From contig NZ_JAVDPC010000003.1 of assembly GCF_031296915.1 (NCBI RefSeq), forward strand, positions 77,246 to 141,245: a stretch of DNA of 64,000 nt, in the 5' to 3' direction. Origin of the DNA: Cerasicoccus frondis (GTDB lineage: Bacteria; Verrucomicrobiota; Verrucomicrobiia; Opitutales; Cerasicoccaceae). Under the pieces are notes generated by a model that saw nothing but the letters and a program-made list of their open reading frames with translations, was not told where the DNA came from and searched no databases. Below, in pieces: positions 1 to 64,000 of this stretch; positions within the stretch are counted from its first letter, which is position 1; the number at the start of each line of letters is the position of its first letter. The translations under genes and the position numbers were made by a program.

Positions 1-511
1 CCTTCGCTTGCTCATAGCGTTCCCAGAATACCTCATGGTGGAAATGGCAATTGGAAGGGAGGAACATCGGATCGTCGACCGGCCAGCAGGGGGTGGCGTT
101 CTTTGTGGTGCGGGCGTAGCAATGCCCGGCTTCACGAACGACGTCCGCTGTGGCCGCATCACAGTCGCCAAACGGATAAACGAAGCCATGGATCGGCTGC
201 TGAAACCAGTCCTGAAGGATCTTGCGCGCATCGACGACTTCGGCTCGCCAGTCGTCCAGCGGAATGCGGGTCGGCCAGGGGTGGCTCATGCTGTGGTTCG
301 CAATAGTGAAGCCGGCATACACATCGGTCAGCTCGCTCTTGGCCAGGCGTTGAATGCTCTTTCCCCATCTCTCATTGAAGCCGCCCTGGCGCTCCGCATG
401 GTGCGTTTGCGGGTTCAGGTTAAAGGACGCCTTGGCGGCATGCTTGCGGAGGATTTCGATGAGGCGGATGTCGTCATTGACGCCGTCATCCCAGCATTGG
501 ACAACTTTCAT
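1..511 (-). CDS. Polysaccharide deacetylase (NodB/CE4 family), 3' end runs off the window
   Basis: Reverse-strand translation from the ATG at 511 reads MKVVQCWDDGVNDD...ANHSMSHP...FGDCDAA, typical CE4 deacetylase motifs. The frame stays open to the window edge. The + strand ORF 8..541 in the track is its antisense shadow. Confidence 0.7.
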   Translation of the reverse strand, partial: MKVVQCWDDGVNDDIRLIEILRKHAAKASFNLNPQTHHAERQGGFNERWGKSIQRLAKSELTDVYAGFTIANHSMSHPWPTRIPLDDWRAEVVDARKILQDWFQQPIHGFVYPFGDCDAATADVVREAGHCYARTTKNATPCWPVDDPMFLPSNCHFHHEVFWERYEQAK

Positions 512-721
512 AGCGGTGATTTTTTGGGGGGAGTTATTTGAAAACACTCCCTTGAGATAAAGCTGCGGGCTGATCCGCATTTTGGCAAGGCCGCAGCAAT
601 CGTTAACTCAGCGGTGATCCAGTCTGCTGTTTGGTTGGCTAATTCATTGACGAAAAAGCGCCCTCCGCGTTTGGGCGGAAGGGCGCTTGGAAATACTTAA
701 TGCGGATCGCAGAAACGTCGC

Positions 722-1465
722 TTACTGCTGTTGTTTGCGGCGGCGATGCAGCACAACGCCACCAATGCAGACGAGACCTGTGGCCAGAGCGTAGGTGCTC
801 GGCTCGGGGATGACGGCCGTGATCTGCATTAGGTTCAGATAACCGAAATCTCCGTTGGTGCGGCCAAGGTTGAATACGACATTGCCACTGGCGTCCGGCG
901 TCACGTCGTTAAAGGTCAGCACGGTGTTGTCATTGAAGTTCTGCGTGCCGCTGCTGGAAATATTGGTCCCCGAAGTGGTCAGCGTGCCGTAGTTGGTGTT
1001 CGCGCCGATTGCTTCGTATTCGGTTTGGCGGGTCTGGGTGGAATTACGGGAGCCGAAAATGGTGAAGCTATACACGGTGTTGCTGTCCAAACCGGAAAGC
1101 GTGAAACTGCCTGAGCCGCTGAAGGGGATGTTGCCCTGCACATAGACGAAGTCGGATGTCGCAGCAGCCACATTTAAGTCTGCCGGGAGTAGAGGCAGGC
1201 CCGAAACTGAGCCATCGGAGTTGGCGCCATTGAAGGTGTTGGTGACTGTCAGGCTGACGCCACTGTTGGTGTTGGTGGTGTCGACCAGGTCAGCTAATGT
1301 GGTCGTCGTGTTGCTGACGGTGTTCCAGTAGTTGTCCGTTCCTGCATCGTAGAATGTGCCTTCTGTGCCGCCAAAATCGATGAGTATCGTGCTGGCGTGT
1401 AAGGCTGTGGAACTGGCGAGTATTAGCCCGGCAAGGCAAAGCGTCGAGGTGCTGGGGATTTTCAT
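722..1465 (-). CDS. PEP-CTERM sorting-domain secreted protein
   Basis: N-terminal signal peptide and a Ser/Thr/Asn-rich body. The C terminus is IPEPSTYALATGLVCIGGVVLHRRRK, i.e. a PEP motif, a TM helix and a basic tail. Confidence 0.85.
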   Translation of the reverse strand: MKIPSTSTLCLAGLILASSTALHASTILIDFGGTEGTFYDAGTDNYWNTVSNTTTTLADLVDTTNTNSGVSLTVTNTFNGANSDGSVSGLPLLPADLNVAAATSDFVYVQGNIPFSGSGSFTLSGLDSNTVYSFTIFGSRNSTQTRQTEYEAIGANTNYGTLTTSGTNISSSGTQNFNDNTVLTFNDVTPDASGNVVFNLGRTNGDFGYLNLMQITAVIPEPSTYALATGLVCIGGVVLHRRRKQQQ

Positions 1466-1694
1466 TGAGTTAGCTTATTTGGAATTAAACTGGGAATTAA
1501 GATTCGAGCACATATTGCCAATAACCTCTTTTTTTCTGAAGCAATACTATGGTGTTACTGTCACGGCTGCGTCTGCCTGGGGTCAGCCATTGGAATCTCT
1601 AACCGAGAACACCGGGCCGTAGGTCCTCCTAATGCCGCGTTTGATGAGGTTCACCTTGCAATGCGGTTTGAGTCCGGCGTGAATCAGTTTTTGG

Positions 1695-2672
1695 GTGAAA
1701 TTAATGAAAACGAAAATACTTGGTCGAACTGGAATTGAAGTCCCCATCGTTGGCTTGGGGACGGCGTTTCTGGGCATACCAACGCCCAACCAAGGCAGAT
1801 TCGAATACCGCGATGGGCCTTGCCAGGTGGACGTATCCCTCGGCGAGCAGACGGTGGCCGCAGCGCTGGATGCCGGCTATACCTTTTTCGACACCGCTGC
1901 GCTTTATGGGCGCACCAAGAGCGAAAGCATGATCGGCAAAGTCTTCCGACAAAAGCCCGAACAAGCCGCGCAATGCCTGGTGACGACGAAGGTGGGCCGC
2001 CACTACGGCAGCTGCGACTACAGCTTCGACGGCATCATTCGGCACGTGAATGAAGGCCTGGAGCGCCTGGGCCTGGAGCGCTTGGAAATCGTCTACATCC
2101 ACGACGCCATGGACCAACCCATGCGTGAAGTAATGGCGAAAAACGGGGCGCTGGGCGCACTCCGACATTTGCAGAAGACGGGCGTGGTGCGGTATGTCGG
2201 GACGGCGGCCAATAACCCGGCCACGAACATTGCGTATATCGAAAGCGGTGAGTTTGACGCTGCCGTGATCGCCGATTCCTACAGCTTGCTCAACCAACTC
2301 GCGGAGGAGCGTATTTTCCCCGCCGCTGAAAAACACAAGGTGGGGCTGGTTGTCGCGACTCCCTTGGAGCGTGGGTTACTGGCCACGGGGCCCTTGGATG
2401 AACTGATCTACCATGACCGCAATTTTAGTGTGGAGGTCATGAGACATGCCGCCCAAATCAAGCGCCTCTGCGATGACTACCGCGTGCCCATGGCGGCGGT
2501 GTCTCTACAGTGGGTGACGCGCCATCCGCTGGTCGCGACAACCGTTCCGGGCGCCCGCGTGCCCCAGGAAGCCGTCGAGAACTGGCGCGCGGCGGAAATC
2601 GAGATTCCCTCGGCGTTGTGGGCAGACCTAATGCCGCTTATCCAGAGCTGGGATCTGGGAATTCCCTATTGA
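1695..2672 (+). CDS. Aldo/keto reductase family oxidoreductase
   Basis: AKR-like motifs (GLGTAFLG, YGRTKSESMIG, IYIHD). The long antisense ORF 1701..2336 is rejected. Confidence 0.8.
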   Translation: MKLMKTKILGRTGIEVPIVGLGTAFLGIPTPNQGRFEYRDGPCQVDVSLGEQTVAAALDAGYTFFDTAALYGRTKSESMIGKVFRQKPEQAAQCLVTTKVGRHYGSCDYSFDGIIRHVNEGLERLGLERLEIVYIHDAMDQPMREVMAKNGALGALRHLQKTGVVRYVGTAANNPATNIAYIESGEFDAAVIADSYSLLNQLAEERIFPAAEKHKVGLVVATPLERGLLATGPLDELIYHDRNFSVEVMRHAAQIKRLCDDYRVPMAAVSLQWVTRHPLVATTVPGARVPQEAVENWRAAEIEIPSALWADLMPLIQSWDLGIPY

Positions 2673-2710
2673 ATCAACCAGGGCCAGCCTTGGCTATTGG
2701 CGGCCCTGGT

Positions 2711-5452
2711 TTACGGATTCGAGAAGACTCGCAGGAAGTAGGCGCGGAGGGTGTCGTTGGTAATCTCGAGCACCCGGGTCTCGGTGCCGTCTCCGTTGTC
2801 CGTGCTGCTGATCAGTGTGTAGTCGGTCTCCAGCACGAGCGTCTTCCATTCCTCCAGGTCGGCTGATCCCTCGTAGCCGATGGTGACGCCAGCGTCCGGG
2901 ATAAAGCGGGTATAGGTCACGCGAAACTGGCCATCGACATAACTAAACTCTGGCTCGACGCGGGCCAGCGCATCGTCCTGATTGGTGATGGTCAGCGCGG
3001 CGTAATTGCTGTAAGCAGTGCCGCCGTAGATGTTAGTCGTGTACGCGCGGAATTGGACCGTGCCGTTGGCGAGCGCCGTGATGAGTCCATCGCTGGAGAT
3101 ACTGGCTTCGTCGCCAACCATGACCCAGCTGACCTCGGTTTCGACTGCGTTTTCGGGGAGGATCGTCGCGGTCGCCTGCAGCGTGCCCGCGCGTTCGTCG
3201 ATGGTGGCTGTTTCCGGATCAATGCTGATGCTTGTCGCCGTCACCGGGCCAGCTTCCTGATTGTATACGTAGATGGTGTGGGTGTCAGTTGGGCCATCCA
3301 CGGATGTTACGCGAATAGTGGTGACCCCGTTTTGCAGGGCGGTGACCAGCCCATTGGAATCCACCGTGGCGACTGATGGATCAGACGACGTGTAGATCAT
3401 TGTCGGGTCGGTTGCATCGAGTGGGTAAAACGCCAGCTTGGTCTGTAGTGTCCCCAAATCCTCCCAGATCCAGGATGTTTTGCCCGACGAAGTAGTTACA
3501 TACAAATTGAGCGCCACGACTTCCGCATACTGGTTGCTCATCGTTACCGTGTGCGATGCGCTGACATCTGAGCCATCGGTGGCAGTCACCGTGACGGTGA
3601 CCGTACCATTGCCCTGTGAAGTCAGCACGCCATTGGCGTCGATGCTGGCGAAGCTGGAATTTTCCGTCCAGACGACTGCCTGATTCGTCGCGTTGGCTGG
3701 CGTGACGACGACATCGAAATCGATGCTCTGACCTAGCTCGTCGAGGGTATCCGTTAGCGGGGTAATCGTGAGCCCGGTGACGAGCTGCGTAACGGAGACT
3801 TCCAGGCTCGCGCTCACGCCGGAGCCGTCGGTTGCCGTGGCCGTAATGGTGGCGGTTCCAGCGCCAATTGCTTCGAGGAGCCCGGTCGCTGAGACCGTTG
3901 CAATGCCGTTGTCCGAGCTCGACCAAGTGACCTCCTGGTTGCTGGCGTTGACGGGGGAGGCGTCGGTATAAAGCTGCTCGGTGTCGCCAAAGGCGGTAAA
4001 GAACATCACACCCGGAGTGACCGCCAGCGACTCAATGGGAATCACGGGTCCCATGCCGTCCTGATTAGTCACTTCGATGGAAATTGTGTCCGCAACGCCG
4101 AGGCCGTAATTGGCCGTCGCCGTCACGATGACGGTTCCGTTGCCAACTGCGGTCAGGAGGCCGTCTGTATTAATCGTCGCTACGGTGTGATCATCAACGG
4201 TCCACACCACGGGTTGATCCGCCGTCTCGGCGGGCAGTAAATCGGCCGTGAGCGAAAGCGTTCCGTTGTCGACATCGATGCTGGTGGCGGAAGCTTGAAT
4301 TGTGACAGAACTCACTGGACGTTCGCCAACTTCGATTAAGCGAGGTTCACTGGGAAAGCCGTCATTGAAGCTTTGCCGAACACTAACGCTAACGGTCGAG
4401 GTATTGACCTCGTAGATCGTCCCCAATCCACTGCCCGATCCGCCATAGCGCGTTACTCCGAAGACCCGGCCCGCCCAAGTCGTCAGGAGTGAGCCGGTGG
4501 TGATATACGTGCCCGAGGAGGTGAAGCTATGCACAAAGTCCAGCGTTTCGGTGGTGGGATTGTAGCGGAGCACGCCGCCTTGACCATTGACGCCTCCAAT
4601 GGAGGCCTGGAGGTAGAGATTGCCATCGGGCCCCACGGCGAAGCCCTCTCCATGCCACGACTCGTAAGTATAATGTACTTTCTCACTGAAGGTGTCGGTA
4701 TCCAGGTCATACTCGAATAGCACGCCGTTGCCGTTGTCGCCGCTCCAGGTGGTGGAGCCGTAAATGCGCTGCCCAATCATGGCCAGGGTGGGGGTAGGGC
4801 TCCGACCGCCTACGGAGCCAAACGAGTGCAGGACGCGCCAGGTTTGAGTATCTAGATCATACTCATAGAGCACGCCCCTATCTTCGTCACCGCCACTGTA
4901 TGTCGTGCCGTAAATCAGATGATTGTTCACGAGAAGGAAGTTCGATTCGGTAAACGCGGTGCGTCCCTCCGCATTGGGATAGTCGTAAACCAGATCCAAT
5001 GAATGGGCCACGGGGTTGTAAGCGTAGAGCGAGCCGTTGCTCTCAATCGACATGACAATGAACCGGCCATCGGGAACTAGGAGTAGTTGTTGGCCAATGT
5101 AGATCTCCGGATGATGTTCGACCGAGAAAAGCTCGTATTGGGGATCATACGAGTAAATGACGCCAGCGCCATGCTCTCCGCCTTGAGCGGTAATCCCGTA
5201 AAGCTTGCCGTCGCTACCCTCGGTCAGGGCGCCGTTGGGCCACTCTCCCCGCAGTCCACCTTCAAAATGGTGCACTTTTTCGAAACTGCCGCCATCTGCC
5301 GCCATGCGAAAGATGTAGCCGTAGTTATGGTCGCCTCCGAGGTAGGAGGTTCCCCAGATCTCGGAGTATTGTGCGCGAGCCGCGCCAGCCGCGAAGACCA
5401 AGACGACAAAGAGCAGCAGTGTTTTAGAGTAGGAGGAAATCGAAATCCGCAT
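2711..5452 (-). CDS. Large secreted protein with N-terminal beta-propeller-like Gly-rich repeats and multiple Big_2 (bacterial Ig-like) domains
   Basis: Signal peptide MRISISSYSKTLLLFVVLVFAAGAARA. Repeated G-G-x-x-G-V-L/I-Y motifs (SBBP-like) are followed by about 6 repeats of the kind ...VTWSSSD.GIATVSATGLLEAIGAGTATITATA.DGSG.... Confidence 0.7.
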   Translation of the reverse strand: MRISISSYSKTLLLFVVLVFAAGAARAQYSEIWGTSYLGGDHNYGYIFRMAADGGSFEKVHHFEGGLRGEWPNGALTEGSDGKLYGITAQGGEHGAGVIYSYDPQYELFSVEHHPEIYIGQQLLLVPDGRFIVMSIESNGSLYAYNPVAHSLDLVYDYPNAEGRTAFTESNFLLVNNHLIYGTTYSGGDEDRGVLYEYDLDTQTWRVLHSFGSVGGRSPTPTLAMIGQRIYGSTTWSGDNGNGVLFEYDLDTDTFSEKVHYTYESWHGEGFAVGPDGNLYLQASIGGVNGQGGVLRYNPTTETLDFVHSFTSSGTYITTGSLLTTWAGRVFGVTRYGGSGSGLGTIYEVNTSTVSVSVRQSFNDGFPSEPRLIEVGERPVSSVTIQASATSIDVDNGTLSLTADLLPAETADQPVVWTVDDHTVATINTDGLLTAVGNGTVIVTATANYGLGVADTISIEVTNQDGMGPVIPIESLAVTPGVMFFTAFGDTEQLYTDASPVNASNQEVTWSSSDNGIATVSATGLLEAIGAGTATITATATDGSGVSASLEVSVTQLVTGLTITPLTDTLDELGQSIDFDVVVTPANATNQAVVWTENSSFASIDANGVLTSQGNGTVTVTVTATDGSDVSASHTVTMSNQYAEVVALNLYVTTSSGKTSWIWEDLGTLQTKLAFYPLDATDPTMIYTSSDPSVATVDSNGLVTALQNGVTTIRVTSVDGPTDTHTIYVYNQEAGPVTATSISIDPETATIDERAGTLQATATILPENAVETEVSWVMVGDEASISSDGLITALANGTVQFRAYTTNIYGGTAYSNYAALTITNQDDALARVEPEFSYVDGQFRVTYTRFIPDAGVTIGYEGSADLEEWKTLVLETDYTLISSTDNGDGTETRVLEITNDTLRAYFLRVFSNP

Positions 5453-6112
5453 GGCTGATGAGAATGTAACTATACCTAATGAAAAATTAATGAACGCTTA
5501 ATGTATTTTGAATTTTTGACCGGTTGCTTTGGAGGAAGGGGGGACTCAAGTTTATTGACGCTGGGCAAAATTGCCTCAGCAATTGGCTGCGTCATTGAGT
5601 CAGCGGCAGGGGGATTGCGGAAGCTAGCGCGCCCTGCTGCATATTCCCGAGCCGCCGACCGGCATGGCCGACCTCGGCGCGGTTACGCTTGGCGCCTTCG
5701 TGTTGCAACGCCGACGTAAGGGGGCGAGGGGGATAGGCGTTGGTTAAGACGCCCAGTTGTCGCGGAGTTTAAAGCTACGTCCAATAAGAAAGGTGGAGCC
5801 CGGTGTCCCGACCGGGCTTGTTCCATCCAGTTGACCAACTGAGAGGCAAAGCAAGCCTGCTCGGAACCGCCTCTTAGAAGAGCAGGACCAAGCTCCACCT
5901 CAGTTAGATCGTTAAGGAAACAAAGCCAAGACGGTTGGAACAGATGCGGGATCAGGTCTTGGGGGAATGTTTAAAATCTACGTTCTACCCTTTTTAGGTT
6001 CATCACCTCGAATCATCTTCATTTCATCAGAGACACTCACTCTTTTGGGATGGCGTAAAGAATGGATTCGTGAATGCGACGTGTTACATTAATCCGCCCA
6101 CAAATCACTGTA

Positions 6113-6922
6113 CTAACGGGTAGCGTATATATCATTCGCATAGATTAAACTTTGATTGCCAGACAAACGAACTAAGTTTTGGCGAAACTGAAGTCTACTG
6201 GCACTAGGATAGTTTTGCTTAAGGATGGACACATCCTCATTGAATCGGTCTGTCACCTTAAGGAAACCGCCAATAGCATAATATACATCCTTCTCAGAAA
6301 TTCGCATATCTCCAGTACGGACCTTTCTTGAGGTGGTAGTCTGATCATACTTCTGCCTAGCGGTTAGATTAAAAGAACCAATGTAAGCAACCTCACCACT
6401 CTGCACGTTGATTTGACCCTCAAATGCCAGACCTGGAAACATCAATTTTGAGGAAAGAAACGAATGGTTTAGGGGAACAAAGGCCCCTCCAGCATAAACT
6501 GTGGTTGATGCGTTGTACGTTCCAGTACATTCTAATCTGGCAATCCTGTAGCTCCCAACCGGCAACCCCTCAAAAGCAACAGTACCATATACCCTCCCGA
6601 TTTTGCTGATAGACTTAGAGTTTTTACTCTGGAATTTCTGCGATTTGACTAAAGAATCAAAAACCATAGTCCGATTAGTGGTGTCTTCTACAAGAACCAT
6701 CCTCACATTTCCTACATTAAGCACTGAGGCATCGGGTATTTCACCTTTTGACTCCCTGAGGGATACAATCAGTGAAAACATTACAGCGCCCGTAGATTTT
6801 CCAATCCCGACGTTAGTGATCTCTTGATTAACCTTTTTTTCAAATTGCTGACCAGCGCACCCTGATAAGATCGCGACTGCAGTAAAGCATATAGCCAGTA
6901 AGTTGGGATATTTTGAATTCAT
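6113..6922 (-). CDS. Lipoprotein of unknown function, in a low-GC islet
   Basis: The internal start MNSKYPNLLAICFTAVAILSGCAG has a lipobox (LSGC). ATG at 6922. The local DNA is AT-rich relative to the flanks. Confidence 0.55.
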   Translation of the reverse strand: MNSKYPNLLAICFTAVAILSGCAGQQFEKKVNQEITNVGIGKSTGAVMFSLIVSLRESKGEIPDASVLNVGNVRMVLVEDTTNRTMVFDSLVKSQKFQSKNSKSISKIGRVYGTVAFEGLPVGSYRIARLECTGTYNASTTVYAGGAFVPLNHSFLSSKLMFPGLAFEGQINVQSGEVAYIGSFNLTARQKYDQTTTSRKVRTGDMRISEKDVYYAIGGFLKVTDRFNEDVSILKQNYPSASRLQFRQNLVRLSGNQSLIYANDIYATR

Positions 6923-7236
6923 CTTTGAATGGATAATGATTAAAACCATACCCACATATGAATTCCGCCCCGAATCAATACTTTTCCGCAAATTGTGGTT
7001 GAATGCCATCGTGCCCTGATTGCCAGTGATCCGTAAGTTCCTCCGAACCGGTCTGAGCCCAGAGCAATCAAACGAAGACCCAAGGGATACCAGTTCCTCA
7101 CCAAGCCAAGAACACAGATGGTCGTAGCACCCTCCAGGAGGCCGAAATGAAAAACGATTGGGGACCAAATCTTAGCGCTATTCACGTTTGACCCCTTTTT
7201 AACCTACCTCTCCTTTTTCTCCGATCGCATTTAATT

Positions 7237-8106
7237 TTAGCATTCATAATCGCACTTACTGCATTTGCGCTGCTCTTCATATTCACTGTATGAAATGAAG
7301 CGCATATTCCCTTGTTGGCATTGGGGGCAATTATTCCGACCGATGAATTGGTAAAGCTGCTCCTCTGTGTATTCATCAGAATCAATCTGCTGCTTCAGTT
7401 CTCGTAATTCTACGCCTGATTTCTCTCCACTGTATGAGCCTATTAATACCTGGTTGTGGTATTGGTTATGCTCGTCGTCATCGTCTGCAAAACAGATTCT
7501 AGCTTTGGGGATGAAATGCAGCTGTTCCACAATCTTTTTAACCTGTTCAACAGTGAATCCTTCTCCCAAGGATACAGTGAAATTTTTTGGGGTGTAGGCT
7601 CCTTTTCCAAAGGTTTCATGGACTGGAATTTTATTTGCAGTAAATCGCATATGGATTTCTCTAAAGTGCTGCAATGTCTCATTCAATGCAACAGTTACTG
7701 TAGACCACTTAATTTCAACACTGCTTGATATTACTGGGATCTCCACAGGACTTCTCATGATTGCTTGCTGTAATTCCGCTAAATCCTCCCTAATTTTTGA
7801 TACTGATTCAGTGGTCACTTCTAACTTTGTAAAGCCTGTTTTAGATTCAATGTACTTGGAATAGTAAACATCTTCCTGCATTTCAGGTCTGAATTTGGTT
7901 TGAAGTAAAAAAATGGATATTAAGAAAGCAGGGACATTTGTTATACTGGCAATTACTAAAGTTGCTGGGATCCATGATGGATTCTCTATGTGTGCTGCAG
8001 CAGTAAGAAAACTTAAGTTCACTAATACTAGTCCGCACAGCCAAGCGGCCAAAAGCTGTATTGGTTTTGTGATTTTATGAGCGTCAATTTTGGGGCTATT
8101 ATCCAT
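7237..8106 (-). CDS. Membrane protein with two N-terminal TM helices and a C-terminal CxxC...CxxC zinc-ribbon, in a low-GC islet
   Basis: ATG at 8106. TM segments LLAAWLCGLVLVNLSFL and LVIASITNVPAFLISIFLL. C terminus CPQCQQGNMRFISYSEYEEQRKCSKCDYEC. AT-rich codon usage. Confidence 0.55.
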   Translation of the reverse strand: MDNSPKIDAHKITKPIQLLAAWLCGLVLVNLSFLTAAAHIENPSWIPATLVIASITNVPAFLISIFLLQTKFRPEMQEDVYYSKYIESKTGFTKLEVTTESVSKIREDLAELQQAIMRSPVEIPVISSSVEIKWSTVTVALNETLQHFREIHMRFTANKIPVHETFGKGAYTPKNFTVSLGEGFTVEQVKKIVEQLHFIPKARICFADDDDEHNQYHNQVLIGSYSGEKSGVELRELKQQIDSDEYTEEQLYQFIGRNNCPQCQQGNMRFISYSEYEEQRKCSKCDYEC

Positions 8107-8418
8107 TGTTTGAAGTAGGCTTGATAAATAAATCGAAGCATCTGTGAGGCAGCTGAATGTAGTTTCTTATAGAAAATCTGTACAATTCGTTTTCGTCAAT
8201 TTGAATTGAGTAACATGGTGATTCGTAATCATTCTAAGATTTATAGTATGTCATGTTAGAGGCGCCGTGAGAAGATGAGTCGCAAGGGTGTGTCAATGTG
8301 ACTCTGTTGGTGGCGATTTGTTTGTGCTTTATGATTTTGTAAGATGTTAGAATAAAGCAGTTTGTGAAATTGGGTTTCGTTTTTTCACTCTCGGCACGCA
8401 ACCTGCCCTTAGGTAGGC

Positions 8419-11037
8419 ATGAATATCGATTTTAACCGCTTTACCGAGAAGGCCCGTGAGGCCGTGATGGGGGCGCAGAATGATGCCCGCCATCGGAACC
8501 ACCAACAGATTGACGGGTGGCATTTGCTGCAGGCATTGCTGGAGCAAGAGGGGGGCATTGTCCCGAGCCTGCTCAACAAACTGGAGATTACGCCCAATGC
8601 CGTGAAGCTCGCTAACGAGCGCGAGCTCGACCGTTTGCCGTCCGTGACGGGCAGCACCAGCGCCAACAATGTCTACGTGACGCAGGCGCTGCAGGATGTC
8701 TTTACCTACGCCGAGAAGCAGGCGCAGAAGCTCAAGGACGAATACGTGTCCGTGGAGCATTTGCTGCTGGGCCTCGTCGCGAACAGGGACGACAAGTTGC
8801 GTGCGTTTTTTAAGTCCTTCAACCTGGACGAAAAGCGCGTGTTGGAAGCGCTCACGCAAGTGCGCGGCAACCAGCGCGTGACCTCGCAGAACCCGGAGTC
8901 GACCTACGAAGCCCTGGCAAAGTATGGGCAGGACCTCGTGGAGCTCGTCAAGCAAGGCAAGCTCGACCCGGTTATTGGGCGCGACGACGAGATTCGCCGC
9001 GTGATCCGTATTTTGTCCCGTAAGACGAAGAACAACCCGGTGCTCATCGGCGAGCCCGGCGTTGGCAAGACCGCCATCGTCGAAGGCCTCGCCCAGCGGA
9101 TTGTGCGTGGCGACGTGTCCGAGGGCTTGAAGGACAAGACCGTGTTTGCGCTCGACCTCGCGAGCCTCGTAGCTGGCGCGAAATATCGCGGCGAGTTCGA
9201 AGAACGTCTCAAGGCCGTGCTGAACGAAATCAAGTCCAGCGACGGCAAGGTGATCCTCTTCATCGACGAGCTCCACACGATTGTGGGCGCGGGCAAGACC
9301 GAAGGCGCGATGGACGCGGGCAACATGCTCAAGCCCATGCTGGCCCGCGGCGAGCTGCGCTGTATCGGCGCGACCACGCTCGACGAATACCGCAAGTATA
9401 TCGAGAAGGACGCCGCGCTGGAGCGCCGTTTCCAGACGGTTATGGTTGACCAGCCAACGGTCGAGGACACGATTTCGATCCTGCGCGGCCTGCGCGAACG
9501 TTTCGAAGTGCACCACGGCGTGCGCATTCAGGACGCCGCGCTGGTGCAGTCGGCGGTGCTGAGCCATCGTTACATCAGCGAGCGCTTTTTGCCAGACAAG
9601 GCCATTGACCTCGTCGACGAAGCCTGCGCGCAGATTCGCACGGAAATGGACTCCATGCCCGCCGAGCTCGACGGCCTCAACCGTCGCGTCATGCAGCTGG
9701 AGATCGAAGAGCAGGCCCTCAAGAAGGAGAAGGACGAAGCCTCAAAGCAGCGCCTCGAAACGCTGCGCAAGGAGCTGTCCGACATCCGCGAGAAGGCCAA
9801 TGCGCTGCGCGCCCGTTGGGAGGCTGAAAAGGCCGAGCTGGGCAAGGCGCAAAAGGTTCGCGAGGAGATTGACCAAGTGCGCCAGCAAATGGCTGAAGCC
9901 GAGCGGGTTTACGACCTGCAAAAGCTCGCCGAGCTGCGTCATGGCCGCCTGCCTCAGCTGGAGCAACAGCTAAAGGACCTCGAGGCCAAGGAGCACAAGC
10001 AAGTCGAGAAGGGAGACACCCTCGTGCGCGAGGAAGTTTCCCCGGAAGAAATCGCCGAGATTGTGGCGCGCTGGACGGGCATCCCGGTCACGCGTCTGGT
10101 CGAAGGCGAGCGCGACAAGCTGCTCAACTTGGAGAACGTTTTGCACGACCGCGTGGTCGGCCAAGACGAAGCGGTGACGCTCGTCAGCGAAGCAATCCTG
10201 CGTGCGCGTTCGGGGATTAAAGACCCGCGCCGGCCGATTGGTTCGTTCCTCTTTTTAGGACCGACGGGCGTCGGCAAGACCGAGCTCGCGAAGACCCTGG
10301 CGGAGTCGCTCTTTGACACCGAGGACAACATTGTGCGCATCGACATGAGCGAGTACATGGAGAAGCACAGCGTGGCTCGCCTGATCGGCGCGCCTCCGGG
10401 GTATGTCGGTTACGATGAGGGCGGTCAGCTGTCCGAAGCCGTGCGCCGCAAGCCGTATTCGGTGGTGCTGTTCGACGAAATCGAAAAGGCCCACCCGGAC
10501 GTCTTCAACGTGCTGCTTCAGATCCTCGACGACGGTCGCATCACCGACAGCCAGGGGCACGTGGTGAACTTTAAGAACACCGTGATCATCATGACCTCCA
10601 ACGTCGGCAGCCGCTACCTCATCGAGGGCGTCTCCGCGAACGAGATCCCTGAGAGCGTTCGTGAATCGGTGATGACAGAGCTGCGTGCAGGATTCCGTCC
10701 GGAATTTCTGAACCGCATCGACGACATCATCCTGTTCAAACCGCTCAAGCTGGAAGAGATCACGCGCATCGTGGACCTCCTCGTGGCCGACTTAAACAAG
10801 CGCCTCGAAGACCGCCGCGTCACGGTTACTTTGGATGACAAAGCTCGTGAGTGGGTTGCCGAGCGCGGCTACGATCCGGTCTATGGCGCCCGCCCGTTGA
10901 AGCGGTTCTTGCAGAAGCGCGTGGAGACGCAACTGGCCCGTAGCCTGATCGCCGGCGACATCGGCGAGGGCGACCAAGTCAGCTTCACGATCGAGGACAA
11001 CGAACTGCAGATGCAGCAGGTCCAAGCAGTTTCATAG
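8419..11037 (+). CDS. clpB: ATP-dependent chaperone ClpB
   Basis: Clp N domain, two AAA+ modules (GEPGVGKT; GPTGVGKTE), a long coiled-coil middle domain and 872 aa, consistent with ClpB. Confidence 0.95.
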
Positions 11038-11088
11038 TTAGTAGAATAGTCAGAGTAGAGAGACAAGTAGTAGCAGTATAAAGGAAGA

Positions 11089-11126
11089 GTCCCGGCCAGT
11101 TGGATGGCCGGGGCTCGTTTTTTTTG
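11089..11126 (+). terminator. Rho-independent terminator downstream of clpB
   Basis: CCCGGCC-AGTTGGAT-GGCCGGG stem-loop followed by a T8 run. Confidence 0.7.
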
Positions 11127-11365
11127 ATGCAGAATAAAATAAGTTGGCGCACTTTTTCATTAAAGGGCGAGTAATGTAGTAGCTGCATCCAAGCAGCGAG
11201 TAGTAGAAATAGTAGTAGCAAGGGGCCTCGCTCTTCACCTTGAGCGGGGCTCCTTATTTTTGACAGATCTTCCATCATGCCGCGATCCTGCTGAGCAACC
11301 GCTTTGGTTTTCAGTTGCATGTCGCTTGGGGCTAGGCTGTATCTTACTGCATACATCTCAAGTGT

Positions 11366-12064
11366 ATGAGTGAATTCCAGCAAACAACCGACAGCTACGA
11401 GGCTATGGTCCAGGAGGCCATTAACTTCAGTGGCCAGGATCACGATCACTTTACGCGGGTGAAGGCGCAGTGTTTGCTAGACATCACCCAGCGCCTGTTG
11501 GGGCCGGTTGCCGACCAGCACTTTCTGGACATCGGCTGTGGCATTGGCCTGACGGATGCGCATTTGTGCGAGCATGTGGGCCAGCTAACCGGAGTTGAAA
11601 TGCACCCGGATATCGTCGCCAAAGCGCAGGAGCGTAATCCCACGGCAACCTACTACGCCTATGACGGCTCACGTTTGCCGCTGGACGATGCATCCGTCGA
11701 TCTGGCTTTCACCATATGCGTGATGCATCACGTGCCACCGGCGCAGTGGAATCACTTTTGCGCGGAGGCATACCGCGTTGTCCGGCCCGGTGGCTTGTTT
11801 GTGGTGTTCGAGCACAACCCCTGGAATCCATTGACGCAGTGGGTCGTCTCTCGGGTTCCCTTTGACGCAGACGCGGTGTTGCTGAGCGCCTGGCGGACGC
11901 TTCAATTGCAGCGAAAGGCGGGTTTCTTTCCGTTGGAGCGTCGGCACATCCTCTTCACGCCTTGGGCAGGCAAATTATGGAGCCAAGTCGATAAGCTGCT
12001 TGGCCGGACGAACATCGGCGCCCAGTACTACGCCGCTGCCCGCAAGCCGGATTCGCCACGATGA
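11366..12064 (+). CDS. Class I SAM-dependent methyltransferase
   Basis: Motif I LDIGCGIGL. Its stop overlaps the next start (ATGA at 12061-12064). Confidence 0.8.
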   Translation: MSEFQQTTDSYEAMVQEAINFSGQDHDHFTRVKAQCLLDITQRLLGPVADQHFLDIGCGIGLTDAHLCEHVGQLTGVEMHPDIVAKAQERNPTATYYAYDGSRLPLDDASVDLAFTICVMHHVPPAQWNHFCAEAYRVVRPGGLFVVFEHNPWNPLTQWVVSRVPFDADAVLLSAWRTLQLQRKAGFFPLERRHILFTPWAGKLWSQVDKLLGRTNIGAQYYAAARKPDSPR

Positions 12065-13947
12065 AATCTCAGCGCTGGGCACTCATTGTCGGTCTATCCC
12101 TGACCGCGTTTTACCTAGTCCTGGTTTACCGATTCGGCTTTGTTGGCTGGATTGCCTGGGACGAGGGGGCGCTGGGCCAGATGGCCGAGCGCATCCACTT
12201 TGGCGAATTCCCGCACACCCACTACGACTGTATGTATACGGGCTTCCTGAGCATGCTGCATGCGGGGTGGTATTGGCTCTTTGGCATCGATTTATCGACT
12301 TTGCGCGGCTTTCTCTTTTTCACCAATTACGTATTTCTCGCGGCGTTTTACTGCCTGGCGCTGCGGCTGACTCAGCGCGTGAGCGCCGCCGGGATGGTGA
12401 CCCTCACCGCGATGTTGTGGGGGTGCATTCAATACCCGACGTCGATGCCAAGCTATCAGGTGACATTCCTCACCCTGGGCGTCGTGATGACGCTGATGCT
12501 TCACCATCGAACCGGGCTGGTGCGTTGGGCGCTGTTGGCGGGTTTTCTCTGCGCTCTAACCATCCTGATCAAAATCACCGGACTGTATCTGGTGATGGCG
12601 CTTGGCTATTACTGGATTTATGACAACCAGAACCGCGCTGCTCGGCAGGTCGGGTGGGGGAAATGGCAGTGGTCGACATTGACGCTGGGTATCTCGGCCT
12701 GTCTGCTGTTGCCGCCCCTGATGATCGGCAAGCTGGTTGCGCATCTTTGGCAATCGGGTGGGTTGGCTTATTTTATTTTGCCCTTTATCGGTCTGGCTGC
12801 GGTCATCATCGAGCGGGAATGTCGTCTTGGTCGCACAACGTTGCGCACGCGTGCAATGGACTTATTTCGCGTTCTGTGGCCTTATGCGGCGGGGCTGTTG
12901 ATTGGTTTGGCGCCGTTCATCCTTTTCTATGCCTCCATTGGTGGTTTGGGCGCGCTTTTACATGGGACTTTGATTGCGCCGTTTGCTCGGGTAGCGAGTC
13001 AAACGACGAGCTCTTCATACGGGTTAACGGCTTGGACACTGACCGCAGTCGCGGTCTGTGGCGCTTTGCTGTTCCCCCGACGATTGGCTGCGGGCATCGT
13101 GCTGTTGTGCGTAGCCTTGGGCGGTGCGTATGTCATGTTTTTCGAATCATCGCGCACGATGTTCTTTGCGCTGTGGACATCCGCGCCCTGGATGGCGCCC
13201 TTGGCGGGCTTGCTTCCGTTGGTGAGTCGGTGGACGATTCCCGCTGCCATGCGCAGTGAAAAAGCCGGCGCTCCCTATGGTGATTTTATCCTGCTGGTTG
13301 CCGGTTTGGCCAACGTCTCCCTGCTGCAATTTCCCTACGCGGTGCCGATCTACTACCTCTATGTGATTCCGTTGGTGATGCTGGTATGGCTGGCTTATTT
13401 GAGAATGCTGCCCGAGCCCACCAAGGCAGTGTATTTATTACAGCTGGGCTTGCCGGTGTTCTTCATTGCTTATGCACTGATTCATTTGGAAAAGGGGCCA
13501 CGCGCAAGTATGTGGATCAAGGATATTCCACTGCATCATGCGATCGAAACGCCGCGCTCAGGCATTGATGTTTCCGCCGCAGAATTTGTCATCTACCTTG
13601 AAGCCAGCCAATTGATTGAGAAGCTAGCCCCGGACGATGAGTACATCTATGCGTTTCCGGATTCGCCACATATCTATTTTCTGAACGGCAAACGCAACCC
13701 GACGCGCGCGCTCTTTGATTTACTGGGGCGAGGGGAGGAAGACTACGCCAGTGATGAAACGCTGGCTCTTTTGGAAGAGAAAAAAGTGAATTTGGTGATC
13801 ATCAACATTGGGGATACATTCTCGCCTCGTCCCAGCCGCGAGACCATCGATAAGCTTCAAGAGCGGTATCCCAACGCAACCTTGTCGCTCGACAAGCGGC
13901 TACTCTATCTGTGGCGCGATTCTCCAACAAGCGAGGCAACGCCTTGA
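12061..13947 (+). CDS. Polytopic membrane glycosyltransferase, GT-C fold (ArnT/PMT-like)
   Basis: More than 10 predicted TM helices. An early periplasmic-loop WDE motif (IAWDEGALG) is typical of GT39/GT83 enzymes. Translationally coupled to the upstream methyltransferase. Confidence 0.6.
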   Translation: MKSQRWALIVGLSLTAFYLVLVYRFGFVGWIAWDEGALGQMAERIHFGEFPHTHYDCMYTGFLSMLHAGWYWLFGIDLSTLRGFLFFTNYVFLAAFYCLALRLTQRVSAAGMVTLTAMLWGCIQYPTSMPSYQVTFLTLGVVMTLMLHHRTGLVRWALLAGFLCALTILIKITGLYLVMALGYYWIYDNQNRAARQVGWGKWQWSTLTLGISACLLLPPLMIGKLVAHLWQSGGLAYFILPFIGLAAVIIERECRLGRTTLRTRAMDLFRVLWPYAAGLLIGLAPFILFYASIGGLGALLHGTLIAPFARVASQTTSSSYGLTAWTLTAVAVCGALLFPRRLAAGIVLLCVALGGAYVMFFESSRTMFFALWTSAPWMAPLAGLLPLVSRWTIPAAMRSEKAGAPYGDFILLVAGLANVSLLQFPYAVPIYYLYVIPLVMLVWLAYLRMLPEPTKAVYLLQLGLPVFFIAYALIHLEKGPRASMWIKDIPLHHAIETPRSGIDVSAAEFVIYLEASQLIEKLAPDDEYIYAFPDSPHIYFLNGKRNPTRALFDLLGRGEEDYASDETLALLEEKKVNLVIINIGDTFSPRPSRETIDKLQERYPNATLSLDKRLLYLWRDSPTSEATP

Positions 13948-14895
13948 TCACGGATCGCGGAGAATTTTATCAATGAGGTAGCAGGGGCGTTGTTTCACCT
14001 CCATGTAAATGCGGCCGATGTATTCGCCGATCACGCCAAGGAACACCAATTGCACGCCTGCAAACAGGATGATGGCGTTGATCATCGCCGTGAATCCGCG
14101 CGGTGAGGAGTTAAAAAAGAGAAACGCGATTAAGGTGTAGGCTGCGTAGCAAACCGTTGGCGTCAGAATCGCCAAGCCGAGCAACATCGCTCCACGCAAG
14201 GGGGCGACCGTGAACGAAAATATGCCGTCCAAGGCCAAACGCACGAGCTTACGCAGCGTGTATTTGGTTTCGCCTTGCGCGCGCTCGGGCCGAGTGACAG
14301 GCAATGCTTTTTGCTTGTAGCCAACCCACGCCCGCAAACCTCGCAGATAGCGCTGCTGCTCTGGCATGGCGTTGAGCGCGTCCACTACGCGGCGGCTCAT
14401 CAGAGAAAAGTCACCCGAGTCCAGCGGGACTCTCGTGTTTGAAATGCTGGAAAAAATACGGTAATAAGCAAAGTAAGCCAACCGCAACCAAGGGGAAGCG
14501 ATGCGCCGCTCTCGGACTGCGTAAACAACATCATAGCCCGCGCGCCAGTGTTCGACGAATTGCCTGATCACTGATGGCTCGTCCTGCAAGTCGCCATCCA
14601 TCAGCACGAGGGCGTCACCGCGGGACAATTCCATCGCCGCTGTGAAGGCCACTTGTTGCCCATAGTTGCGAGACAGGGACACTGCCACAATGCGCGGATC
14701 TGCCTCATGGGCGGCCTGGATTTTCGCAAATGTCTGGTCGCGACTCCCGTCATCGACGAGGATTATCTCAAAGTCCGGCTCCAGCTCTGCGAGCACCTGC
14801 GTCAATTGCTCCAGTAATGCATCGATGGACGCTTCTTCATTATACAAGGCAATCCCAACTGACAGCGTGACGCGTTTAGCCATGCTGGGTAGCAT
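13948..14895 (-). CDS. GT2 polyprenyl-phosphate glycosyltransferase (ArnC/DPM1/GtrB-like)
   Basis: GT2 A-fold motifs (ALYNEE, ILVDDGSRD, DGDLQD) plus two C-terminal TM helices. Confidence 0.8.
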   Translation of the reverse strand: MLPSMAKRVTLSVGIALYNEEASIDALLEQLTQVLAELEPDFEIILVDDGSRDQTFAKIQAAHEADPRIVAVSLSRNYGQQVAFTAAMELSRGDALVLMDGDLQDEPSVIRQFVEHWRAGYDVVYAVRERRIASPWLRLAYFAYYRIFSSISNTRVPLDSGDFSLMSRRVVDALNAMPEQQRYLRGLRAWVGYKQKALPVTRPERAQGETKYTLRKLVRLALDGIFSFTVAPLRGAMLLGLAILTPTVCYAAYTLIAFLFFNSSPRGFTAMINAIILFAGVQLVFLGVIGEYIGRIYMEVKQRPCYLIDKILRDP

Positions 14896-15033
14896 TTAGT
14901 GGCGCCTGTTTTTCGCAATCAAGAAATCCATCTGAGATAGCGCGCTTAGCGACCAGTGTTTTACCTTTGTGGCCGGGCCGAGGCCCGTAAAGCGCGTCTT
15001 CCGGCGCCTGCATCGCGCCCATGAAATAGGCTT

Positions 15034-15211
15034 TTTAAACCACGAAGGACATGAAGCGCATGAAGCCAACCATCGTTTTTTAGATTTCACGCAAAGACCC
15101 AAAGACCCCAAGTTGCTTTAAGGCTGAATTTCTTGGGGTCTTTGGGGCTTTGCGTGAGTTTCAATTCGTTGCCTCTCTAACGTCGTGCGTTTCGTGTCCT
15201 TCGTGGTTAAA
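15034..15211. repeat. Nested inverted-repeat element (MITE-like or structured RNA) in the divergent GT2/nadA intergenic region
   Basis: Outer arms ~25 nt at 15034-15059 and 15187-15211 (TTTAAACCACGAAGGACATGAAGCGC versus its near-perfect reverse complement). Inner perfect 25-bp inverted repeat at 15088-15112 and 15132-15156 (CACGCAAAGACCCAAAGACCCCAAG). Confidence 0.6.
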
Positions 15212-15307
15212 TCACGTTTCGTTGGTTGGAGCCTCTCATGTTAAAAAATCCCTGTAACGAAGCCGGTATTTGACAAAACGGCGCCAATCCCAACTGTGTG
15301 CGGGATC

Positions 15308-16288
15308 ATGGCAGTCCTTGATTACGAACCCTTGGTCTTTAACCCGCGTCCGTCGGGCGATGCGCCGCTGTCCGCAATTCAGGAGGAAATCCTGGAACTG
15401 AAGCAAAAGCGCAATGCCGTCATCCTTGCGCACAATTACCAGATCGACGCCATACAGCAGGTGGCTGATTTTGTCGGCGACTCCTTGGGCCTGGCCTACC
15501 GGGCGGAAGAAGCTGACGCCGATGTGATCGTTTTTTGCGGCGTGCACTTCATGGCGGAGACCGCGAAAATCGTCAATCCGAGCAAGACGGTTCTCTTGCC
15601 GGAAATGGACGCTGGTTGCTCGCTTTCGGATAGCTGCCCTCCCGAAAAGCTCAAGGCTTACCAAGACGCCAATCCCAATCTCTACACCGTGGCGTATATC
15701 AATTGCTCAGCTGGCGTGAAGGCGCTGAGCGACGTTATCTGCACCAGTGGCAACGCCATGAAAATTGCAGACCGCATTCCGGCGGATCGCGAAATCCTCT
15801 TTGTGCCCGACCAGAATCTTGGCCAATGGGTCAGCAAGCAACTCGGCCGCCCCATGCGTCTGTGGCCCGGCAGTTGTTACGCCCACGTCCTGTTCACGAC
15901 ACGCGCCATTGAAAAGGTGAAGCTCAAGTTCCCGGGCGCTCCGGTGGTGGCGCACCCCGAGTGCGTTGAAGCCGTCCGTGATGTGGCGGACGAAGTTTGT
16001 TCGACCGAAAAGATGGTTGGTTTTTGCAAAAGCCATCCGTCGGAGACGATCATCGTTGTCACCGAAACCGGCATGATCCATCGCCTGCAGCGCGAGATCC
16101 CGGAAAAGACCTTCGTGGCTGGCCCCACCGACACCTGTGCCTGCAACGACTGTCGCTACATGAAGATGAACACGGTCGAAAAGCTCCGCGATTGCCTGCG
16201 GGACATGTCGCCCGAAATCACCATGGATGAAGCAGTTCGCAAAGCCGCCTACGCGCCGATTAAGCGCATGCTGGAGTGGTCGAAGTAG
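15308..16288 (+). CDS. nadA: Quinolinate synthase NadA
   Basis: NadA signatures (ILAHNYQ, VVFCGVHFMAETAKI, three conserved Cys regions). The track ORF starts at a GTG at 15296, but the ATG at 15308 is more plausible. Confidence 0.9.
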   Translation: MAVLDYEPLVFNPRPSGDAPLSAIQEEILELKQKRNAVILAHNYQIDAIQQVADFVGDSLGLAYRAEEADADVIVFCGVHFMAETAKIVNPSKTVLLPEMDAGCSLSDSCPPEKLKAYQDANPNLYTVAYINCSAGVKALSDVICTSGNAMKIADRIPADREILFVPDQNLGQWVSKQLGRPMRLWPGSCYAHVLFTTRAIEKVKLKFPGAPVVAHPECVEAVRDVADEVCSTEKMVGFCKSHPSETIIVVTETGMIHRLQREIPEKTFVAGPTDTCACNDCRYMKMNTVEKLRDCLRDMSPEITMDEAVRKAAYAPIKRMLEWSK

Positions 16289-16330
16289 GGGCGAGAATTT
16301 TGTTTTTCGAGCTCCGGGTGCTGCCGAGTG

Positions 16331-16801
16331 CTATTTCCTGGCCAGCTTGCAGATATAGTCGAACTCGGCCTTGGTGACGGGGTTGATTGACAGGCGGTTA
16401 CCGCGTTGGACGACGCGCATGTCGGCTAGCTTTTTCTCGGACTTTAGTTCGTCGAGCGTGACGGTGCGCGGAAAAGTGTCGACGTATTTGACCGGCACGC
16501 GGACCCAGCGTGGGTTCTCGGGCGAGGCTTTTTCGTCGTAGTAATTGCTCTTCTTGTCCCAGGCAAGGGGGTCTGGCTCGGGCTCTCCGGCGACTTCCGC
16601 AATGCCCACTACACCGGGCGGAGTGGTGTTCGAGTGATAGAACAAAATCTGATCGCCGATCTGCCATTCGTCGCGCATGAAGTTGCGCGCCTGATAATTG
16701 CGTATGCCGTCCCAGGGTTCCGTGCCGTTGGGGCAGTTTTTGAGGTCGTCGATCGAAAAGACGTCTGGTTCGGATTTGATCAGCCAATATTTGCGAGGCA
16801 T
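16331..16801 (-). CDS. EVE (PUA-like) domain protein
   Basis: MPRKYWLIKSEPDVFSIDDL... matches the EVE-domain N-terminal signature. ~155 aa. Confidence 0.8.
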   Translation of the reverse strand: MPRKYWLIKSEPDVFSIDDLKNCPNGTEPWDGIRNYQARNFMRDEWQIGDQILFYHSNTTPPGVVGIAEVAGEPEPDPLAWDKKSNYYDEKASPENPRWVRVPVKYVDTFPRTVTLDELKSEKKLADMRVVQRGNRLSINPVTKAEFDYICKLARK

Positions 16802-16833
16802 GGGAAGGATAAACGTTTTGGGTTAATGACGAG

Positions 16834-17049
16834 CTAGGCCTTGTCGGGGTTTTGGGCTTGGGCGGCGGTGACTTGAGTTTCTGCGGCTTGCAGATACTCC
16901 TCGACCACACGCTCAAGGTTTTCCGCGATCAGGGACGGAAATTCGGCGTCGCCAGCGCACAGGCGCACGAGGGCGGGGAACTGCTCTGCGGTGATCGTCA
17001 CTTGCAGCGTGCCCTGGTAACCGCGATTGGAAGTGGATTGTAGCTCCAT
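16834..17049 (-). CDS. Small hypothetical protein (71 aa) upstream of the EVE gene
   Basis: ORF only. No recognizable motif. Confidence 0.3.
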   Translation of the reverse strand: MELQSTSNRGYQGTLQVTITAEQFPALVRLCAGDAEFPSLIAENLERVVEEYLQAAETQVTAAQAQNPDKA

Positions 17050-17368
17050 GCTCGTGAGTTAAGGCGCTGAGCCGGGCTTTGCCAATTATGGAGTGGAAAA
17101 AAATGGCCGCCCACCTCGGGTGAGATGGACGGCGCTAGTTTCTACCCCAAAACGTCCCTTGCGGGACCTAACAAAAGAATATCACTACTCGGATAGGAAC
17201 GACACTCCGGTTCGTGAAAAGTTCCTGTAAAAAAAATGGTTATACCAACTCTAGTGGCACATGCTGGTTTTGAGCAAGATCGCTGAGCACGACAATTAGA
17301 GGGGGAGGCTGATTCGTATATTTTGGCCTTTGCATGGGCCGAAAATTCGGTTTTTCTCGCGAGTACTT

Positions 17369-18883
17369 ATGGGCAAAGCGAAAACAGCCATCACCCCGAC
17401 GCGGGCCGAAGATTACCCCGAGTGGTATCAGCAAGTGATCAAAGCCGCCGACATGGCGGAAAATTCGCCGGTGCGCGGCTGCATGGTCATCAAGCCGTGG
17501 GGGTATACCCTGTGGGAAAACATACAGCGCGTGCTGGATAACATGTTTAAGGCCACAGGTCACGTCAACGCCTACTTCCCGCTGTTCATCCCCAAGAGCT
17601 TCCTCGAGCGTGAGGCCAAGCACGTGGATGGCTTTGCCAAGGAATGCGCCGTGGTTACCCATTCACGCCTCGTGGATGACGGGCAGGGGGGCTTGAAGCC
17701 CGATGGTCAACTCGACGAACCCCTGATCGTGCGCCCGACTTCGGAAACGATCATTGGCGCGAGCTACGCCAAGTGGGTGCAGAGCTATCGCGATTTGCCG
17801 ATCATGATCAACCAGTGGGCCAACGTGGTTCGTTGGGAAATGCGCACGCGCTTGTTCCTGCGTACGGCGGAGTTTCTCTGGCAGGAGGGGCACACCGCGC
17901 ACGCCACCAGCGAGGAGGCCATGATCGAGACCCGCCAAATGCTCGACGTTTACGCCGACTTTGCCGAGAACTGGATGGCCATGCCGGTCATCAAGGGCGA
18001 GAAGACCGAAGGCGAGCGTTTTCCCGGCGCCGACCACACTTACTCGATTGAGGCCATGATGCAGGACCGCAAGGCGCTGCAGGCGGGCACGAGCCACTTC
18101 CTTGGCCAAAACTTCGCCAAGGGCTGCGGCATTCAATTCCTTTCCGAGCAGGGCCAACAGGAATACGCATGGACGACTTCCTGGGGCGTTTCGACGCGCC
18201 TCGTGGGGGGGCTGATCATGACGCATTCTGACGACGACGGTCTCGTGCTGCCGCCAAAGCTCGCGCCGAAGCAGGTCATTATTTTGCCCGTGTTGCATAA
18301 AGCGGACGACCCCGGCGCCATTCTCGAATATTGCAATGGCATCAAGCAGGAGCTCGAAGGCCAGCTCTTTGCCGGACGCGCCATCCAAGTGGAGATCGAC
18401 AAGCGCGACCTTCGCGGTGGCGACAAGCGCTGGGAGTGGGTCAAGAAGGGCGCGCCGATCATTTTGGAAGTCGGTCCCCGCGACATGGCCAACGACAGCG
18501 TTTTTGCGTTCCGCCGTGACACGAGCGAAAAGGCTGGCGTTGCCCGCGCTGAATTCTGCGCGACTGCGGTTGCCCGCCTGACGGAGATTCAGGATAACCT
18601 CTTGGCCCGCGCCAAGGCATTTCGGGAAGAAAACACCAAGGAAATCAATTCCAAGGACGAGTTCATCGACTTTTTCACGCCTTCCAATCCGGACAAGCCC
18701 GAGATCCATGGCGGCTTCGCGCTGGCTCACTGGGGGGGGACTGCCGAGGAAGAAGACGCGCTGGCCAAGGAATACAAGGTGACGATTCGCAATGTCCCGC
18801 TGCAAGGAGACCTTGAGCCTGGCGTTTGCCCTTTCACCGGCAATCCCAGTCCGCAGCGCGTGGTGTTCGCGAAGTCTTACTGA
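17369..18883 (+). CDS. proS: Proline--tRNA ligase (archaeal/eukaryotic-like type)
   Basis: Class II aaRS motifs and a ProRS-type anticodon-binding C-terminal domain. Likely starts at MGKAKTAITP (ATG at 17369). Confidence 0.9.
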   Translation: MGKAKTAITPTRAEDYPEWYQQVIKAADMAENSPVRGCMVIKPWGYTLWENIQRVLDNMFKATGHVNAYFPLFIPKSFLEREAKHVDGFAKECAVVTHSRLVDDGQGGLKPDGQLDEPLIVRPTSETIIGASYAKWVQSYRDLPIMINQWANVVRWEMRTRLFLRTAEFLWQEGHTAHATSEEAMIETRQMLDVYADFAENWMAMPVIKGEKTEGERFPGADHTYSIEAMMQDRKALQAGTSHFLGQNFAKGCGIQFLSEQGQQEYAWTTSWGVSTRLVGGLIMTHSDDDGLVLPPKLAPKQVIILPVLHKADDPGAILEYCNGIKQELEGQLFAGRAIQVEIDKRDLRGGDKRWEWVKKGAPIILEVGPRDMANDSVFAFRRDTSEKAGVARAEFCATAVARLTEIQDNLLARAKAFREENTKEINSKDEFIDFFTPSNPDKPEIHGGFALAHWGGTAEEEDALAKEYKVTIRNVPLQGDLEPGVCPFTGNPSPQRVVFAKSY

Positions 18884-19420
18884 GGCCAGTCCTCGGAGAT
18901 TCCTAATCGGAGGGGGCAATAAATCGGCTAATCCCGTGCTGAGGGGGGGGTAAATTCGCCGTGATTGCATATCAAAGAACACTACTGTAACTGCCCGCTC
19001 GCCGGGACGAGGCGCAGGTGGGGCGCAGGCGGCTCAGGGGCTGCCTACCGGAGCGGCGGATAACTCCGTTGCTCACACGTCGATGCTGCGCTGACCAGGC
19101 TGGCATAGGGCGTCGTGCAAAGAGTGGGTCGGGCAACGGTGGGCGTCGCGAGACTGGTTGCTGTCACCAAGCCAGTCCGCGAATGAGCCCGTTTGCCCGT
19201 CACGCAATGCACGCGATCCGAATGGCCCCGCATGGCGTCGACTGGGATACCTGCGTGGTGGTTGCTATGGCGGATGTTGGGGGGAGGGGGAGTTCATGGG
19301 TTTGGAGGTTCGAAGGTTCGAAAGTTTGGAGGTTTGAAAGTTGGGGAGGAGGGGGGATGTGGGTAGTGTGGGTAAGGTGTGTAATGTGGGTAAGTTGTGG
19401 GAGTTGAGTGGCGCAATTGG

Positions 19421-19551
19421 GTAGCATAGGCGTCTCGCCTGTGCCCCGATTTCCAACTGACTGAATACACCGGCTGGACACCAATGCGATGGGGATGCGT
19501 CTGTGTGCAGTTAGATGGGGTAGGGCACAGGCGGGACGCCTATGCTACGTC
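19421..19551. repeat. Inverted repeat (24 bp arms, 1 mismatch) in a long noncoding region
   Basis: AGCATAGGCGTCTCGCCTGTGCCC at 19424-19447 pairs with GGGCACAGGCGGGACGCCTATGCT at ~19521-19544. Confidence 0.55.
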
Positions 19552-19783
19552 CGGGAGGTAACGTACAAAGGGAAATAAAGTGATCAATAAGACACTAAGA
19601 TTTCAACGCCTGGTCGCAAACAAAAAGTGAACGCACGAGCATTTTATTAGTGAGTGGCTTTCACTAATAATCCGAGCTGGGAATCAACGACTTACGCACG
19701 CGAAAACCGTCGCTGCAGCTGTAGGCAGAGCATCTGAATCGCACTGCATTGGGCGATTCACCTTTTCGTAGAAAAACACTCTT

Positions 19784-20053
19784 TAGAGCACTTTTCATCT
19801 AGATTGGCCGAGTCAGGTGGGTTAGAGATTGGATGCAGCGCAAGGCGGCTTTGATTGAGCGGGCTGGAAGCCCGTGATTGAAATGCCAACGCCGCGAACT
19901 TCCAATCTGTCCCCAAGCCCTAAACCGAGTGCTTTTCCGCGCCAGCGTTGTTGGCTTTTCGCTCACAGGCTTCCAGCCTGCGACGCTTAAGCCGCCTTGC
20001 TGGACACGAAAAATCACTGCGGCCTGATCGGCCAATCTAGATGAAAAGTGCTC
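19784..20053. repeat. MITE-like element bounded by a perfect 27-bp inverted repeat
   Basis: AGAGCACTTTTCATCTAGATTGGCCGA at 19784-19810 and its exact reverse complement at 20027-20053. The interior carries a further inverted repeat (GCTGGAAGCC/GGCTTCCAGC). Confidence 0.6.
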
Positions 20054-20243
20054 TAGCCCCCGAGGGCTGTTCCGTTGACGCGACATTGCGCTTTGGGGCG
20101 CTTTCCGAGAGGTGATGGGCAAAATGAAACCGGCAATCCGAAGATTGCCGGTTCAAAGCTGCGTCGTCGCTGGCAAGGTGGTAAGGACTGGATCGGCTTT
20201 ACCTAACTAACGCAAGATGCCTGACGACGACGCTTGAAAGTGT

Positions 20244-20759
20244 TTAAGGGTATTCGGCGACCAAGTTTGCGGGTGCTTTGTCGCTGCGATAAAAAGAGTG
20301 TTTGCCGATGGTGCAGGTTGGCAACATGGTTTCGGTCCAATACGGAGTTTCGCCATTATCGGCGTGATAATGGTCGGCTCCGCCAGTGAGATCGGCGAGT
20401 TGACCCTTCTCCATGAGGATCACCATGTCGTAAGCGGCGCTGAAATTGGGGTCCTGCGTTGCGCGTTCGATAATGGGGCCATAATCCGGATTGCGAACGC
20501 CGGTTACGCTGTTGAGCGCCGTGAACTGCTTGGGGCGGCAGACGACGCCCATGACGCGGGTCAGGTCGCCATTGGCGCGGTTTTGAATGACGTTCAACAC
20601 AGCCTGCATGCCTTCGGGACCTTCAGAGGCTGCTTCCAGGACTAAGCACGATGCGACCACTAGGCGCTCATAGTGGGTAAGCTCCACCTCTGCAGCTTGA
20701 GCGCGGGAGGCCAAGAGCAGCAGTAAGCTACAACCAGTGATTCGCATTAAGTTCGTCAT
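20244..20759 (-). CDS. Cell wall hydrolase (SleB/Hydrolase_2 family), secreted
   Basis: Signal peptide, then VIQNRA...RVMGVVCRPKQF...NP, matching the SleB-like hydrolase domain. Confidence 0.7.
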   Translation of the reverse strand: MTNLMRITGCSLLLLLASRAQAAEVELTHYERLVVASCLVLEAASEGPEGMQAVLNVIQNRANGDLTRVMGVVCRPKQFTALNSVTGVRNPDYGPIIERATQDPNFSAAYDMVILMEKGQLADLTGGADHYHADNGETPYWTETMLPTCTIGKHSFYRSDKAPANLVAEYP

Positions 20760-20895
20760 TAACTACACAGTAAAGTTAGTAACAATTCGAGCGCTCAATA
20801 AGGCGATGTGCCTAATAGTTGTAAAGTCGATTCACTATACTGATTTTTAAACAGTACGTAAAATGCTGTTAATGAGTAGTTAAAAGATTTATAAA

Positions 20896-20921
20896 GTTAT
20901 TCACATTGCGATGTGAATAAC
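20896..20921. promoter_or_regulatory. Palindromic putative operator (GTTATTCACAT-N4-ATGTGAATAAC) with extra TGTGAAT half-sites upstream of the hydrolase gene
   Basis: An 11-bp perfect inverted repeat with a 4-bp spacer. Two further direct TGTGAAT copies lie at 20931-20950. Confidence 0.4.
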
Positions 20922-20952
20922 TTAAATGGCTGTGAATTAATTGTGAATGAAC

Positions 20953-20989
20953 AAAAAGGGCCCAGCTTTATATCAGCCGGGCCCTTAGG
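20953..20989 (-). terminator. Rho-independent terminator of dps
   Basis: On the minus strand: AAGGGCCC-loop-GGGCCCTT hairpin followed by TTTTT. Confidence 0.6.
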
Positions 20990-21010
20990 AAGAATTAGAT
21001 TATTTAGACC

Positions 21011-21484
21011 TTATTTAAGGTAGCTCTCAAGCATCCATACAGTCTTTTCATGAACCTGAATGCGCGCAATCATGAGGTCCTCAGTCTGGTCGTCGCCTTC
21101 GTCGCCAGCTAAATTACGAGCAGTGACCAAGTTTTTGATGGTTTGCTTATGCAGGGTGGCCAAATGGGAAACCATTTCCTTGTCGGTCGCATTCTCCTTG
21201 AGCTCTTCGTAGCCGGCCATTGCGGCGAGGTTGCCCAAACCACCGGGAGCATAAGAGCCGAGGGCGCGTATGCGTTCGGCAATTTCATCCACCGCAGCGA
21301 AAAGTTCGGTGTATTGCTCTTCAAACGCGGTGTGCAAGGCGAAGAAGCCTGGGCCTTCGACGTTCCAGTGACAGAGGTGCGTCTGTCCCATCAAGGCGTA
21401 GGTGTCCGCCACGATCTGGCGAAGCGCGTCGGAAACCGGGTTAGTCGATGTGGATTTCTTGGATTTCTTTTTTGCCATGACCAC
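21011..21484 (-). CDS. dps: Dps (DNA-binding ferritin-like protein)
   Basis: Ferritin-like ferroxidase residues in HW...E...D..AERI context. Length ~157 aa. Confidence 0.9.
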   Translation of the reverse strand: MVMAKKKSKKSTSTNPVSDALRQIVADTYALMGQTHLCHWNVEGPGFFALHTAFEEQYTELFAAVDEIAERIRALGSYAPGGLGNLAAMAGYEELKENATDKEMVSHLATLHKQTIKNLVTARNLAGDEGDDQTEDLMIARIQVHEKTVWMLESYLK

Positions 21485-21557
21485 AACTTATGGCGCCTGA
21501 TGAATTTCGCAAGTACGGCGCAGTCAATTCTTAATGAATTATCCCTGCTAATGGGCC

Positions 21558-22364
21558 TTACCAGCCCGCGGCAAGGTTGTACTCCTGACCCACATCGAGG
21601 GCAGGGTCAAAAACGTCGATTCGCAGGTTGTAGTTTCCGTTGCGCAAAGGCTCAAAATGGCGGTGCACGAGGTCCGGGCAATTACAGTCTTTGCTTAAGT
21701 GGGCCAGGCAGATGTGCCGCCAGCGGGGGCTGAGCGCCTCTGTTAGCAATTCGAACGCGGCGTCGTTGGATAAATGGCCATGTCTGCCACGGATGCGCTG
21801 CTTGGTGCTCCAAGGGCGTTTTTCGCAGCGTTCCAGGAGTTCGAGATCGTGGTTGGCCTCCAGGACAAGCAGGTCGCAATCGCGGATGCGCTCTTTTACT
21901 AGCTGCGGCGCGTAGCCCAGATCGGTTAGCCAGGCGAGTTTGCGAAATGGCGAAAACAGGCTCCCGTCGCCACACTCGAAAACGTAGCCCACCGGGTCGT
22001 GCGCGTCGTGAGGAATGGAAAATGGGTGAATCGTCAGATCTGCAAATTGAAAGCTGACGCCGGTTTCAAACAGGCCCCAGTTGACCTTGCGTTCGAGCTT
22101 GGCTTGCGCGGCGCGGGCCGTGTCGCGGTTGGCGAAGAACTTGATTTGCGGCAGGCGGCTCAGCCCACGCAGGCCAGCGGTGTGGTCGCCATGTTCGTGC
22201 GTCAGGAAAACCGCGTCGATGGACTCCAGTGATTCGCCAATTGCGGCCAGCTTGTCGCGGAGGCGCCGCCCGGAAAACCCGGCGTCAATCAGCACCTTGC
22301 ATTGCGGCGTTATCAGGAGCGCCGCGTTCCCCGAACTACTGCTGCCCAGTATGCGGAATCGCAT
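21558..22364 (-). CDS. MBL-fold metallo-hydrolase
   Basis: HEHGDH metal-binding motif and the overall beta-lactamase fold pattern. Confidence 0.8.
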   Translation of the reverse strand: MRFRILGSSSSGNAALLITPQCKVLIDAGFSGRRLRDKLAAIGESLESIDAVFLTHEHGDHTAGLRGLSRLPQIKFFANRDTARAAQAKLERKVNWGLFETGVSFQFADLTIHPFSIPHDAHDPVGYVFECGDGSLFSPFRKLAWLTDLGYAPQLVKERIRDCDLLVLEANHDLELLERCEKRPWSTKQRIRGRHGHLSNDAAFELLTEALSPRWRHICLAHLSKDCNCPDLVHRHFEPLRNGNYNLRIDVFDPALDVGQEYNLAAGW

Positions 22365-22437
22365 AGTAAGAGCATGAAAGCTGCCCGCTCGCGTTCAAGT
22401 CCGAATCTCCTCCGATGGGTTGATTCGTGTCCATCGG

Positions 22438-24129
22438 CTAGCTGGGGAGCTCTTGATCGGGCGGATTTTTCTTTCCGTTCTCAGCCGTTCGCTGCGATCG
22501 GAAAACGCCGGTTGCGTCGGAAAAGCCCTTTTGCACAGCGCCCGCCATGCGGCGTGTCGGCTGGAGGGCCACGGTATCCAGCATTTCCAACGGAAAATAA
22601 GCAAAGCGCCGCATGCCGACCATGTTGGATAATCCAAATATGCTGCTGCGGGCCGAGGCGTAGGCCTGGTTGAGGATTTCCTTTTCCTCGATCGTGCCTT
22701 CTTCCTCGATTTTAGAGAGAAAATGCAGCGCAAGCAGCCCCACGCAGGCCGCCAGGATGAAGACGAAATCCAGGCCGCCCAGAATCATCGCCGGGATGTC
22801 CACTACGCCCTCCGGGGCTCGGTAACTTGCGGTGATGCGGAACTCGCGTTCGTTGAAAAAGTCCGCCATCCAGCCGCCCAGGATCGGCGAACAGGTGGCT
22901 GCGAGGCCGGCGAGGGTGGCGTTGGTCGCGAGATAGGCCGTCGCTTGGCCCTTGGGCGCAAATTCCAGGGCAATGTTGGCTGTGCAGAGCATGAAGCCCG
23001 CCGTTGCAATGCCGCCCAGCACGTGGATCACGATCAGGATCGGGATGCTCCCCGCCCAGTGCTCCGGCATCGTCGTAAAGGGATACATGATGATCGTGGA
23101 GATAAAGATCGGGCAAGCAACCTGGAGGATCGCTTTGTTGCTGGTGCGGTCGGCCAGCATGCCCCAAAGCTTGAAAAACCACGCGTTGATGAGCTGGTTG
23201 AGGACAGCCAGGGCAACGACCACGCCAATGCTGATCTCGACTCGCTCCAGCATATAAACTGCGGCGAATGCGCCAGCCATGATGATCGCAAAATTCCAAG
23301 TGGCCGAAAAATACAGCAGCTTGCGAAAGCGCTTATCTTTCAAGGGTTCGACCATGATTTTCAGGAACGAGAGCCCTTTGCGTCTCTCCACCACGGGCTC
23401 AGGCACCCCTTTCAGTGACAGGGCGCCGATGATGCCAAAGATGCCGCCGATCACGAATACCGAGGCGTAGGCCATCGCATCATTATTGGTGGCTTTTTGC
23501 AGTTGGGCGACCACGACGCCGGCCACCACCATCAGCACGGCGCCAACCAGTGTTGCGATGGCCAGCCGCTTGCCAAAGAAGCTGCCGAATTGATCTTGCG
23601 GGATCAGGTCGCGCATCCAGGAGTTCATGGAGCAGCCCGCGATGGCGCTCAGGATGAAGAACATCGCCAGACAAAACAGAAAGGCCGGGACCGCGAGCTC
23701 GGGCGGCGCCAAAAACGGAATCGCGGCAATGCTTAAGAGGAAAATACGCCCGAGCGTCGCCGCGCCGATCACCAGCTTTTTACGTGAAGGAGTCCAGTTG
23801 ACGAGGAGGATTGCCGGAATTTGGACTACCTGGCTTAATGGCATGATTGCGGCCAAAATACCGATCACCAAATTGCTGGCGCCCAGCGCTAAGCCCATGC
23901 CAACGAGGAATGCCCCGCCGGTTATCACCGTCATGACGCGTGAGCAGATCGCGTCAACGATGAGCTTTTTCATCCCGCGCTCGAGTTCGTCGTCAACCGT
24001 CGACTCATCATCCGCCTCTATAGGCGTTGGCGCATCGGATGCCGCGTGCTGATGAGTGGGTTCCTGGGGGGATTCCGAAACTTCTTCGGGTGCTGATTTT
24101 TTGGTTTCGTCCGCGTTATGTTCGCTCAT
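22438..24129 (-). CDS. MFS-type transporter with an acidic N-terminal extension
   Basis: About 12 hydrophobic helices, typical of MFS. The N-terminal ~60 aa are acidic. Confidence 0.75.
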   Translation of the reverse strand: MSEHNADETKKSAPEEVSESPQEPTHQHAASDAPTPIEADDESTVDDELERGMKKLIVDAICSRVMTVITGGAFLVGMGLALGASNLVIGILAAIMPLSQVVQIPAILLVNWTPSRKKLVIGAATLGRIFLLSIAAIPFLAPPELAVPAFLFCLAMFFILSAIAGCSMNSWMRDLIPQDQFGSFFGKRLAIATLVGAVLMVVAGVVVAQLQKATNNDAMAYASVFVIGGIFGIIGALSLKGVPEPVVERRKGLSFLKIMVEPLKDKRFRKLLYFSATWNFAIIMAGAFAAVYMLERVEISIGVVVALAVLNQLINAWFFKLWGMLADRTSNKAILQVACPIFISTIIMYPFTTMPEHWAGSIPILIVIHVLGGIATAGFMLCTANIALEFAPKGQATAYLATNATLAGLAATCSPILGGWMADFFNEREFRITASYRAPEGVVDIPAMILGGLDFVFILAACVGLLALHFLSKIEEEGTIEEKEILNQAYASARSSIFGLSNMVGMRRFAYFPLEMLDTVALQPTRRMAGAVQKGFSDATGVFRSQRTAENGKKNPPDQELPS

Positions 24130-24207
24130 GCAGTTAGTGGTAAGTGCAGATAGTTTGCCAGTTTGGCGAATGCGCCAGATTTCTGAACCCGAACCAGAGT
24201 GCGTGGT

Positions 24208-24573
24208 TTAAGATTCCCGCTCGCGGCTAATGGCGACAGCGACTTCCCGGAAGTTGCCCGCAATGGGGGCGTTGGGCTTTTTCACTTCGACATCCACGCT
24301 TTGTATGATGGGGAAAATATCCAGAATTTGAGCCGCAATGTGCTCAGCGACGCGCTCGATTAAGTTGTGACTTTCCACCTCCACCACGGTGCGCACGATT
24401 TCAAAAACCTGGGCGTAGTTGACCGTGTGTTCGAGATCATCGCTCAGGCCCGCCGGGCGTAAATCGAGGTGCAGAGTCAGGTCGACATAGAATGGTTGAC
24501 CATCGCGCCTCTCAAAGTCCAGGCAGCCGTGGTAGCCATAAAACGCTAGGTCCCGCAGGTGGATTTTATCCAT
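24208..24573 (-). CDS. folB: Dihydroneopterin aldolase
   Basis: MDKIHLRDLAFYGYHG...EVKKP. ATG at 24573. The longer track ORF contains an unlikely N-terminal extension. Confidence 0.85.
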   Translation of the reverse strand: MDKIHLRDLAFYGYHGCLDFERRDGQPFYVDLTLHLDLRPAGLSDDLEHTVNYAQVFEIVRTVVEVESHNLIERVAEHIAAQILDIFPIIQSVDVEVKKPNAPIAGNFREVAVAISRERES

Positions 24574-25402
24574 GGCGATAAATGGCGTCCGCCATGCGAA
24601 TGGCGCGCAGGTTCGCCTGGACGTCATGGACGCGAATGATGTCAACGCCTTGCTGAACGCCGACGACGCTCGTTGCGATGGTGCCTTCGAGACGTTGGTC
24701 GACTTCGAGGTCCAGCGTTTTGCCAATGACAGATTTACGCGATGCGCCTAGCAGAATCGGAAAGCCAAGGCTGCGCAATTCGCCCAGACGCCGCATGAGC
24801 GTGAGGTTTTGCTCAACGCTTTTGCCAAAGCCGATGCCTGGGTCGAGCACGATATTTGCAGGGGCTACGCCAGCATCCGTTGCGATTTGCACGGATTTTT
24901 CCAGGAAGCGTTTCACTTCGTCTACAATGTCGCCGTCGTAATCGGCGCCCCGAGCATTGTGCATGAGAACCGCGCCGGCGCCGAACTCCGCCACCGTCGC
25001 AGCCATGTCTGGATCGTGTTGGAAGCCCCAAATGTCATTGATGATGTGCGCGCCAGCTTCGAGCGCCTTGCGCGCAACGGAGGCCTTGTAGGTGTCCACC
25101 GAGATGGGCGTTTCGAGCACTTCAAGTAAGGCTTCGAGAATGGGCAGCAGGCGCGCGATTTCCTCGTCGTCCGGGATTACTTCGGCGCCTGGTCGCGTTG
25201 ACTCTGCGCCGACATCGATCAAGTCTGCGCCTTCACGGATCATGGCCTGCGCTTGGCCCAAGGCGTTGATGGGCGATGCGAACTGCCCGCCATCGGAGAA
25301 AGAGTCGGGGGTTACATTGAGGATCCCCATGACGAAGGTGCGCGCGCCCCAAACCGGCGGCGTCCAGCGCTGTCTTATTAAATCAGGCATGTCCATGCTC
25401 AT
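24566..25402 (-). CDS. folP: Dihydropteroate synthase
   Basis: GILNVTPDSFSDGG pterin-binding signature. Start probably MSMDMPD at 25402. Overlaps folB by 8 nt. Confidence 0.85.
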   Translation of the reverse strand: MSMDMPDLIRQRWTPPVWGARTFVMGILNVTPDSFSDGGQFASPINALGQAQAMIREGADLIDVGAESTRPGAEVIPDDEEIARLLPILEALLEVLETPISVDTYKASVARKALEAGAHIINDIWGFQHDPDMAATVAEFGAGAVLMHNARGADYDGDIVDEVKRFLEKSVQIATDAGVAPANIVLDPGIGFGKSVEQNLTLMRRLGELRSLGFPILLGASRKSVIGKTLDLEVDQRLEGTIATSVVGVQQGVDIIRVHDVQANLRAIRMADAIYRHG

Positions 25403-26153
25403 TGTCGTGCCAGTGGTTGAGCGTCCAAGCGGAAATCGCGTGTACCGTGCCCGCCATGACCACACCCAGCATGGCCGCCAAGATGCACAGCGCCGCGACG
25501 CCAGCGTAATTCTGGGCGGCGTAGTATTCGCCTAAAAGCCTGCCTAAGCCGGGTTTGCTGGCGAGCAGACCAGATAGGTAGTCCGTTACCAGGGCAGCCA
25601 TTGGCGCGTAGATTGCGGCGCGCTTAATGGCTGTCATCAGTTGGGGAAGGGCATGCGGGAGGCGCAGCAGGGCGATTTCCTGCCAATAGCTGGCCCGGTA
25701 GGTCTTAAATAGGTCGAGAAGGGATTTATCCGTGGCCATGAGCGCGGGTGTCGCCACTGAAATGACCGGAAAAAAGCAGGCCGCAGTCGTCACCACCAGT
25801 AAGGTCATGAAGCTGGACAGTGGGCTGACTATGATCAGAGGCGCCAGGGCAATGATGGGCGCCATACGACCGATCATCATCCACGGAGCTAAGGCCAGGC
25901 GGAGGCCTTGATAGGTGACGAGTGCGATGGAGCAAAGAACGCCCAGCGCTGCGGCGAAGATGAAGCCGAGAAACATGGCGGCGGCGTCCACGCTTAACGC
26001 GGAGAATAAGGCCCCGCGATCCGCCCAAAAGGCATGGGCAGTGCTCAAGGGACTCGGCATGTGGGTGATCTCATTGGTCATCAAGGATAGGCACGCCCAG
26101 ATGATGATCGCGATCCCCGCAACTACGAATGGCAAAATAAACTTCACGCTCAT
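25383..26153 (-). CDS. ABC transporter permease (NitT/TauT family)
   Basis: Six TM helices and an EAA-like loop. Start codon overlaps the ATPase stop (ATGA). Confidence 0.8.
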   Translation of the reverse strand: MSVKFILPFVVAGIAIIIWACLSLMTNEITHMPSPLSTAHAFWADRGALFSALSVDAAAMFLGFIFAAALGVLCSIALVTYQGLRLALAPWMMIGRMAPIIALAPLIIVSPLSSFMTLLVVTTAACFFPVISVATPALMATDKSLLDLFKTYRASYWQEIALLRLPHALPQLMTAIKRAAIYAPMAALVTDYLSGLLASKPGLGRLLGEYYAAQNYAGVAALCILAAMLGVVMAGTVHAISAWTLNHWHDNEHGHA

Positions 26154-26920
26154 GCTTTTTTGGCGGCCTCCTGAACCTTGCTAAGGGCGTTACGGACTTG
26201 ATTGGACGCTTCCTGAAAGAGATCACTTTCACGCCAGGAGAGTTTTCGGGGGTAAGGTTCAGGCACGTCTATGATTTCAGCAATGCGACCAGGGTTCGAC
26301 GCCAAGACGATGACTTTATTGGCTAGAAAAACCGCTTCTGCTACCGAGTGAGTGACCAGGCAGCCCGTGAAGTGACGTTTCTGGCGCACTTTGAGCAGAT
26401 CGACGCAAAGCTTATTGCGTGTGATGGCGTCTAGTGCGGCAAAAGGCTCATCAAGCAGCAAACAATGGGGCTTGGTGATCAGCCCGCGAGCCAAGGCCGT
26501 GCGGACTTTCATGCCGGGAGTCAGTTGAAGCGGGAAGCGATTGCTGATATGGTTGATGTCCCACAGCTTGAGCACATCCTTCGTCTGCTCCGCAACTGCC
26601 TCCTTGTTTTCGCCGTGGAGGCGGAGGGGGAGGCCAACGTTACTTTCCGCCGTTCTCCAGGGCAGCAGCGCGTATTCCTGGAAGATAAATGACGTGCGCT
26701 GGTGGATATTTTCGTCGTTGGCGTGAGTAATTTGACCAGAAGATAGTGGGGTGAGGTCAGCAATTAAGCGCAAAATGGTGGATTTGCCGCAGCCACGAGG
26801 GCCAATGAAGGCAACAAAATCCTCGTTTTGGATATCTAAAGAGAAATTTTCCAAGACGGCGTTGCCGTTGGCATAACGTTTGCTAACGTTTTCAATTCGC
26901 AGTTGTGGCTCAGTCGTCAT
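26150..26920 (-). CDS. ABC transporter ATP-binding protein (NitT/TauT family)
   Basis: Walker A GPRGCGKST, signature motif and Walker B LLLDEPFAALD. Likely start MTTEPQL at 26920. Confidence 0.85.
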   Translation of the reverse strand: MTTEPQLRIENVSKRYANGNAVLENFSLDIQNEDFVAFIGPRGCGKSTILRLIADLTPLSSGQITHANDENIHQRTSFIFQEYALLPWRTAESNVGLPLRLHGENKEAVAEQTKDVLKLWDINHISNRFPLQLTPGMKVRTALARGLITKPHCLLLDEPFAALDAITRNKLCVDLLKVRQKRHFTGCLVTHSVAEAVFLANKVIVLASNPGRIAEIIDVPEPYPRKLSWRESDLFQEASNQVRNALSKVQEAAKKA

Positions 26921-27469
26921 TAGCGAACAGGATGCATAAGTTTCTGTGTAGCAGTCGGCAAGGCGTAACGGCGCGAACCTTAGCATTAGTTGTTCCCAAT
27001 GCAACGCTTAGGTGAAGATTCCCGAAATCACTTGATTTCGACCCGGGATTAACTTTCCTGCAACCACTTTTATGAAAAACACAACCATACAGTCCACCAC
27101 CACCGTCGTCAGAAACGCTGGCGCTGCGAAGCGCTTCTTTAGCGTGGCATGGCAGGTGACCCGACGTATGGGCGTCCTGTGTTGGGCGATCGCGGTTGCC
27201 GTAATCAATTTGGGAGACGCTTAGGCCATTCTGGCATTTGCGTTATTCGGCGGTTGACTCAAGAAGCCTGTTGGTTTCTAACAATATTTTTCACGAACAA
27301 TGATCACGCGACTCACAGTCATATTATGCCGACAGGGCAGTCATGAGGATTTCTCAAAGAATCCACAATGGATTGGCTATGGCTCCATGGGCCGAGGGCC
27401 GCGTGTGTCCACTGAACGACTAACGCATTTTTGCGATCGATAGAAGTTTACTACGAACACATTCGTTTG

Positions 27470-27503
27470 GCCCGGTTAGCTCAATCTGCTTCCGGGCTTT
27501 TTT
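27470..27503 (+). terminator. Orphan intrinsic terminator on the + strand (GCCCGG...CCGGGC + T6)
   Basis: Hairpin plus T-run with no annotated + strand gene upstream. Possible sRNA 3' end. Confidence 0.4.
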
Positions 27504-27612
27504 GTGCGCTGCTGATGGCGCTGACCTACCGCAACCGGTTAGTTAGCCGCCCGGGCGGAGCTTGAAATATTGATACATAAAAATAAAAAATAAAAAAATA
27601 TAATATTTAAAT

Positions 27613-27831
27613 TTGACAGAGCAATTAACTTCGGAAATTATTCCGAGCATCAACCAACTAAACGACATGCACCTGATTAACCACATACCAAACTGCTCCG
27701 AGCGACTCGGTGACTTAGGCATTAATACCGCCTATGGGTCACAGACGAGTTGGGCAGATTTTCGCCAAATGGCGAGAGGGTGCGCTTCACCCAAACCGCG
27801 AAAGAGCGGTTGTCGGTTTACTAAGGATTAA
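27613..27831 (+). CDS. Small hypothetical protein (72 aa) with a strong AT-rich promoter-like region upstream and an intrinsic terminator downstream
   Basis: Extremely AT-rich stretch at 27566-27612 (AAAAATAAAAAATAAAAAAATATAATATTTAAATTTGACA). ORF followed by the hairpin at 27861-27905. Confidence 0.35.
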   Translation: MTEQLTSEIIPSINQLNDMHLINHIPNCSERLGDLGINTAYGSQTSWADFRQMARGCASPKPRKSGCRFTKD

Positions 27832-27860
27832 CCGAAATGAGTTATCAAATAACCAGTGAA

Positions 27861-27905
27861 GCCCGAGTCGCCCTCCAATCAAGCACTCGGGCCTTTTTGT
27901 TTTTA
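27861..27905 (+). terminator. Intrinsic terminator (GCCCGAGT...ACTCGGGC + T-run)
   Basis: 8-bp stem followed by CTTTTTGTTTTT. Confidence 0.55.
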
Positions 27906-28100
27906 CAGCATTTAAAGCAACAGTTGAACGGCGCCCTGGCCGCCTTATGTCAGGTAGAACGTCTCGTAAATGGCGTCCAAACCGCGATACCGGCCACTCC
28001 CGGAAATCGCGAGAGGGGCGAAACAGCAGTGCTTTATCTATAAATCAAAGCTGGGCATCGCCCCAGCAATCGGACGCGAAACCGCGTCTTTTAAATTCAA

Positions 28101-28135
28101 CCGTCGGCGCGCTATGCCCGGCGGTTCACTTTTTT
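28101..28135 (+). terminator. Hairpin plus T-run immediately upstream of tRNA-Trp
   Basis: CCGTCGG...CCGGCGG stem followed by TTCACTTTTTT. Confidence 0.4.
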
Positions 28136-28140
28136 GCAAT

Positions 28141-28214
28141 AGGAAGGTGGTGTAACGACAACATGCGAGTCTCCAAAACTTGAGCCGAGGGTTTGACTCC
28201 TTCTCTTCCTGCCA
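28141..28214 (+). tRNA. tRNA-Trp (CCA)
   Basis: 74 nt. Acceptor AGGAAGG/TCTTCCT (one G-U). Anticodon arm CGAGT-CTCCAAA-ACTTG. T arm GAGGG-TTTGACT-CCTTC, with a T at the position of the usual T-loop C56. Encoded CCA. Confidence 0.6.
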
Positions 28215-28267
28215 CCAAAGCGCAGCTTTGGAAACTGGATGCTGTCGCATCCAACTTTCTCTTTTGT

Positions 28268-28343
28268 TCGGCGGTAGTTCAATTGGTAGAACCCCTCCCT
28301 GTTAAGGAGGCAGTTACAGGTTCGAAGCCTGTCCACCGAGCCA
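28268..28343 (+). tRNA. tRNA-Asn (GTT)
   Basis: Canonical cloverleaf. D arm GTTCAATTGGTAGAAC, anticodon loop CTGTTAA, T loop TTCGAAG, encoded CCA. Closely resembles bacterial tRNA-Asn. Confidence 0.8.
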
Positions 28344-28389
28344 CCAAGGCTTCGCCTTGGAACCGAGAAACTGCGTGTCTCATTTTTTC
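28344..28389 (+). repeat. tRNA-associated tandem-hairpin repeat, copy a
   Basis: CCAAGG-CTTCG-CCTTGG, then AACCGAG, then GAGAAAC-TGC-GTGTCTC, then ATTTTTT. Confidence 0.6.
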
Positions 28390-28443
28390 GCGCTTCGGCA
28401 TGCCTTCGGTCAGCCCTGTCCACCAATTTCATAAACGCCTGAG

Positions 28444-28505
28444 TGCATGATAAACGCGCCGCGTTTCTATAATTAACGAATGGCTGCTACTGAGATACAA
28501 TGATC
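28444..28505 (+). promoter_or_regulatory. Repeated promoter-like element, copy 1
   Basis: CATGATAAACG...TCTATAATTAACG...TACTGAGA, with a TATAAT -10-like hexamer. A near copy lies at 29973-30040. Confidence 0.4.
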
Positions 28506-28615
28506 TCCGAAGCCATCACTATTACCTTAAAGGGAAGATGCCGCCGTCTGTGTTGGAACACCAGGAAATGGCCCTCTGCTAGGATGCGGAGAAAACCAGA
28601 CGGCGGCGCAATTTT

Positions 28616-28653
28616 CCAAGGCAAGCCTTGGAACCGAGATGCTGCGCATCTCA
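28616..28653 (+). repeat. tRNA-associated tandem-hairpin repeat, copy b
   Basis: CCAAGG-CAAG-CCTTGG, AACCGAG, GAGATGC-TGC-GCATCTC, A. Sits immediately 5' of tRNA-Ser. Confidence 0.6.
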
Positions 28654-28661
28654 CATTCTAC

Positions 28662-28750
28662 AGAGGATGCTGCGTAGTGGGTTGCGACGCCGCTTGCTAA
28701 GCCGCCGATTCCCCGTGGGGAATGTGGTTCGATTCCACCGTCCTCTGCCA
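28662..28750 (+). tRNA. tRNA-Ser (GCT), class II
   Basis: 89 nt. Long variable arm TTCCC-CGTG-GGGAA. Anticodon loop TTGCTAA, with a C-C mismatch in the anticodon stem. Acceptor AGAGGAT/GTCCTCT. Encoded CCA. Confidence 0.6.
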
Positions 28751-28762
28751 ACTTTCTATTCT

Positions 28763-28838
28763 GGCCAAGTAGCCCAACGGCAGAGGCATCGGTCTTAAGA
28801 ACCGTAATGTGTGGGTTCGAATCCCTCCTTGGTTACCA
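28763..28838 (+). tRNA. tRNA with a Leu anticodon (TAA) but class I (short variable arm) architecture
   Basis: 76 nt. Anticodon arm TCGGT-CTTAAGA-ACCGT. T arm GTGGG-TTCGAAT-CCCTC. Discriminator A73. Encoded CCA. Confidence 0.5.
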
Positions 28839-28864
28839 ACTTTACGTTGCAACGAGATTGGATT

Positions 28865-28940
28865 GGGCGGGCATGTGCCATGGAGGCGACAGTGCTTTGC
28901 AAGCATCGTGCGGCGGGTTCGATTCCCGTACCGTCCACCA
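28865..28940 (+). tRNA. tRNA-Ala (TGC)
   Basis: Anticodon loop TTTGCAA. A G3-U70 wobble pair, the Ala identity element, is present. The D arm is poorly formed by eye. Encoded CCA. Confidence 0.6.
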
Positions 28941-28956
28941 ATTTTATTTACTGCAT

Positions 28957-29030
28957 GGTGATGTAGCTCAATGGCAGAGCAACCGGCCGATAACCGGTCG
29001 ACCCTGGTTCGATTCCCGGCATCACTACCA
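28957..29030 (+). tRNA. tRNA-Ile (GAT) with C33
   Basis: Canonical D arm GCTCAATGGCAGAGC. Perfect anticodon stem ACCGG/CCGGT with loop CCGATAA, so C where U33 is expected. Encoded CCA. Confidence 0.65.
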
Positions 29031-29084
29031 GCAGGGCTGGTCATAAATTCCGCGTACCGCAATCCGCGTACCGCAATTTCTTTT

Positions 29085-29157
29085 GCCTCCTTAGTTCAAT
29101 GGTAGAACAGCCGGTTTTGCCCGGTTGACCGTGGTTCGATTCCATGCGGGGGCGCCA
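29085..29157 (+). tRNA. tRNA-like gene with a 6-nt anticodon loop (TTTTGC); identity undetermined (Lys/Gln-like)
   Basis: Good acceptor, D arm (GTTCAATGGTAGAAC) and T arm. The anticodon stem CCGG/CCGG leaves only a 6-nt loop. Encoded CCA. Possibly a pseudogene. Confidence 0.4.
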
Positions 29158-29161
29158 ATTT

Positions 29162-29258
29162 CGTAGAGTGCGCGAGTATGGCTAAAGCGACTTGGCTTGG
29201 AACCAAGTGAATTGCCCCGTTGGCCGTTCCGTGGGTTCGAATCCCACCTCTGCGACCA
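29162..29258 (+). tRNA. Class II-like (long variable arm) tRNA carrying a UGG (Pro) anticodon
   Basis: 97 nt. Acceptor CGTAGAG/CTCTGCG. Leu-like D arm. Anticodon arm CTTGG-CTTGGAA-CCAAG. 23-nt variable arm with a hairpin. T arm GTGGG-TTCGAAT-CCCAC. A73. Encoded CCA. Confidence 0.4.
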
Positions 29259-29295
29259 AGTTTCTAAATATGCTTTGCATTGCAAAGCTTCTGAT

Positions 29296-29371
29296 GGGCT
29301 CATGGTGAAAGCGAAGATCATGCAAGGGCGCGAACCTTGCGTTGGAGGTTTGAGTCCTCCTGAGCCTACCA
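29296..29371 (+). tRNA. tRNA-Arg (GCG) with C33 and T-loop TTTGAGT
   Basis: Perfect anticodon stem CAAGG/CCTTG with loop GCGCGAA. Acceptor GGGCTCA/TGAGCCT. Encoded CCA. Confidence 0.55.
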
Positions 29372-29411
29372 GCAGGGCAATGCCCTGCACCCGAGATACT
29401 GGCGTATCTCA
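29369..29411 (+). repeat. tRNA-associated tandem-hairpin repeat, copy e (variant)
   Basis: CAGGGC-AAT-GCCCTG, ACCCGAG, GAGATAC-TGGC-GTATCTC, A, followed by a T-rich run. Confidence 0.5.
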
Positions 29412-29426
29412 TATTCTTTCTTAACT

Positions 29427-29504
29427 GCAGGTGCGTGGCCCAAGGGGCAGGGGCATCAGGTTGTGAGCCTGGGGAAGTGGGTTCGAATCCCACCCACCTG
29501 ACCA
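29427..29504 (+). tRNA. tRNA-His (GTG) with a G-1 extension
   Basis: Anticodon arm TCAGG-TTGTGAG-CCTGG. An extra 5' G precedes the acceptor stem. Encoded CCA. Confidence 0.6.
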
Positions 29505-29507
29505 CCG

Positions 29508-29547
29508 CCAAGGCTACGTCTTGGAACCGAGATGCTGCCGCATCTCA
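29508..29547 (+). repeat. tRNA-associated tandem-hairpin repeat, copy c
   Basis: CCAAG-GCTACGT-CTTGG, AACCGAG, GAGATGC-TGCC-GCATCTC, A. Confidence 0.6.
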
Positions 29548-29590
29548 TGGCTTCGCGATTAGTCATGCGCTCTTCGTAACTCCCTTTCAT

Positions 29591-29662
29591 CGCAGAGTAG
29601 CTCAACGGATAGAGCTCCGGTCTCATACGCCGGCGGTACGGGTTCGATTCCCGTCTCTGCAA
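29591..29662 (+). tRNA. tRNA-Met (CAT), initiator-like (C1-A72 mismatch), without an encoded CCA
   Basis: Acceptor CGCAGAG/CTCTGCA with the terminal C-A mismatch seen in bacterial tRNA-fMet. Anticodon arm CCGGT-CTCATAC-GCCGG. A73 is followed by CTG, not CCA. Confidence 0.6.
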
Positions 29663-29669
29663 CTGTTTC

Positions 29670-29744
29670 GGGTGCATCGTCCAGCGGCTAGGACAACGCA
29701 TTGTCTATGCGAAAACGCCGGTTCGATTCCGGCTGTGCCCGCCA
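29670..29744 (+). tRNA. tRNA-Asp (GTC)
   Basis: D arm GTCC-AGCGGCTA-GGAC. Anticodon loop TTGTCTA. T arm GCCGG-TTCGATT-CCGGC. Encoded CCA. Confidence 0.7.
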
Positions 29745-29752
29745 TTTTAATT

Positions 29753-29827
29753 TACGGGATAGTGTAGTCGGTAACACCGCAGATTTTGAATCTGCTATCG
29801 GAGGTTCAAACCCTTCTCCCGTAGCCA
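29753..29827 (+). tRNA. tRNA-Gln (TTG)
   Basis: Perfect acceptor TACGGGA/TCCCGTA, D arm GTGT/ACAC and anticodon arm GCAGA-TTTTGAA-TCTGC. Encoded CCA. Confidence 0.8.
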
Positions 29828-29865
29828 AAGCAAGCTTGGAACGGAGTTGCTGAGCATCTCATTTT
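29825..29865 (+). repeat. tRNA-associated tandem-hairpin repeat, copy d
   Basis: CCAAAG-CAAG-CTTGG, AACGGAG, GAGTTGC-TGA-GCATCTC, ATTTT. Confidence 0.55.
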
Positions 29866-29884
29866 GCCATCTCAATTTTTCTCT

Positions 29885-29960
29885 GGCGCTGAACCCCAAT
29901 GGCGAGGGCGCGGGCCTGCAAAGTCCGCTCTATCGGGTTCGAATCCCGGCGGCGCCTCCA
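29885..29960 (+). tRNA. tRNA-Cys (GCA)
   Basis: Anticodon arm CGGGC-CTGCAAA-GTCCG. Discriminator U73, the Cys identity element. Encoded CCA. Confidence 0.75.
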
Positions 29961-29972
29961 ATATTTCAGCGA

Positions 29973-30040
29973 CCATGATAAACGAAGTGCGATTCTGTAA
30001 TTAACCTCGTCCTTTCGAAATATTATACTGAGAGCATGAA
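29973..30040 (+). promoter_or_regulatory. Repeated promoter-like element, copy 2, at the start of a ~500-bp AT-rich spacer inside the tRNA array
   Basis: CATGATAAACG...TCTGTAATTAACC...TACTGAGA parallels copy 1. Confidence 0.35.
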
Positions 30041-30508
30041 ACATTCTAACTAAAATAAAGACTAAACAGCGTAACTAACGATCCGCCATGATATACAAAC
30101 TGTATTCAAAATTAGCTGATAATCCGGAAAAGATTTTAAAGGAGTTTAGGCTCAGAGTGAACTTTTCTGGAGACAGGTGATAAACTAATACACGAAATTA
30201 TGACATCGCCAATTATTGTAAGCGAAACGAGATATGATTCGTCTTCAGCGGGCTCAGACATGATCAGAATCGGGACCAGTCCATTCTTTTAAAACCCATC
30301 TCGTGGTATCATTCAATTCTCGGCTCATGAGTAATTTTTGCATTCCGCCAATCACATGAATTTCTGCGCGCTCAATCGAACGTTCGGTTAGCGCGCTCAT
30401 AACCCTTTCCACGTCGGTCGACGGCGGCGTCTTGCGTCCATTTTGATGGTCTTGCGATTCGCCGTTCCGTTTCAGGCAGTCTAAGCGACGTGAGAAACAT
30501 AGACATCT

Positions 30509-30583
30509 GAGGATATAGCTCAGTGGTAGAGCAGCTCGCCGTAAGCGAGTAAGTCGGCGGTTCGATTCCGCTTATCTTCGCCA
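30509..30583 (+). tRNA. tRNA with a Tyr anticodon (GTA), class I architecture and C33
   Basis: Canonical D arm GCTCAGTGGTAGAGC. Anticodon arm GCTCG-CCGTAAG-CGAGT. Short variable loop (bacterial tRNA-Tyr is normally class II). Encoded CCA. Confidence 0.5.
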
Positions 30584-30586
30584 AGA

Positions 30587-30658
30587 GAACTGTTAGCTCA
30601 GTTGGTAGAGCAGTGGATCGAAAATCCATTAGTCTCGGGTTCGATTCCCGAACAGCAA
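30587..30658 (+). tRNA. tRNA-Phe (GAA)-like with C33 and a degenerate 3' acceptor strand; abuts tRNA-Thr; probable pseudogene
   Basis: The body closely matches bacterial tRNA-Phe (AGCTCAGTTGGTAGAGC; anticodon loop TCGAAAA). The 3' strand ACAGCAA pairs with only 4 of 7 acceptor positions. No CCA. Confidence 0.45.
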
Positions 30659-30660
30659 TC

Positions 30661-30738
30661 GGAAAAGTAGTGCAGTCAGGTTAGCGCACTGGTCTTGTAA
30701 ACCAGAGGTCGAGGGTTCGAATCCCTCCTTATCCACCA
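30661..30738 (+). tRNA. tRNA-Thr (TGT)
   Basis: Anticodon arm CTGGT-CTTGTAA-ACCAG. T arm GAGGG-TTCGAAT-CCCTC. Encoded CCA. Confidence 0.75.
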
Positions 30739-31115
30739 AAGGAAGTCACGGTTAAGACTTAAAAAATGCCACTAGCATAGGGTGCTAGCAATGCCAGTAC
30801 GAGAGGAACGCAAAGCAAAAACAAAAGCCCAAGGGGAGCCTTGGCATTTCGTGAAAGCCCGGCGCGGATTGTTTAGCAATAGGCAGTTTCGCGCCAGCGC
30901 CGCGGCCGCTTGTGTCGGCGTGGATACCGGTTGCTACTTGACTGGGCAAGACGGCGGTGCATACCGCGCACGTTGGGTATGGATGCGATTGAGGCGAACC
31001 TGAGGCAGCTTCTTTCGTGGAAATACTCTGCGTTGCAAAGTATGCGCCAAAGTCGCGCTCAGCCAACTGGCTTCCTTAAGCGCGGACCCGCGAGTCCGCC
31101 GCGTGGCTGATCGAT

Positions 31116-32759
31116 TTGTCCAACTCCCCGCGGGCCCATTTTCTTTTTAACCTAAGTGCAGACGCATGGCTGAGCGTGACCCCGGAAGGTTACGGCTGCG
31201 TGCGTTGTGTGCTTCTTCTGAAACCTCAACCCAACACGAACATGATCCCGATCAAATATGTGAACATTCCGTATGAGCACTTTGGTCTCGTTTACCGTGA
31301 CGGACGTTTCGTGAAGCTGCTGAAGCCGGGTCGCACCTGGTACTTCGATCCACTCTGGCGAGTGTCCATCGGCAAGCTCTGGCAGGGCAAGCCGTGGATC
31401 GAAATGCCGGCGACGCAGCTGCGTCAGCTTCGCGAATCTCCCGCCATTCAAGAGCACGCAGCGTTCATAGACCTGAAGGATACGCAGCGCGCGCTCGTTT
31501 GGCTGGACGGCCGTTTCCACGGCATCCTCGAGCCGGGGCTCTACGCCTACTGGAAAACCGTCGTTGAAGTCCGCGTGGAAATCATGGATGTGCGCAACAT
31601 CCTGTTCCGCCACGACGAAGCCGACGTCATCCTCAAGACCGCTGTGGCCAAGCGTTACCTAGACGTTTACGAAACTGCCGAAAACCTCGGCAGCGTAGTT
31701 TACGTGGACGGACGCTTTCACGGCGTTTACGGTCCGGGAACCATTGGCTACTGGAAGAACGGTCTGACCGTTCGCCGTGAGTCCTTTGCGCTCCCGTGGC
31801 TACCGATGCACGACAACGAACTCGAAAAGCTCCGTGAAGACGGTCAGCTCGACGCGTTCGCATCCTTCGTCGATGTTCAGGACAACCAGCGCGCACTGGT
31901 GTGGTTTAACGGCCGCTTCCATTGCATTCTGGGGCCGGGCCTCTACGCCTACCTAAAGGAAGGGCATGAGGCCCGCGTCAACCTGATCGACGCGACGATG
32001 CCGCAGTTCATCTACGATGAGCTCGACGTCATCTTTAAGCACGCCGAGGCGCTTCGCCAGCTCGCGGTTTACGAAATCGGAGACAACGAGCAGGGCGTGC
32101 TTTACCAGGATGGGAAGTTCACTGAACTTCTCTCCCCGGGCCGCTACGCGTTCTGGAAGGATGTGGGCAACGTCCGCGTCCGCCAATACGATCTGCGTGA
32201 GCAAGTCCTCGACGTGAGCGGGCAGGAAATAATGACGGCAGACAAGGTAACCCTGCGTCTGAACGCCGTGCTGACCTACCGCATCGTCGATGTCCGCAAG
32301 GCAGCTGAAACCGTGAAGGACGCCGAACAGGCGCTCTACCGTGAGCTTCAACTGATCATCCGTGCGGAAGTCGGCGGCCGCACCCTCGACCAATTGCTGA
32401 CGGACAAGACTGCGGTGGCGCACGACGCCCTGAAGTCTATCCAGCAAAAGGCCGAAGGCTACGGTCTCGCAGTCAAGGGGCTGGGTATCCGCGATGTCAT
32501 CCTGCCGGGTGACATGAAGGAGCTCCTGAACCAAGTCATCGAAGCCGAAAAGGCCGCCCAAGCCAACGTCATCAAACGCCGCGAAGAAACGGCCGCCATG
32601 CGCAGCCAGCTCAACACGGCCAAGATGATCGAAGACAACCCGACGCTCCTGCGCCTGCGAGAGCTCGAGACGGTCGAAAAGATCGCTGAAAAGTCGAACC
32701 TGCAAATCTTCGTTGGGGATGGGCAGGGGCTCACCAAGAGCATTGTCAAACTAGTCTAA
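31116..32759 (+). CDS. SPFH/Band-7 domain protein with five N-terminal tandem ~35-aa repeats (DGRF...PG.YA.WK)
   Basis: C-terminal half carries an SPFH domain plus coiled coil (...VTLRLNAVLTYRIVD...IRDVILPGDMKE...). The N-terminal half has 5 repeats of Y.DGRFhg.L.PG.Y.YWK...VR. No TM helix found. An alternative start is at 31242 (MIPIKY). Confidence 0.65.
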   Translation: MSNSPRAHFLFNLSADAWLSVTPEGYGCVRCVLLLKPQPNTNMIPIKYVNIPYEHFGLVYRDGRFVKLLKPGRTWYFDPLWRVSIGKLWQGKPWIEMPATQLRQLRESPAIQEHAAFIDLKDTQRALVWLDGRFHGILEPGLYAYWKTVVEVRVEIMDVRNILFRHDEADVILKTAVAKRYLDVYETAENLGSVVYVDGRFHGVYGPGTIGYWKNGLTVRRESFALPWLPMHDNELEKLREDGQLDAFASFVDVQDNQRALVWFNGRFHCILGPGLYAYLKEGHEARVNLIDATMPQFIYDELDVIFKHAEALRQLAVYEIGDNEQGVLYQDGKFTELLSPGRYAFWKDVGNVRVRQYDLREQVLDVSGQEIMTADKVTLRLNAVLTYRIVDVRKAAETVKDAEQALYRELQLIIRAEVGGRTLDQLLTDKTAVAHDALKSIQQKAEGYGLAVKGLGIRDVILPGDMKELLNQVIEAEKAAQANVIKRREETAAMRSQLNTAKMIEDNPTLLRLRELETVEKIAEKSNLQIFVGDGQGLTKSIVKLV

Positions 32760-32810
32760 CTCAGTCCCGGAGGGCCAACGACTCCGGGGCTTTATTTTTC
32801 ATATAACGCC

Positions 32811-33173
32811 ATGCTTGAAATTTACACCGCAAAAATTAACTTTGTGGGGCAAAGTAATCGCCCCCTCATGTCGAAGAAAATCGTTGAAGATCTTGCCTGC
32901 TCGCTCTGCGGTCGCGCCACACCGGCTAAGCATGCCGAGAAACATCACCTAGTGCCGCGATCCAAGGGCGGGACGGACACCATTGATGTTTGCCGAAACT
33001 GCGGCGACCAGGTCCATAAGCTTTTTTCGAATAACGAACTTCGCGACGAATACAACACGCTGGAGAAGCTGCGAACCGCACCGGGAATGGAGAAATGGAT
33101 CCGCTGGGTGCGCAAGCAGGATAGCTTCACCTTCTCGATGAAGTCGCCCAAGGGCCGACGCTCGGACAAGTAG
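32811..33173 (+). CDS. Small HNH endonuclease
   Basis: CSLCG...HHLVPRSKGG...CRNCGDQVH fits the HNH zinc-finger nuclease pattern. Possible start at 32868. Confidence 0.7.
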   Translation: MLEIYTAKINFVGQSNRPLMSKKIVEDLACSLCGRATPAKHAEKHHLVPRSKGGTDTIDVCRNCGDQVHKLFSNNELRDEYNTLEKLRTAPGMEKWIRWVRKQDSFTFSMKSPKGRRSDK

Positions 33174-33275
33174 CCGCGGGCATTCATTTTTTAATCAATG
33201 CAGGTAGTCCATTTGCGGGCTGCCTGTTTTACTTTGCAATACAAAGCTTTACTGCGCTGGGAGGCGCACCTAGTT

Positions 33276-34274
33276 ATGAATACCGAAGAACTGCGCCTGA
33301 TTCGGGATTGTTTACCCGAGGGGCGCACCAAGTATTATTACTTCAAAGACGCTTATCTATTCCAGATACTCAAGTGGAAACTGGGCGAGGCGCAGGCCAC
33401 GGCTTCTTCGCTCAAACAACACGCGCAATGGCAACGCTTCGCCAAGAAGGAAGCCTTCGCGCGTTACCTGTCGAAGTGGCCCGATGGCTTGGTCGATGGC
33501 GAGCGCTTGGGCTACTATTGGCCGAGTGATCAGGAGGTGCATGCGTTCCGTTTAACATTGGGCGAGTGGGGGCAGGAGCCGAGCAATCAGAACGATTCCT
33601 GGTTTCAGACTTCGCGTTCCGGCTGGAACCTCGTGCTTCAGCTGAACTTTCCCGCCGAGCATGACCGCGAATACCGCAACCTGGTTGGTCCGGATGGAGG
33701 CAGCTACTTCGCGTGGACGTTTCACCCGGTGCGCGTGGGCCAGTTTAATACGCTGGCTTGGGCGCGTCTGGATATCGACCTTGATCGCGGCGTGGCCTTG
33801 ATTGAGGAAATTCAAACCGACTGGCTACGCGAGGCTGCGGATCAACGTAGTCACTTGGCTAAGGAACTGAAGCGCGGTCAGCTGAAGCTCGATGACCGCT
33901 GGTGGCAGTCCACCGTGGGGAACGTGATCAGCTACTTCGATCGCAACCTCGAGCCCTTGCTCGATGTGTGGGACGAGGCCATGTTGTCGGCGGCCCTGTG
34001 GTTCCTCTACAAGGAGCTCGGCGTTTCGCGGGTGTATTATCACACGTGGGAGTCGGGGCTGCTCTACAAGCAGTTGACGGAAGACAGCGCGCCGCCGCGT
34101 TCACTCTACACCAAGCTGCCGAAACGATTCGGTTTTGAAAAGGTGGAGATGGGCCCAAGTTTCCTCGACGAGGCGCAGAAGTCTCGCCGTTTCTGGAAGC
34201 GGCGCAAGGACAAGCGAACCACCGCAGCCTGGTGGCGTCTGGACCTGGAGCCCGCCATTCAATTCGCCAAATAG
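33276..34274 (+). CDS. Hypothetical protein (333 aa), unknown function
   Basis: ATG at 33276 is preceded by GGGAGG at an RBS-appropriate distance. No motif recognized. Confidence 0.5.
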   Translation: MNTEELRLIRDCLPEGRTKYYYFKDAYLFQILKWKLGEAQATASSLKQHAQWQRFAKKEAFARYLSKWPDGLVDGERLGYYWPSDQEVHAFRLTLGEWGQEPSNQNDSWFQTSRSGWNLVLQLNFPAEHDREYRNLVGPDGGSYFAWTFHPVRVGQFNTLAWARLDIDLDRGVALIEEIQTDWLREAADQRSHLAKELKRGQLKLDDRWWQSTVGNVISYFDRNLEPLLDVWDEAMLSAALWFLYKELGVSRVYYHTWESGLLYKQLTEDSAPPRSLYTKLPKRFGFEKVEMGPSFLDEAQKSRRFWKRRKDKRTTAAWWRLDLEPAIQFAK

Positions 34275-34295
34275 GCATAGTGAAAAGGGGAAAAG

Positions 34296-34335
34296 GGCGG
34301 CCCGGCCTTTTTGGTTGGCCGGGCCGCCTATCATT
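34296..34335. terminator. Bidirectional-looking terminator hairpin (12-bp perfect stem GGCGGCCCGGCC) with flanking T-run
   Basis: GGCGGCCCGGCC-TTTTTGGTT-GGCCGGGCCGCC followed by TATCATTTTT. Confidence 0.6.
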
Positions 34336-34503
34336 TTTAGCTGAAGGCATCCTCTCCGCATCCTGCGCCGTTCGACTGTTGCTGCCCAATTATTGCCGGG
34401 AGCATAAAAGCTGTTGAGTGGTTTGCTTCCATGGCAAAGCGCATTATAGCTTTGCGTGGACATGCATCGGTGTGTCATGGATTAATCCCTCTCCAGTCTT
34501 GTT

Positions 34504-35685
34504 ATGCATTATCGACGATTTGGCCGAACTGAAATTCAAATGCCCGTAATCACTGCCGGTGGCATGCGCTACCAACAGTCATGGGACGACATTCCTGCGG
34601 ACAAAATTAAGGCGGAGGAGCAGGAGCGCATCACGAGCTGCATCCACCGTGCACTCGAATTGGGAATTAACCACATCGAAACGGCGCGTGGCTATGGCAG
34701 TTCGGAAGTGCAGTTGAAGCGTGTATTCAAAGACATTCCACGCGAAAAATATATTTTGCAGAGCAAGGTGGCGCCGCAGGAAGACCCGAAGAAGTTTGAA
34801 GAGATTCTGGAAAATACCTTCGACCGATTGGGCTGTGAATATTTGGACCTGTTTGGCTTCCATGGCATCAACTTGGACAAAATTCTCGACTGGACCGTTC
34901 GCAAGGGCGGCTGCATGGAGGTCGCGCGTCGCTGGCAAAAAGACGGCCGCATCAAGCACATTGGTTTTTCCACCCACGCGCCTTGCGACGTCATCGTCCG
35001 CGCGGCCGAGACGGGTGAGTTCGATTACGTGAACCTGCACTGGTATTTCATCAACCAGACAAACTGGGCCGCTGTTGAGGCAGCGACCAAGCAGGACATG
35101 GGCGTCTTCATCATCAGCCCGAACGACAAGGGCGGTCAGCTTTTTAACCCGCCGCAGAAGCTGGTGGACTTGTGCGATCCGCTGACGCCGATGGGCTTCA
35201 ACACGCTTTTCTGCCTGCGTCGTCCGGAGGTGCACACGCTAAGCGTAGGCGTGGCGCAGCCGGATCAATTTGACCCGCAGATCGACGCGCTCGAACACTA
35301 CGACAACATCGATGCGACCATTGCGCCGATCGAGCAGCGGATCAACGACGCCATTGCCGCCGAGCTGGGCGCCGATTGGTGGCCGAGCTATGTCGAGGGT
35401 TTGCCGAGTTATTTAGACGCTCCGGGCGAAGTGAACCTGCAATACATTCTGCGGCTTTGGACGCTGGCCAAGGGCCTCGATATGGATGGCTACGGCAAAT
35501 ACCGCTATGGCATGCTTGGCAATGGCGACCACTGGATGGGTGGCCAGAAAGCAACCGACTTTAAAGACGAAGACGTCATCAATGCGGTCAATGGCCACCC
35601 GTTTGCCGAAAAAATTCCAGGGATCCTGCGCGAAGCACACGAAATGTTTAAGGGCGAGGAGCGTAAGCGCCTCTCCAGCGCTTAG
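34504..35685 (+). CDS. Aldo/keto reductase family protein
   Basis: GINHIETARGYGSSE and the overall AKR pattern. Confidence 0.8.
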   Translation: MHYRRFGRTEIQMPVITAGGMRYQQSWDDIPADKIKAEEQERITSCIHRALELGINHIETARGYGSSEVQLKRVFKDIPREKYILQSKVAPQEDPKKFEEILENTFDRLGCEYLDLFGFHGINLDKILDWTVRKGGCMEVARRWQKDGRIKHIGFSTHAPCDVIVRAAETGEFDYVNLHWYFINQTNWAAVEAATKQDMGVFIISPNDKGGQLFNPPQKLVDLCDPLTPMGFNTLFCLRRPEVHTLSVGVAQPDQFDPQIDALEHYDNIDATIAPIEQRINDAIAAELGADWWPSYVEGLPSYLDAPGEVNLQYILRLWTLAKGLDMDGYGKYRYGMLGNGDHWMGGQKATDFKDEDVINAVNGHPFAEKIPGILREAHEMFKGEERKRLSSA

Positions 35686-37109
35686 AAATTACTCCCATTG
35701 CTTTTGATCACATCTTGGTACCAGTAGTAGGAATCTTTGGGGGTGCGTTTGAGCGTTTCAAAGTCAATGTGAACTAAGCCGAAACGGTGATCGTAGCCTT
35801 CGGCCCATTCAAAGTTGTCCAGCATTGACCATTGGAAATACGCAGCGACATCGACGCCGTCTTGCGCGGCGCGACGCAGTTCCGAAAGGTAGCGCGTCAG
35901 AAAATCGATGCGGTGGTAGTCGTGGCATTTGCCATCGGTGTGCACCCAGTCTCCTCCGCTGAGTCCGTTTTCCAGAATTGCGATAGGCTTGCCGTAGCGC
36001 TCGTAGAAAGTGACAGGCGTCCAGTAGAGGCTGCCGGGCGTTACTGGCCAGTGGAAGTGCGTACGAGGCGAGCCAGGGCCGTAGTCGTCCGGTTCGCGGT
36101 AGGCGATTTGGCCTTGTTCATTGCGGTAATATTCCCGGCCTGAATTATAGGTGTTCAATCCGCTGAAATCCTGAGGCTGCTGAATGATCGCCATGTCGTC
36201 TTCCCAACCTTTGGGGAGGGAGCAGCCATGCAATTTCAGGTAGTTTTCTGGATACTTTCCAAAGAAAGCAGGGTCATTCCAGACTGCTGGTTGGAACGCC
36301 ATCACGCCTGTTTCAACATAATCGAATTGATCCTCCTTGGCCTTGGCGACGACCTCGGCATCGCTGGGATCTTCCACCAGATAAGCGCCATTAGCGGTCG
36401 CCCAACCGACTTGCGCATCCTCCACGTGTTCGCGAATCTTCAAGCAGGCTTTACCGTGGGCGAGCAGGGTGTTGTGAATCATGCGCACCAGGTCGGGACG
36501 TGGGTGCTTCATGCCGGGTGCATGTTCGCCCACCTCGTGGCCCAGGCCGATGAACATCTGTGGTTCATTATGGGTAATCCAGTGCTTCACACGGTCGCCG
36601 AGTGATTTGACCGCCACTTCAGTGTAGGCTTCGAACCAGTCAGGGCTTGCCGGATTCATCCAGCCGCCTTCATAGAAAAGGTCGAGGGGATAGTCCCAGT
36701 GGAAGAGGGTGACCCAGGGCGTTATATTGGCTTCTAGCAGGGTATCGATCAGACGGTTGTAGAAATCGAGGCCTGCTTGGTTAACTGCGCCTTTTCCAGA
36801 GGGCATGATGCGAGGCCAGCTCAATGAAAGACGATAGGCTTTCAAGCCCAGTTCACTCATCAATGCGACATCCTCGGGGTAGCGGTTGAAGTGGTCACAG
36901 GCGACATTGCCTGTGTCGCCGTGTTTGACCTTGCCTGGCCAACGGGCCATGCGATCCCAGACGGACGCGCCCTTACCATCGGCATTCCAGCCGCCTTCAA
37001 TTTGATAAGACGCCGTGGCGGCGCCCCAGATCATGTCGGGTTTAAAGCTCATGGGGTTAGGTATTGGTGAAGGTTGAGGTCGAACACAAGTGTAATGCGG
37101 ATGTTCCAC
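35682..37109 (-). CDS. GH1 beta-glucosidase
   Basis: Catalytic motifs ITHNEP (acid/base) and ILENG (nucleophile). ~475 aa. Confidence 0.9.
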   Translation of the reverse strand: MEHPHYTCVRPQPSPIPNPMSFKPDMIWGAATASYQIEGGWNADGKGASVWDRMARWPGKVKHGDTGNVACDHFNRYPEDVALMSELGLKAYRLSLSWPRIMPSGKGAVNQAGLDFYNRLIDTLLEANITPWVTLFHWDYPLDLFYEGGWMNPASPDWFEAYTEVAVKSLGDRVKHWITHNEPQMFIGLGHEVGEHAPGMKHPRPDLVRMIHNTLLAHGKACLKIREHVEDAQVGWATANGAYLVEDPSDAEVVAKAKEDQFDYVETGVMAFQPAVWNDPAFFGKYPENYLKLHGCSLPKGWEDDMAIIQQPQDFSGLNTYNSGREYYRNEQGQIAYREPDDYGPGSPRTHFHWPVTPGSLYWTPVTFYERYGKPIAILENGLSGGDWVHTDGKCHDYHRIDFLTRYLSELRRAAQDGVDVAAYFQWSMLDNFEWAEGYDHRFGLVHIDFETLKRTPKDSYYWYQDVIKSNGSNF

Positions 37110-37303
37110 CGAGACCTTATCTTCTGTTATAAGCGTGATGCGGGCGCTTAATTCTTGCTCGCAGCTGGCCTAAAGAGTCGGGGCAGCGGCGCTGTTGATA
37201 TCATCCAGTTGATTTTGTTTTTTCTGAAACAAATTGCAGTGGCGTCCAAAATAACGATTGTTTTGTTAGGCAGTTCTATGTTGTTAGTTATATCGTTCTA
37301 CTC

Positions 37304-38353
37304 ATGAAGACCAAACGCAGAGCTACTATTCGCGATGTCGCCCAGGCGTCAGGCTACTCCATCTACACGGTATCGTCTGTGCTTAACAACAAGGGCGACA
37401 TTAGTGAAGCGACCAGTGAGAAAGTCCGGCAGGTTGCGCGTGAATTGAACTACGACCTTTTGGGGAACGTTTCGGCGGCTCGGCGTATGACCACGCGCTC
37501 AATCGGCATCGTCCTGCCCGAGGCTGGTTGCATGCATGATGGATTTTACAACCGTGCTGTATCGACCTTTCGCGCCATCGCTTCCAACCGTGACTACGAT
37601 TGCAAACTGTTTGCGGAGGAAGATATCACGCGTCGCTTGGACCCCTCGAAGAGCGGTGGCATTTACTCGCTGGGTTGCAAAGGGTTGGTCGTGTTTTGCC
37701 CCAAAGGCGAATATAAGAACTACATCGATGAGCTGTTGCGCAATGGCGTGGCGGTCGGGTTAATTCGGCGCAAGAATCCGAAGTTGGACGGCTTGTATCA
37801 GGCGCTAGACAATGACGAGGCATCGATGCGGGTCTTGCTCAAGTATCTTTATGAGCAAGTTGGCAGCCGTCGCATGGTGATGATGTCCAATCGGAGCCGT
37901 TCCAAAGTCTTAAGTGCGCGTGAGAAAGCATTCGTCAAATTTACGGCAGAGCATCTGGCTGATGGCGACCACATGATCGCCATCGAAAATGATTTTGCTG
38001 AAGACGCGGCGACTCTGGATGCGTTTTTCGCATTTCTGCGTCAGTCCAAAGAATCAGGGCAGACGCCCGTGGTGTCATGCTGGTCAGATTCATCTGCGTC
38101 TCGGCTGATGACGCTCATGCACCGTAATGGTTTTCGGGTGCCGGAAGATGTCATGATCACCGGTTATGACAATGATCCGTACTCCAGCCATGCGGACATC
38201 ACCACCATGAGTATTCCAATCGAGGAGATGGTGACAGCTGCGTGCCGTTATCTTTTTGAGTACCGGGAAGAGGGGGATCTGCCAGAAGCCAAGACCCAGC
38301 GCTTTAAGCATGAGCTGGTGGTGCGAGGCAGCACGAACTTAATCGGCGCTTAG
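37304..38353 (+). CDS. LacI-family transcriptional regulator
   Basis: N-terminal HTH ATIRDVAQASGYSIYTVSSVLNN plus a periplasmic-binding-fold sugar-binding domain. Confidence 0.85.
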   Translation: MKTKRRATIRDVAQASGYSIYTVSSVLNNKGDISEATSEKVRQVARELNYDLLGNVSAARRMTTRSIGIVLPEAGCMHDGFYNRAVSTFRAIASNRDYDCKLFAEEDITRRLDPSKSGGIYSLGCKGLVVFCPKGEYKNYIDELLRNGVAVGLIRRKNPKLDGLYQALDNDEASMRVLLKYLYEQVGSRRMVMMSNRSRSKVLSAREKAFVKFTAEHLADGDHMIAIENDFAEDAATLDAFFAFLRQSKESGQTPVVSCWSDSSASRLMTLMHRNGFRVPEDVMITGYDNDPYSSHADITTMSIPIEEMVTAACRYLFEYREEGDLPEAKTQRFKHELVVRGSTNLIGA

Positions 38354-38361
38354 TGACGGCT

Positions 38362-38820
38362 TTAACGGGCGAGGTCGTTCAGCTTGAGCACTTTAATGCC
38401 GCTTGAAGTCAGGATGTCTGTAGCCATGTCGTTGTCTTCCAAGTGGAGGACGAGGCCGCACTTGCCCTGTGGGCGCATCAACATCGGATAGGTGTAGTGG
38501 ATGTTGATTTCGGTCTGGGTGAGGGCGCAGGTGACATTGCGGATATCCTGCTCGGACTCGAATTCGACGACCATGACTTCATTGAGCGAGAAGGAAAGTC
38601 CCTGTTCTTCAAAGAGCGACTTGGCTGCCTCCCAATAATCCGGAATCAGCCGGATAATTGCGCTGTCCGTCGTATCGACCGTGCATATGGAAAGGATGTG
38701 GATGTCATGCTGAGCTAACTGCATGATGATGTCGTTCAATCGACCGACTTTATTATCCGCAAAAATGGAGAATTGCCGGATATAGTCATCACCCGGGCTG
38801 CGCAGTACTTCGGCACTCAT
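38362..38820 (-). CDS. ACT-domain protein (tandem ACT)
   Basis: Two ACT-like beta-alpha-beta-beta-alpha-beta units. No catalytic domain. Confidence 0.55.
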   Translation of the reverse strand: MSAEVLRSPGDDYIRQFSIFADNKVGRLNDIIMQLAQHDIHILSICTVDTTDSAIIRLIPDYWEAAKSLFEEQGLSFSLNEVMVVEFESEQDIRNVTCALTQTEINIHYTYPMLMRPQGKCGLVLHLEDNDMATDILTSSGIKVLKLNDLAR

Positions 38821-38962
38821 AAGTTTATCTGTTTAAACAGCTTAAAGCAGATTTTAAAGCATAAAGTTTCAGGCGCGGAGAATCGCATGGCACTGACTAA
38901 GAATGAATCTATACGCCTTCAGTCCGCAACCAAGGACAGCCTTATTCACTCGAATCAGCTAG

Positions 38963-39475
38963 CTAACGAGCAAGCTTGAGGTCGACCATCAGGTCGCTGG
39001 CAATGGATTCCAATTCTTCCTGAATAGCGTTACGCGCATCTTCGTTTCCACCGCTGAGTCGCATTTTGGCGCGGAATAGTGGTGCGCCGGAGTCTGGCGC
39101 AGCTTCCGTGGAAGTCGCTAATTCTTCGATATTGACGCCAGCCACCGCCAGTGCGCGGCTGATCTTTTGCACGATGCCCGGCTGGTCGCTGCCAACCAAG
39201 TCCAGGCTGAAATACGGGCCGGAGGGGCTGGGCGCACGCTCTTCGATATGCATGGTCAGTTCCAGATCGGGAACTTCACGCAGGGCGTCGCACAACGCTG
39301 CGGCTTGCTCGGTTGCGACGTGCACTTCCAGCAGGCCAACGAAACGTTGGGCCAGGTGCGCCATGCGGCTTTGTTCCCAATTGCCGCCATTATCGGCGAT
39401 GACACGGGCGAGACGCTCCACCAGGCCGGGCTGGTCGCGTCCACTGAGGGTAAGAATCAACGAGGAGTGGCTCAT
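38963..39475 (-). CDS. ACT-domain regulatory protein (GcvR-like)
   Basis: Two ACT domains, LILTLSGRDQPGLV... and LDLVGSDQPGIV.... Confidence 0.55.
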   Translation of the reverse strand: MSHSSLILTLSGRDQPGLVERLARVIADNGGNWEQSRMAHLAQRFVGLLEVHVATEQAAALCDALREVPDLELTMHIEERAPSPSGPYFSLDLVGSDQPGIVQKISRALAVAGVNIEELATSTEAAPDSGAPLFRAKMRLSGGNEDARNAIQEELESIASDLMVDLKLAR

Positions 39476-39487
39476 GGTTTGATGGGA

Positions 39488-39680
39488 AAGGAAAAAGGAA
39501 AAAGATTAAAGGAAAAAGTGGCGTGGAGGTGGTTTAGAGTGGCGAGCCTTTTGGCGCTTTCCAAACCAAACCCCACCAAGCATAGCGTAGCGCCCGAAGG
39601 CTACGCGCTCCATATCGCAAATTTGTTCAAGGGCCATGACTCCACGCCACTTTTTCCTTTAATCTTTTTCCTTTTTCCTC
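39488..39680. repeat. Long perfect inverted repeat (41-bp arms, ~111-bp spacer), MITE-like, in a divergent intergenic region
   Basis: Left arm AAGGAAAAAGGAAAAAGATTAAAGGAAAAAGTGGCGTGGAG. The right arm is its exact reverse complement. An inner 7-bp hairpin GCGTAGC/GCTACGC lies in the spacer. Confidence 0.65.
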
Positions 39681-39765
39681 CCGCGCCACGGCGCGGGCTC
39701 TCATTAAACTTTTTCATGCAAATTTGACGATCTGGTAGCATAATTGCTCTTGCTGGGCGATTGTC

Positions 39766-40773
39766 TTGCCAAGTGCGCCGATTTTGGCGTCTTTTTTATT
39801 CTCCAAGCTGATGGTTCCGACCAAACATCCATTTCCGTTCGATCCAACGTATGGCTACACGTTGGAGACTTTGTTGGAGATCACGCCTCCGCCGGAGCCT
39901 GAAGGTTTCGTCGAGTTCTGGAAGGGCGCTTATGAGCAAGCCATGAAGGTTCAGCCCAAAGCGAGCGTCGTCGATACTGGCGTCACTGAGAACGGTTGGC
40001 GCTTATTTGACGTCTATTATACATCCACCAATGGTCAGAAGATCGGCGGTTGGATGGTGGTTCCGGCCAAAGGCAAGGTGCGGCGCGGCTTCGTGGTTGG
40101 CCATGGCTATGGCGGGCGGGGCAATGGCGATACGCATTACCCGCTGGACGAATCGGCGGTTATTTTTCCGTGCATGCGGGGGCAATGGTCGCGCAGCATG
40201 AGCCCGCCGATCTCCCACGAGGCGCGATGGCACGTGCTCCACGATATCGACAAGCGAGATCGCTATGTGATTCGCGGTTGCGTGGAGGATACGTGGATCG
40301 CCGTTACGGTTCTGCTAAATCTCTACCCACAAATCGCTGGGCACATTGGTTACTTGGGCGGCAGTTTTGGCGGTGGTCTGGGCGCCTTGGCTTTGCCTTG
40401 GGACGACCGTATCAGCAAGGCGCACTTACGGGTGCCGACTTTTGGCCATCATCCGATTCGCCTGCAATGCCCAGGGCAGGGGAGTGGCGAGTCCGTGCGG
40501 AATTTCGTCAAGAAATACCCGGGCGTCGCCGAAAAGACTTTGCCATACTACGATGCGGCCATTGCCGCGACGCACATTAAGATTCCGACGCATTCCGCCT
40601 GCGCGCTCTTTGATCCCAATGTGTGCCCGCCTGGCCAATTTGCAGTCTACAACGCGCTCGCCGGCCCTAAGGCGCTTTATGTCCAGGACGCTGGCCACTT
40701 TGCCTACCCACAGGAGGCTAAGCAGAGCCAGGAAATCATGGATGAAATTTGCGCATTCTTCAAAGACCTTTAA
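39766..40773 (+). CDS. Acetyl xylan esterase / cephalosporin-C deacetylase family (CE7-like) alpha/beta hydrolase
   Basis: GGSFGGG nucleophile-elbow context and the AXE1-like N-terminal region. Confidence 0.65.
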   Translation: MPSAPILASFLFSKLMVPTKHPFPFDPTYGYTLETLLEITPPPEPEGFVEFWKGAYEQAMKVQPKASVVDTGVTENGWRLFDVYYTSTNGQKIGGWMVVPAKGKVRRGFVVGHGYGGRGNGDTHYPLDESAVIFPCMRGQWSRSMSPPISHEARWHVLHDIDKRDRYVIRGCVEDTWIAVTVLLNLYPQIAGHIGYLGGSFGGGLGALALPWDDRISKAHLRVPTFGHHPIRLQCPGQGSGESVRNFVKKYPGVAEKTLPYYDAAIAATHIKIPTHSACALFDPNVCPPGQFAVYNALAGPKALYVQDAGHFAYPQEAKQSQEIMDEICAFFKDL

Positions 40774-40812
40774 CCATTCTAAACCGACCACCACCTGACC
40801 ACCACACTGCGA

Positions 40813-41649
40813 ATGAAAACAACTGCCAAGGCGCCAAAACCAAAAGCAGCTTCCCGCGCCAAGCGGGCCAAGGCTCCTACTAAAAAAGCTGAGCCTGAAA
40901 TGATCGATACACGCCCCGAGATAAAGCGTGAATATCACAAGTGGCTCAGCCCGCGCCTGGAGCGTGACATGGAGTTGCTCGTGTTTGGCCACTCCGGAAC
41001 CAAGATCCTCATGTTCCCAACGGCCGGCGGCACGTTTTACCAATACGAAGACCTGCGCATCATCGACCGTTTGCGCGACAAAATCGCCGCTGGCCACGTG
41101 CAGGTTTACTGCTTGGACTCGATTGACGGCGAGAGCTTCTACTGCTGGTGGGCGGAACCGCGCGGGCGCATTGAGCGCCACATGAAGTATGAGCAATACA
41201 TTCTCGAGGAGGTGTTTCCGCTCATGGAATACAATTCTCCCGGCGCGCCGGTAATCTCCTTTGGCTGTAGCCTGGGCGCCTACCATGCCACCAACATTGC
41301 GCTGCGCCACCCGCATCTGTTCTGCAAACTGTGCTCATTCAGCGGTCGTTTCGACCTGACGACGCACATGAACGGGTTCCGTGATCTCTTCGATGGCTAC
41401 TACGACCAGGATGTCTATTATCACACGCCAGCGCACTTCATTCCCAACTTACGCGATCACAACGTGCTCGAAGCCATGCGCCGCATGGACATCCAGATCG
41501 TGATTGGTCGTGAGGACGCTTTTTACCGGCATAATGTCGACTTCAGCACCAGCCTCCGCCGCAAGGGCATCCCGCACAAGCTACACACATGGAACGAAGA
41601 AGCCCACCGTGGCTACTACTGGCGCCGCATGACAAGCGCCTACGTATAA
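40813..41649 (+). CDS. Putative esterase (esterase D/PF00756-like) with a Lys/Ala/Pro-rich N-terminus
   Basis: GCSLGAYHA nucleophile motif and an FSGRFD region. Confidence 0.7.
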   Translation: MKTTAKAPKPKAASRAKRAKAPTKKAEPEMIDTRPEIKREYHKWLSPRLERDMELLVFGHSGTKILMFPTAGGTFYQYEDLRIIDRLRDKIAAGHVQVYCLDSIDGESFYCWWAEPRGRIERHMKYEQYILEEVFPLMEYNSPGAPVISFGCSLGAYHATNIALRHPHLFCKLCSFSGRFDLTTHMNGFRDLFDGYYDQDVYYHTPAHFIPNLRDHNVLEAMRRMDIQIVIGREDAFYRHNVDFSTSLRRKGIPHKLHTWNEEAHRGYYWRRMTSAYV

Positions 41650-41758
41650 GTTGCGCCTCGCCGGAGGCGGGATGCTTGTTGTGGCATTTTGGTGAACTTG
41701 GTGAGACTGCATCACCTGCCTTGGCTCAGGGCTTGATGCGAAACGAAGTTATCGCTAG

Positions 41759-42316
41759 ATGATTCCTATGACTGAACGGCAAGCACAGTTGGAAAAACTC
41801 TGGCAAAGACACATCGACACCGAGTTTACAGAAAAAGATGAAACTGCGGCCGTCGATACCATGGTGGCAGACTGCTACGTGAACCATGTGCCGGTTATCA
41901 CTGGCGGTGTGGGGCGAGAGCACGTGGAGTATTTTTACGGCAAATATTTTATTCCGAACATGCCGGACGACGTAGAGCTCGTTCCCGTTTCACGGACCAT
42001 TGGAGACAATAGTCTGGCTGATGAATTTATCTTCAAGTGTACGCATTCGGTCCGCATGGATTGGCTGTTGCCCGGAGTCGAGGCAACGGGCAAAAAAATC
42101 GAATTGGCCAAGGTGGTTATTATTCAGTTTGAGGGAGACAAGCTGGTCAGCGAGCATATTTATTGGGATCATGCGTCCCTGCTCGTACAGGTGGGCTTGC
42201 TCGATCCGAACTTGTTGCCGACGGCCGGGGCTGAATGTGCACGTAAGGTGTTGGATCCGTATTCTGTGCCCTCAAATGCGCTCATTAGACGCTATGTTGA
42301 CGATCCTAAGATTTAA
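41759..42316 (+). CDS. SnoaL-like / NTF2-fold protein
   Basis: Size and motif pattern only. Weak. Confidence 0.4.
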   Translation: MIPMTERQAQLEKLWQRHIDTEFTEKDETAAVDTMVADCYVNHVPVITGGVGREHVEYFYGKYFIPNMPDDVELVPVSRTIGDNSLADEFIFKCTHSVRMDWLLPGVEATGKKIELAKVVIIQFEGDKLVSEHIYWDHASLLVQVGLLDPNLLPTAGAECARKVLDPYSVPSNALIRRYVDDPKI

Positions 42317-42321
42317 ACTCG

Positions 42322-43107
42322 ATGCCTCACGATAATTGGTCTGCCTCAGAATACGCGGACGCTTCCTCCCTGCAATGGCGGCACGCGATGGAGGCGTTGC
42401 GTTTCATCGAGTTCAAGCCGGATGCCGCCATCTTGGACATCGGTTGTGGCGATGGGAAAATCACGCGTTGGGTCGCGGAGCAGGTTCCGCAGGGGCAGGT
42501 TGTTGGCACGGATTTAACTGCTGACATGGTGCGCTTTGCGAATAAGCGGCACGCGGGGGTTCCCAATCTTTGCTTCGAGCAAATGAGCGGTGAAGCGCTG
42601 ACTTTCGACGCCGCATTCGACCACGTCATTTCCTTCAGTTGCTTTCACTGGATGCGGGATCAGCCAGCTGTTTGGGCTGGAGTCCACCGTGCGCTGAAAC
42701 CGGGAGGCAAGGCGTTGGTTGGGTTTCAGGCGAATCAAGAACACTTCTGGACGACGGTTGAGGCAGTTGTGAATTCAGCTAAATGGCGCTCCAGCTTTGA
42801 CGATTTTTCTGATCCCTACAACCACTTCACACTCAGTGAGATGCGAAGTTATATTGAAGGTTCCGGACTGTTCCTGAAACGCATTGAGGAAATCCACGCG
42901 CTTGATGAATGGCCTTCGCGTGAGCATCTATTTCAATTCCTGCTGAGCTGGGTTCCGCAAATTCGACATTTGCAAGGCGCTGAACGTCAGGACTTTGCCC
43001 AGGAAGTTCTGGATCGTTATTTGGAGTCCATCGATCCGGAGATGCGGCGGCGTCACGCGATGCGGATGCGGCGATTTATCATCGTGGCGGAGAAGGCGCT
43101 CCAGTAG
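42322..43107 (+). CDS. Class I SAM-dependent methyltransferase (trans-aconitate methyltransferase-like)
   Basis: Motif I LDIGCGDGKIT. Confidence 0.75.
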   Translation: MPHDNWSASEYADASSLQWRHAMEALRFIEFKPDAAILDIGCGDGKITRWVAEQVPQGQVVGTDLTADMVRFANKRHAGVPNLCFEQMSGEALTFDAAFDHVISFSCFHWMRDQPAVWAGVHRALKPGGKALVGFQANQEHFWTTVEAVVNSAKWRSSFDDFSDPYNHFTLSEMRSYIEGSGLFLKRIEEIHALDEWPSREHLFQFLLSWVPQIRHLQGAERQDFAQEVLDRYLESIDPEMRRRHAMRMRRFIIVAEKALQ

Positions 43108-43109
43108 CG

Positions 43110-43709
43110 TCAGTTGCCGTTTTGCATTTCCATAATCAGGACTGGATATGGCATTGGGCGAAACAGTCTCGGGTATTCGTAGACCGTTACATCGGAAAAG
43201 ACGGTGCGGGCTAATGCTTCAAAATCCTCACGTGGGCGAACAAACTTGCCACGGTCCATATTGAGAAACGTTTTTTCCAGCCAGGACTCTGACGCGAGGT
43301 GACAGCCGTCGAGCGTGAACATCTTTGCGCCTGGCTTGAGGGCCTTCGCTCCCACGCTCAGCAGGCCGAGCACCTGATCGTCTGGCAGGTGGTGAAGCAC
43401 GCCCGTGCTATGAACGACATCAAATTGCCCGGCTTCTAAAAAGTTTTCAGTCGTGAGTATTTTACAGGTATACTGCCCTGGTTGCTCGCGATTGGCCTGC
43501 TCGATATACGCTTCGGACGGATCGTAACCATGGTAATCAACGTCGGGGAAGAAACTGCGCATGGCGCCGGTGCCGCAACCGATATCGAGCACCCGCTGTC
43601 CAGGCTGAGGCCGCACATGTTCGCGAATGAAGTGCTCGCGCGCCCGCGTGCCGCCTGCTACCTGCTGAAACCAATCATAGACCTTCGGTATTTCGAGCAA
43701 TTTCTTCAT
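43110..43709 (-). CDS. Class I SAM-dependent methyltransferase
   Basis: Motif I VLDIGCGTGAM. Confidence 0.75.
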   Translation of the reverse strand: MKKLLEIPKVYDWFQQVAGGTRAREHFIREHVRPQPGQRVLDIGCGTGAMRSFFPDVDYHGYDPSEAYIEQANREQPGQYTCKILTTENFLEAGQFDVVHSTGVLHHLPDDQVLGLLSVGAKALKPGAKMFTLDGCHLASESWLEKTFLNMDRGKFVRPREDFEALARTVFSDVTVYEYPRLFRPMPYPVLIMEMQNGN

Positions 43710-43921
43710 TATAAAGTGCTCAGATGTTTCGCCGCTTAAGTGGATACGTCAACGGGGAATTCTCTCTTCTTAGCCACCCATTGCGCGTGACCGTTTACTG
43801 CTGCCGATTGAGGGCTGTGATTCAGATGAAGTTGTGAAATGCGCATTCTGGGGAGTGAAAATCGTAGCTTGCCCCTCACGCCTCGACTGCCACACTGGCT
43901 CGTTTTCAAATTTCTCGAGCC

Positions 43922-46975
<3,054 letters not shown>

Positions 46976-47144
46976 TTTACGCAGAGAAATTTAGCCGCGG
47001 ATGCACGCGGATAAACACGGATGCCATCAGCACGGAGCTGGTGGCGTTTGTTTTTTGTATAAGGGCTAAGTCTGCGAGCTCATCGCGTATGCGTCGCTTA
47101 GGCATGGACGCTGCCAGATCAGAGCATGCTCAGCTCCGCGTCAA

Positions 47145-47244
47145 TTCCTCGGCGAGGAACTGCCAGTTCCTCGGTTAGGAATCGCCAGTTCCTCGGCGAG
47201 GAGTAGCCAGTTCCTGGGCGAGGAATCGTTAGATCCTCGGGCAG
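47145..47244. repeat. Tandem array (~4.5 copies) of a 22-bp unit, each containing the palindrome TTCCTCG-GC-GAGGAA
   Basis: Units TTCCTCGGCGAGGAACTGCCAG, TTCCTCGGTTAGGAATCGCCAG, TTCCTCGGCGAGGAGTAGCCAG, TTCCTGGGCGAGGAATCGTTAG and a partial fifth. Sits in the convergent intergenic region after valS. Confidence 0.7.
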
Positions 47245-47259
47245 ACTCAGGTAGATGCT

Positions 47260-48480
47260 TTAACTATCTTCAACAGGGGCCCAGGTAAGCGAGCAAAACA
47301 AGACGGCGTCGCCGAAGAGGAAGCCGGTAAAATATTCTGGGTCGATTTTCACGCCTTGCCAGAACCAGCCGCCTGCCATGGCGCTTAGGTCCATGTATTG
47401 CGCCATCATGAGGAGCGGTTCGCGAAAGGCAAATTGCTGGCAGAGGCGGTCGGCTATTTCGGTGTTCTCTGTTGCGAGAGCTGCGCCAATCGCCATGCCC
47501 GTGGCGCTCAAACCCATATCCATCACGATTGGGCCGGAGTCATTGTCTTCCCAGCCGGCGACTCCCTGCGGGTACTCGTCGAAACCGTAGAAATTGCCGA
47601 CTTTGCGCTCCATTGAACGACGGACATTGGAGAACAACTCTTGGGCGGCTGGTGGATCGACTTGGGCGATTAGTTGGACGCGCATCATCAAATCACAACT
47701 GCGGGGTGGCTTGGGTTCGGTCGGATCGCCAAAGCCCGCAATGCTGTAGGGGAGTTGAGTCGCGGAGTCTGTGGCATTGGCGTCAATCCACGCTTGATGT
47801 CTAGTCCAGAGAGTGTCGACGGAGACGTCGGGCGTCAGTTGAGGCGCCAAGCGTAAGCCGAGTAAGCTCAAGACTGTGTCGGAATTCCAGGCATAGGTTG
47901 GGTAGGAGCGGATAGGGCCGCCCTTCGCCTCCTGCAACGCATTCGCCAGTAGTCGATTTACATGCCTGTGGCATTGATCGAGGTCTGGATCCGAGCCACC
48001 TGCACGGTGATATAGGCCGAGTGCAATTGACACGGTGCTGAGCGTCGTTGCCTGGCGTTGGTAGTCCTCCAGGTTCAGTAAATTTTCACCCGGCGCTTTA
48101 ACTATCTTCGCCGCGATGGGGAGTCCGTGCTTTAAGTATTTTTGTGCGTGTTCCAAGTGTAGACGCTGGTTCGCTGGGTCACTGACCGCAAGTTGAGTGA
48201 ACGCTATCGCGGGCAGGAAATACGGGTAAAGGTGACCTTCAGGAAAAATGCCACACTCTCGGTCTAGTCGCTGCTGGTAGGCGCGGGGAGTCGTGCTCCA
48301 GCGGGCGAAGTTACGCTGCATGAGGTCAATGGCTCGTTTACGCTGTTGGGCGCCATTGACTGTTTCCAGACTTGGCAGGGATGGGAAGGCCGTCGCTGGG
48401 TTTTCGGCGCAGAGCAGATTGGTCAAAACCAGGAGAAGGCAAAAGGGCGGAAACAGGCGCATGAGATGAAATGGTGTCAC
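47260..48480 (-). CDS. Secreted hypothetical protein
   Basis: Signal peptide MTPFHLMRLFPPFCLLLVLTNLLCA. No motif recognized. Confidence 0.5.
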   Translation of the reverse strand: MTPFHLMRLFPPFCLLLVLTNLLCAENPATAFPSLPSLETVNGAQQRKRAIDLMQRNFARWSTTPRAYQQRLDRECGIFPEGHLYPYFLPAIAFTQLAVSDPANQRLHLEHAQKYLKHGLPIAAKIVKAPGENLLNLEDYQRQATTLSTVSIALGLYHRAGGSDPDLDQCHRHVNRLLANALQEAKGGPIRSYPTYAWNSDTVLSLLGLRLAPQLTPDVSVDTLWTRHQAWIDANATDSATQLPYSIAGFGDPTEPKPPRSCDLMMRVQLIAQVDPPAAQELFSNVRRSMERKVGNFYGFDEYPQGVAGWEDNDSGPIVMDMGLSATGMAIGAALATENTEIADRLCQQFAFREPLLMMAQYMDLSAMAGGWFWQGVKIDPEYFTGFLFGDAVLFCSLTWAPVEDS

Positions 48481-48553
48481 TAACTAGACTTTAGCGACAA
48501 TTCGTTGTTCCCAAGGTTTGCCAAAGGGGATTGTTTCGATCTAGCCTATCTCC

Positions 48554-51500
48554 ATGATCCGAGGGATTTTAGGGAATCCAGGCGCAAGCTGCTGGCGTTT
48601 GTGGTTTTCGGTGGCGGCTATTCTGCTGTTGGCCGGATGGCCTGAGCGTGTGCGTGGGCAGGAAGCAGCCGTGGTCGAAGCGGTGGCGCAAGCTGTCGAT
48701 CAGCCGTCTACCGATGAGTCCACGGATGATTCTGAAGAGGTGGACACCATCGTCAGCAGTGACGCGAACGAGCTCACGATTGATGACTTGAAGCAGCAGT
48801 TGGATAAGCTGCCTGCTCCGACGAAGGATGCGCCCGCGACTCGCGAATACAACGATTTGCAGTCTGCTCTGGACCAGCTCAACCAGGAAAAAGACTGGCA
48901 GGATAAGCTGGCCAAGCTCAAGCAAAGCATGGCTGCCAAGACCAGCTATGACTCAGACTTGGCCAAGGCGAAGCAAGACGCGGATTCGCTGAAAAGCACG
49001 CCTTTGCCTGAGACGTCGGAAGACAGCGAAAATGCGCTCAAGGCGCTGGCCCCTCAATTGGACGAGGTCAACGAGCGAGTGAAGGATTTAAGCGGTTTGT
49101 TATCCAATGCGCCGCAGCGTCGGCTGGAGCAGACTCAGCGCCTCAATGCGCTGAAGTCAGAAATGAATGATCTGAAAACTTCGGCGCAAGGCACGGATAC
49201 AGCGGCGATCCTGGCCAAGGCCAAACTACAATCCGCCAGCGCGGAATCGGATTTTCTGGATTTATCCATTGCCTCGACTGACGCGCGAAAGAGCTCCTTG
49301 TCGATGGAATTGGAGATCGCCAAGACGCGTCAGGCGTCCCTCAAGGAACGCAATGACTTGCTGTCAGCTAACCTGAAAAAGCTACGCGCCGCCGACTTGA
49401 AAAAACAAGAGGCCGCCATGCGGGAATCTGCACGCAAGGCCGCCATGCAGTCACCTGCTCTGCAGGCGCTGGCCGCGAGAAATGAAGACCTGCTCCAGCG
49501 CCGCAAGGATCTGAATCAGTACCTCAATCAAATTGGGCATCGTTATGAGCATTATCAGGAGCAATCCGAGTGGATCAAAAAGCAGCTTTCGGAGATTCAG
49601 GAGCGGGTCAGCATTTCAGGTTTCTCACAAACAGCGGCTACGATCATGCTCAAGGAACTTCGCCGTTTGCCGCACGTTAAGGAGTTGGAAGACGAGCAGG
49701 ATGAGTTGGAAGAAGAAGTCCGCGCCACACAGTTGGAGCTTTATGATCTGCCTCAAGATTTGAACGACTCTCTGAGCGCAGAGCAGCAGTTTGTCGCATT
49801 GGGCATTGAACTGACAAAGGACGAGCTCGCCTGGGTCAAAGAACACGAAGACCTGGATGTGCAGCAGCAGCTCTTGCAGCAAAGTCGGGAAATTGTCTCC
49901 GGTCTGCGCAAAGACGCCAACGCCTACTTCGAGGCATTGCTGGCGACGGACTCGGAGATACTGGCCACGATGCAGGCAACAGATGATTTCCGCAGTTATG
50001 CTTCCGAGAATATCCTGTGGATACCCAGTCGCGACGTCATGTCCACCAAGGACGTGACGTCCTTGCCCGGTTTGGTTGGCACGGCCCTGGATGAGTTTAC
50101 CTCACTGCTGGATGTTGTCGTGAAGGGGCCCGTTCTACGGACGGTCGCCTTCGTCCTCATTCTCGGGTTATTGACGACGCTGACTCGCTACTGGGTGAAG
50201 GTCACGCAGGTGGAGCGTCAGTTGCCAGCGAGCATTGATAAGATCGGGCGGACGCTGCGTCTTGTCGTGTTCGAAGTGTTTGTGGCGTTGCTGCCGATGA
50301 CGGTGCTCTATCTCTTGGCATGGGTGCTGGATGATCCCCAGCTCAATGGGAGCCTGTCATCCGCATTGGAATTCACCGCGCACACCGTGGCGACGGCGAC
50401 GTTTTTCCTGACGCTGCTTTACCGCATTACGCGCATCAACGGCCTTGGGCAGAATCATCTGCGCTGGCCGCGTTTTGTCTGTGTGCGGATCAACATGGCG
50501 GTGAAGCGCTTCCTCGTTCCGGCGCTGCTATGTGCCTTTGTGTCGATCTTACTGGATAACTACGCGCAGTTTATCGACACGATTTCCGGCACCCGGATTG
50601 TGCTCCTGCCGTCTTTTATATTGTCGTTGCTGGCCTTGCACACCGTCTTTTCTCCCAAGTATGGCATTCTCTCCAAAGGCGACACCGTTTGGACGCGGAC
50701 ACCGTCGCTGCGTTGGGGGCTGTATTTATTTTTGATGTCCTGGCAGCTGTTCCTGTGCACGCTGGTGGTGAGTGGTTACATGCTGGGGGCTGTGATGCTG
50801 TGGGGGCACACCTTCCGAACTTTGTGGTTGCTGGCTCTGGTGTTCATCCTGAAGGGGCTGGTGGAGCTTTACCTGGAGATCCAGCAGTTCAATGCGCACA
50901 AACAAGAGCGGGCGGAGCTGGCTTCCGGTCAACTGGCCGCAGCGCAGGAGAAATTTGATTTCGAGCTGGATGACTCGATGAAGCAGGTCATCAGCTTTGT
51001 CCAGTGGATGTTCATTTTGTTGGGAGTCAGCGCGATTTGGGCGGATGCCTTTCCCTCAATGCGCAAGCTGGGCTCACACCCGCTGATAACCTTTCATGAC
51101 GAACCGTTTTTGACGCTGGGGCAGGGGGGGATGCTCGTATTGTGCGTCGTGACAACGGTCATGCTCGCGCGCAGTTTGCCGCGGCTTTTTGAGATCATCA
51201 TTCTGCGCCGCATTGCGTCGATTGACCCCGGTAGCAGGCATGCGTTTTCCACGCTGATCGCCTACCTGGTTGTGGTCATTGGCGTGATCTGGGCCAGTCA
51301 AATTTTGCTGATTGAGTGGGGAAATATTCAATGGCTCGTTGCGGCGATATCAGTGGGGCTGGGATTCGGAATGCAGGAGATTTTCGGCAATCTCGTGGCG
51401 GGGATTATCCTGTTATTTGAACGCCCGATCCGTGTGGGTGATATCATCACGATCGGCCAGACAACAGGTAAGGTGACGCGCATTCAAATGCGTGGCACCA

Positions 51501-51919
51501 CCATCATGGAGTGGGATCGGCGGGAGTTGATTGTGCCCAACAAGGAATTCGTCACTGGGCAACTGACGAACTGGACGTTGAGCGATACGCTGACGCGTCT
51601 GACGCTGAATGTCGGCGTGGCCTACGGGTCGGAAATCACCAAGGTGAAGGAGCTTTTACTTGAAGTCATCCGCAAGGACCCTCGTGTGCTGGAAGACCCG
51701 GCGCCAGCAGCTTTTTTCAAGCAGTTTGGCGAGAGCTCATTGGACTTTCTGGCTTTCGCTTACCTGGGAACACTGGATGACCGCCTTGGCGTCACCAGTG
51801 ATCTTCAGCAGGGAATTTACGAGGCGCTGAGTGCTGCAGACATTAAGATTCCATTGCCTCAGCGGGACATTCATATCGTTGATGGACCGGTAGATTGGCC
51901 AAGCAAGAAAACAGGGTAA
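48554..51919 (+). CDS. MscK/KefA-like mechanosensitive channel (MscS family with a long periplasmic coiled-coil N-terminus)
   Basis: Signal peptide, ~450-aa coiled coil, about 11 TM helices, and a C-terminal MscS core (GNLVAGIILLFERPIRVGD...). Confidence 0.85.
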   Translation: MIRGILGNPGASCWRLWFSVAAILLLAGWPERVRGQEAAVVEAVAQAVDQPSTDESTDDSEEVDTIVSSDANELTIDDLKQQLDKLPAPTKDAPATREYNDLQSALDQLNQEKDWQDKLAKLKQSMAAKTSYDSDLAKAKQDADSLKSTPLPETSEDSENALKALAPQLDEVNERVKDLSGLLSNAPQRRLEQTQRLNALKSEMNDLKTSAQGTDTAAILAKAKLQSASAESDFLDLSIASTDARKSSLSMELEIAKTRQASLKERNDLLSANLKKLRAADLKKQEAAMRESARKAAMQSPALQALAARNEDLLQRRKDLNQYLNQIGHRYEHYQEQSEWIKKQLSEIQERVSISGFSQTAATIMLKELRRLPHVKELEDEQDELEEEVRATQLELYDLPQDLNDSLSAEQQFVALGIELTKDELAWVKEHEDLDVQQQLLQQSREIVSGLRKDANAYFEALLATDSEILATMQATDDFRSYASENILWIPSRDVMSTKDVTSLPGLVGTALDEFTSLLDVVVKGPVLRTVAFVLILGLLTTLTRYWVKVTQVERQLPASIDKIGRTLRLVVFEVFVALLPMTVLYLLAWVLDDPQLNGSLSSALEFTAHTVATATFFLTLLYRITRINGLGQNHLRWPRFVCVRINMAVKRFLVPALLCAFVSILLDNYAQFIDTISGTRIVLLPSFILSLLALHTVFSPKYGILSKGDTVWTRTPSLRWGLYLFLMSWQLFLCTLVVSGYMLGAVMLWGHTFRTLWLLALVFILKGLVELYLEIQQFNAHKQERAELASGQLAAAQEKFDFELDDSMKQVISFVQWMFILLGVSAIWADAFPSMRKLGSHPLITFHDEPFLTLGQGGMLVLCVVTTVMLARSLPRLFEIIILRRIASIDPGSRHAFSTLIAYLVVVIGVIWASQILLIEWGNIQWLVAAISVGLGFGMQEIFGNLVAGIILLFERPIRVGDIITIGQTTGKVTRIQMRGTTIMEWDRRELIVPNKEFVTGQLTNWTLSDTLTRLTLNVGVAYGSEITKVKELLLEVIRKDPRVLEDPAPAAFFKQFGESSLDFLAFAYLGTLDDRLGVTSDLQQGIYEALSAADIKIPLPQRDIHIVDGPVDWPSKKTG

Positions 51920-52009
51920 AAGCTCAATGCAGCTTGCGGTTTCCCCCAAAATGGCTTTTCGTTTTTTTAACTAGAAGCTTTAACAAATTAGCTTTACTTC
52001 AGAACTGCT

Positions 52010-52399
52010 ATGTCGAGTACCCACTCCGCCCTGATCGTCGATGATGAAGGCCACTTGCGCACAATGCTGCGCACATTACTGAAACGCATGGGCATCACCA
52101 AGCTCTACGAAGCCAGCAATGGCCAGGAAGCTTGTGAAGTCTATCGCACGAATACACCCACGATGGTCTTGATGGATGTGAACATGCCAGGTATGAATGG
52201 GATTGAGACTTTGCAGGAATTGCGCCGAACGGACCCGGACGCCGTGGTGGTCATGATGACATCCATGACTTCACGTAAGATGGTGGAGGCAAGCATCGAC
52301 TCCGGCGCCGCTCACTTCATCCGTAAAGATACCCCCATGAAAGAAATCGAATCCATTATTCGCGATATCCTGGCTTCGTGCGAAGGGAGTGGCGCATGA
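52010..52399 (+). CDS. Single-domain response regulator (CheY-like receiver)
   Basis: LIVDDE...D(55)...K pattern. 129 aa. Confidence 0.85.
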   Translation: MSSTHSALIVDDEGHLRTMLRTLLKRMGITKLYEASNGQEACEVYRTNTPTMVLMDVNMPGMNGIETLQELRRTDPDAVVVMMTSMTSRKMVEASIDSGAAHFIRKDTPMKEIESIIRDILASCEGSGA

Positions 52400-54249
52400 G
52401 TGACGGTTCACTTGCCCCCTCGCAAAAGCTCTACTCGTTGGCTGAACTCTCCGCAAGTGTTGAGCGAGAGCGTCGGCAATCTGCTTTTGCAGACGAGCAG
52501 GTGGATCAACTGGAAATTAATCGCCTTTTTGCGGCTCGTCGCGGTCGCACCAAAACCAGGCCCGCGCCGCCCGTTCAAGCAGAGACCAAGCTGGAGCCTG
52601 AAGCGGAAAAGTTGCTGACGGAAGCATTGGAGTCTGGCGACGTTTTCATGCTGGATCGTCTCGTTGAGGATAAGTTGATTCCCAAGGGCGTCGCATGTCG
52701 AAAATGGAGCCAGCAGGTCGGCTACCCGCACGTTGATCCGTTCCAAAGCATTGTCACGCCGGAAGCGATTGCCAGCGTCCCCTTGGAGATTGCGAGTAAG
52801 GCCTCGACGTTGCCTCTCTATGTTTTTGATAATGTGCTTACGGTCGCCATGGCGACGCCTGACGATGTGGCGCTGGTCAAGCGTCTGGGCGCCATTACGG
52901 ACCTGGAGATTAGCCCGGTCTTTTCTTTGCCAGCGGATATCAAGGCGGGCATCGCCATCCACTATGCGCCCAATGAGAGCATCGAGAAAAGCATTGAGGC
53001 ATTTGAGCAGGTGCATGGCAACATTGAGCAAGCGCTCGAAAGTATGGGTGAGCAGGAAGCAGCTGACGCCAAGCCCATTGCCGGGATCCTCGACGCCGTG
53101 CTCCACTTGGCTATTCGCGAGCGCGCATCGGACATCCACCTGGAGCCTTTTGAGGTTGGCGTGCGCATTCGCCTGCGTATCGACGGCAAGCTGCACGAGA
53201 TGCGGTATTACTCACACGCCGTGCATCGCGCAGTGGCGGCTCGCCTGCGGGTGCTGTGCAAGGTGAATGTCGCGGAGTCGCGTTTCCCGCAGGACGGTCG
53301 TTTTTCCATGCCACTGGGGTCCGGTGTGGCTAATTTTCGTATCTCTATTCGTCCCGTAGCCCGCGGGAGTAATGTGGTGATCCGCATATTAGGTTCATCG
53401 GGGCGTCGCCGTTTGATGTCGCTGGACAGTATGTTGATTTCGTCCGACATCCTCACGCCGTACCAGCAAGTCATCAAAAGTCCAAACGGCTTGATCTTCG
53501 TGACCGGTCCCACTGGCTCGGGTAAGACATCGCTGCTCTATGCGTCACTCGAATGCATCAACAACGGCGAGATCAACATCACCACGATTGAAGACCCAAT
53601 CGAAGTGGAAATCCCCGGGATTGCGCAAAGCCAGGTGAATTCCCACATCGATCTGACGTTTCCGCTCTTGTTGCGCTCGATGCTGCGACAAGACCCGGAC
53701 GTCATTCTGGTGGGCGAAATTCGTGACCTCGAAACAGCGCGCATCGCGACCGAAGCCGCTTTGACGGGGCACTTGGTCTTTGCGACTTTGCACACCAATA
53801 ACGCGATTCAAGCGGTTGTGCGGTTGATTGAAATTGGCATTGAACCCTACATGGTGGCTCCGTCGATCAATGCGGTGGTTGCCCAGCGTCTCGCGCCCCG
53901 GCTGAACCCGCGTTACCGTGAGCCCTATGTGCCGTCTTCCACTGTGCTGAACGAGTTTTTCCACGATTGGATGGATGTGCCGGACTTCACGTTCTACCGC
54001 CCGCGCAATGATGCGGACGGCGCGCGTTTTGGCTTCCAGGGGCGTATCTCCTTCCATGAAATCGCAATAGTGAATGACCGGATGCGTTCGCTCATCGGGG
54101 CGAACGCCGGCACGATGGAGCTCCGTGAAGCCGCCGAAGAAATGGGCTATCGTCCCCTCCGCTACGACGGTCTGAAGAAGGCGCTCCTTGGTCTAACCAC
54201 CATAGAAGATATTGCCCGCGCCACCCCACAGGAATGGCAAAGCAGTTAA
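52396..54249 (+). CDS. GspE/PilB-family secretion ATPase
   Basis: GSPII_E N-terminal domain, Walker A VTGPTGSGKTS, Asp box, Walker B and His box (ATLHTNNA). Start overlaps the response-regulator stop (ATGA at 52396-52399). Confidence 0.85.
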   Translation: MSDGSLAPSQKLYSLAELSASVERERRQSAFADEQVDQLEINRLFAARRGRTKTRPAPPVQAETKLEPEAEKLLTEALESGDVFMLDRLVEDKLIPKGVACRKWSQQVGYPHVDPFQSIVTPEAIASVPLEIASKASTLPLYVFDNVLTVAMATPDDVALVKRLGAITDLEISPVFSLPADIKAGIAIHYAPNESIEKSIEAFEQVHGNIEQALESMGEQEAADAKPIAGILDAVLHLAIRERASDIHLEPFEVGVRIRLRIDGKLHEMRYYSHAVHRAVAARLRVLCKVNVAESRFPQDGRFSMPLGSGVANFRISIRPVARGSNVVIRILGSSGRRRLMSLDSMLISSDILTPYQQVIKSPNGLIFVTGPTGSGKTSLLYASLECINNGEINITTIEDPIEVEIPGIAQSQVNSHIDLTFPLLLRSMLRQDPDVILVGEIRDLETARIATEAALTGHLVFATLHTNNAIQAVVRLIEIGIEPYMVAPSINAVVAQRLAPRLNPRYREPYVPSSTVLNEFFHDWMDVPDFTFYRPRNDADGARFGFQGRISFHEIAIVNDRMRSLIGANAGTMELREAAEEMGYRPLRYDGLKKALLGLTTIEDIARATPQEWQSS

Positions 54250-57200
54250 AGCTGTTCGTAAATGTAGCCGTTTGGCCCAGCAGGTAATTCGAGCTCTAGG
54301 CTATTGTTAAAGTTACCGGGGCCTTTCGCTGCCTTTACGCGGCTCCACTTGCCTGGAACCTCAATTGACAGTTTGCCGCCAGGGCTTGTCGCGCTGGTGT
54401 CGATATAAAGTCGCTTGCCGGTTATCCGGAGGCAGACTGGCATGTCAGCTTTAATGCTGACATGCTCCCACTTTGCTTCCCCCGGAGCGCCCAGCGCCAG
54501 CCATTGCTCGCCTTTGCGAAGTTTAACGGAACCGGCTGTTCCATTGAAGCTGACTTGGTCCAGGCTTGAGCGTTCGGCTTTATCCGAGAGGAATACGTAG
54601 TCTTCACCTGATTGGTGGCTGACATGAATGATGTGTTGGTCGTCGTTGACGTCGAATTTGGGCGATGCGTCATCAGGAAGCTTGGGGAAGAGCGCGACGA
54701 AGTAAGCGCCATCGTCGGGACGTTGCAGGTGGAAAACGTCCTGATACTGGGTTTGTTTGCGGTCAATCTGGTCGTTGCCGCCATAGCGCAGTGTGTTGCG
54801 GGGCGTATTGTTGGGAGATGCGACGAAATACTCCAAATTGACGCCAAACTGACCGTGCGCCGTAAAGCGATTGGTATCGGGTAATGGGCGGGTAGGCAAA
54901 ATTTGCTCCCCTCCTAGTTTGCTGGAAGTTTCTTCTCCTGTGGGGGTGATGCCGTTTGAGAGCGTCCAGAATTGCCAGGCAGTGGGCTCCCCTCCGCTCG
55001 TCGTGTCGCGAACAACCAGGTAGGCTGGCGTGGTAGGGGCAGAATCTTCACGAATGAAGGCGACTTGGCGGTCGACGGTGAGCTTGTCCGACCGGGCTTT
55101 TTTCAGCTTTGGGTATTGAGGTAGATGGGGAGGGAGCCAGTTTCGCTCGTCGGGTTTTATGTTGGTGCGCACGGTGCGGGCGTAGTCCATCCCGGGCAGT
55201 GTGGCAAAGGCGCTGAAGTCAGTGCTGGTGTAGTAACCGAAGGGGCTCCCTTTATCGCCCGGTTGATAATTGCGCGCCAATTGAACGCCCTCGCTGAGTA
55301 GCTCATGCCTTTCTTTGGTGCCAGTAAACAAGGTGAAGCAAGTGCTGATCGGTTTGCCGAGGGCATACCACTGGGCGATGTCCGTCACGCTGGGCGCCCA
55401 GATATCCAGATTGCGGATGGAGTCGACGCCAGCCAGGAAATTCACGAAGCTTTCCTTAGGCGTGTTAAAGCCCGCTCGAAAGACGACCCCGAAGTCTGGG
55501 AATTGCTCGCTATGCCATTCGGGCGCTTGCTGTGGGAGAGTCTTGTCGACGTAATAATATCGGAATCCGCCCAGCCGGTAATCTCCAAGGTAACTGGTGT
55601 AGTTTGTCTGCGCCCACAACCACTGTAATTTAGCAGAAAGTTCGGGGTCGGCTTGTGCATACATGCGGGCGGCAATTCCGATCGTCGACATTTTCTCACT
55701 GGAGACTCCACGGCCATAATTAGCGGTGACGCGGACGCCGCCTTTTTCTGGATTCGGCGGGGTATAGAGCTTCGCAAAATAAGTGATCAGGCGCTTCAGC
55801 CGTGGATCATTGGTGAAATCCCGGTAGCCAGCGCGTTGGGACGCAATCGTGAAGCTGACAATCGCTTCCAGACTTACGTTGCCGTAGTGCGAACCTTCGG
55901 GGACCCACTCGCCGCCGGGGCCTACTTCATGGTCGAGCCAATGATCCAGCCAGTCCGCAGCATAGTTCGCCCATTGCTCGGACATCGGATGGTCGCGAAG
56001 CACACAGGCCACGACGCCCAGTGTGAGGATGTAAGAGCAGTGCATATTGGGGTTGCCTGAGCCGTACCCGCGCTCACTGGACCAGCACATCGGGTCAGCG
56101 AGCAGGTAACCCAGATACGCCATTTGCGCGCGCATGATGCGACGTTCGTCCTTGCTGATCCAGTCTGAGTCAATCAGCGCATCATACATGCCAGCGACGC
56201 CAATCGCTTTGCGCATGACATCGTAATTGCCAAGCAATCCAAGCTGATCACTGAGTTTCTTGACCACTCGCTTCACTTGGGAATCTTTTGAATTAGAATT
56301 GAGGGACAGGACCAGCGCCGCCCAGTCGGAGTGTTGAACTTGGATTTCTTTCTGCTTTTTCGCAACTTCGTCTGCATCGAGGAAGAGCAGGGGATGTTGA
56401 TCGCTTTCCTGCCATTCCAGGGTCATGGCCTGAATCTCCTCCAGCTCACGGCCAATGACTGGCTGTCCGTTTGCGACAGCCCATTCGCGTACGCCCGTGG
56501 AGCAAGGCGCGGTTAGCTCGATGCCGCCATCTGTAGCGTAGTTGACGGGCATACCGCTTGCCTGCCAGCCAGCCCACATTTTCTCGATCATAGGCAGACT
56601 CCAATCTTCCTGGCCATAGTAGGTTTGCATGGCGACGGGTTTGACCCAGTCTCCGGGCATTCGCGAAAACAGCGCTAATTGCTCTTTGCCATTATCGAAA
56701 TCCAATCGCCAGGGATTCTGCGGGAACAATGCTAAGAGGCTGGTCTTCGGACTGAGCTGAATTTGATTATTTTGGAGCGAAGCAACGTTGATTTTTTTAT
56801 CACTGCGCGCCCACTGGCCATAACCCTTTGGTTGAATCACTGTGGGCGCGCCTTGGATGGCTGGCAGATTAAAAATAACTTTCGTCTCCGGGTAATTCCC
56901 ACTGACTGCCATGCGCCAGTAAACCGTGTTGTCACCCGCAATGATGGTGGCGGTAAACGAGGCGTAGGAACCATCTTGGAATTGGTAGCTGGTGCGCACT
57001 TTGGCGAAAACCGAACCACTCGCGATCACCTGACTTTGCCAGCTTTGAATGGGGCCAGGATTCGACCAGATGCTAGTCTTCGACAAGGTTCCTTCCTTAA
57101 AACGGAGTCCCAGCAGGGGGGGCGGGGGGGAGTCGGAGCCTTGTCCAAGTGGAAATTTCGCACTTAGCTCCTTGGTGCTGATTTCAACGCTCGCTCCACT

Positions 57201-57503
57201 TTCGTTGATGAGAAGGTCGGGTTTCGCGATATTGCCTGATGCCTGCTCTAGGTTGTAAGTTGCCGAATCATAAGGCTTAAGCGGGCTGGTGATGAACCAA
57301 ACCACATCGCCTTCTTGTTGATGAGAAATAGGGCTCCCTGTATATGCTATCTGAAATCTATCTGGCGCGTCCGCAGGGAGGTTAACGTGAACCAATTCAG
57401 GACCGTAGTTCCGGCCGAGTAGCTCTTCTATTTTAAAGTCTGCTTGTGCACATTGCAGGCTTAGAAGCAGAAGGATAAGGGATCGGAGGAGTTGATAGCG
57501 CAT
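54246..57503 (-). CDS. Large secreted protein, possibly heparinase II/III-like polysaccharide lyase (uncertain)
   Basis: Signal peptide MRYQLLRSLILLLLSLQCAQA. 1085 aa. The alpha/alpha-toroid-like middle region is only weakly suggested. Confidence 0.35.
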   Translation of the reverse strand: MRYQLLRSLILLLLSLQCAQADFKIEELLGRNYGPELVHVNLPADAPDRFQIAYTGSPISHQQEGDVVWFITSPLKPYDSATYNLEQASGNIAKPDLLINESGASVEISTKELSAKFPLGQGSDSPPPPLLGLRFKEGTLSKTSIWSNPGPIQSWQSQVIASGSVFAKVRTSYQFQDGSYASFTATIIAGDNTVYWRMAVSGNYPETKVIFNLPAIQGAPTVIQPKGYGQWARSDKKINVASLQNNQIQLSPKTSLLALFPQNPWRLDFDNGKEQLALFSRMPGDWVKPVAMQTYYGQEDWSLPMIEKMWAGWQASGMPVNYATDGGIELTAPCSTGVREWAVANGQPVIGRELEEIQAMTLEWQESDQHPLLFLDADEVAKKQKEIQVQHSDWAALVLSLNSNSKDSQVKRVVKKLSDQLGLLGNYDVMRKAIGVAGMYDALIDSDWISKDERRIMRAQMAYLGYLLADPMCWSSERGYGSGNPNMHCSYILTLGVVACVLRDHPMSEQWANYAADWLDHWLDHEVGPGGEWVPEGSHYGNVSLEAIVSFTIASQRAGYRDFTNDPRLKRLITYFAKLYTPPNPEKGGVRVTANYGRGVSSEKMSTIGIAARMYAQADPELSAKLQWLWAQTNYTSYLGDYRLGGFRYYYVDKTLPQQAPEWHSEQFPDFGVVFRAGFNTPKESFVNFLAGVDSIRNLDIWAPSVTDIAQWYALGKPISTCFTLFTGTKERHELLSEGVQLARNYQPGDKGSPFGYYTSTDFSAFATLPGMDYARTVRTNIKPDERNWLPPHLPQYPKLKKARSDKLTVDRQVAFIREDSAPTTPAYLVVRDTTSGGEPTAWQFWTLSNGITPTGEETSSKLGGEQILPTRPLPDTNRFTAHGQFGVNLEYFVASPNNTPRNTLRYGGNDQIDRKQTQYQDVFHLQRPDDGAYFVALFPKLPDDASPKFDVNDDQHIIHVSHQSGEDYVFLSDKAERSSLDQVSFNGTAGSVKLRKGEQWLALGAPGEAKWEHVSIKADMPVCLRITGKRLYIDTSATSPGGKLSIEVPGKWSRVKAAKGPGNFNNSLELELPAGPNGYIYEQL

Positions 57504-57553
57504 GAAATTTTTCTTTAAAGTGCGCCCCTGGGAACGATGGCTGAGCTTGGTCG

Positions 57554-59104
57554 TTAGCTACTTGGCTGCTCTTTGACCACCTTGTCCAGGAACTGGTAGA
57601 GCGTCTGGTCGATGTCTACCTGCTCGGGCGCATTCACGCCAATGAGCAGAAGCTGATTCGTAAGCATGCTGTTCTCGTCGATCCGCTCCCAGAAATTCTC
57701 GTAGGTCATGCGCCATTTCTGCGACCAAGAGCCTTTTGCTTGCTCATAGAATTGGTCGTATTTCTCAGTGCTGACGGGCAGCATCATGCTGCGGTAAACT
57801 GCAATCCTTTGGGCGCTAATTGGGTTCAGGAATTCATAGTCTTCGTAAACAATGTCGCTCCATGATCCCTTCATGTTTTGGACTTCGACTTTCTTTGTTT
57901 GCTCAAGTCCATTAACCGTGCCCATGCAGACTTCTGGCGTGTGGGCATTGGCCCGCATGAGAGGATAACCATCCTCCCAGGACACAAAGTAGTAGGTCAC
58001 CAGGCTGTTGTTGATGAGGAACTGGCCACTGAGAACTTCATCGGTTTCATAAATGTCCTTTACCAGGTCATTTACTTTCAACTGGCGATGCCAAGGGAGC
58101 TGCCTGAGTTGAGATTCATCAATACGCCAGGCTTTCGCCTTTGTCATTGCTGGTATGTCATACCATTGCCAACGGAATAACTCTACGCCGACATACGCGA
58201 TTAACAACAGGGTGGAGAGCGGTAGGCAAATACCGGGGAGTTTGGCGGCTGGAGCGGTTTTGGCTGTTTGTTTTTTGGGTCCTGCTTTGGGCTCAATGAT
58301 GAGGAACGCAATAAAGACCAGTGACAGGCCAATAACGAAAGTAATGGCTCCTGTGTTGTCATGCCATCGGTCATAGGCTTCCTTGCCTTCAATGCCGGTT
58401 ATCCAGCCTAAGGCAAGAGCGCGAATGGCATTCTGGATAAACGAGGCGATCATGCCCGCCACTAAGAGCGCAATGCGTCGAGGGAGCGAAAATTTGCCGT
58501 ATTCGCCCAAGAAGAGAGTCGTCACCAGCAGGAACTGCAGTGACCGGATTCCGCTGCAAGCTTCAGCCACTTCAACAACTGCATCACCAATGGAAATCTG
58601 TATGCCTTGCACCATCGCTGGGATGCCTAGTAGCTGGAGAGACACCGTGACAATGTGAGCGATGTGGCCCGTCAACCAGTCGCTCACGCCTAACTCGATG
58701 CGGCCAGGCCATGGAATGCACGCGAGGAAAAATAGAATCGGAAATGCATAGTGGCGCGTATAACGGCCTCCTCCCCAAGCTAATCCCCAGAAGAGCGTGA
58801 AGCCTGCGAGACAGAACCCTTCCGTCCAACTAAGCATGTGCCAGGAGCTCATTGTTTCCCACAGCACTCGTAGAACGGCGAAACCGATGAAACAGAATGC
58901 AGCAGGGATGAGCCAAGCCTTGGAGCCTCCCTCGGGGGTTGGCTCATCTTCGCCCCGCGTCCATATCAGGAATAGACTGAGCACTGGAATGCCCCAGCCA
59001 TAGAAGTAATGGGAATCGGGATCCCAGAATTCGTGAAGTTGATAATAAAATGCGAACTGTAAAGCTAGAGGGAGTAGCCAGATTTTTAATGAGGTCGCAT
59101 TCAT
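57554..59104 (-). CDS. Exosortase (XrtA-like) fused to a C-terminal EpsI-like domain
   Basis: Eight TM helices with the conserved exosortase motifs including EACSGIRS, then a ~200-aa soluble C-terminal domain. Confidence 0.75.
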   Translation of the reverse strand: MNATSLKIWLLPLALQFAFYYQLHEFWDPDSHYFYGWGIPVLSLFLIWTRGEDEPTPEGGSKAWLIPAAFCFIGFAVLRVLWETMSSWHMLSWTEGFCLAGFTLFWGLAWGGGRYTRHYAFPILFFLACIPWPGRIELGVSDWLTGHIAHIVTVSLQLLGIPAMVQGIQISIGDAVVEVAEACSGIRSLQFLLVTTLFLGEYGKFSLPRRIALLVAGMIASFIQNAIRALALGWITGIEGKEAYDRWHDNTGAITFVIGLSLVFIAFLIIEPKAGPKKQTAKTAPAAKLPGICLPLSTLLLIAYVGVELFRWQWYDIPAMTKAKAWRIDESQLRQLPWHRQLKVNDLVKDIYETDEVLSGQFLINNSLVTYYFVSWEDGYPLMRANAHTPEVCMGTVNGLEQTKKVEVQNMKGSWSDIVYEDYEFLNPISAQRIAVYRSMMLPVSTEKYDQFYEQAKGSWSQKWRMTYENFWERIDENSMLTNQLLLIGVNAPEQVDIDQTLYQFLDKVVKEQPSS

Positions 59105-59230
59105 CCTTAAGTCAATTTCGAGTAGTTTGCTTCAACCTGCTGCAGATTTTGGTCAGGAGCAAGCATGCACTGAAGTTTGATCCGCATGGTGAAGCCGACG
59201 AACATCCAGGCTTTGAATTGGTTTATGAGG

Positions 59231-61345
59231 CTACAAAGCAGCGGATTCCTTCGCTAGTGCATTGCGAAGATCACGCTCAGTTTTTAAAGGTAATTCACTT
59301 TCACTCGGCAGGAAAGTCGTGTCGCCAGTGATGTAAGCGTACATTAGCTTTTGCTGCGGATTGAGGGAATCACTCGGAGGAGGGAGCTCGGCGTTGATAG
59401 ACTTGGCGATCTCTTTTTCATTACACTTTGCATAGACGTAAGCCAAGGTTCGGTATGCGGTGACATTTTTTGGGTATTCCCCAATCAGTCGCTCGAGGCG
59501 CGTGCGGCAGTAAGCTAGGTCTTTGTCATTAATTGCCTGTAAGTAGATCGTGAAATTGAGCAATTCGGGGCGCTTGCTGAAGCGCTCTGGCTGGATCTGC
59601 CGCAGTAGGATGCCGAGCTCATTTTCGAGCCCAAGCTGATAGGTGAGGATTAAGTAGCGCTCCGCAGCGAGAATGGGGCTTTCTGGTCGGCCAAACAACT
59701 CACGGTAGAAGGCGTGTTGATGGCGAGGTTCAGTATGCTTGACCAGAAGATAGTGGATGTAGTCCCAATCATTGGCGTTAGAGTTTTCGAGACTCTGTAG
59801 GAGGCGCACGGAGAATTCCTTATCGTCATGACGCTCATGGGCGATCATCGCCTGCCAGAAACGGCGCATTGCAGAGTTAATGGGCAAGGGGCGCTCTTTG
59901 TCGAAATCGAGCATTTTCTCGGCTTTATCAAGGTTGGCGTTTTCCGAGAGAATAAGCCACTCAAGATAAGCAAGCGCGTACGTCCCATTGAGGTATACTT
60001 GATCTTCAGTAATCAACTGGTCACGGCCGTAATATATGTCGTAGCGGCTGAGAACTTCGAGTGCATCTGGGATTTCCTTAGGACCATATTCCGCAATGAT
60101 AGCCTCAAATGCCTCTTTCTGTGGTAGGTCGCCAATGAAGGCTGAGAGTCCATTGGCAGCAATGCGGTCTTCTTTTGTGGCCTCCGGGTGCATTATGATG
60201 ATTTCCCTTAGCTGGAGGGTGGTGAAAGGCAAATCTTTGCGGGCAGACCGTGGAAGGCTTAGGGTCAACTTCGCTAATTCCAGCCCTACCGCATCGCTTT
60301 GTTCCAACTCGCTTTTCAAGGTGGAAATCGCCGAGTTTTTCAGTTTTTCATTCTGTGCTCCGATGCCGTATTCAACGTATACGCGGTGCGCCAGTGCGCT
60401 TCGGCTGTCCCCTTCAACCATTTTGATCGATTTAGACATCGCGTCCTCATACTTGTCTTGACGCAAAAGTAGCTCCAACTCCATGTCTGCTGATGTCAGA
60501 CTGGCCGGGTAGCGTGTTCGCATGATGGATAGGTATTTGGCGCCGAGTCCGAGTTGTCCGAAGTTAATCGAGTGCTCGACAACCTGCGCAAGTGAATCGG
60601 GGTCGTAATCCTTGCTCTTTGCGACTTTTTCCGCCCACCAAGTCGTATTCGGGTGACGGAGTTTATCGGCTAAATCCAGCGTTTGCTCTAAGGTCTCCTG
60701 GCTATCTGGTTCGAGGAGTGAGGCTGATCTGGATTTTTCGTAAGCCAGTCTGAGTTGTTCGCGATCACGGAGTGACTGGGCTTCTTCTTTCAAGGTGGCG
60801 GCGCGCCACAGCTTAACTTGTTGAAAGAGCAGTGGGCTGGTCAACAGACCTAGTGCGAGTGAGCAAAAAATGATACCGTAAGCCGTGCGTAGATATACGT
60901 TTTTCTTTTTCCATTCCTTGTAGAGCTTCTTGGGGAAGTCCACCAAGAACTCGAGTACGGTCAGGTAGAGCTCCCATAATTCCAGAACCAGCTCTCGAGG
61001 AGTCATTTTTCGCACCTTTTTGAACCAAGTGCGCACACTTTTTGAGGTTCGTTGGGGGAGGGTGCGTATCCATTTGGCTAAATCGGTAATTTTTAGCCTA
61101 AACTTCTTTGGCGCTTTTGAAATTGAGCGATTGAGCTTGCGAGCATTTTTCTTGCGCTGTTGCTCACGGATTTTTTGTTCGATTGGCCTGCTCAGGCGCC
61201 ATTTGCGGAGACTGCTTCTTTGCAGTTTCCACCATTTTTTCAGTCTATTCTTTTGCCGTTTTGCCCCTTGGGTGCGTAAATAATAGAGCTCGTCGAGCTT
61301 CTGCTTGATCCAAGATGGTCTTTTATTTTTTCGACGCGACTTCAT
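59231..61345 (-). CDS. Hypothetical protein: highly basic N-terminal ~150 aa, one TM helix, TPR-like helical C-terminal domain
   Basis: N terminus MKSRRKNKRPSWIKQK...(Lys/Arg-rich). TM helix YGIIFCSLALGLLTSPLLF. Lower GC than the neighbours. Confidence 0.45.
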   Translation of the reverse strand: MKSRRKNKRPSWIKQKLDELYYLRTQGAKRQKNRLKKWWKLQRSSLRKWRLSRPIEQKIREQQRKKNARKLNRSISKAPKKFRLKITDLAKWIRTLPQRTSKSVRTWFKKVRKMTPRELVLELWELYLTVLEFLVDFPKKLYKEWKKKNVYLRTAYGIIFCSLALGLLTSPLLFQQVKLWRAATLKEEAQSLRDREQLRLAYEKSRSASLLEPDSQETLEQTLDLADKLRHPNTTWWAEKVAKSKDYDPDSLAQVVEHSINFGQLGLGAKYLSIMRTRYPASLTSADMELELLLRQDKYEDAMSKSIKMVEGDSRSALAHRVYVEYGIGAQNEKLKNSAISTLKSELEQSDAVGLELAKLTLSLPRSARKDLPFTTLQLREIIIMHPEATKEDRIAANGLSAFIGDLPQKEAFEAIIAEYGPKEIPDALEVLSRYDIYYGRDQLITEDQVYLNGTYALAYLEWLILSENANLDKAEKMLDFDKERPLPINSAMRRFWQAMIAHERHDDKEFSVRLLQSLENSNANDWDYIHYLLVKHTEPRHQHAFYRELFGRPESPILAAERYLILTYQLGLENELGILLRQIQPERFSKRPELLNFTIYLQAINDKDLAYCRTRLERLIGEYPKNVTAYRTLAYVYAKCNEKEIAKSINAELPPPSDSLNPQQKLMYAYITGDTTFLPSESELPLKTERDLRNALAKESAAL

Positions 61346-61472
61346 CGAGTATATACTCTGATACCGGAGCCAGCCTTGGGGGGCTTGACTCGCAAGGCAA
61401 GTTCATGTAGTCAAAAAAGAAGCCTGCGGCTTTCAAGTTGCCGCAGGCTCAGTGAAATTTGTGCTTTAGAAG

Positions 61473-62276
61473 TTAGGCTTCAATTTCTTGAGTCGCCTTC
61501 TTTTGCTTACGGCGACGATAGATGAGGAATGCGCCCAAGCCGATAACCGATGCTCCAGCCATGTAGGTTGCAGGCTCAGGAATCGCGACCAGTTCACCTT
61601 CCAGTGTGCCTAAGTCACCACCAACAAAGGATGCTCCTACCGGAGTACCACTGTTAACAGCCACCAGATACATCGTATAGCTTTCGGTGTCTGGACCGTA
61701 AAGATTGCCAATGGTGCCGAAGGTGCCAACGAGGTCAAAGCTCAAGTCAAAGGCGCCATTGGCCGATGGGACTGTCAGATAAATGTATTCATTGGCGCTG
61801 TTCGCAAGGACAATACCGGCCAAATTGTTTCCGGTGCCTGAAATTGAGTATGTCGTTGCCTTAAAAGCGTAGCCTAATGGAGCACCATTACCTGGATCAG
61901 GTATATTCAGGCTCTGGATCGTGAATTGACCGATACCGGTGTTATTGAGTGCGAGTGCTGCAGATGTAGGAGATAAAGCACTTACTGAGCCGCCACTGTA
62001 GCCAGCGCCAACACCAGGCGTCATGCCCACGAAAGGAGAGCCATCTTGCTGAATCGTCATACCAACGCCAGGATAGAAGAATGGATTGGTATTAGAAATG
62101 ACCTGTACATTGCCGCCTGAAAAATCTACAGGAGCGAAACCGGTCGTTTCGTCGATTGGTGCGTCTGTGAAGACGAATTCAAGTATTTTGGCCGCATTCA
62201 TCGATGTAGTAACACCAATCGATAATGCAGCGATTCCGAGCAGTTTGTATGGTGAGTAGCGCATAATTAGATTCAT
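61473..62276 (-). CDS. PEP-CTERM sorting-domain protein
   Basis: Signal peptide. C terminus AIPEPATYMAGASVIGLGAFLIYRRRKQKK. Confidence 0.85.
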   Translation of the reverse strand: MNLIMRYSPYKLLGIAALSIGVTTSMNAAKILEFVFTDAPIDETTGFAPVDFSGGNVQVISNTNPFFYPGVGMTIQQDGSPFVGMTPGVGAGYSGGSVSALSPTSAALALNNTGIGQFTIQSLNIPDPGNGAPLGYAFKATTYSISGTGNNLAGIVLANSANEYIYLTVPSANGAFDLSFDLVGTFGTIGNLYGPDTESYTMYLVAVNSGTPVGASFVGGDLGTLEGELVAIPEPATYMAGASVIGLGAFLIYRRRKQKKATQEIEA

Positions 62277-62322
62277 AGTAACTTTATACCCATTTGTGTA
62301 AAGCCAATTTTAGACAATTCTT

Positions 62323-64000
62323 TTAAAGTGCGAGTGCTGCGAGTGCTTCGTCTCGTAGCTGTTTCTCCTCTGGTAATAAAGCCTCGGGTTTGATTGAGGT
62401 TAGCATGCTTTGGGCAATCTCTTTATTTCCTAACTTAATTTCTATCAACGCATTCAGGAGTGTAACGTCAGGCTGTGACCTAAGCCAGGAGGGGACGCCT
62501 GCCAAACGCTGCTCAGCAGCTTGGTAGTCTCCGGAGAGGTATAGGACAAAGGCAATTGTGGCGTTTAGCTCCGGCGCCTCCAGATTTTCCTGCAGTTCGA
62601 TTAAGGTGGCCAGTTGGTCGGCGTCTTTGTTTCCGAGTAAGTTATTGAAATAGAAGTAATTGTTGATGTAGGTGGGATTGTTTGGGAATGCCTCACGCAG
62701 GTCTTTTGAGATTTTCAATGCCTTCGAGGTGTCATTCAGGTGCAAGGCCACTGTGAATTGCTCTCTTTTCAGATTGGCCGCCAGGAGGGGGTTAGATGCG
62801 AGTGCGATGGCATTTTCATAAGCTTGATTAGATAGGTTCCACCAACCTTGGCCTCCTGCCATTCGCGCTAATATCATCATGGAATCAGCTTCCTCAGCTT
62901 CCAGCGTGAGATTGAATGTATTCTGCCAGTCCTGCTTGGAGAGGGTTCGGGTGTCACGTAGTTGGAAGTAGAGTTCAAAGGTCGCTGTTTGCGGTTTCGA
63001 AGCAGAAGAATGTTCAGCAGCCAGAAGATCTTTAAGTTTATTAAAGTCTTGGTTCTGCAGCGCGGTGTAGTATTGCAACTCCCAGAGTTCCTTGGACTCA
63101 GGTATATCATACTGACTGAGTATGGCGTCCGCGTGTTTGGGCTGATTGATGTCAAGCAGCCACTTGCCAACCGCGAGTGGATTTTGCTGGGCTTCGGTTG
63201 CAATGGTCTGGGTGATGATTGATTCGGGGGCGGTTTCGCCAAGCAAGATCATCTGTGTTGCAGCCAATAGTCGTGAGTGAATCGTGCTGTGTGGATGGTT
63301 GTTCAGTTCTTCGATTAGCCATTTCCGCTCTTCGGGAAAGAGTTTGATCTCTGGTCGTGAACTGAGCATTTCCAAGGCAAGTAGCCCGACTTTAGCCTTC
63401 GAGCGGCTAGCCTCTTTTAGCGCAGATTTTGCCTCTATCCAATTGATTACTCGCGACTGCATTAGTAGTATTTGGGCGCGAGTGAACTGGGCGTCCGCGT
63501 TGTTTGGGTCGATATTGAGTACTAAGCCCAGCTCATCAATTGCCGAAACGAGATCGCCGCTTTGAGTGTGATAGCGAACTCGAAGTAGCATGAAGCTCGT
63601 TTCCCCACTCATGCTAGGGGCCATTTTTTCAATGATTTGATTAGCCTGCTCCAATCGGTTCAAGTCCAGGCAGAGTTCTAAATATGTTAGAGAGCTCTCT
63701 TTGAATTGAGTGGATTGAGGGTCTTCTATCAGGGGCTCCAGGGCGGCGAGGGCTGCCTCTGGATCATCTTTCATGGTCGCTTTTGCATAAAGCAGTGAAT
63801 TGTCGCGAGAAGTTGGCTGGAGGAATTTTAGACGCTTGATGTGAGGCAGCGCCTCTTGATTTTGCTTCTCCTGAAGTGCGCGATCGGCCATCTGGTGCTC
63901 ATAGCTAACCCATTTCTTGTAGCCCCAGAAACAGATGAGAGCTGTTGCTAGGATAAGCAGTGTAACTCCGAGCCAAACTGGTGGCTTCTTTGCAAATGAT
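62323..64000 (-). CDS. TPR-repeat protein (PrsT-like partner of the exosortase system); N-terminus runs past the window end
   Basis: Multiple TPR-like helical repeats. The reading frame stays open upstream of the ATG at 63891 through a TM segment (PVWLGVTLLILATALICFWGY) to the window edge. Confidence 0.5.
   Translation of the reverse strand, partial: SFAKKPPVWLGVTLLILATALICFWGYKKWVSYEHQMADRALQEKQNQEALPHIKRLKFLQPTSRDNSLLYAKATMKDDPEAALAALEPLIEDPQSTQFKESSLTYLELCLDLNRLEQANQIIEKMAPSMSGETSFMLLRVRYHTQSGDLVSAIDELGLVLNIDPNNADAQFTRAQILLMQSRVINWIEAKSALKEASRSKAKVGLLALEMLSSRPEIKLFPEERKWLIEELNNHPHSTIHSRLLAATQMILLGETAPESIITQTIATEAQQNPLAVGKWLLDINQPKHADAILSQYDIPESKELWELQYYTALQNQDFNKLKDLLAAEHSSASKPQTATFELYFQLRDTRTLSKQDWQNTFNLTLEAEEADSMMILARMAGGQGWWNLSNQAYENAIALASNPLLAANLKREQFTVALHLNDTSKALKISKDLREAFPNNPTYINNYFYFNNLLGNKDADQLATLIELQENLEAPELNATIAFVLYLSGDYQAAEQRLAGVPSWLRSQPDVTLLNALIEIKLGNKEIAQSMLTSIKPEALLPEEKQLRDEALAALAL

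Follow-up and report, generated by a model that had tools for sequence, protein, structure and literature searches.

A tRNA gene array beside a Band-7 gene in Cerasicoccus frondis: a candidate conserved RNA-repair module

A predicted RNA-repair system composed of a Band-7 protein, a b7a-tRNA and RtcB was outlined by Burroughs and Aravind in 2016, as cited in bioRxiv 10.1101/312249. In cyanobacteria, translational stress induces the tRNA gene arrays known as L-arrays, which show linkage to HNH and rtcB genes (PMC8421152). L-arrays have also been recorded previously in Verrucomicrobia and Planctomycetes, and in the literature searched, "tRNA array" and "SPFH" were not mentioned together. Here we analysed 64,000 nucleotides of the chromosome of C. 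frondis, a member of the Verrucomicrobiota (the window), which include 17 tRNA genes. Our best explanation, in which we have medium confidence, is that they belong, as its tRNA component, to a conserved chromosomal module in which the single tRNA of a Band-7/b7a-tRNA/RtcB system has been enlarged into an L-array-type array. The module is spread across Verrucomicrobiota and Planctomycetota and, in relatives, is associated with RtcB, an RNA-repair ligase; most likely, it would serve as a backup and repair module under stress or RNA damage.

ARAGORN called the 17 genes on the + strand between 28141 and 30738 (2598 nt), and Rfam RF00005 supported 14 of them at the gathering score and 15 under laxer filters, with moderate scores (40–69 bits). 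This agrees with the array of about 17 genes described in an earlier note made from the sequence. The near-universal encoded CCA and the lack of protein genes in the block, also claimed there, were confirmed: 15 of the 17 genes encode CCA, so that their products would need no CCA addition, and no ORF within the block is gene-like. Outside the array, the 64-kb window contains no further tRNAs. The genes are listed in ARAGORN order; all were called by this program and encode CCA unless stated otherwise.

28141–28214, + strand: tRNA-Trp(CCA); RF00005, 46.7 bits; uncalled in C. maritimus
28268–28343, + strand: tRNA-Asn(GUU); RF00005, 59.9 bits
28662–28750, + strand: tRNA-Ser(GCU); 8-bp acceptor stem, 4-bp T stem
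28763–28838, + strand: class-I tRNA of 76 nt with Leu anticodon UAA; RF00005
28865–28940, + strand: tRNA-Ala(UGC) with G3-U70; ARAGORN only
28957–29030, + strand: tRNA-Ile(GAU); RF00005, 61.1 bits
29085–29157, + strand: tRNA-like gene whose anticodon loop has 6 nt; RF00005, 48.6 bits
29162–29258, + strand: class-II tRNA of 97 nt with Pro anticodon UGG and A73; RF00005
29296–29371, + strand: tRNA-Arg(GCG); RF00005, 41.9 bits (laxer filters)
29428–29504, + strand: tRNA-His(GUG); RF00005, 40.7 bits
29591–29663, + strand: tRNA-Met(CAU) with a C1xA72 mismatch; RF00005, 62.9 bits; no CCA
29670–29744, + strand: tRNA-Asp(GUC); RF00005
29753–29827, + strand: tRNA-Gln(UUG); RF00005
29885–29960, + strand: tRNA-Cys(GCA) with U73; RF00005
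30509–30738, + strand: tight terminal triplet of Tyr(GUA), 30509–30583, Phe(GAA), 30588–30658 (no CCA), and Thr(UGU), 30661–30738

The identity elements G3-U70 of Ala, U73 of Cys and C1xA72 of Met are present, as the earlier note had stated, but the G-1 that it assigned to His is unsupported because the −1 base would face A73. The retention of several such elements, the location on one strand and the mostly good folds would suit the main housekeeping tRNA cluster of the organism. However, this reading is very improbable: the set is incomplete, without tRNAs for Gly, Val, Lys and Glu and with a single isoacceptor each for Leu, Ser and Arg; eight of the genes are missing at the locus of the sister species, and some members are non-canonical. 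The "Leu" tRNA is of class I, without the long variable arm typical of bacterial tRNA-Leu; "Tyr" is also of class I, and "Pro" is of class II, with counterparts in the related loci L002 (5107–5204) and L003 (8981–9077). The suspicion that the Leu-like, Tyr-like and unassigned members were odd was thus well founded. In addition, one gene has a 6-nt anticodon loop, the top Rfam match of tRNA-Ser is the tRNA-Sec model (39 bits, under the threshold of 47), and related arrays carry A34 anticodons, which are rare in bacteria. The incomplete set, these non-canonical members and a content that differs from that of the sister species bear out the view that the block is unlike housekeeping tRNA genes and like the arrays of other bacteria. 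We take it to be supernumerary, and its tRNAs are presumably redundant within C. frondis.

At the same locus, the sister species C. maritimus carries an array of 9 tRNAs versus 17, bordered on the left by folP and an ABC transporter and on the right by Band-7, HNH, protein X and aldo-keto reductase genes. Trp, Ser, Leu, Ala, Ile and the Pro-like gene are absent from it, and Tyr and Phe are not intact; therefore, these tRNAs must be encoded elsewhere. The deletion end points between the two arrays fall within T and D arms.

The earlier note had interpreted the block as a horizontally acquired island similar to phage tRNA clusters, and had named an orthologous array in the same context in a relative as contrary evidence. 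The C. maritimus array is of this kind, since it is syntenic on both sides. Together with the lack of phage or integrase signal, this speaks against a freshly imported or phage-derived island, and what stands of the proposal is the supernumerary array. No phage record matched the array, no integrase or phage genes were found near it, and the linked Band-7 gene occurs in only 3 of 2.9 million IMG/VR viral contigs. Nor is its composition deviant (51% GC versus 54.5% for the whole window). A recently acquired mobile or phage-derived island would account for the AT-rich patches, the dense tRNAs and the nearby HNH gene, for Band-7-linked arrays in distant phyla, for one IMG/VR contig that carries 36 tRNAs with HNH and Band-7, and for the 92–96% identity to C. 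maritimus of the stretch that runs from leader to aldo-keto reductase gene, versus 78% for the left flank. Given the two-sided synteny and the presence of the module in all nine Verrucomicrobiota relatives recovered (L001–L009), we consider this origin improbable.

Downstream of the array, the following features were identified.

30827–31135, + strand: rod-shaped structured RNA of ~310 nt upstream of the Band-7 gene, with the invariant bulge GGAUACC at 30922–30928
31242–32759, + strand: soluble SPFH/Band-7 protein ("slipin family") of 505 aa; four beta repeats at the N terminus, plus an SPFH domain and a long helix
32811–33173, + strand: small HNH nuclease-like protein, 120 aa (Pfam HNH_5, 7.5e-7; HNH, 4.5e-5)
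33276–34274, + strand: protein X, 332 aa, with a GNAT-like fold and no Pfam family; conserved beside RtcB in other phyla

Among 71 loci with homologous Band-7 genes, mostly from Verrucomicrobiota and Planctomycetota, 60 have at least one tRNA (1–39) on the same strand within 7 kb upstream, against a chance expectation of a few percent; at least three are present in 41 loci and at least ten in 24 (maximum 39). The gap from the last tRNA end to the Band-7 gene is ~320–800 nt across loci. RtcB is encoded near the Band-7 gene in 10 of 80 loci, mostly directly downstream, and is absent from the 64-kb C. frondis window. Protein X adjoins RtcB in Gammaproteobacteria, and the gene order in Tunicatimonas (Bacteroidota) is tRNA-Asn, Band_7, X, DinB, RtcB. 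The 120-aa HNH protein matched NCBIfam HlpB at 3e-19, under the cut-off. Of the 22 loci with a ~200-aa HNH gene, 20 have it within or adjoining the array. The coupling of the array to the Band-7 gene and the two conserved structured RNAs are absent from the earlier note.

The rod RNA has 47 pairs, 30 of them compensatory; it is 90.6% paired versus 74% in shuffles, and its covariation score is 0.50 versus 0.19. Planctomycetota leaders adopt a similar rod fold and carry GUGGAUACCG, a 10-mer found in 39 of 78 loci versus 0.009 expected. The middle tRNA of the terminal triplet is orthologous in nine loci (96.6% of cells paired; compensatory changes in 8 of 20 pairs), and near the Band-7 gene its cloverleaf is kept across genera with the anticodons GAA, CAU, UAU, AUU and CUG.

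Upstream of the array, a second structured RNA follows a candidate promoter.

27566–27612, + strand: extremely AT-rich, UP-element-like stretch (4.3% GC), mostly conserved in C. maritimus
27613–27641, + strand: promoter-like site TTGACA-17-AATTAT, the best of the region (10/12 match to a sigma-70-like consensus)
27648–28140, + strand: structured non-coding array leader (−175.7 kcal/mol, z −5.1)
27856–28030, + strand: conserved core of the leader, with a terminator-like hairpin P1 (27861–27893) and a U run, then helices P2–P5

The AT-rich stretch, 530 nt upstream of the first tRNA, has the composition noted earlier, and its proposed promoter role is plausible, with the promoter-like site next to it and the conserved leader just after. 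Positions 27648–28043 are 94–96% identical to C. maritimus versus 76–80% in the surrounding sequence, and the substitutions between the two species show no coding pattern. The core lies upstream of the first tRNA in 10 of 10 Opitutia loci, with 94% of cells paired and compensatory changes in 10 pairs, which none of 500 shuffles matched; the model built from it (R1) gave one match per locus (103–176 bits) and none elsewhere. Neither this core nor the rod RNA has an Rfam match, and these RNAs, which flank the array, are apparently undescribed. The compensatory changes in the terminal tRNA and in both leaders suggest functional constraint. In contrast, three terminator-like hairpins that separate the first tRNA from the putative promoter count against our explanation.

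The array also contains elements that are not tRNAs.

28446–28501, + strand: copy 1 of the repeat CATGATAAACG..TTCTATAATTAAC, with a promoter-like site TTAACG-17-TACAAT
28478–28662, + strand: structured non-tRNA element (−71.3 kcal/mol, z −5.0) that ends in a double-hairpin repeat
28213–29872, + strand: span with six ~45-nt double-hairpin repeat copies (28213–28258, 28342–28388, 28614–28659, 29370–29416, 29506–29552, 29826–29872)
29961–30508, + strand: AT-rich spacer with repeat copy 2 (29974–30005) and a promoter-like site (30001–30029)

Both paralogous copies of the CATGATAAACG..TTCTATAATTAAC repeat are conserved in C. maritimus, as is the element at 28478–28662 (94% identity; no Rfam match). 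Five of the six double-hairpin repeats form two hairpins of 7 bp each and show compensatory differences from copy to copy; nhmmer found the repeat only in the C. frondis and C. maritimus arrays. The spacer of about 500 bp that splits the block was correctly recognised earlier (42% GC, 37% in its core), and seven Opitutia loci, the window included, have a 250–640-nt spacer ahead of the last tRNAs.

A backup pool explains the odd tRNAs no better than decay or a non-decoding role would. If decay prevails, the array would be largely selfish or decaying DNA of little benefit to the cell, in which recombination and HNH-driven homing pile up tRNA genes beside a single functional tRNA associated with Band-7; such "degenerate tRNA gene clusters" are described in Planctomycetes (PMC4807772). 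Hybrid and truncated tRNAs, odd anticodons, linked HNH genes, the moderate Rfam scores and the different content of the sister species agree with this. However, several features argue otherwise: every Opitutia array has the conserved leader, with its compensatory changes, at the 5' end; such changes also maintain the cloverleafs; most genes keep CCA; and arrays persist at the locus across two phyla. We regard a selfish or decaying array as a minority possibility. Alternatively, the tRNA-shaped transcripts and the rod RNA could act not as decoders but as cargo, baits or cofactors for a soluble Band-7 cage that resembles the major vault protein in its build, in a bacterial ribonucleoprotein analogous to vault/vault RNA or Ro60/Y RNA that captures tRNA-targeting nucleases or presents broken tRNAs to RtcB; we consider this unlikely.

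In the preferred explanation, a backup and repair module, the order would be promoter, leader RNA, tRNA array, rod RNA, Band-7/SPFH, HNH nuclease and protein X, with RtcB next in relatives. Transcription of the array from the 27613 site, perhaps also from internal repeat sites, would yield a single precursor or a few, with the leader gating expression, and RNase P and 3' nucleases would process them. When translation is stressed or toxins cut tRNAs, the products, if aminoacylated, may provide replacement or nuclease-resistant tRNAs, while damaged tRNAs would be handled, presumably through physical contact, by protein X, by an RtcB from elsewhere in the genome and by Band-7, acting as a scaffold that forms a ring or cage. 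The rapid change of the array would result from recombination between conserved tRNA arms and possibly also from HNH-driven gene conversion.

Among known systems, the clusters of PMC4807772 are probably the same arrays as our loci L010–L080, including tRNA-Ile(UAU), but the accessible text views them as horizontally acquired and dispensable, without reference to the Band-7 gene, HNH or leader RNAs. L-arrays share with this locus dense, same-strand, supernumerary tRNAs, insertions, deletions and duplications, the HNH link and, in relatives, rtcB. In contrast, the C. frondis array is anchored to a Band-7 gene, its 17 genes are below the 20-gene threshold of Tran et al., and its putative regulator is a structured leader RNA instead of the 9-nt promoter repeats of Anabaena. 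The predicted Band-7/b7a-tRNA/RtcB system, as described in the citing preprint, likewise has a Band-7 gene beside a tRNA-like gene with RtcB nearby (here in relatives); however, it has one tRNA versus 17 here and up to 39 in relatives, and our window lacks RtcB and adds HNH, the GNAT-like protein X and two structured RNAs. The eukaryotic vault (major vault protein and vault RNA) resembles the Band-7 protein in its solubility, N-terminal beta repeats, SPFH-like domain, long helix and accompanying small structured RNAs. Nevertheless, there are four repeats here versus nine, without a Pfam Vault repeat match, and the known bacterial vault-protein homologues belong to other phyla. Finally, the rsr-yrlBA-rtcBA operon also combines a scaffold protein gene, adjoining tRNA-like RNA genes and the RtcB ligase, although its scaffold is TROVE/Ro60 instead of Band-7, and in place of full tRNAs and a rod RNA it has one Y RNA in which a tRNA-like domain is embedded. 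By analogy, this shared architecture suggests a ribonucleoprotein that aids RNA repair.

The array consists of 17 tRNA genes, all located on the + strand between positions 28141 and 30738 (17 genes in 2.6 kb, or 6.5 per kb), and ARAGORN detected no tRNA in the rest of the 64 kb. The Rfam tRNA model RF00005 backed 14 of these genes at the gathering score and 15 under laxer filters, the Ala gene being an ARAGORN call alone, outside the Rfam-supported set. The CCA end is encoded in 15 of the 17 genes, and no gene-like ORF was found within the tRNA block; ORFs in the array and in its spacer and leaders were judged spurious. The stretch at 27566-27612 has a GC content of 4.3%, and the spacer at 29961-30508 one of 42%. 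These results bear out what the earlier note had described: a dense array of about 17 tRNA genes, nearly all with an encoded CCA, with AT-rich segments and devoid of protein genes. Its account of the identity elements held for Ala (G3-U70), Cys (U73) and Met (the C1xA72 mismatch), but not for His, in which G-1 is not supported. The features that are referred to individually are the following.

28446 and 29974: repeated promoter-like motif
28478-28662: structured element of 185 nt
28662-28750, + strand: tRNA-Ser(GCU), with an acceptor stem of 8 bp and a T stem of 4 bp
29162-29258, + strand: 'Pro(UGG)', a 97-nt class-II tRNA with A73
32811-33173, right flank of the array: HNH gene

Several members of the array are unusual. 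'Leu(UAA)' and 'Tyr(GUA)', named by their anticodons, are class-I tRNAs of 76 and 75 nt, respectively, and another member has an anticodon loop of 6 nt. The top Rfam match of the Ser(GCU) gene was tRNA-Sec, at 39 bits and thus under the threshold of 47; its shape is reminiscent of tRNA-Sec or of an 'allo-tRNA'. We also observed that a tRNA of 97-98 nt with a Pro anticodon (UGG or CGG), a long variable arm and A73 occurs in three genera (window 29162-29258; L002 5107-5204; L003 8981-9077). The body of this tRNA is Leu/Ser-like, and if LeuRS or SerRS charged it, Pro codons would be misread. Six double-hairpin repeats were found in the array and none outside it; like the repeated promoter-like motif and the 185-nt element, they are lineage-specific. 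A genome-wide REP-like element was discarded for them, as copies are restricted to the two Cerasicoccus arrays.

The locus of C. maritimus (L001) is syntenic over window positions 24229-35685, with a nucleotide identity of 78% on the left side and of 92-96% from the array leader rightwards. The C. maritimus array comprises nine intact tRNA genes and a truncated one, and eight genes of the window array are missing at that locus. The differences correspond to deletions and fusions with end points in the T or D arms: the block from Ser to the gene with the 6-nt anticodon loop is absent, as is the Pro-like gene, and the Tyr and Phe genes are fused. From this synteny and the position of the end points, the array is orthologous in both species and yet quickly remodelled through recombination between tRNA genes. 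Selfish decay of the array is a less likely rival reading; these deletions and fusions speak for it, and the conserved pairing of a terminal tRNA described below speaks against it. Another rival, that the array is a housekeeping cluster, has to be set beside its gene content. Gly, Val, Lys and Glu tRNA genes are missing from it, and the C. maritimus locus has no Trp, Ile, Ala, Tyr or Phe genes, which must therefore be encoded elsewhere in that species. The incomplete set and these absences argue that the array is probably supernumerary, adding to a housekeeping set encoded elsewhere.

The earlier note had proposed a mobile or phage-derived island, and recent acquisition of the array is the corresponding rival. 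A patchy distribution would indicate horizontal spread; the array is orthologous in C. maritimus, arrays are present in all nine Verrucomicrobiota relatives, and they also occur in scattered other phyla. The GC content of the array (51%, vs 54.5% for the window) did not favor an island. A megablast search of positions 26-32 kb against 50,697 phage records gave no match, PHROGs matches on the flanks were only generic, and just three IMG/VR contigs carried a homologue of the Band-7 protein, so a phage origin was rejected. The left flank contains ordinary bacterial genes on the - strand (folP, an ABC transporter and an MFS transporter), and the right flank contains Band-7/SPFH, HNH, protein X, aldo-keto reductase, GH1 and LacI genes; no phage or integration genes were detected among the flanks (folP, ABC, MFS, aldo-keto reductase, GH1, LacI). 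For this genome, an interpretation as an island or phage element is mostly incorrect.

Two further elements were observed on the left side. At 19783-20057, 8 kb from the array, there is a sequence of about 275 nt that shares 89% identity, in inverted orientation, with L001 9689-9964, an insertion separating the last tRNA of the C. maritimus array from the Band-7 gene; this sequence is possibly a small mobile repeat. In addition, the + strand carries a conserved hairpin of the terminator type (GCCCGG...CCGGGC, then a T run) at 27465-27510, 5' of the AT-rich stretch, within a block that has 90% identity with C. maritimus; this hairpin suggests that a further small RNA may be transcribed from the interval between the ABC transporter operon and the array.

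To evaluate the association with the Band-7 gene, relatives of its product were searched in one genome per species, which yielded 80 loci, mainly from Verrucomicrobiota and Planctomycetota, with other phyla scattered. Linkage was counted over the 71 loci that had 1 kb or more of sequence upstream. One or more same-strand tRNA genes were present within 7 kb upstream of the Band-7 gene in 60 of these loci, at least three in 41, and at least 10 in 24, with a maximum of 39; summed over the Band-7 loci, the upstream tRNA genes amount to 660. The end of the last tRNA lies about 320-800 nt upstream of the Band-7 gene across loci. RtcB is encoded near the Band-7 gene in 10 of the 80 loci, mostly directly downstream; protein X is found in several Verrucomicrobiota Band-7 loci, and a gene for an HNH endonuclease of about 200 aa in 22, in 20 of which it is within or adjoining the array.

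Anticodons starting with A, which are rare in bacteria, were noticed in the arrays of L004, L005-L009, L032, L055 and others (Asp AUC, Asn AUU, His AUG, Ile AAU, Pro AGG, Leu AAG, Gly ACC and Val AAC), and Band-7-linked arrays also include one UUA 'stop' anticodon and several anticodon loops of 6 or 8 nt. The last element before the Planctomycetota Band-7 leader is tRNA-like (L020 9477-9540, L033 9509-9572, L046 9355-9417, L067 3347-3412); it matches RF00005 at positions 5-66 only, has no acceptor stem and presents an Asn(GUU)-like anticodon loop.

The two or three tRNA genes that close the array in the Opitutia loci cluster tightly, and a spacer of 250-640 nt precedes them in 7 of 10. The middle terminal tRNA is a single orthologous gene without CCA, whose alignment shows 96.6% of cells paired and compensatory changes at 8 of 20 pairs; its anticodon is GAA, CAU, UAU, AUU or CUG, depending on the genome. 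This pattern indicates, at the level of sequence comparison, that its structure is selected and its decoding identity is not fixed.

The array has a structured RNA on either side. The array leader (27648-28043) shares 94-96% identity with C. maritimus, vs 76-80% in the surrounding sequence, and its fold has a z score of -5.1. Its substitutions relative to C. maritimus follow no coding pattern; a 68-codon ORF at 27837-28043 was discarded as a gene, given five non-synonymous and two synonymous changes, with no difference from the other two frames. The leader core (27856-28030) precedes the first tRNA in 10 of 10 Opitutia loci, with 94% of cells paired and compensatory changes at 10 pairs, and a covariance model of it, R1, gave one leader-core match per Opitutia locus and no such match anywhere else. 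The array leader was not recognized in Planctomycetota, nor in the rest of the window; R1 matches there were only weak and short. Weak R1 matches (E 0.005-0.3) were also seen directly 5' of rtcB in two Gammaproteobacteria (L086 4401-4496, L084 4654-4696) and directly 5' of a Planctomycetota array (L014 5188-5279); these matches may simply reflect terminator-like hairpins.

The second RNA, the Band-7 leader RNA (30827-31135), folds into a rod with 47 pairs, and compensatory changes are seen at 30 of them; its pairing reached 90.6%, vs 74% in shuffles, and its covariation score 0.50, vs 0.19. The rod includes an invariant GGAUACC bulge at 30922-30928, preceded by a base that varies. We considered a T-box riboswitch, defined by a match to RF00230 or a T-box sequence with a UGGN bulge, and found it not supported: RF00230 gave no match at E <= 1, and the bulge is GGAUACC. 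Neither the array leader nor the rod RNA was matched in Rfam (26900-31300, E <= 1). The 10-mer GUGGAUACCG occurs upstream of the Band-7 gene in 39 of 78 loci (0.009 expected), and the Planctomycetota Band-7 leaders adopt a similar rod fold about it. A sequence-only HMM of the leader gave one well-placed Planctomycetota match (L066) and a second, weak one (L058), located about 1 kb 5' of the gene. Since the HMM reaches a single well-placed locus in that phylum, homology across phyla rests on the shared motif and the similar fold, on which basis it is probable.

The Band-7 protein (likely start at 31242, 505 aa), whose relatives are labelled 'slipin family protein' by NCBI, matched Pfam Band_7 with an E value of 1.4e-32. 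It has no hydrophobic segment (maximum hydropathy 0.82) and is soluble. A motif of 67 aa is present in five copies, the fifth being the opening of the SPFH domain, and the AF2 model (pLDDT 85.8) shows four five-stranded repeats, the SPFH domain and a helix of 60 residues. The window HNH shares the catalytic motif alone with the HNH embedded in Planctomycetota arrays; the latter, of about 200 aa (L014 8542-9177 and 21 other loci), matches the IscB and Cas9d HNH models with E values of about 3e-15, far under the cut-offs. Protein X (332 aa; window 33276-34274) belongs to no Pfam family and has about 900 family members. Its sequence is 100% identical to that of a Cerasicoccus frondis protein, and by this identity the window falls in Verrucomicrobiota, Opitutia. 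The family, with a GNAT-like fold, adjoins RtcB in several phyla (L084, L085, L086), and protein X may be an uncharacterised RtcB cofactor or a tRNA-modifying enzyme. A defence system was rejected, as PADLOC gave merely marginal matches for the Band-7, HNH and X proteins.

The best explanation, to which we give about an even chance of being right, is that the locus represents an expanded Band-7/tRNA/RtcB-type module that would act in translational-stress or RNA-damage responses. A rival is that the tRNA-shaped RNAs have a ribonucleoprotein role. In its most elaborate form, which we consider unlikely, the Band-7 protein would be a soluble MVP-like cage that, together with the rod RNA of about 310 nt and the tRNA-shaped transcripts of the array, would constitute a bacterial ribonucleoprotein for tRNA surveillance and repair, the equivalent in prokaryotes of vault or Ro-Y RNA particles; the tRNAs with changeable anticodons would counter anticodon nucleases by serving as bait or as spare parts, and tRNA status would be sensed by the two structured RNAs.

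Three points appear to be new: that the tRNA-array and Band-7/tRNA/RtcB literatures describe one module, that two structured RNAs not matched in Rfam flank the array, and that a conserved tRNA switches its anticodon between genera. Long tRNA arrays had been regarded as cryptic imported cargo, and Band-7/tRNA/RtcB repair was a prediction; this locus suggests that both are the same thing throughout a superphylum. It also offers experimental handles in a cultivable bacterium, namely two new structured RNAs strongly backed by compensatory changes, a Band-7 protein that is soluble and of MVP-like build, and a tRNA that keeps its fold while changing its anticodon, so that the purpose of supernumerary tRNA arrays and the role of soluble SPFH proteins become directly testable.

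The array is real and belongs to a known class. Long tRNA arrays are an established phenomenon, already noted in Verrucomicrobia and Planctomycetes; in cyanobacteria, their linkage to HNH and rtcB and their induction under translational stress have been described (PMC8421152). 'Degenerate tRNA gene clusters' are on record for Planctomycetes (PMC4807772). The unit is defined by tRNA genes in the same orientation at a density of at least 2 per kb, and by at least 20 genes according to Tran et al.; our array agrees with the density and with the working sense of PMC8421152, although its 17 genes fall below the 20-gene threshold, and the linkage to HNH and/or rtcB is represented by the HNH gene. 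Burroughs and Aravind (2016) predicted an RtcB-linked Band-7 protein with a 'band 7-associated tRNA', a prediction described as not yet validated in the YrlA preprint (10.1101/312249). The window contains the Band-7 gene, with the tRNA triplet 30509-30738 located 503 nt upstream; the ligase gene expected to be adjacent is missing (tblastn found no RtcB in the 64-kb window), but related loci do have it, and the window encodes protein X, which is associated with RtcB. In the literature library searched, no paper mentioned both 'tRNA array' and 'SPFH'. As for the major vault protein, the Band-7 protein matched neither the Vault repeat nor the MVP shoulder in Pfam at E <= 1, where besides Band_7 only Band_7_1 was found (E 0.093, below the cut-off); the modelled structure fits the architecture of that protein, with beta repeats, an SPFH-like shoulder and a cap helix.

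Follow-up and report, generated by a model that had tools for sequence, protein, structure and literature searches.

Why should a two-hairpin unit of about 40 nt recur at the 3′ ends of tRNA genes, and does it belong to tRNA biology or has it settled there from elsewhere? The question is raised by a long tRNA array in a window of 64 kb (the whole stretch of DNA that was analysed) of a Cerasicoccus-like verrucomicrobium. This DNA is chromosomal; a phage origin was rejected, as megablast returned no phage match and chromosomal genes (among them ValRS, MscK, transporters, and glycosidases) flank the array.

Genomic setting and copies of the unit

The array (28141–30738, forward strand) comprises 17 co-oriented tRNA genes in 2.6 kb, nearly all with an encoded CCA, within a 4-kb non-coding stretch. 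It is flanked by an ABC-transporter operon on one side and by a slipin gene on the other; the slipin shares 94% identity with its Cerasicoccus fimbriatus counterpart. A survey of long tRNA arrays reported such arrays in Verrucomicrobia, and a term search of it gave no mention of hairpins, stem-loops, or spacers. A promoter-like repeat is present in two copies on the forward strand. The first (28446–28501; CATGATAAAC..TCTATAATTAAC, then TTAACG-17-TACAAT) starts a second transcription unit of the array and is conserved in C. fimbriatus, while the second (29974–30029) carries TTAACC-17-TATACT. A conserved leader hairpin (28540–28615, forward strand; GCCGCCGTCTG...CAGACGGCGGC gcaatttt, including a T-run) follows the first promoter-like copy and constitutes an RNA element upstream of unit u2; three of its pairs are compensated across three species, and it had no Rfam match. 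Beyond the slipin gene lies a small HNH gene (32811–33173), which is real, adjoins slipin in the window, in C. fimbriatus (L127), and in L128, and is absent in L129. Its candidacy as the partner of the unit was rejected as too weak, since no HNH gene was found near units among the phage ORFs scanned and none was called near the units of the short metagenome contigs. No integrase was found among the array-flanking genes (ABC transporter, slipin, and HNH).

Six copies of the unit, numbered u0 to u5, were found in the window, all on the forward strand and all inside the array, where they span 1.65 kb; a covariance-model scan found none in the other 62 kb. Five of them had been listed in the initial annotation and are all present where it had placed them, and a sixth, u0 behind tRNA-Trp, had been missed. 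The covariance model, built from the unit copies, scored the copies themselves at 49–68 bits, and the next-best matches in the 64 kb reached at most 23 bits and lay on the opposite strand of those palindromes. Searching with the 16-nt core at up to three mismatches gave four matches against 0.6 expected, a number reached in none of 100 shuffles, and apart from the stems of the unit, no 7-bp hairpin stem recurs in the window.

Each unit is a head-to-tail pair of two different 7-bp hairpins, unrelated to each other in sequence, with a linker AMCC and a final A. Hairpin 1 occurs in two subtypes (CCAAGGC or GCAGGGC), and hairpin 2 reads GAGAWRC. The canonical copy of subtype A is u2 (28616–28653; 67.9 bits), which had been described as preceding tRNA-Ser; it does lie 8 nt before that gene, and it also lies 8 nt after the leader hairpin. 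Further copies of subtype A are u1 (28344–28382; 65.8 bits; −14.1 kcal/mol, z = −2.5), which starts 0 nt past the CCA of tRNA-Asn, is mismatched at one A-G position of hairpin 2, and has a T6 run behind it, and u4 (29508–29547; 60.9 bits), which starts 3 nt past the CCA of tRNA-His and has one G-U pair in hairpin 1. Subtype B is represented by u3 (29372–29411; GCAGGGC-AAT-GCCCTGC, linker ACCC, GAGATAC-TGGC-GTATCTC, and A; 59.6 bits; −22.7 kcal/mol, z = −5.1), 0 nt past the CCA of tRNA-Arg. The stems of u0 (28215–28254; CCAAAGC-GCA-GCTTTGG, linker AAAC, TGGATGC-TGTC-GCATCCA, and A; 58.7 bits; −19.1 kcal/mol, z = −4.8), which starts 0 nt past the CCA of tRNA-Trp, are both compensated (CCAAAGC/GCTTTGG and TGGATGC/GCATCCA). 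Finally, u5 (29825–29861; 49.2 bits) is a decayed copy that takes in the CCA of tRNA-Gln as its first three bases; it no longer has hairpin 1, its hairpin 2 contains a T-T mismatch, and the module fold is lost (z = +0.24). A possible remnant of a subtype-B unit, tentatively assigned as the match covers only 7 nt, is the GCAGGGC directly past the CCA of tRNA-Ile (29031–29037, forward strand), which is followed by two tandem copies of TCCGCGTACCGCAA (29049–29076).

The formula proposed initially for all copies, CCAAGG/CCTTGG followed by an invariant AACCGAG linker and a perfect GAGATGC/GCATCTC stem, describes only the copies at 28616 and 29508, the latter with its G-U pair. The linker varies, as in u0 and u3, and hairpin 2 is imperfect in the copies at 28344 and 29825. 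A start at or directly after the CCA was confirmed for tRNA-Asn and tRNA-Arg and, as an overlap, for tRNA-Gln, with tRNA-His being the one case with an offset. The core CTTGGAACC, which had also been reported from the long-arm UGG tRNA, is merely the anticodon stem-loop there (8.7 bits, E = 2.1), and the link was rejected as coincidental.

Folding and covariation

The structure was assessed in an alignment of 16 copies, six from the window and ten from outside it. Pairing was found in 97.8% of stem cells, and seven of the 14 pairs were changed on both sides, values that none of 500 shuffles reached and that collapsed when the pairing partners were slid. Both 7-bp stems are thus backed by compensatory changes. 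The loops (2–4 nt) vary freely while stems and linker are kept, and folding z-scores lie between −3 and −5 for most copies. Since both sequence and structure are conserved, the proposal that these are copies of one element stands; one chromosomal and one phage copy are identical at 36 of 38 bases. G-U pairs occur in only 1 of 224 cells, too few to tell RNA from DNA folding. The stems are flanked by AMCC and a 3′ A, or by GGKT and T on the other strand, and no GTAG or CGTC tag occurs in the alignment.

All copies are intergenic or lie at the extreme 3′ end of an ORF. Neither a target-site duplication nor a constant target sequence was found at the sites compared, the left flanks being GCCA, ACCA, ACCG, TTTT, GCGA, TTGA, GTGA, CTGG, and others. 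The Rfam search that the initial annotation had called for was run permissively (Rfam 15, positions 27000–32000, E ≤ 1) and gave nothing on the units; matches were of tRNA type, or weak, sub-threshold, and overlapping tRNA genes. A CsrA-type GGA site in the linker was ruled out by inspection, as subtype B has no GGA.

Distribution in related arrays, phages, and bacteria

In L127, L129, L225, and L229, the orthologous slipin gene is preceded by arrays of differing composition (7–13 tRNAs). The array is hypervariable and probably dispensable. Units are absent from the arrays of L129, L225, and L229, and C. fimbriatus has a single one in 21.5 kb (L127 7967–8004), which follows tRNA-Trp and is orthologous to u0. 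The Arg-His spacer, which holds u3 in the window, is empty in L129 and L130, and the Gln-Cys spacer, which holds u5, has a 14-nt tandem repeat in C. fimbriatus instead. A stem like that of hairpin 1 stands alone after tRNA-His in L225. No units were found in about 50 kb of flanking DNA of the relatives. Presence and absence of the unit are therefore polymorphic at orthologous sites.

Complete units were also found in two phage contigs (L001/L133 and L005), near stop codons of protein genes and with no tRNA there. They follow the stops of a methyltransferase gene, of the gene preceding the portal gene, and of the portal gene itself; at two of these sites the unit comes directly after TGA, and at the third the portal stop codon lies inside the loop of hairpin 1. 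Both L133 and L005 carry a tail-to-tail pair of an A and a B unit, so that one copy is inverted. The site L133b is empty in L005 and the site L005b in L133, and both are empty in L134 and L135; a further 77 related phage loci, together about 1 Mb, contain no unit. Among cultured phages, the best relative of the phage portal is found in Verrucomicrobia phage P8625, which has a Puniceicoccales host.

Two contigs of an uncultured Opitutales bacterium (L131 and L132) carry complete units between protein genes and among other hairpin repeats, including GTAG/GTAA-tagged hairpins in their intergenic regions. Two convergent genes in L131 each have their own co-oriented unit, forming an inverted pair, and the unit in L132 is followed by three tagged hairpins. 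An ORF of L132 reads through the unit and encodes 227 aa, compared to about 211 aa in homologues. L224, related to L132 at 98%, retains hairpin 1 with the ACCC linker and continues with a different hairpin 2. At least three copies are present in one Opitutales population, on two 1.5-kb contigs. Of 13 independent sites, 12 have the unit in the orientation of the upstream gene, with a start 0–9 nt past the 3′ end of that gene.

An exact search for the core in 185,579 species genomes gave no complete unit among the 119 loci listed, which are chance 16-mers. Three further viral scans and a metagenome scan with structure-aware patterns returned only L001/L133, L005, L131, and L132, and no significant match was obtained in cultured phages and plasmids. 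The tie to tRNAs that had been proposed hence holds for tRNA 3′ ends in this genome and is not general, as the unit also occurs with no tRNA nearby. Dispersal without a tRNA link, which the initial annotation had named as an outcome that would speak against its proposal, was found in part, in the phage contigs and in an Opitutales bacterium.

Nature and possible role of the unit

We consider it most likely, at a probability of roughly 0.45, that the unit is a lineage-specific, REP/BIME-like modular hairpin repeat, non-autonomous, which has colonised a dispensable tRNA array. As related phages and bacteria have it behind protein genes too, it is most likely not a tRNA-specific device. Besides these non-tRNA contexts, a structure under selection, gain and loss at orthologous sites, the modularity seen in L224, in L225, and in the A/B pair of the phages, the tagged hairpins beside the units of L131 and L132, and the position at 12 of 13 sites argue for a REP-like repeat; the relatives of the phage portal and of the slipin support the link to the hosts. 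The family would be small and restricted to bacteria of the Opitutae (Puniceicoccales/Opitutales) and phages probably infecting them. Its members would spread as non-autonomous elements via transposition or illegitimate recombination, and would land, or be tolerated only, where they abut a gene's 3′ end and share the orientation of that gene. In the array, six RNA genes have the unit behind the encoded CCA and ahead of their native T-rich spacer. A transcribed unit would form a stable double-hairpin 3′ trailer on precursors, and such a trailer would block 3′ exonucleases and delay or alter tRNA 3′ maturation or, in phage operons, make the upstream mRNA more stable.

Opitutus terrae has been reported to be highly enriched in REPs, intragenic ones included (PMC3733652). 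A GTAG or CGTC tetranucleotide at one end of the palindrome marks the two large superfamilies of REPs (PMC3733652). REPs usually number tens to thousands of dispersed copies per genome. The unit is a short extragenic palindrome with a stem-loop, and has neither tetranucleotide; BIME-like inverted dimers and mosaic clusters of it were found outside the window only, the six window copies all being direct. Against a REP-like repeat also stand its low apparent copy number (two viral and two metagenome contigs in whole-collection scans) and the lack of a constant target sequence and of target duplication. A protein that recognises the sequence, rather than recent spread, could account for the 36 of 38 bases shared by a chromosomal and a phage copy.

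Should the unit be such a repeat, it would represent a new small repeat family in a little-studied phylum, useful mainly for annotation and as a marker of host-phage exchange in Puniceicoccales. It also shows that structured repeats can enter the spacers of long tRNA arrays and lie flush against the CCA, and because a unit in this position should interfere with tRNA 3′ maturation, it offers a testable handle on array expression, silencing, and decay.

The strong orientation and 3′-end rule is atypical of classic REPs and fits a dedicated RNA function equally well. The unit could be a dedicated signal at RNA 3′ ends, co-transcribed with the upstream gene and acting in processing, stability, or attenuation, where it would stop exonucleases, mark a site for an endonuclease, or terminate weakly. 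A lineage-specific factor would recognise it, and it would punctuate polycistronic tRNA transcripts and late phage transcripts. Overall we regard this as somewhat unlikely. The co-orientation at 12 of 13 sites, the convergent L131 genes with a copy each, and the covariation that maintains both stems are in its favour, as is the occurrence of tRNA-Met at the portal-protease junction of phages L134–L136, the very slot of the unit pair in L133 and L005, where tRNA and unit could be interchangeable punctuation. However, units are not kept at orthologous sites and related arrays do without them, one decayed and one mismatched copy are tolerated, a copy is inverted in the phages, hairpin 2 can be swapped for an unrelated hairpin, and the unit can sit inside a reading frame. 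A simple exonuclease block, moreover, needs no conserved sequence.

Termination in particular had been proposed from T-runs behind the copies. The T-rich tails resemble ordinary post-CCA spacers elsewhere in the array and do not speak for a terminator, and a T6 run follows only the copy behind tRNA-Asn, u1, with the promoter-like repeat about 90 nt downstream; this T6 is in favour of a 3′-end signal, but the stem of u1 is mismatched. A GC-rich hairpin with a U-tract within 0–2 nt, as in intrinsic terminators, was not found in the unit. A terminator consensus scan flagged only hairpin 2 of u0 and u3, terminator-like sites in the region did not exceed the number in shuffled sequence (8 compared to 5.3 ± 2.6), and none of the ten copies outside the window, from phages and metagenomes, has a U-tract. 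The terminator idea is therefore weak.

A wider reading, which seems unlikely, is that the unit is a previously undescribed 40-nt strand-specific element that homes to exact 3′ boundaries of genes (CCA and stop codons) in Opitutae and their phages. It could then be a mobile element with new targeting, or a transferable RNA "punctuation mark" interchangeable with tRNA, since the portal-protease slot holds either tRNA-Met or a unit pair in different phages. If so, its spread would help to drive rapid turnover of the tRNA array. Should the 3′-boundary rule stem from targeting or processing, the element would matter more widely, to RNA processing and to mobile-element biology.

It is very unlikely that the units serve as attC-like crossover points, by site-specific recombination or dispersed homology, for the gain, loss, and reordering of tRNA genes, a variant of the shuffling of tRNA cassettes suggested initially. 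Array content does differ sharply, with 17 tRNAs in the window compared to 9–10 in C. fimbriatus and seven in L129, and three breakpoints relative to C. fimbriatus coincide with unit edges; the 5′ end of u2 is the exact breakpoint of a 1-kb window-specific block. The lone unit of L127 matches both u1 and the 5′ part of u0, a pattern that unit-to-unit recombination would leave on collapsing or expanding u0-tRNA-Asn-u1; past u1, homology is interrupted for 28 nt. Nevertheless, the unit-free arrays of L129, L225, and L229 vary just as much, so that shuffling by units is not needed, and other breakpoints fall inside tRNA T-arms. There is no adjacent integrase or recombinase gene, the sole nearby candidate being the HNH gene past slipin; the unit contains neither an attC-like R″/L″-L′/R′ architecture nor a GTTRRRY core, and it also stands singly in non-array contexts.

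A duplex DNA-binding site, with two palindromic operators for dimeric proteins such as a regulator of the array or a nucleoid or phage protein, would account for hairpins that are palindromes of conserved sequence and for the very high identity of chromosomal and phage copies, but is highly improbable, since paired double changes keep complementarity while altering the half-sites (subtypes A and B; GAGATGC, GAGAAAC, GAGATAC, and TGGATGC) and point to a folded strand, the strict orientation rule is unexpected for a symmetric operator, and no regulator candidate accompanies the unit throughout its contexts.

Comparison with known systems

With 17 tightly spaced, co-oriented tRNAs and a content that varies between relatives, the array resembles published long tRNA arrays, and it differs from them by its repeated hairpin module, none being described in spacers in the survey, to judge by the term search; among the related arrays compared here, too, the unit is no general feature. 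Intrinsic terminators, including those with tandem hairpins, share with the unit GC-containing hairpins directly downstream of a gene and in its orientation, with T-rich sequence after some window copies. In contrast to terminators, the unit is conserved in sequence across unrelated loci and genomes, and the phage unit lies inside a late operon that needs read-through.

Integron attC sites are similar in that each of several short "cassettes", all in one orientation within a highly variable array, has a structured repeat at its 3′ end, with structure kept more strictly than loops. The unit, however, forms a pair of separate 7-bp hairpins where attC folds into a single long imperfect one, and it has no R″/L″ and L′/R′ boxes; neither a linked IntI nor any other integrase is nearby, most array tRNAs have no unit, and units also occur outside arrays. 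Miniature derivatives of IS200/IS605 elements likewise lack terminal inverted repeats, do not duplicate their target, have hairpins at both ends, and insert in a strand-specific manner. Their subterminal hairpins are similar to each other and follow a constant 5′ target tetranucleotide, whereas the two hairpins of the unit are unlike and no such tetranucleotide was found; at 40 nt, the unit is also far smaller than the derivatives described, and no transposase was identified for it.

Some REP families are mobilised by RAYT tyrosine transposases. The unit departs from REPs and BIMEs by its missing GTAG/CGTC tag, its very low apparent copy number, its strong co-orientation with the upstream gene, its confinement to the tRNA array in this genome, and its build from two unrelated hairpins placed head-to-tail with a fixed 4-nt linker, dimers of this kind being reported as rare in REPs. 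It shares with them structure-conserved intergenic palindromes of about 20 nt per hairpin near gene 3′ ends, sometimes inside ORF ends, a patchy occurrence in close relatives, an arrangement as single copies, heterodimers of two stem types, inverted pairs, and mosaic clusters with other hairpins, and hairpins expected at mRNA 3′ ends.

Structure and covariation of the repeat unit

The repeat unit consisted of a 7-bp hairpin with a loop of 2–3 nt (hairpin 1), a 4-nt linker, a second 7-bp hairpin with a loop of 3–4 nt (hairpin 2), and a terminal A. Hairpin 1 occurred in two versions, subtype A (CCAAGGC/GCCTTGG, linker AACC) and subtype B (GCAGGGC/GCCCTGC, linker ACCC), and hairpin 2 in the variants GAGATGC, GAGAAAC, GAGATAC, and TGGATGC, with a complementary 3' arm in each. 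All five copies named in the initial annotation (starting at 28344, 28616, 29372, 29508, and 29825) were confirmed in the window, and a sixth, at 28215–28254 immediately 3' of tRNA-Trp, was recovered with a repeat finder and a covariance model. The literal consensus proposed earlier described only the copies at 28616 and 29508; that at 28344 had a single mismatch, and that at 29825 was decayed, its module fold gone (z = +0.24). The other copies had folding energies of −14 to −23 kcal/mol (z −2.5 to −5.1). The core motif was over-represented in the window (4 observed vs. 0.6 expected), the stems of the unit were the only 7-bp hairpin stems recurring within it, and the covariance model gave no further match above 23 bits over the 64 kb.

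In an alignment of 16 copies, which was fitted to the model and in which several copies are kin by descent, 97.8% of cells showed standard pairing, and double-sided changes were present at 7 of the 14 pairs (30 cells), with just one one-sided change, a G-U pair. None of the shuffles attained the observed pairing or covariation values, and sliding the partners by 1–3 columns lowered pairing to 28–46%. Despite the caveats of this alignment, the switch between subtypes A and B and the hairpin 2 variants are clear compensated changes. The folded strand could be RNA or single-stranded DNA, both being compatible with the covariation data.

Placement of the units in the tRNA array

tRNA gene calls, concordant with Rfam, placed 17 tRNA genes in a single orientation at 28141–30738, in a 4-kb stretch with no credible ORFs and flanked by chromosomal genes. 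Units were located at 0 nt from the encoded CCA of tRNA-Trp, tRNA-Asn, and tRNA-Arg, overlapped that of tRNA-Gln, and began 3 nt beyond that of tRNA-His. The copy previously described as preceding tRNA-Ser was indeed present, at a site 8 nt 3' of a conserved leader hairpin with a T-run (28540–28615), so that all six units follow an RNA element. An entire, native-looking T-rich spacer was situated 3' of each unit. Since these spacers resemble the unit-free ones of the array (e.g., CCA-ACTTTCT, CCA-ATTTTAT), the T-runs that had been taken to hint at termination are ordinary spacer sequence. A terminator consensus scan returned 8 sites vs. 5.3 ± 2.6 after shuffling, not above expectation.

The array locus in related lineages

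Long tRNA arrays have been reported in Verrucomicrobia and their tRNAs described as supernumerary (PMC8421152). The orthologous locus of Cerasicoccus fimbriatus (L127) contained a homologous array of 9–10 tRNAs, different in composition from that of the window, with a single unit that likewise lies immediately 3' of tRNA-Trp. More distant relatives (L129, L225, and L229) had a tRNA array upstream of a long-form slipin gene, in differing chromosomal neighbourhoods, and zero units in these arrays. The window array thus belongs with the long tRNA arrays described in PMC8421152 and is evolving fast. The spacer after tRNA-Arg reads CCA, unit, and spacer in the window, and CCA and spacer only in L129. 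The Gln-Cys spacer, which holds the decayed unit in the window, carries a tandem 14-nt repeat in C. fimbriatus (TCCGAATTCCGCAA, L127 8634–8662); the same kind of twofold module (TCCGCGTACCGCAA) follows tRNA-Ile at 29049–29076 in the window. The unit is a recent arrival in the Cerasicoccus lineage, outside the basic design of the array.

A remnant of a tRNA-Tyr 3' end (CAGCCCTGTCCACCA) at 28411–28428 matches the intact C. fimbriatus tRNA-Tyr (L127 8104–8192) and thus shows that the window has lost Phe-Tyr 3' of the unit at 28344; homology to L127 picks up again 28 nt past this unit. In two unit-free arrays, tRNA-His was trailed by lone hairpins resembling parts of the unit: GGCCAAG-AGATCTC-CTTGGCTCA (L129 8869–8893) and GCAGGGC-ACA-GCCCGGC, then TTTTT (L225 8365–8391). 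They may be kin of the unit's modules that occur singly, or the similarity may be fortuitous.

The array and the slipin gene look like a linked module. Five Puniceicoccaceae lineages (window 27000–32759, L127, L129, L225, and L229) had an array of 7–17 tRNA genes directly 5' of a 505-aa slipin/SPFH gene; array content was wholly different from lineage to lineage, and the genes on the far side varied (ABC transporter, ribosomal protein L25, DegT, a hypothetical). A small HNH gene came after the pair in the window, L127, and locus L128. The slipin gene of the window (31116–32759) has 94% identity to that of C. fimbriatus (Verrucomicrobiota, family Puniceicoccaceae). Its listed ORF begins at TTG 31116; since the 505-aa homologues align from residue 43 (MIPIKYV...), translation probably begins at the ATG near 31242.

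Other elements and tRNAs of the array

The array appears to comprise at least three transcription units. A consensus TTGACA-17-AATTAT, preceded by A/T-rich DNA, was found at 27613–27641, approximately 500 nt 5' of the first tRNA, and a promoter-like repeat (CATGATAAAC-N-TCTATAATTAAC, then TTAAC(G/C)-17-TAnAnT), conserved in C. fimbriatus, occurred twice inside the array (28446–28501 and 29974–30029). Just 3' of the first copy of this repeat lies a conserved structured element of 70 nt (window 28540–28615; L127 8309–8386; L129 8153–8230), with an 11-bp outer stem showing compensated changes (GCCGCCGTCTG in the window vs. GCCGCCGCCCG in L129). It also contains a T-run and an inner hairpin, which is likewise conserved. 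It had no match in an Rfam search and is a candidate regulator of the array's second part, acting as a leader, an attenuator, or a small RNA. A 58-nt block (region 30227–30306; L127 8997–9083; L129 8502–8600), bounded by a conserved 7-bp stem (ACGAGAT/ATCTCGT), had 96.5% identity in the comparison of the window with L129, against approximately 72–87% in adjoining matched segments. It had no Rfam match, and covariation was absent among the three sequences; its conservation points to a strongly constrained non-coding element.

A 97-nt tRNA of class-II shape, with a long variable arm and a proline anticodon, was kept in three arrays (window 29162–29258; L225 8960–9056; L229 5107–5204; 83.5% identity between window and L225), the anticodon being UGG in the window and L229 and CGG in L225. 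A tRNA that reads proline codons and has a long arm is unusual; possible roles are recoding, mistranslation, or a function outside translation. Anticodons in the array appear to be evolving quickly: orthologous tRNAs were Tyr-GUA in the window (30509–30583) and Asp-GUC in C. fimbriatus (L127 9268–9341), and Thr-UGU (30661–30738) and Thr-CGU (L127 9419–9496), respectively, and at 29085–29157 the anticodon loop was malformed (ARAGORN call tRNA-???).

Units in phages and metagenome contigs

Exact or structure-aware pattern scans of whole collections found complete units in only two contigs of the viral collection (L001/L133 and L005, three copies each) and two of the metagenome collection (L131 and L132, from an Opitutales bacterium). 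An exact-core scan of the species-genome collection gave no complete unit among the 119 genome loci listed, and the unit was not found in cultured phages and plasmids.

The unit-bearing phages had a lambda-type terminase, portal, and protease module, and among cultured phages their portal was most closely related to that of Verrucomicrobia phage P8625 (Puniceicoccales host). Units were located immediately 3' of the TGA of a methyltransferase gene, immediately 3' of the TGA of the gene before the portal gene, and at the portal stop codon, which lies inside the hairpin 1 loop. The portal-protease junction of L133 and L005 carried a tail-to-tail pair, with subtype A on the + strand and subtype B on the − strand. 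The two single insertions were each missing from the other phage and from the related phages L134 and L135, whose genes abut or overlap there, and units were absent from the other 77 related phage loci (~1 Mb). Between the portal and prohead-protease genes of L134–L136, a tRNA-Met(CAU) gene overlapping the portal stop codon stood in place of the unit pair (L134 and L135 11499–11571; L136 11727–11796).

In L131, two convergent genes each had their own co-oriented unit 8–10 nt 3', with other hairpins between the units. In L132, an ORF reads through the unit and is approximately 15 residues longer than its homologues; three GTAA-tagged hairpins and one GTAG-tagged hairpin follow. The hairpins behave as exchangeable modules, since L224, a relative of L132 with 98% protein identity, retains hairpin 1 and the ACCC linker and carries an unrelated hairpin 2.

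Nature of the unit

Orthologous sites showed patchy gain and loss in each of three systems, contexts were unrelated, hairpin modules were exchanged, units occurred as inverted pairs and in mosaics together with tagged palindromes, ORF ends were intruded upon, and one decayed copy was tolerated. Together, these features point to a small invasive repeat resembling repetitive extragenic palindromes (REPs) and their clusters (BIMEs). REPs, some of them intragenic, are reported to be exceptionally abundant in Opitutus terrae (PMC3733652). In 12 of the 13 independent cases, from the few insertion events available (~13), the unit had the orientation of the upstream gene and lay flush against its 3' end, which suggests RNA-level selection or else an insertion mechanism specific for strand and boundary. 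In compact spacers, every insertion must fall near a gene end, but this leaves unexplained the upstream-edge position of five of the six array copies, and of phage units in longer insertions too. Because of the invasive features and this positional rule, our leading, still tentative reading (probability roughly 0.45) is a REP-like module, presumably mobile, with a preference for 3' boundaries. Its enrichment in the window array plausibly stems from many suitable boundaries in weakly constrained DNA, and if transcribed, it would leave a stable 3' trailer on the RNA.

The positional rule also argues for something more specific than invasion alone. An element dedicated to RNA 3' ends is our second-ranked reading and rather unlikely. 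A recombination site for exchanging cassettes, as initially suggested, is improbable, and a duplex DNA operator, ranked last, is scarcely credible.

Comparison with known families

The unit had no entry in Rfam. Intrinsic terminators were rejected as a family because the U-tract was absent from all copies outside the window, an attC-like site because R/L boxes and integrase were both absent, and a miniature IS200/IS605 element because the end hairpins were dissimilar and a constant target was absent. The unit acts in the manner of REP/BIME elements, but it lacks their GTAG/CGTC tags, and the sequences searched gave no sign of a high copy number.

Follow-up and report, generated by a model that had tools for sequence, protein, structure and literature searches.

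To our knowledge, the textbook distribution of the long variable arm in bacterial tRNAs is limited to tRNALeu, tRNASer, tRNATyr and tRNASec. Dense clusters of tRNA genes, termed tRNA array units or L-arrays, are defined by at least 20 tRNA genes at a density of at least 2 per kb (Tran et al. 2015, PMC4758250). In the trn operon of Anabaena sp. PCC 7120, 23 of 26 tRNAs were aminoacylated in vivo (PMC8421152). tRNASer of the 8/4 form, in which the acceptor stem has 8 bp and the T stem 4 bp, has been described from phage tRNA clusters (PMC5389517). In Streptomyces coelicolor, a type I tRNALeu(CAA) is leucylated; a LeuRS whose normal substrates are exclusively type II tRNALeu needed the Streptomyces LSD domain to charge a type I form (PMC6614811).

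The host of the locus described here is Cerasicoccus, a marine Verrucomicrobium. In the window, meaning the whole 64,000-nucleotide stretch of DNA that was analysed, ARAGORN and Rfam searches identified an array of 17 tRNA and tRNA-like genes at 28141..30738. All 17 genes are on the + strand, mostly with spacers of less than 100 nt, in the order W, N, S(GCU), L(UAA), A, I, K-like, P(UGG), R(GCG), H, M, D, Q and C; after a 550-bp gap, Y(GUA), F(GAA)-like and T(UGU) genes close the array. CCA is encoded by 15 of the 17 genes, and the Rfam tRNA model matched 15 times in the array. With 17 ARAGORN predictions in 2.6 kb, the density of 6.5 genes per kb lies above the L-array threshold, whereas the gene count lies below 20. 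The single orientation, co-transcribable spacing and patchy distribution between relatives are those of an L-array, and the supernumerary status of the genes is putative. An earlier sequence-only reading of this DNA had reported three mismatches between tRNA architecture and anticodon, and ARAGORN and Rfam agree on all three: a 76-nt gene with UAA, a 97-nt gene with UGG and a 75-nt gene with GUA, each exceeding the RF00005 gathering score of 29 bits. These variant genes are part of the one array, and several further members are irregular as well. Neither the 17-gene context nor the other irregular members had appeared in that reading.

Directly 3’ of the array is a gene for an SPFH/Band-7 (HflK-like) protein (31116..32759, + strand; Pfam PF01145, E = 2.4e-32), whose NCBIfam HflK match falls below the model’s cutoff. 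This gene is a conserved partner of tRNA arrays and of a tRNA-like element. A total of 439 SPFH relatives were found and 80 loci were fetched for array comparison; related PVC loci contain up to 39 tRNA genes. The order Leu-Lys-(Ile)-Pro is kept in two relative loci, L004 and L005, even though their SPFH proteins are just 64–65% identical to the one described here. C. maritimus shares 97% identity in the flanking SPFH protein and approximately 95% in the surrounding DNA, yet the array content differs. The Leu, Ala, Ile, Pro and GUA genes have been lost there by recombination within conserved arms, and a dead chimera remains. Because the Leu, Pro and Tyr(GUA) genes are absent from C. maritimus, none of them is essential.

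Among the other irregular members, the tRNASer(GCU) at 28662..28750 has an 8/4 structure in ARAGORN, and its best Rfam match is tRNA-Sec at 39 bits, under the 47-bit threshold. The Ala gene of the array had no Rfam match. The Lys(UUU)-type tRNA at 29085..29157 was predicted by ARAGORN to have a 6-nt anticodon loop; it is 79% identical to the Lys(UUU) genes of L005 and a third locus, L006, whose loops are 7 nt, and is probably a pseudogene. A repeat search (families D3 and D6) also identified a two-hairpin spacer element in six copies, one at 28341..28386 (+ strand) and the remaining five starting at 28212, 28612, 29369, 29505 and 29826. The element is located after tRNA 3’ ends, and its motif matched four times in the window, always within the array, compared to a chance expectation of 0.13.

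The gene at 28763..28838 is a class I tRNALeu(UAA) of 76 nt with a 5-nt variable loop (ARAGORN; RF00005, 52.8 bits); the long variable arm expected of a class II bacterial tRNALeu is absent. E. coli LeuRS requires A73 and tertiary elements, and needs neither the long arm nor the anticodon (PMC9976931). The window gene has U8, A14, A15:U48, G18G19 and A73, which is the E. coli LeuRS set of the same source. Its weak points are the wobbles G1.U72 and G2.U71, a 27:43 mismatch and one T-stem mismatch. The gene is 82% identical to syntenic 77-nt genes in L004, L005 and L006, orthologues that bear a CAG anticodon on the same body. In the fetched arrays, 48 distinct Leu genes of at most 80 nt were found, and all six Leu anticodons are represented among them. 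The arm-less family occurs in PVC-bacterial arrays and in the Anabaena trn operon. Conservation of A73 (44/48), A14 (46/48), A15 (44/48) and U48 (46/48) matches the frequencies at these positions in class II Leu genes at the same loci, whereas other class I tRNAs differ (A15, 49%; U48, 39%). Compensatory change was observed in 20 of 21 pairs, and comparative folding of the homologues fixes the position of the anticodon.

Because the LeuRS set is kept and E. coli LeuRS is indifferent to both arm and anticodon, we propose that the 76-nt tRNALeu(UAA) would be charged with Leu and would read UUR. The Anabaena trn operon contains four arm-less Leu genes of 75–78 nt; given that 23 of its 26 tRNAs are charged, at least one of these four should be charged. 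The LSD-domain requirement means that charging of the short tRNA by the Cerasicoccus LeuRS is not guaranteed. The short UAA gene is probably a genuine structural variant of tRNALeu that translates faithfully. The idea that its body and its anticodon disagree in identity is not supported for a tRNA that keeps the LeuRS set, from a family with every Leu anticodon.

The 97-nt gene at 29162..29258 is a class II tRNAPro(UGG) with a long variable arm (ARAGORN; RF00005, 47.4 bits). In the ARAGORN structure the D stem has 3 bp and the D loop is large; the variable region is 23 nt long and the anticodon loop reads CUUGGAA. The variable stem comprises eight positions with one internal mismatch, and the remaining stems are all intact. 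A class II-like D arm had been claimed for this gene, and the D arm is indeed Ser/Tyr-like. Approximately 14 distinct genes of 94–100 nt form a long-arm Pro family, obtained by synteny from Opitutales and Puniceicoccaceae arrays (L004 with UGG, L005 with CGG) and from viral and metagenomic arrays. Most of these genes were retrieved with a search pattern in which NGG and A37 were fixed, so that only the window, L004 and L005 copies are unbiased. The anticodon is always UGG or CGG, in a set drawn mostly with that NGG-fixed pattern, and A37 is present in 15 of 15 long-arm Pro genes (three of them unbiased) as compared to G37 in 26 of 32 short Pro genes. Compensatory change was found in 23 of 29 pairs, including all 8 variable-arm pairs, and the position of the anticodon is again fixed by comparative folding. 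The fold of the UGG tRNA, and of every one of its homologues, is 7/5 (acceptor/T) rather than 8/4 or 9/3. A covariance model of the family gave 94–101 bits for members and at most 58 bits for all others, with the window copy at 94.5 bits and its relatives at 97–101; the best non-members include class I tRNAPro genes.

Among the determinants of bacterial tRNAPro, C1-G72 is strong, and A73 shows strict conservation; prolylation in E. coli is also aided by G37 and by methylation of that base (PMC9976931). The window gene carries C1:G72, A73, G35, G36 and G15:C48, all of them bacterial ProRS determinants, and is without class I architecture and without G37 (m1G37), position 37 being A. Across the long-arm family A73 is present in 13 of 13 genes, and G15 and C48 are invariant. 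C1:G72 occurs in 10 of 13 long and 25 of 30 short Pro genes, compared to 43 of 854 tRNAs from the remaining isotypes, 0 of 56 Ser genes and 8 of 88 Leu genes. The SerRS marks G73 and C11:G24 are missing from the UGG tRNA, as are A15:U48, the mark for LeuRS, and U35, the mark for TyrRS. Because the bacterial ProRS set is kept, this tRNA is proposed to be charged with Pro and to read CCR. [quoted passage not shown] The UGG gene is probably a genuine structural variant of tRNAPro, predicted to translate faithfully. As far as the literature search found, the long-arm tRNAPro family is previously undescribed.

The 75-nt gene at 30509..30583, annotated Tyr(gta) by ARAGORN, is a class I tRNA-like gene with GUA at positions 34–36 and a 5-nt variable loop (RF00005, 62.2 bits). 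It is the first member (M1) of the trio that closes the array. Its Tyr identity is confined to G34 and U35; the long arm, A73 and U33 are absent. Of the Tyr(GUA) genes that the fetched arrays contain, 16 of 21 have A73, and most are 81–87 nt. The gene has C33 in place of U33, G73, G3:U70 and a possible C32:G38 pair, which closes the anticodon loop to 5 nt in the minimum-energy fold. C33 and this pairing make GUA less secure as the anticodon. An alternative fold with another triplet at 34–36 had been named beforehand as a way for the anticodon assignments to fail; covariation excludes it for Leu and Pro, and the doubt applies to the GUA gene. No close homologue of this gene was found, the best match being 76% to a tRNAVal, and its positional counterparts bear other triplets. 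G3:U70 is the major AlaRS determinant, but here it accompanies G73 rather than A73, and its absence from all positional counterparts means that it may be due to chance. G3:U70 apart, the determinants fit neither Tyr nor any clear alternative. Assignment as tRNATyr was rejected on the basis of G73, the short variable loop, C33 and the absence of a same-anticodon orthologue. Lineage-wide use of a class I tRNATyr, which could have explained the architecture, was not found, and the gene does not qualify as a tRNATyr at all. It is a fast-evolving tRNA-like gene and probably not a functional decoder.

The GUA gene adjoins a conserved tRNA-like element in the SPFH leader (M2, 30587..30658). ARAGORN annotated M2 as tRNA-Phe(gaa); alignments and a covariance model (R2) characterize it as an SPFH-linked element with a short degraded acceptor, no CCA and C33. 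The R2 model placed elements of this type upstream of the SPFH gene in 67 loci, across phyla. The third member (M3, 30661..30738; ARAGORN and alignment) is Thr(UGU) with an A4xA69 acceptor mismatch, and its counterparts in relatives have GAA, AAG, AGG or AUG.

The explanation that we favor, with moderate confidence, is that the Leu and Pro genes are structural variants of the tRNAs named by their anticodons, that the GUA gene is not a tRNATyr, and that all three belong to a putative supernumerary set, of the L-array or phage type, at a conserved chromosomal locus upstream of the SPFH gene. The sequence-only reading had proposed charging according to body identity, with Leu or Ser placed at Pro codons. 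As deliberate mistranslation, the class II UGG tRNA would be charged by LeuRS, SerRS or TyrRS and would place Leu, Ser or Tyr at CCR, and the UAA and GUA tRNAs would carry another amino acid. The class II D arm and long variable arm of the UGG body are consistent with this, as are A73, also the Leu and Tyr discriminator, G2:C71 in the window copy, a Ser determinant in E. coli, and A37 where tRNAPro usually has G37. Precedents exist in nev-tRNAs (PMC3333845) and in allo-tRNAs that place Ser at Leu codons (PMC5389517). However, the UGG family keeps ProRS determinants, including a C1:G72 pair that Ser genes lack and few Leu genes have, and its invariant G15:C48 takes the place of the A15:U48 required by LeuRS. 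The SerRS and TyrRS marks are missing, and the anticodon is confined to the Pro box while every stem turns over, a pattern expected of an anticodon that acts as an identity element. The short Leu family retains its whole LeuRS set together with six Leu anticodons, and a Pfam scan of 10 flanking proteins detected no aaRS domain or synthetase paralogue. The mistranslation reading is not supported for Leu and Pro and appears unlikely overall. A more radical version is more improbable still: here the long-arm tRNAPro (UGG/CGG, A37) is not a Pro acceptor, LeuRS, SerRS or another enzyme charges the class II body, array induction or phage infection recodes CCR proteome-wide, and the GUA gene with its G3:U70 likewise places Ala at Tyr codons.

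It is also conceivable, though doubtful, that much of the array, the three genes included, consists of decaying relics: unexpressed or non-functional pseudogenes from an old horizontal transfer. The 6-nt-loop Lys gene, the F-like gene without acceptor or CCA and the Ala gene that Rfam does not recognize are broken members of this kind, the gene losses and the dead chimera of C. maritimus have arisen in DNA that is still about 95% identical, several pairs of the window Leu copy are weak, and L-arrays are reported to be nearly silent in standard conditions (PMC8421152). However, in genera, phyla and phages alike, the Leu and Pro families have kept their identity positions and undergone extensive compensatory change, a history that requires prolonged selection on a tRNA that folds and can be recognized. 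In the window, the Pro gene is intact, with a score close to those of its relatives, the Leu-Lys-(Ile)-Pro order persists in distant loci, and the Anabaena array can be induced and yields charged tRNAs (PMC8421152). A role outside decoding is unlikely; the genes would then be decoys or replacements countering anticodon nucleases or tRNA-modifying toxins, or processing or structural signals in an array-SPFH transcript. Long-arm Pro genes do occur mostly in viral contigs and phage-like arrays, often beside a normal tRNAPro and among many other isotypes with inserted variable-arm hairpins, and the neighboring SPFH-linked element is clearly unlike a decoder. Phage tRNAs that evade tRNA-targeting defences are described in two reports (PMC10264068; PMC11555353). 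Kept anticodon meaning and synthetase determinants are nevertheless the needs of a decoder and not of a decoy, and neither Pfam nor PADLOC detected a nuclease, toxin or defence gene adjoining the array. The pseudogene or non-translational fallback of the sequence-only reading is the best fit for the GUA gene.

If the favored explanation of faithful variants in a supernumerary array is correct, the array as a whole may, on the model of the Anabaena trn operon, provide extra tRNAs when translation is stressed. It is dispensable, and it decays as conserved D and T arms recombine. More speculatively, the long arm and A37 may free this tRNAPro from, or hide it from, factors that act on housekeeping tRNAPro. 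On the comparative evidence, an evolutionarily maintained class II tRNAPro common to large phage contigs and Verrucomicrobia is new, and so is a widespread arm-less tRNALeu. Together they suggest that amino-acid identity can survive the gain and the loss of the arm, and they offer a natural means of testing how well such change is tolerated by ProRS, LeuRS, EF-Tu, TrmD and the ribosome. The systematic A37 suggests an m1G37-independent tRNAPro, which bears on frameshifting and on TrmD essentiality. It appears that mobile tRNA arrays harbor a reserve of tRNAs that deviate in structure but are probably faithful, which fits the idea that arrays provide tRNAs that work when housekeeping tRNAs are attacked or limiting. 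Annotation pipelines that flag disagreement between isotype and anticodon would mislabel the Leu(UAA) and Pro(UGG) variants.

Like the Cerasicoccus array, the trn operon of Anabaena (PMC8421152; PMC4758250) is dense, same-strand and mostly CCA-encoding. As in that operon and L-arrays, content varies among close relatives, pseudogenes are interspersed and an HNH gene is nearby. One of the four arm-less Anabaena Leu genes even has the same D arm as the window Leu gene. However, the Cerasicoccus array occupies a chromosomal, PVC-conserved locus before an SPFH gene rather than a plasmid or ICE, and in the Anabaena operon both Tyr (class II) and Pro (class I) have their normal architecture. The type I tRNALeu(CAA) of S. 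coelicolor (PMC6614811) shares the 5-nt variable loop of the window Leu gene, occurs alongside class II tRNALeu and receives leucine from the only LeuRS present. That gene is described there as an essential housekeeping gene served by a LeuRS with an adapted LSD domain, whereas the window gene is a dispensable array member.

Nematode nev-tRNAs (PMC3333845) resemble the long-arm Pro in combining class II architecture with the anticodon of a class I isotype, but they have Leu identity, are charged with Leu and bear a ‘wrong’ anticodon, whereas the long-arm Pro has Pro determinants and a Pro anticodon. The allo-tRNAs and the 8/4 forms of tRNASer and tRNAHis (PMC5389517) are irregular long-arm tRNAs in phage or mobile clusters. 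In the Cerasicoccus array the 8/4 form is limited to Ser(GCU), and the long-arm Pro is canonical 7/5, with A73 in place of the Ser-type G73. Allo-tRNA anticodons are spread over 35 codons, whereas those of the long-arm Pro genes stay with Pro. Anticodon-swapped tRNAPro variants in Streptomyces, with a dedicated ProRS paralogue encoded alongside, were reportedly described by Vargas-Rodriguez et al. in 2021; they are the bacterial example of disagreement between body and anticodon to which the sequence-only reading alluded. Those variants place non-Pro anticodons on a Pro body next to an adjoining synthetase, which is absent from the 10 flanking proteins of the Cerasicoccus array; in the window UGG gene, anticodon and acceptor determinants agree and architecture alone differs. 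An anticodon swap combines the determinants of one amino acid with the anticodon of another, whereas in both the Pro and the Leu genes described here the determinants match the anticodons.

ARAGORN placed 17 tRNA genes on the + strand at 28141-30738, 15 of which encode CCA, in a 4-kb gap without convincing ORFs. The sequence-only reading had singled out three of them as having bodies at odds with their anticodons. The sizes and architecture claimed for these genes were borne out by the ARAGORN calls: Leu(taa), 76 nt (28763-28838, +), Pro(tgg), 97 nt (29162-29258, +), and Tyr(gta), 75 nt (30509-30583, +). In the bracket structures from ARAGORN, the UAA and GUA genes each have a variable loop of 5 nt, and the UGG gene combines a 3-bp D stem and a large D loop with a variable region of 23 nt and an anticodon loop reading CUUGGAA. 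The Infernal/Rfam tRNA model scored the three at 52.8, 47.4 and 62.2 bits, respectively, each above threshold. These matches are independent of ARAGORN; the architectural observation is correct.

Several other array members depart from the usual form. In Ser(GCU) (28662-28750, +) the acceptor stem is of 8 bp and the T stem of 4 bp, the (8/4) tRNASer form described by Mukai et al. for phage tRNA clusters (PMC5389517); its best Rfam match, below threshold, is tRNA-Sec. Ala(UGC) (28865-28940, +) carries G3:U70 and an aberrant D arm and gave no Rfam tRNA match. The Lys(UUU)-type gene (29085-29157, +) has lost one nucleotide from its anticodon loop, leaving 6 nt, and is probably a pseudogene; the loops of its orthologues in two Opitutales/Puniceicoccaceae MAGs (L005 and L006) are of the normal 7 nt. 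Trp (28141-28214, +) and Arg(GCG) (29296-29371, +) have U56 instead of C56 in the T loop, and Met(CAU) (29591-29663, +) has an initiator-like C1xA72 mismatch and does not encode CCA.

The spacers contain a two-hairpin element in six copies, located 3' of tRNA ends (28212-28257, 28341-28386, 28612-28657, 29369-29415, 29505-29550 and 29826-29866). Hairpin 1 is CCAAGG-tetraloop-CCTTGG, with loops UUCG, GCAA or UACG, and hairpin 2, GAGAUGC-UGC-GCAUCUC, leads into a U-rich tail; covariation is seen in both. Within the window the element is specific to the array (4 matches compared to 0.13 expected). Both the repeat and the Pro anticodon loop contain CTTGGAACC, and a link between them was considered. 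The likeness was judged coincidental because phage homologues without the repeat already have CCGGCTTGGAACCGG. Promoter and terminator scans gave nothing above background.

The array is flanked on one side by ABC-transporter and folP genes on the - strand and on the other, on the + strand, by an SPFH/Band-7 gene (31116-32759), a small HNH gene and an unannotated 358-aa ORF, for which an exact-protein look-up returned no record. A cyanobacterial origin, suspected from the likeness to the Anabaena array, was rejected: the HIP1 motif GCGATCGC occurs once against 3 expected, and the flanking gene points to Cerasicoccus. BLAST of the array against plasmids returned similarity of the generic tRNA kind only. 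PADLOC output for a defence system at the locus was noise. A conserved array-SPFH-HNH module was also discarded, as the HNH gene was found in Cerasicoccus only; its match to the Anabaena all8564 HNH protein is confined to the catalytic motif. Elsewhere in the window, 2 kb at 6001-8000 has 42% G+C compared to about 55% in the remainder, and may be foreign DNA.

Cerasicoccus maritimus NBRC 105382 has an SPFH protein 97% identical to that of the window, and the surrounding DNA is about 95% identical; these figures assign the window to a Cerasicoccus (Verrucomicrobiota, Puniceicoccales). Among 80 fetched loci encoding relatives of this protein, those of Planctomycetota and Verrucomicrobiota very often have an array of up to 39 tRNA genes directly upstream, in the same orientation as the SPFH gene. 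This linkage was not found in the literature searched. The window array belongs to the 'L-array' kind (PMC8421152; PMC4758250), yet lies at a locus conserved across the PVC group. The junctions in C. maritimus (L003) identify recombination between conserved tRNA arms as the course of its array decay. A dead chimera at L003 7860-8010 consists of a Ser(GCU) 5' part and a Lys-type 3' end joined in the T loop, and the Pro gene is absent by precise loss. At L003 9100-9190 the GUA gene, here M1, is joined at the D arm to the SPFH-linked tRNA-like element that follows it, M2; M1 was thus removed by recombination between identical M1 and M2 D arms. The Leu and Pro genes went together with Ala and Ile, and the GUA gene in a separate event; all three are therefore dispensable. 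Genera with an SPFH protein of only 64-65% identity nevertheless keep the order Leu-Lys-(Ile)-Pro, a sign that the genes have been maintained over the long term while often being lost locally.

Identity was judged by nearest-neighbour comparison, covariance models and counts at identity positions. In the case of the long-arm tRNAPro(UGG), synteny alone gave two homologues, Pro(UGG) of 98 nt in L004 (another of the MAGs) and Pro(CGG) of 97 nt in L005. A pattern scan (GGCTTGGAACC, a gap of 18-33 nt, then GGTTCRAATCC) matched 10 viral contigs, and its NGG version matched 63 metagenomic stretches. Arrays of 20-34 tRNA genes surround many of these matches, and a normal tRNAPro of 75-80 nt is often part of the same array. 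About 14 distinct long-arm sequences of 94-100 nt were obtained. The gene on a 221-kb viral contig (L086) is 81% identical to the window gene and agrees with it at 20/23 positions of the variable region (44-48). BLAST of two long-arm sequences against 50,697 records of isolated phages gave no match, and no description of a long-arm tRNAPro was found in the searchable literature. The viral and metagenomic arrays, which are of phage type, also contain class I isotypes with variable-region hairpins (Asn, Glu, Ile, Lys, Asp, Trp, Met, Val and Thr; 83-94 nt), and at least four lineages have a long-arm Asn(GUU).

RNAalifold folded 13 long-arm Pro sequences into a 7/5 cloverleaf with a variable stem of 8 bp. 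Compensatory change was observed in 23 of the 29 pairs, including all eight of the variable arm. The family covariance model gave the window gene 94.5 bits and the L004 and L005 genes 97-101, compared to 58 or less for all other tRNAs from 82 sources; the highest-scoring non-members were one tRNASer, followed by class I tRNAPro genes and a class II tRNALeu. The D arm is Ser/Tyr-like, unlike that of ordinary tRNAPro.

The E. coli ProRS determinants are C1-G72, which is strong, the strictly conserved A73, G35, G36 and G15-C48 (PMC9976931). A73 is present in 13/13 long-arm Pro sequences, in which G15 and C48 are invariant. C1:G72 is found in 10/13 of them and in 25/30 short tRNAPro, as compared to 43/854 for all other isotypes (Ser 0/56, Leu 8/88). 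The SerRS recognition marks G73 and C11:G24 are missing from the family, as are A15:U48, the Levitt pair of LeuRS, and U35, a mark for TyrRS. Its anticodon is confined to the Pro box although every stem turns over, a result to be read with the search pattern in mind, which fixed NGG for most members. The proposal that the UGG tRNA puts Leu or Ser at Pro codons does not agree with these kept Pro determinants, missing Ser and Leu marks and Pro-box anticodon. On this evidence the UGG gene is a real, selected class II tRNAPro, and it would most likely be charged by ProRS. Position 37 is A in 15/15 long-arm Pro sequences, most of them retrieved by a pattern that fixes NGG and A37 and 3 of them unbiased by it, versus G in 26/32 short tRNAPro from the same loci; in the viral scan, a G37 version of the pattern gave 1 match compared to 10 for the A37 version. 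The presence of A37 throughout suggests that the long-arm tRNAPro is independent of m1G37 (TrmD).

The nearest relatives of the arm-less tRNALeu(UAA) are syntenic 77-nt genes, 82% identical, in the three MAGs L004-L006, which have the same body with the anticodon CAG, also Leu. The fetched loci together contain 48 distinct Leu genes no longer than 80 nt, with all six Leu anticodons represented among them. They carry A14 (46/48), A15 (44/48), U48 (46/48) and A73 (44/48), frequencies that agree with those of 40 class II Leu genes from the same loci; other class I tRNAs have A15 in 49%, U48 in 39% and A73 in 48%. An alignment of 20 short Leu genes displays compensatory change in 20 of 21 pairs. 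E. coli LeuRS requires A73 and the A15-U48/G18G19 elbow but can do without the long arm and the anticodon (PMC9976931). In Streptomyces coelicolor an essential type I tRNALeu(CAA) is leucylated by that organism's own LeuRS, for which an adapted LSD domain is needed (PMC6614811). The Anabaena trn operon contains four arm-less Leu genes of 75-78 nt, one of which shares the D arm of the window gene. As 23 of the 26 tRNAs of that operon are aminoacylated in vivo (PMC8421152), at least one of its arm-less Leu tRNAs must be charged. By its relatives and identity positions, the UAA gene is a tRNALeu after arm loss rather than a different tRNA whose anticodon was swapped. Some weakening is seen in the window copy, in the form of G1.U72, G2.U71 and mismatches at 27:43 and in the T stem.

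The GUA gene has perfect stems and an encoded CCA, with G73 and no long arm. TyrRS requires A73 (PMC9976931). In the GUA gene C33 also replaces the universal U33, and pairing of C32 with G38 leaves a 5-nt loop in the minimum-energy fold. A comparison with about 1,000 array tRNAs gave no close homologue; the nearest is a tRNAVal at 76%. The gene belongs to a tightly packed + strand trio, M1 (30509-30583), M2 (30587-30658) and M3 (30661-30738), which immediately precedes the SPFH gene in 9/9 Opitutales relatives. The triplet at 34-36 changes in almost every relative: GUA, CAU, ACG, AUC, UCA and GUU in M1; GAA, CUG, UAU, CAU and AUU in M2; UGU, GAA, AAG, AGG and AUG in M3. G3:U70, an AlaRS determinant, is present in the window M1 and in none of its counterparts. 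These features mark the GUA gene as a fast-evolving tRNA-like gene, not a tRNATyr. The class I shape noticed in the sequence-only reading is real and needs no special explanation.

M2, called 'Phe(GAA)' in the window, has a broken acceptor and no CCA. According to its covariance model, 67 of the 80 loci have a single copy, placed 330-580 nt upstream of the SPFH gene; some of these loci are without an array, and they belong to Planctomycetota, Verrucomicrobiota and other phyla. A nearly invariant body is combined with a 4-6-bp acceptor and no CCA. The 59 'anticodon' loops of seven nt hold 26 different triplets, with U33 in only 37/59, and the other loops (8/67) are of 5, 6 or 8 nt. Judged by these features, M2 is not a usual tRNA. 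Pairing of the M2 variable loop with its flanks was rejected, as reverse complements in the 400-nt flanks were no commoner than for the loops of other loci.

We favour, as fairly probable, the reading that the UAA and UGG genes are spare tRNAs with changed architecture and unchanged identity. As horizontally exchanged spares they would read UUR as Leu and CCR as Pro, and the array may be expressed under translational stress, by analogy with Anabaena, whose array is induced by chloramphenicol or tetracycline. The GUA gene would then be non-functional or non-decoding. That the genes are pure relics is unlikely; the broken neighbouring array genes and the losses in C. maritimus agree with this idea, but the covariation does not fit it. 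Mistranslation by tRNAs whose anticodon and body disagree is quite improbable, countered as it is by the identity positions and the conservation of the anticodon. Decoy or conflict roles would suit the phage association and the variable-arm hairpins inserted in the many other isotypes, and we regard them as a slim prospect.

The long-arm tRNAPro resembles nev-tRNAs and allo-tRNAs in shape but lacks the mismatch between identity and anticodon that defines them, and it does not have the 8/4 or 9/3 arrangement of allo-tRNAs. Class and position 37 set it apart from ordinary tRNAPro. The arm-less tRNALeu is a new member of a kind already represented by type I tRNALeu of Streptomyces and by genes of the Anabaena operon.
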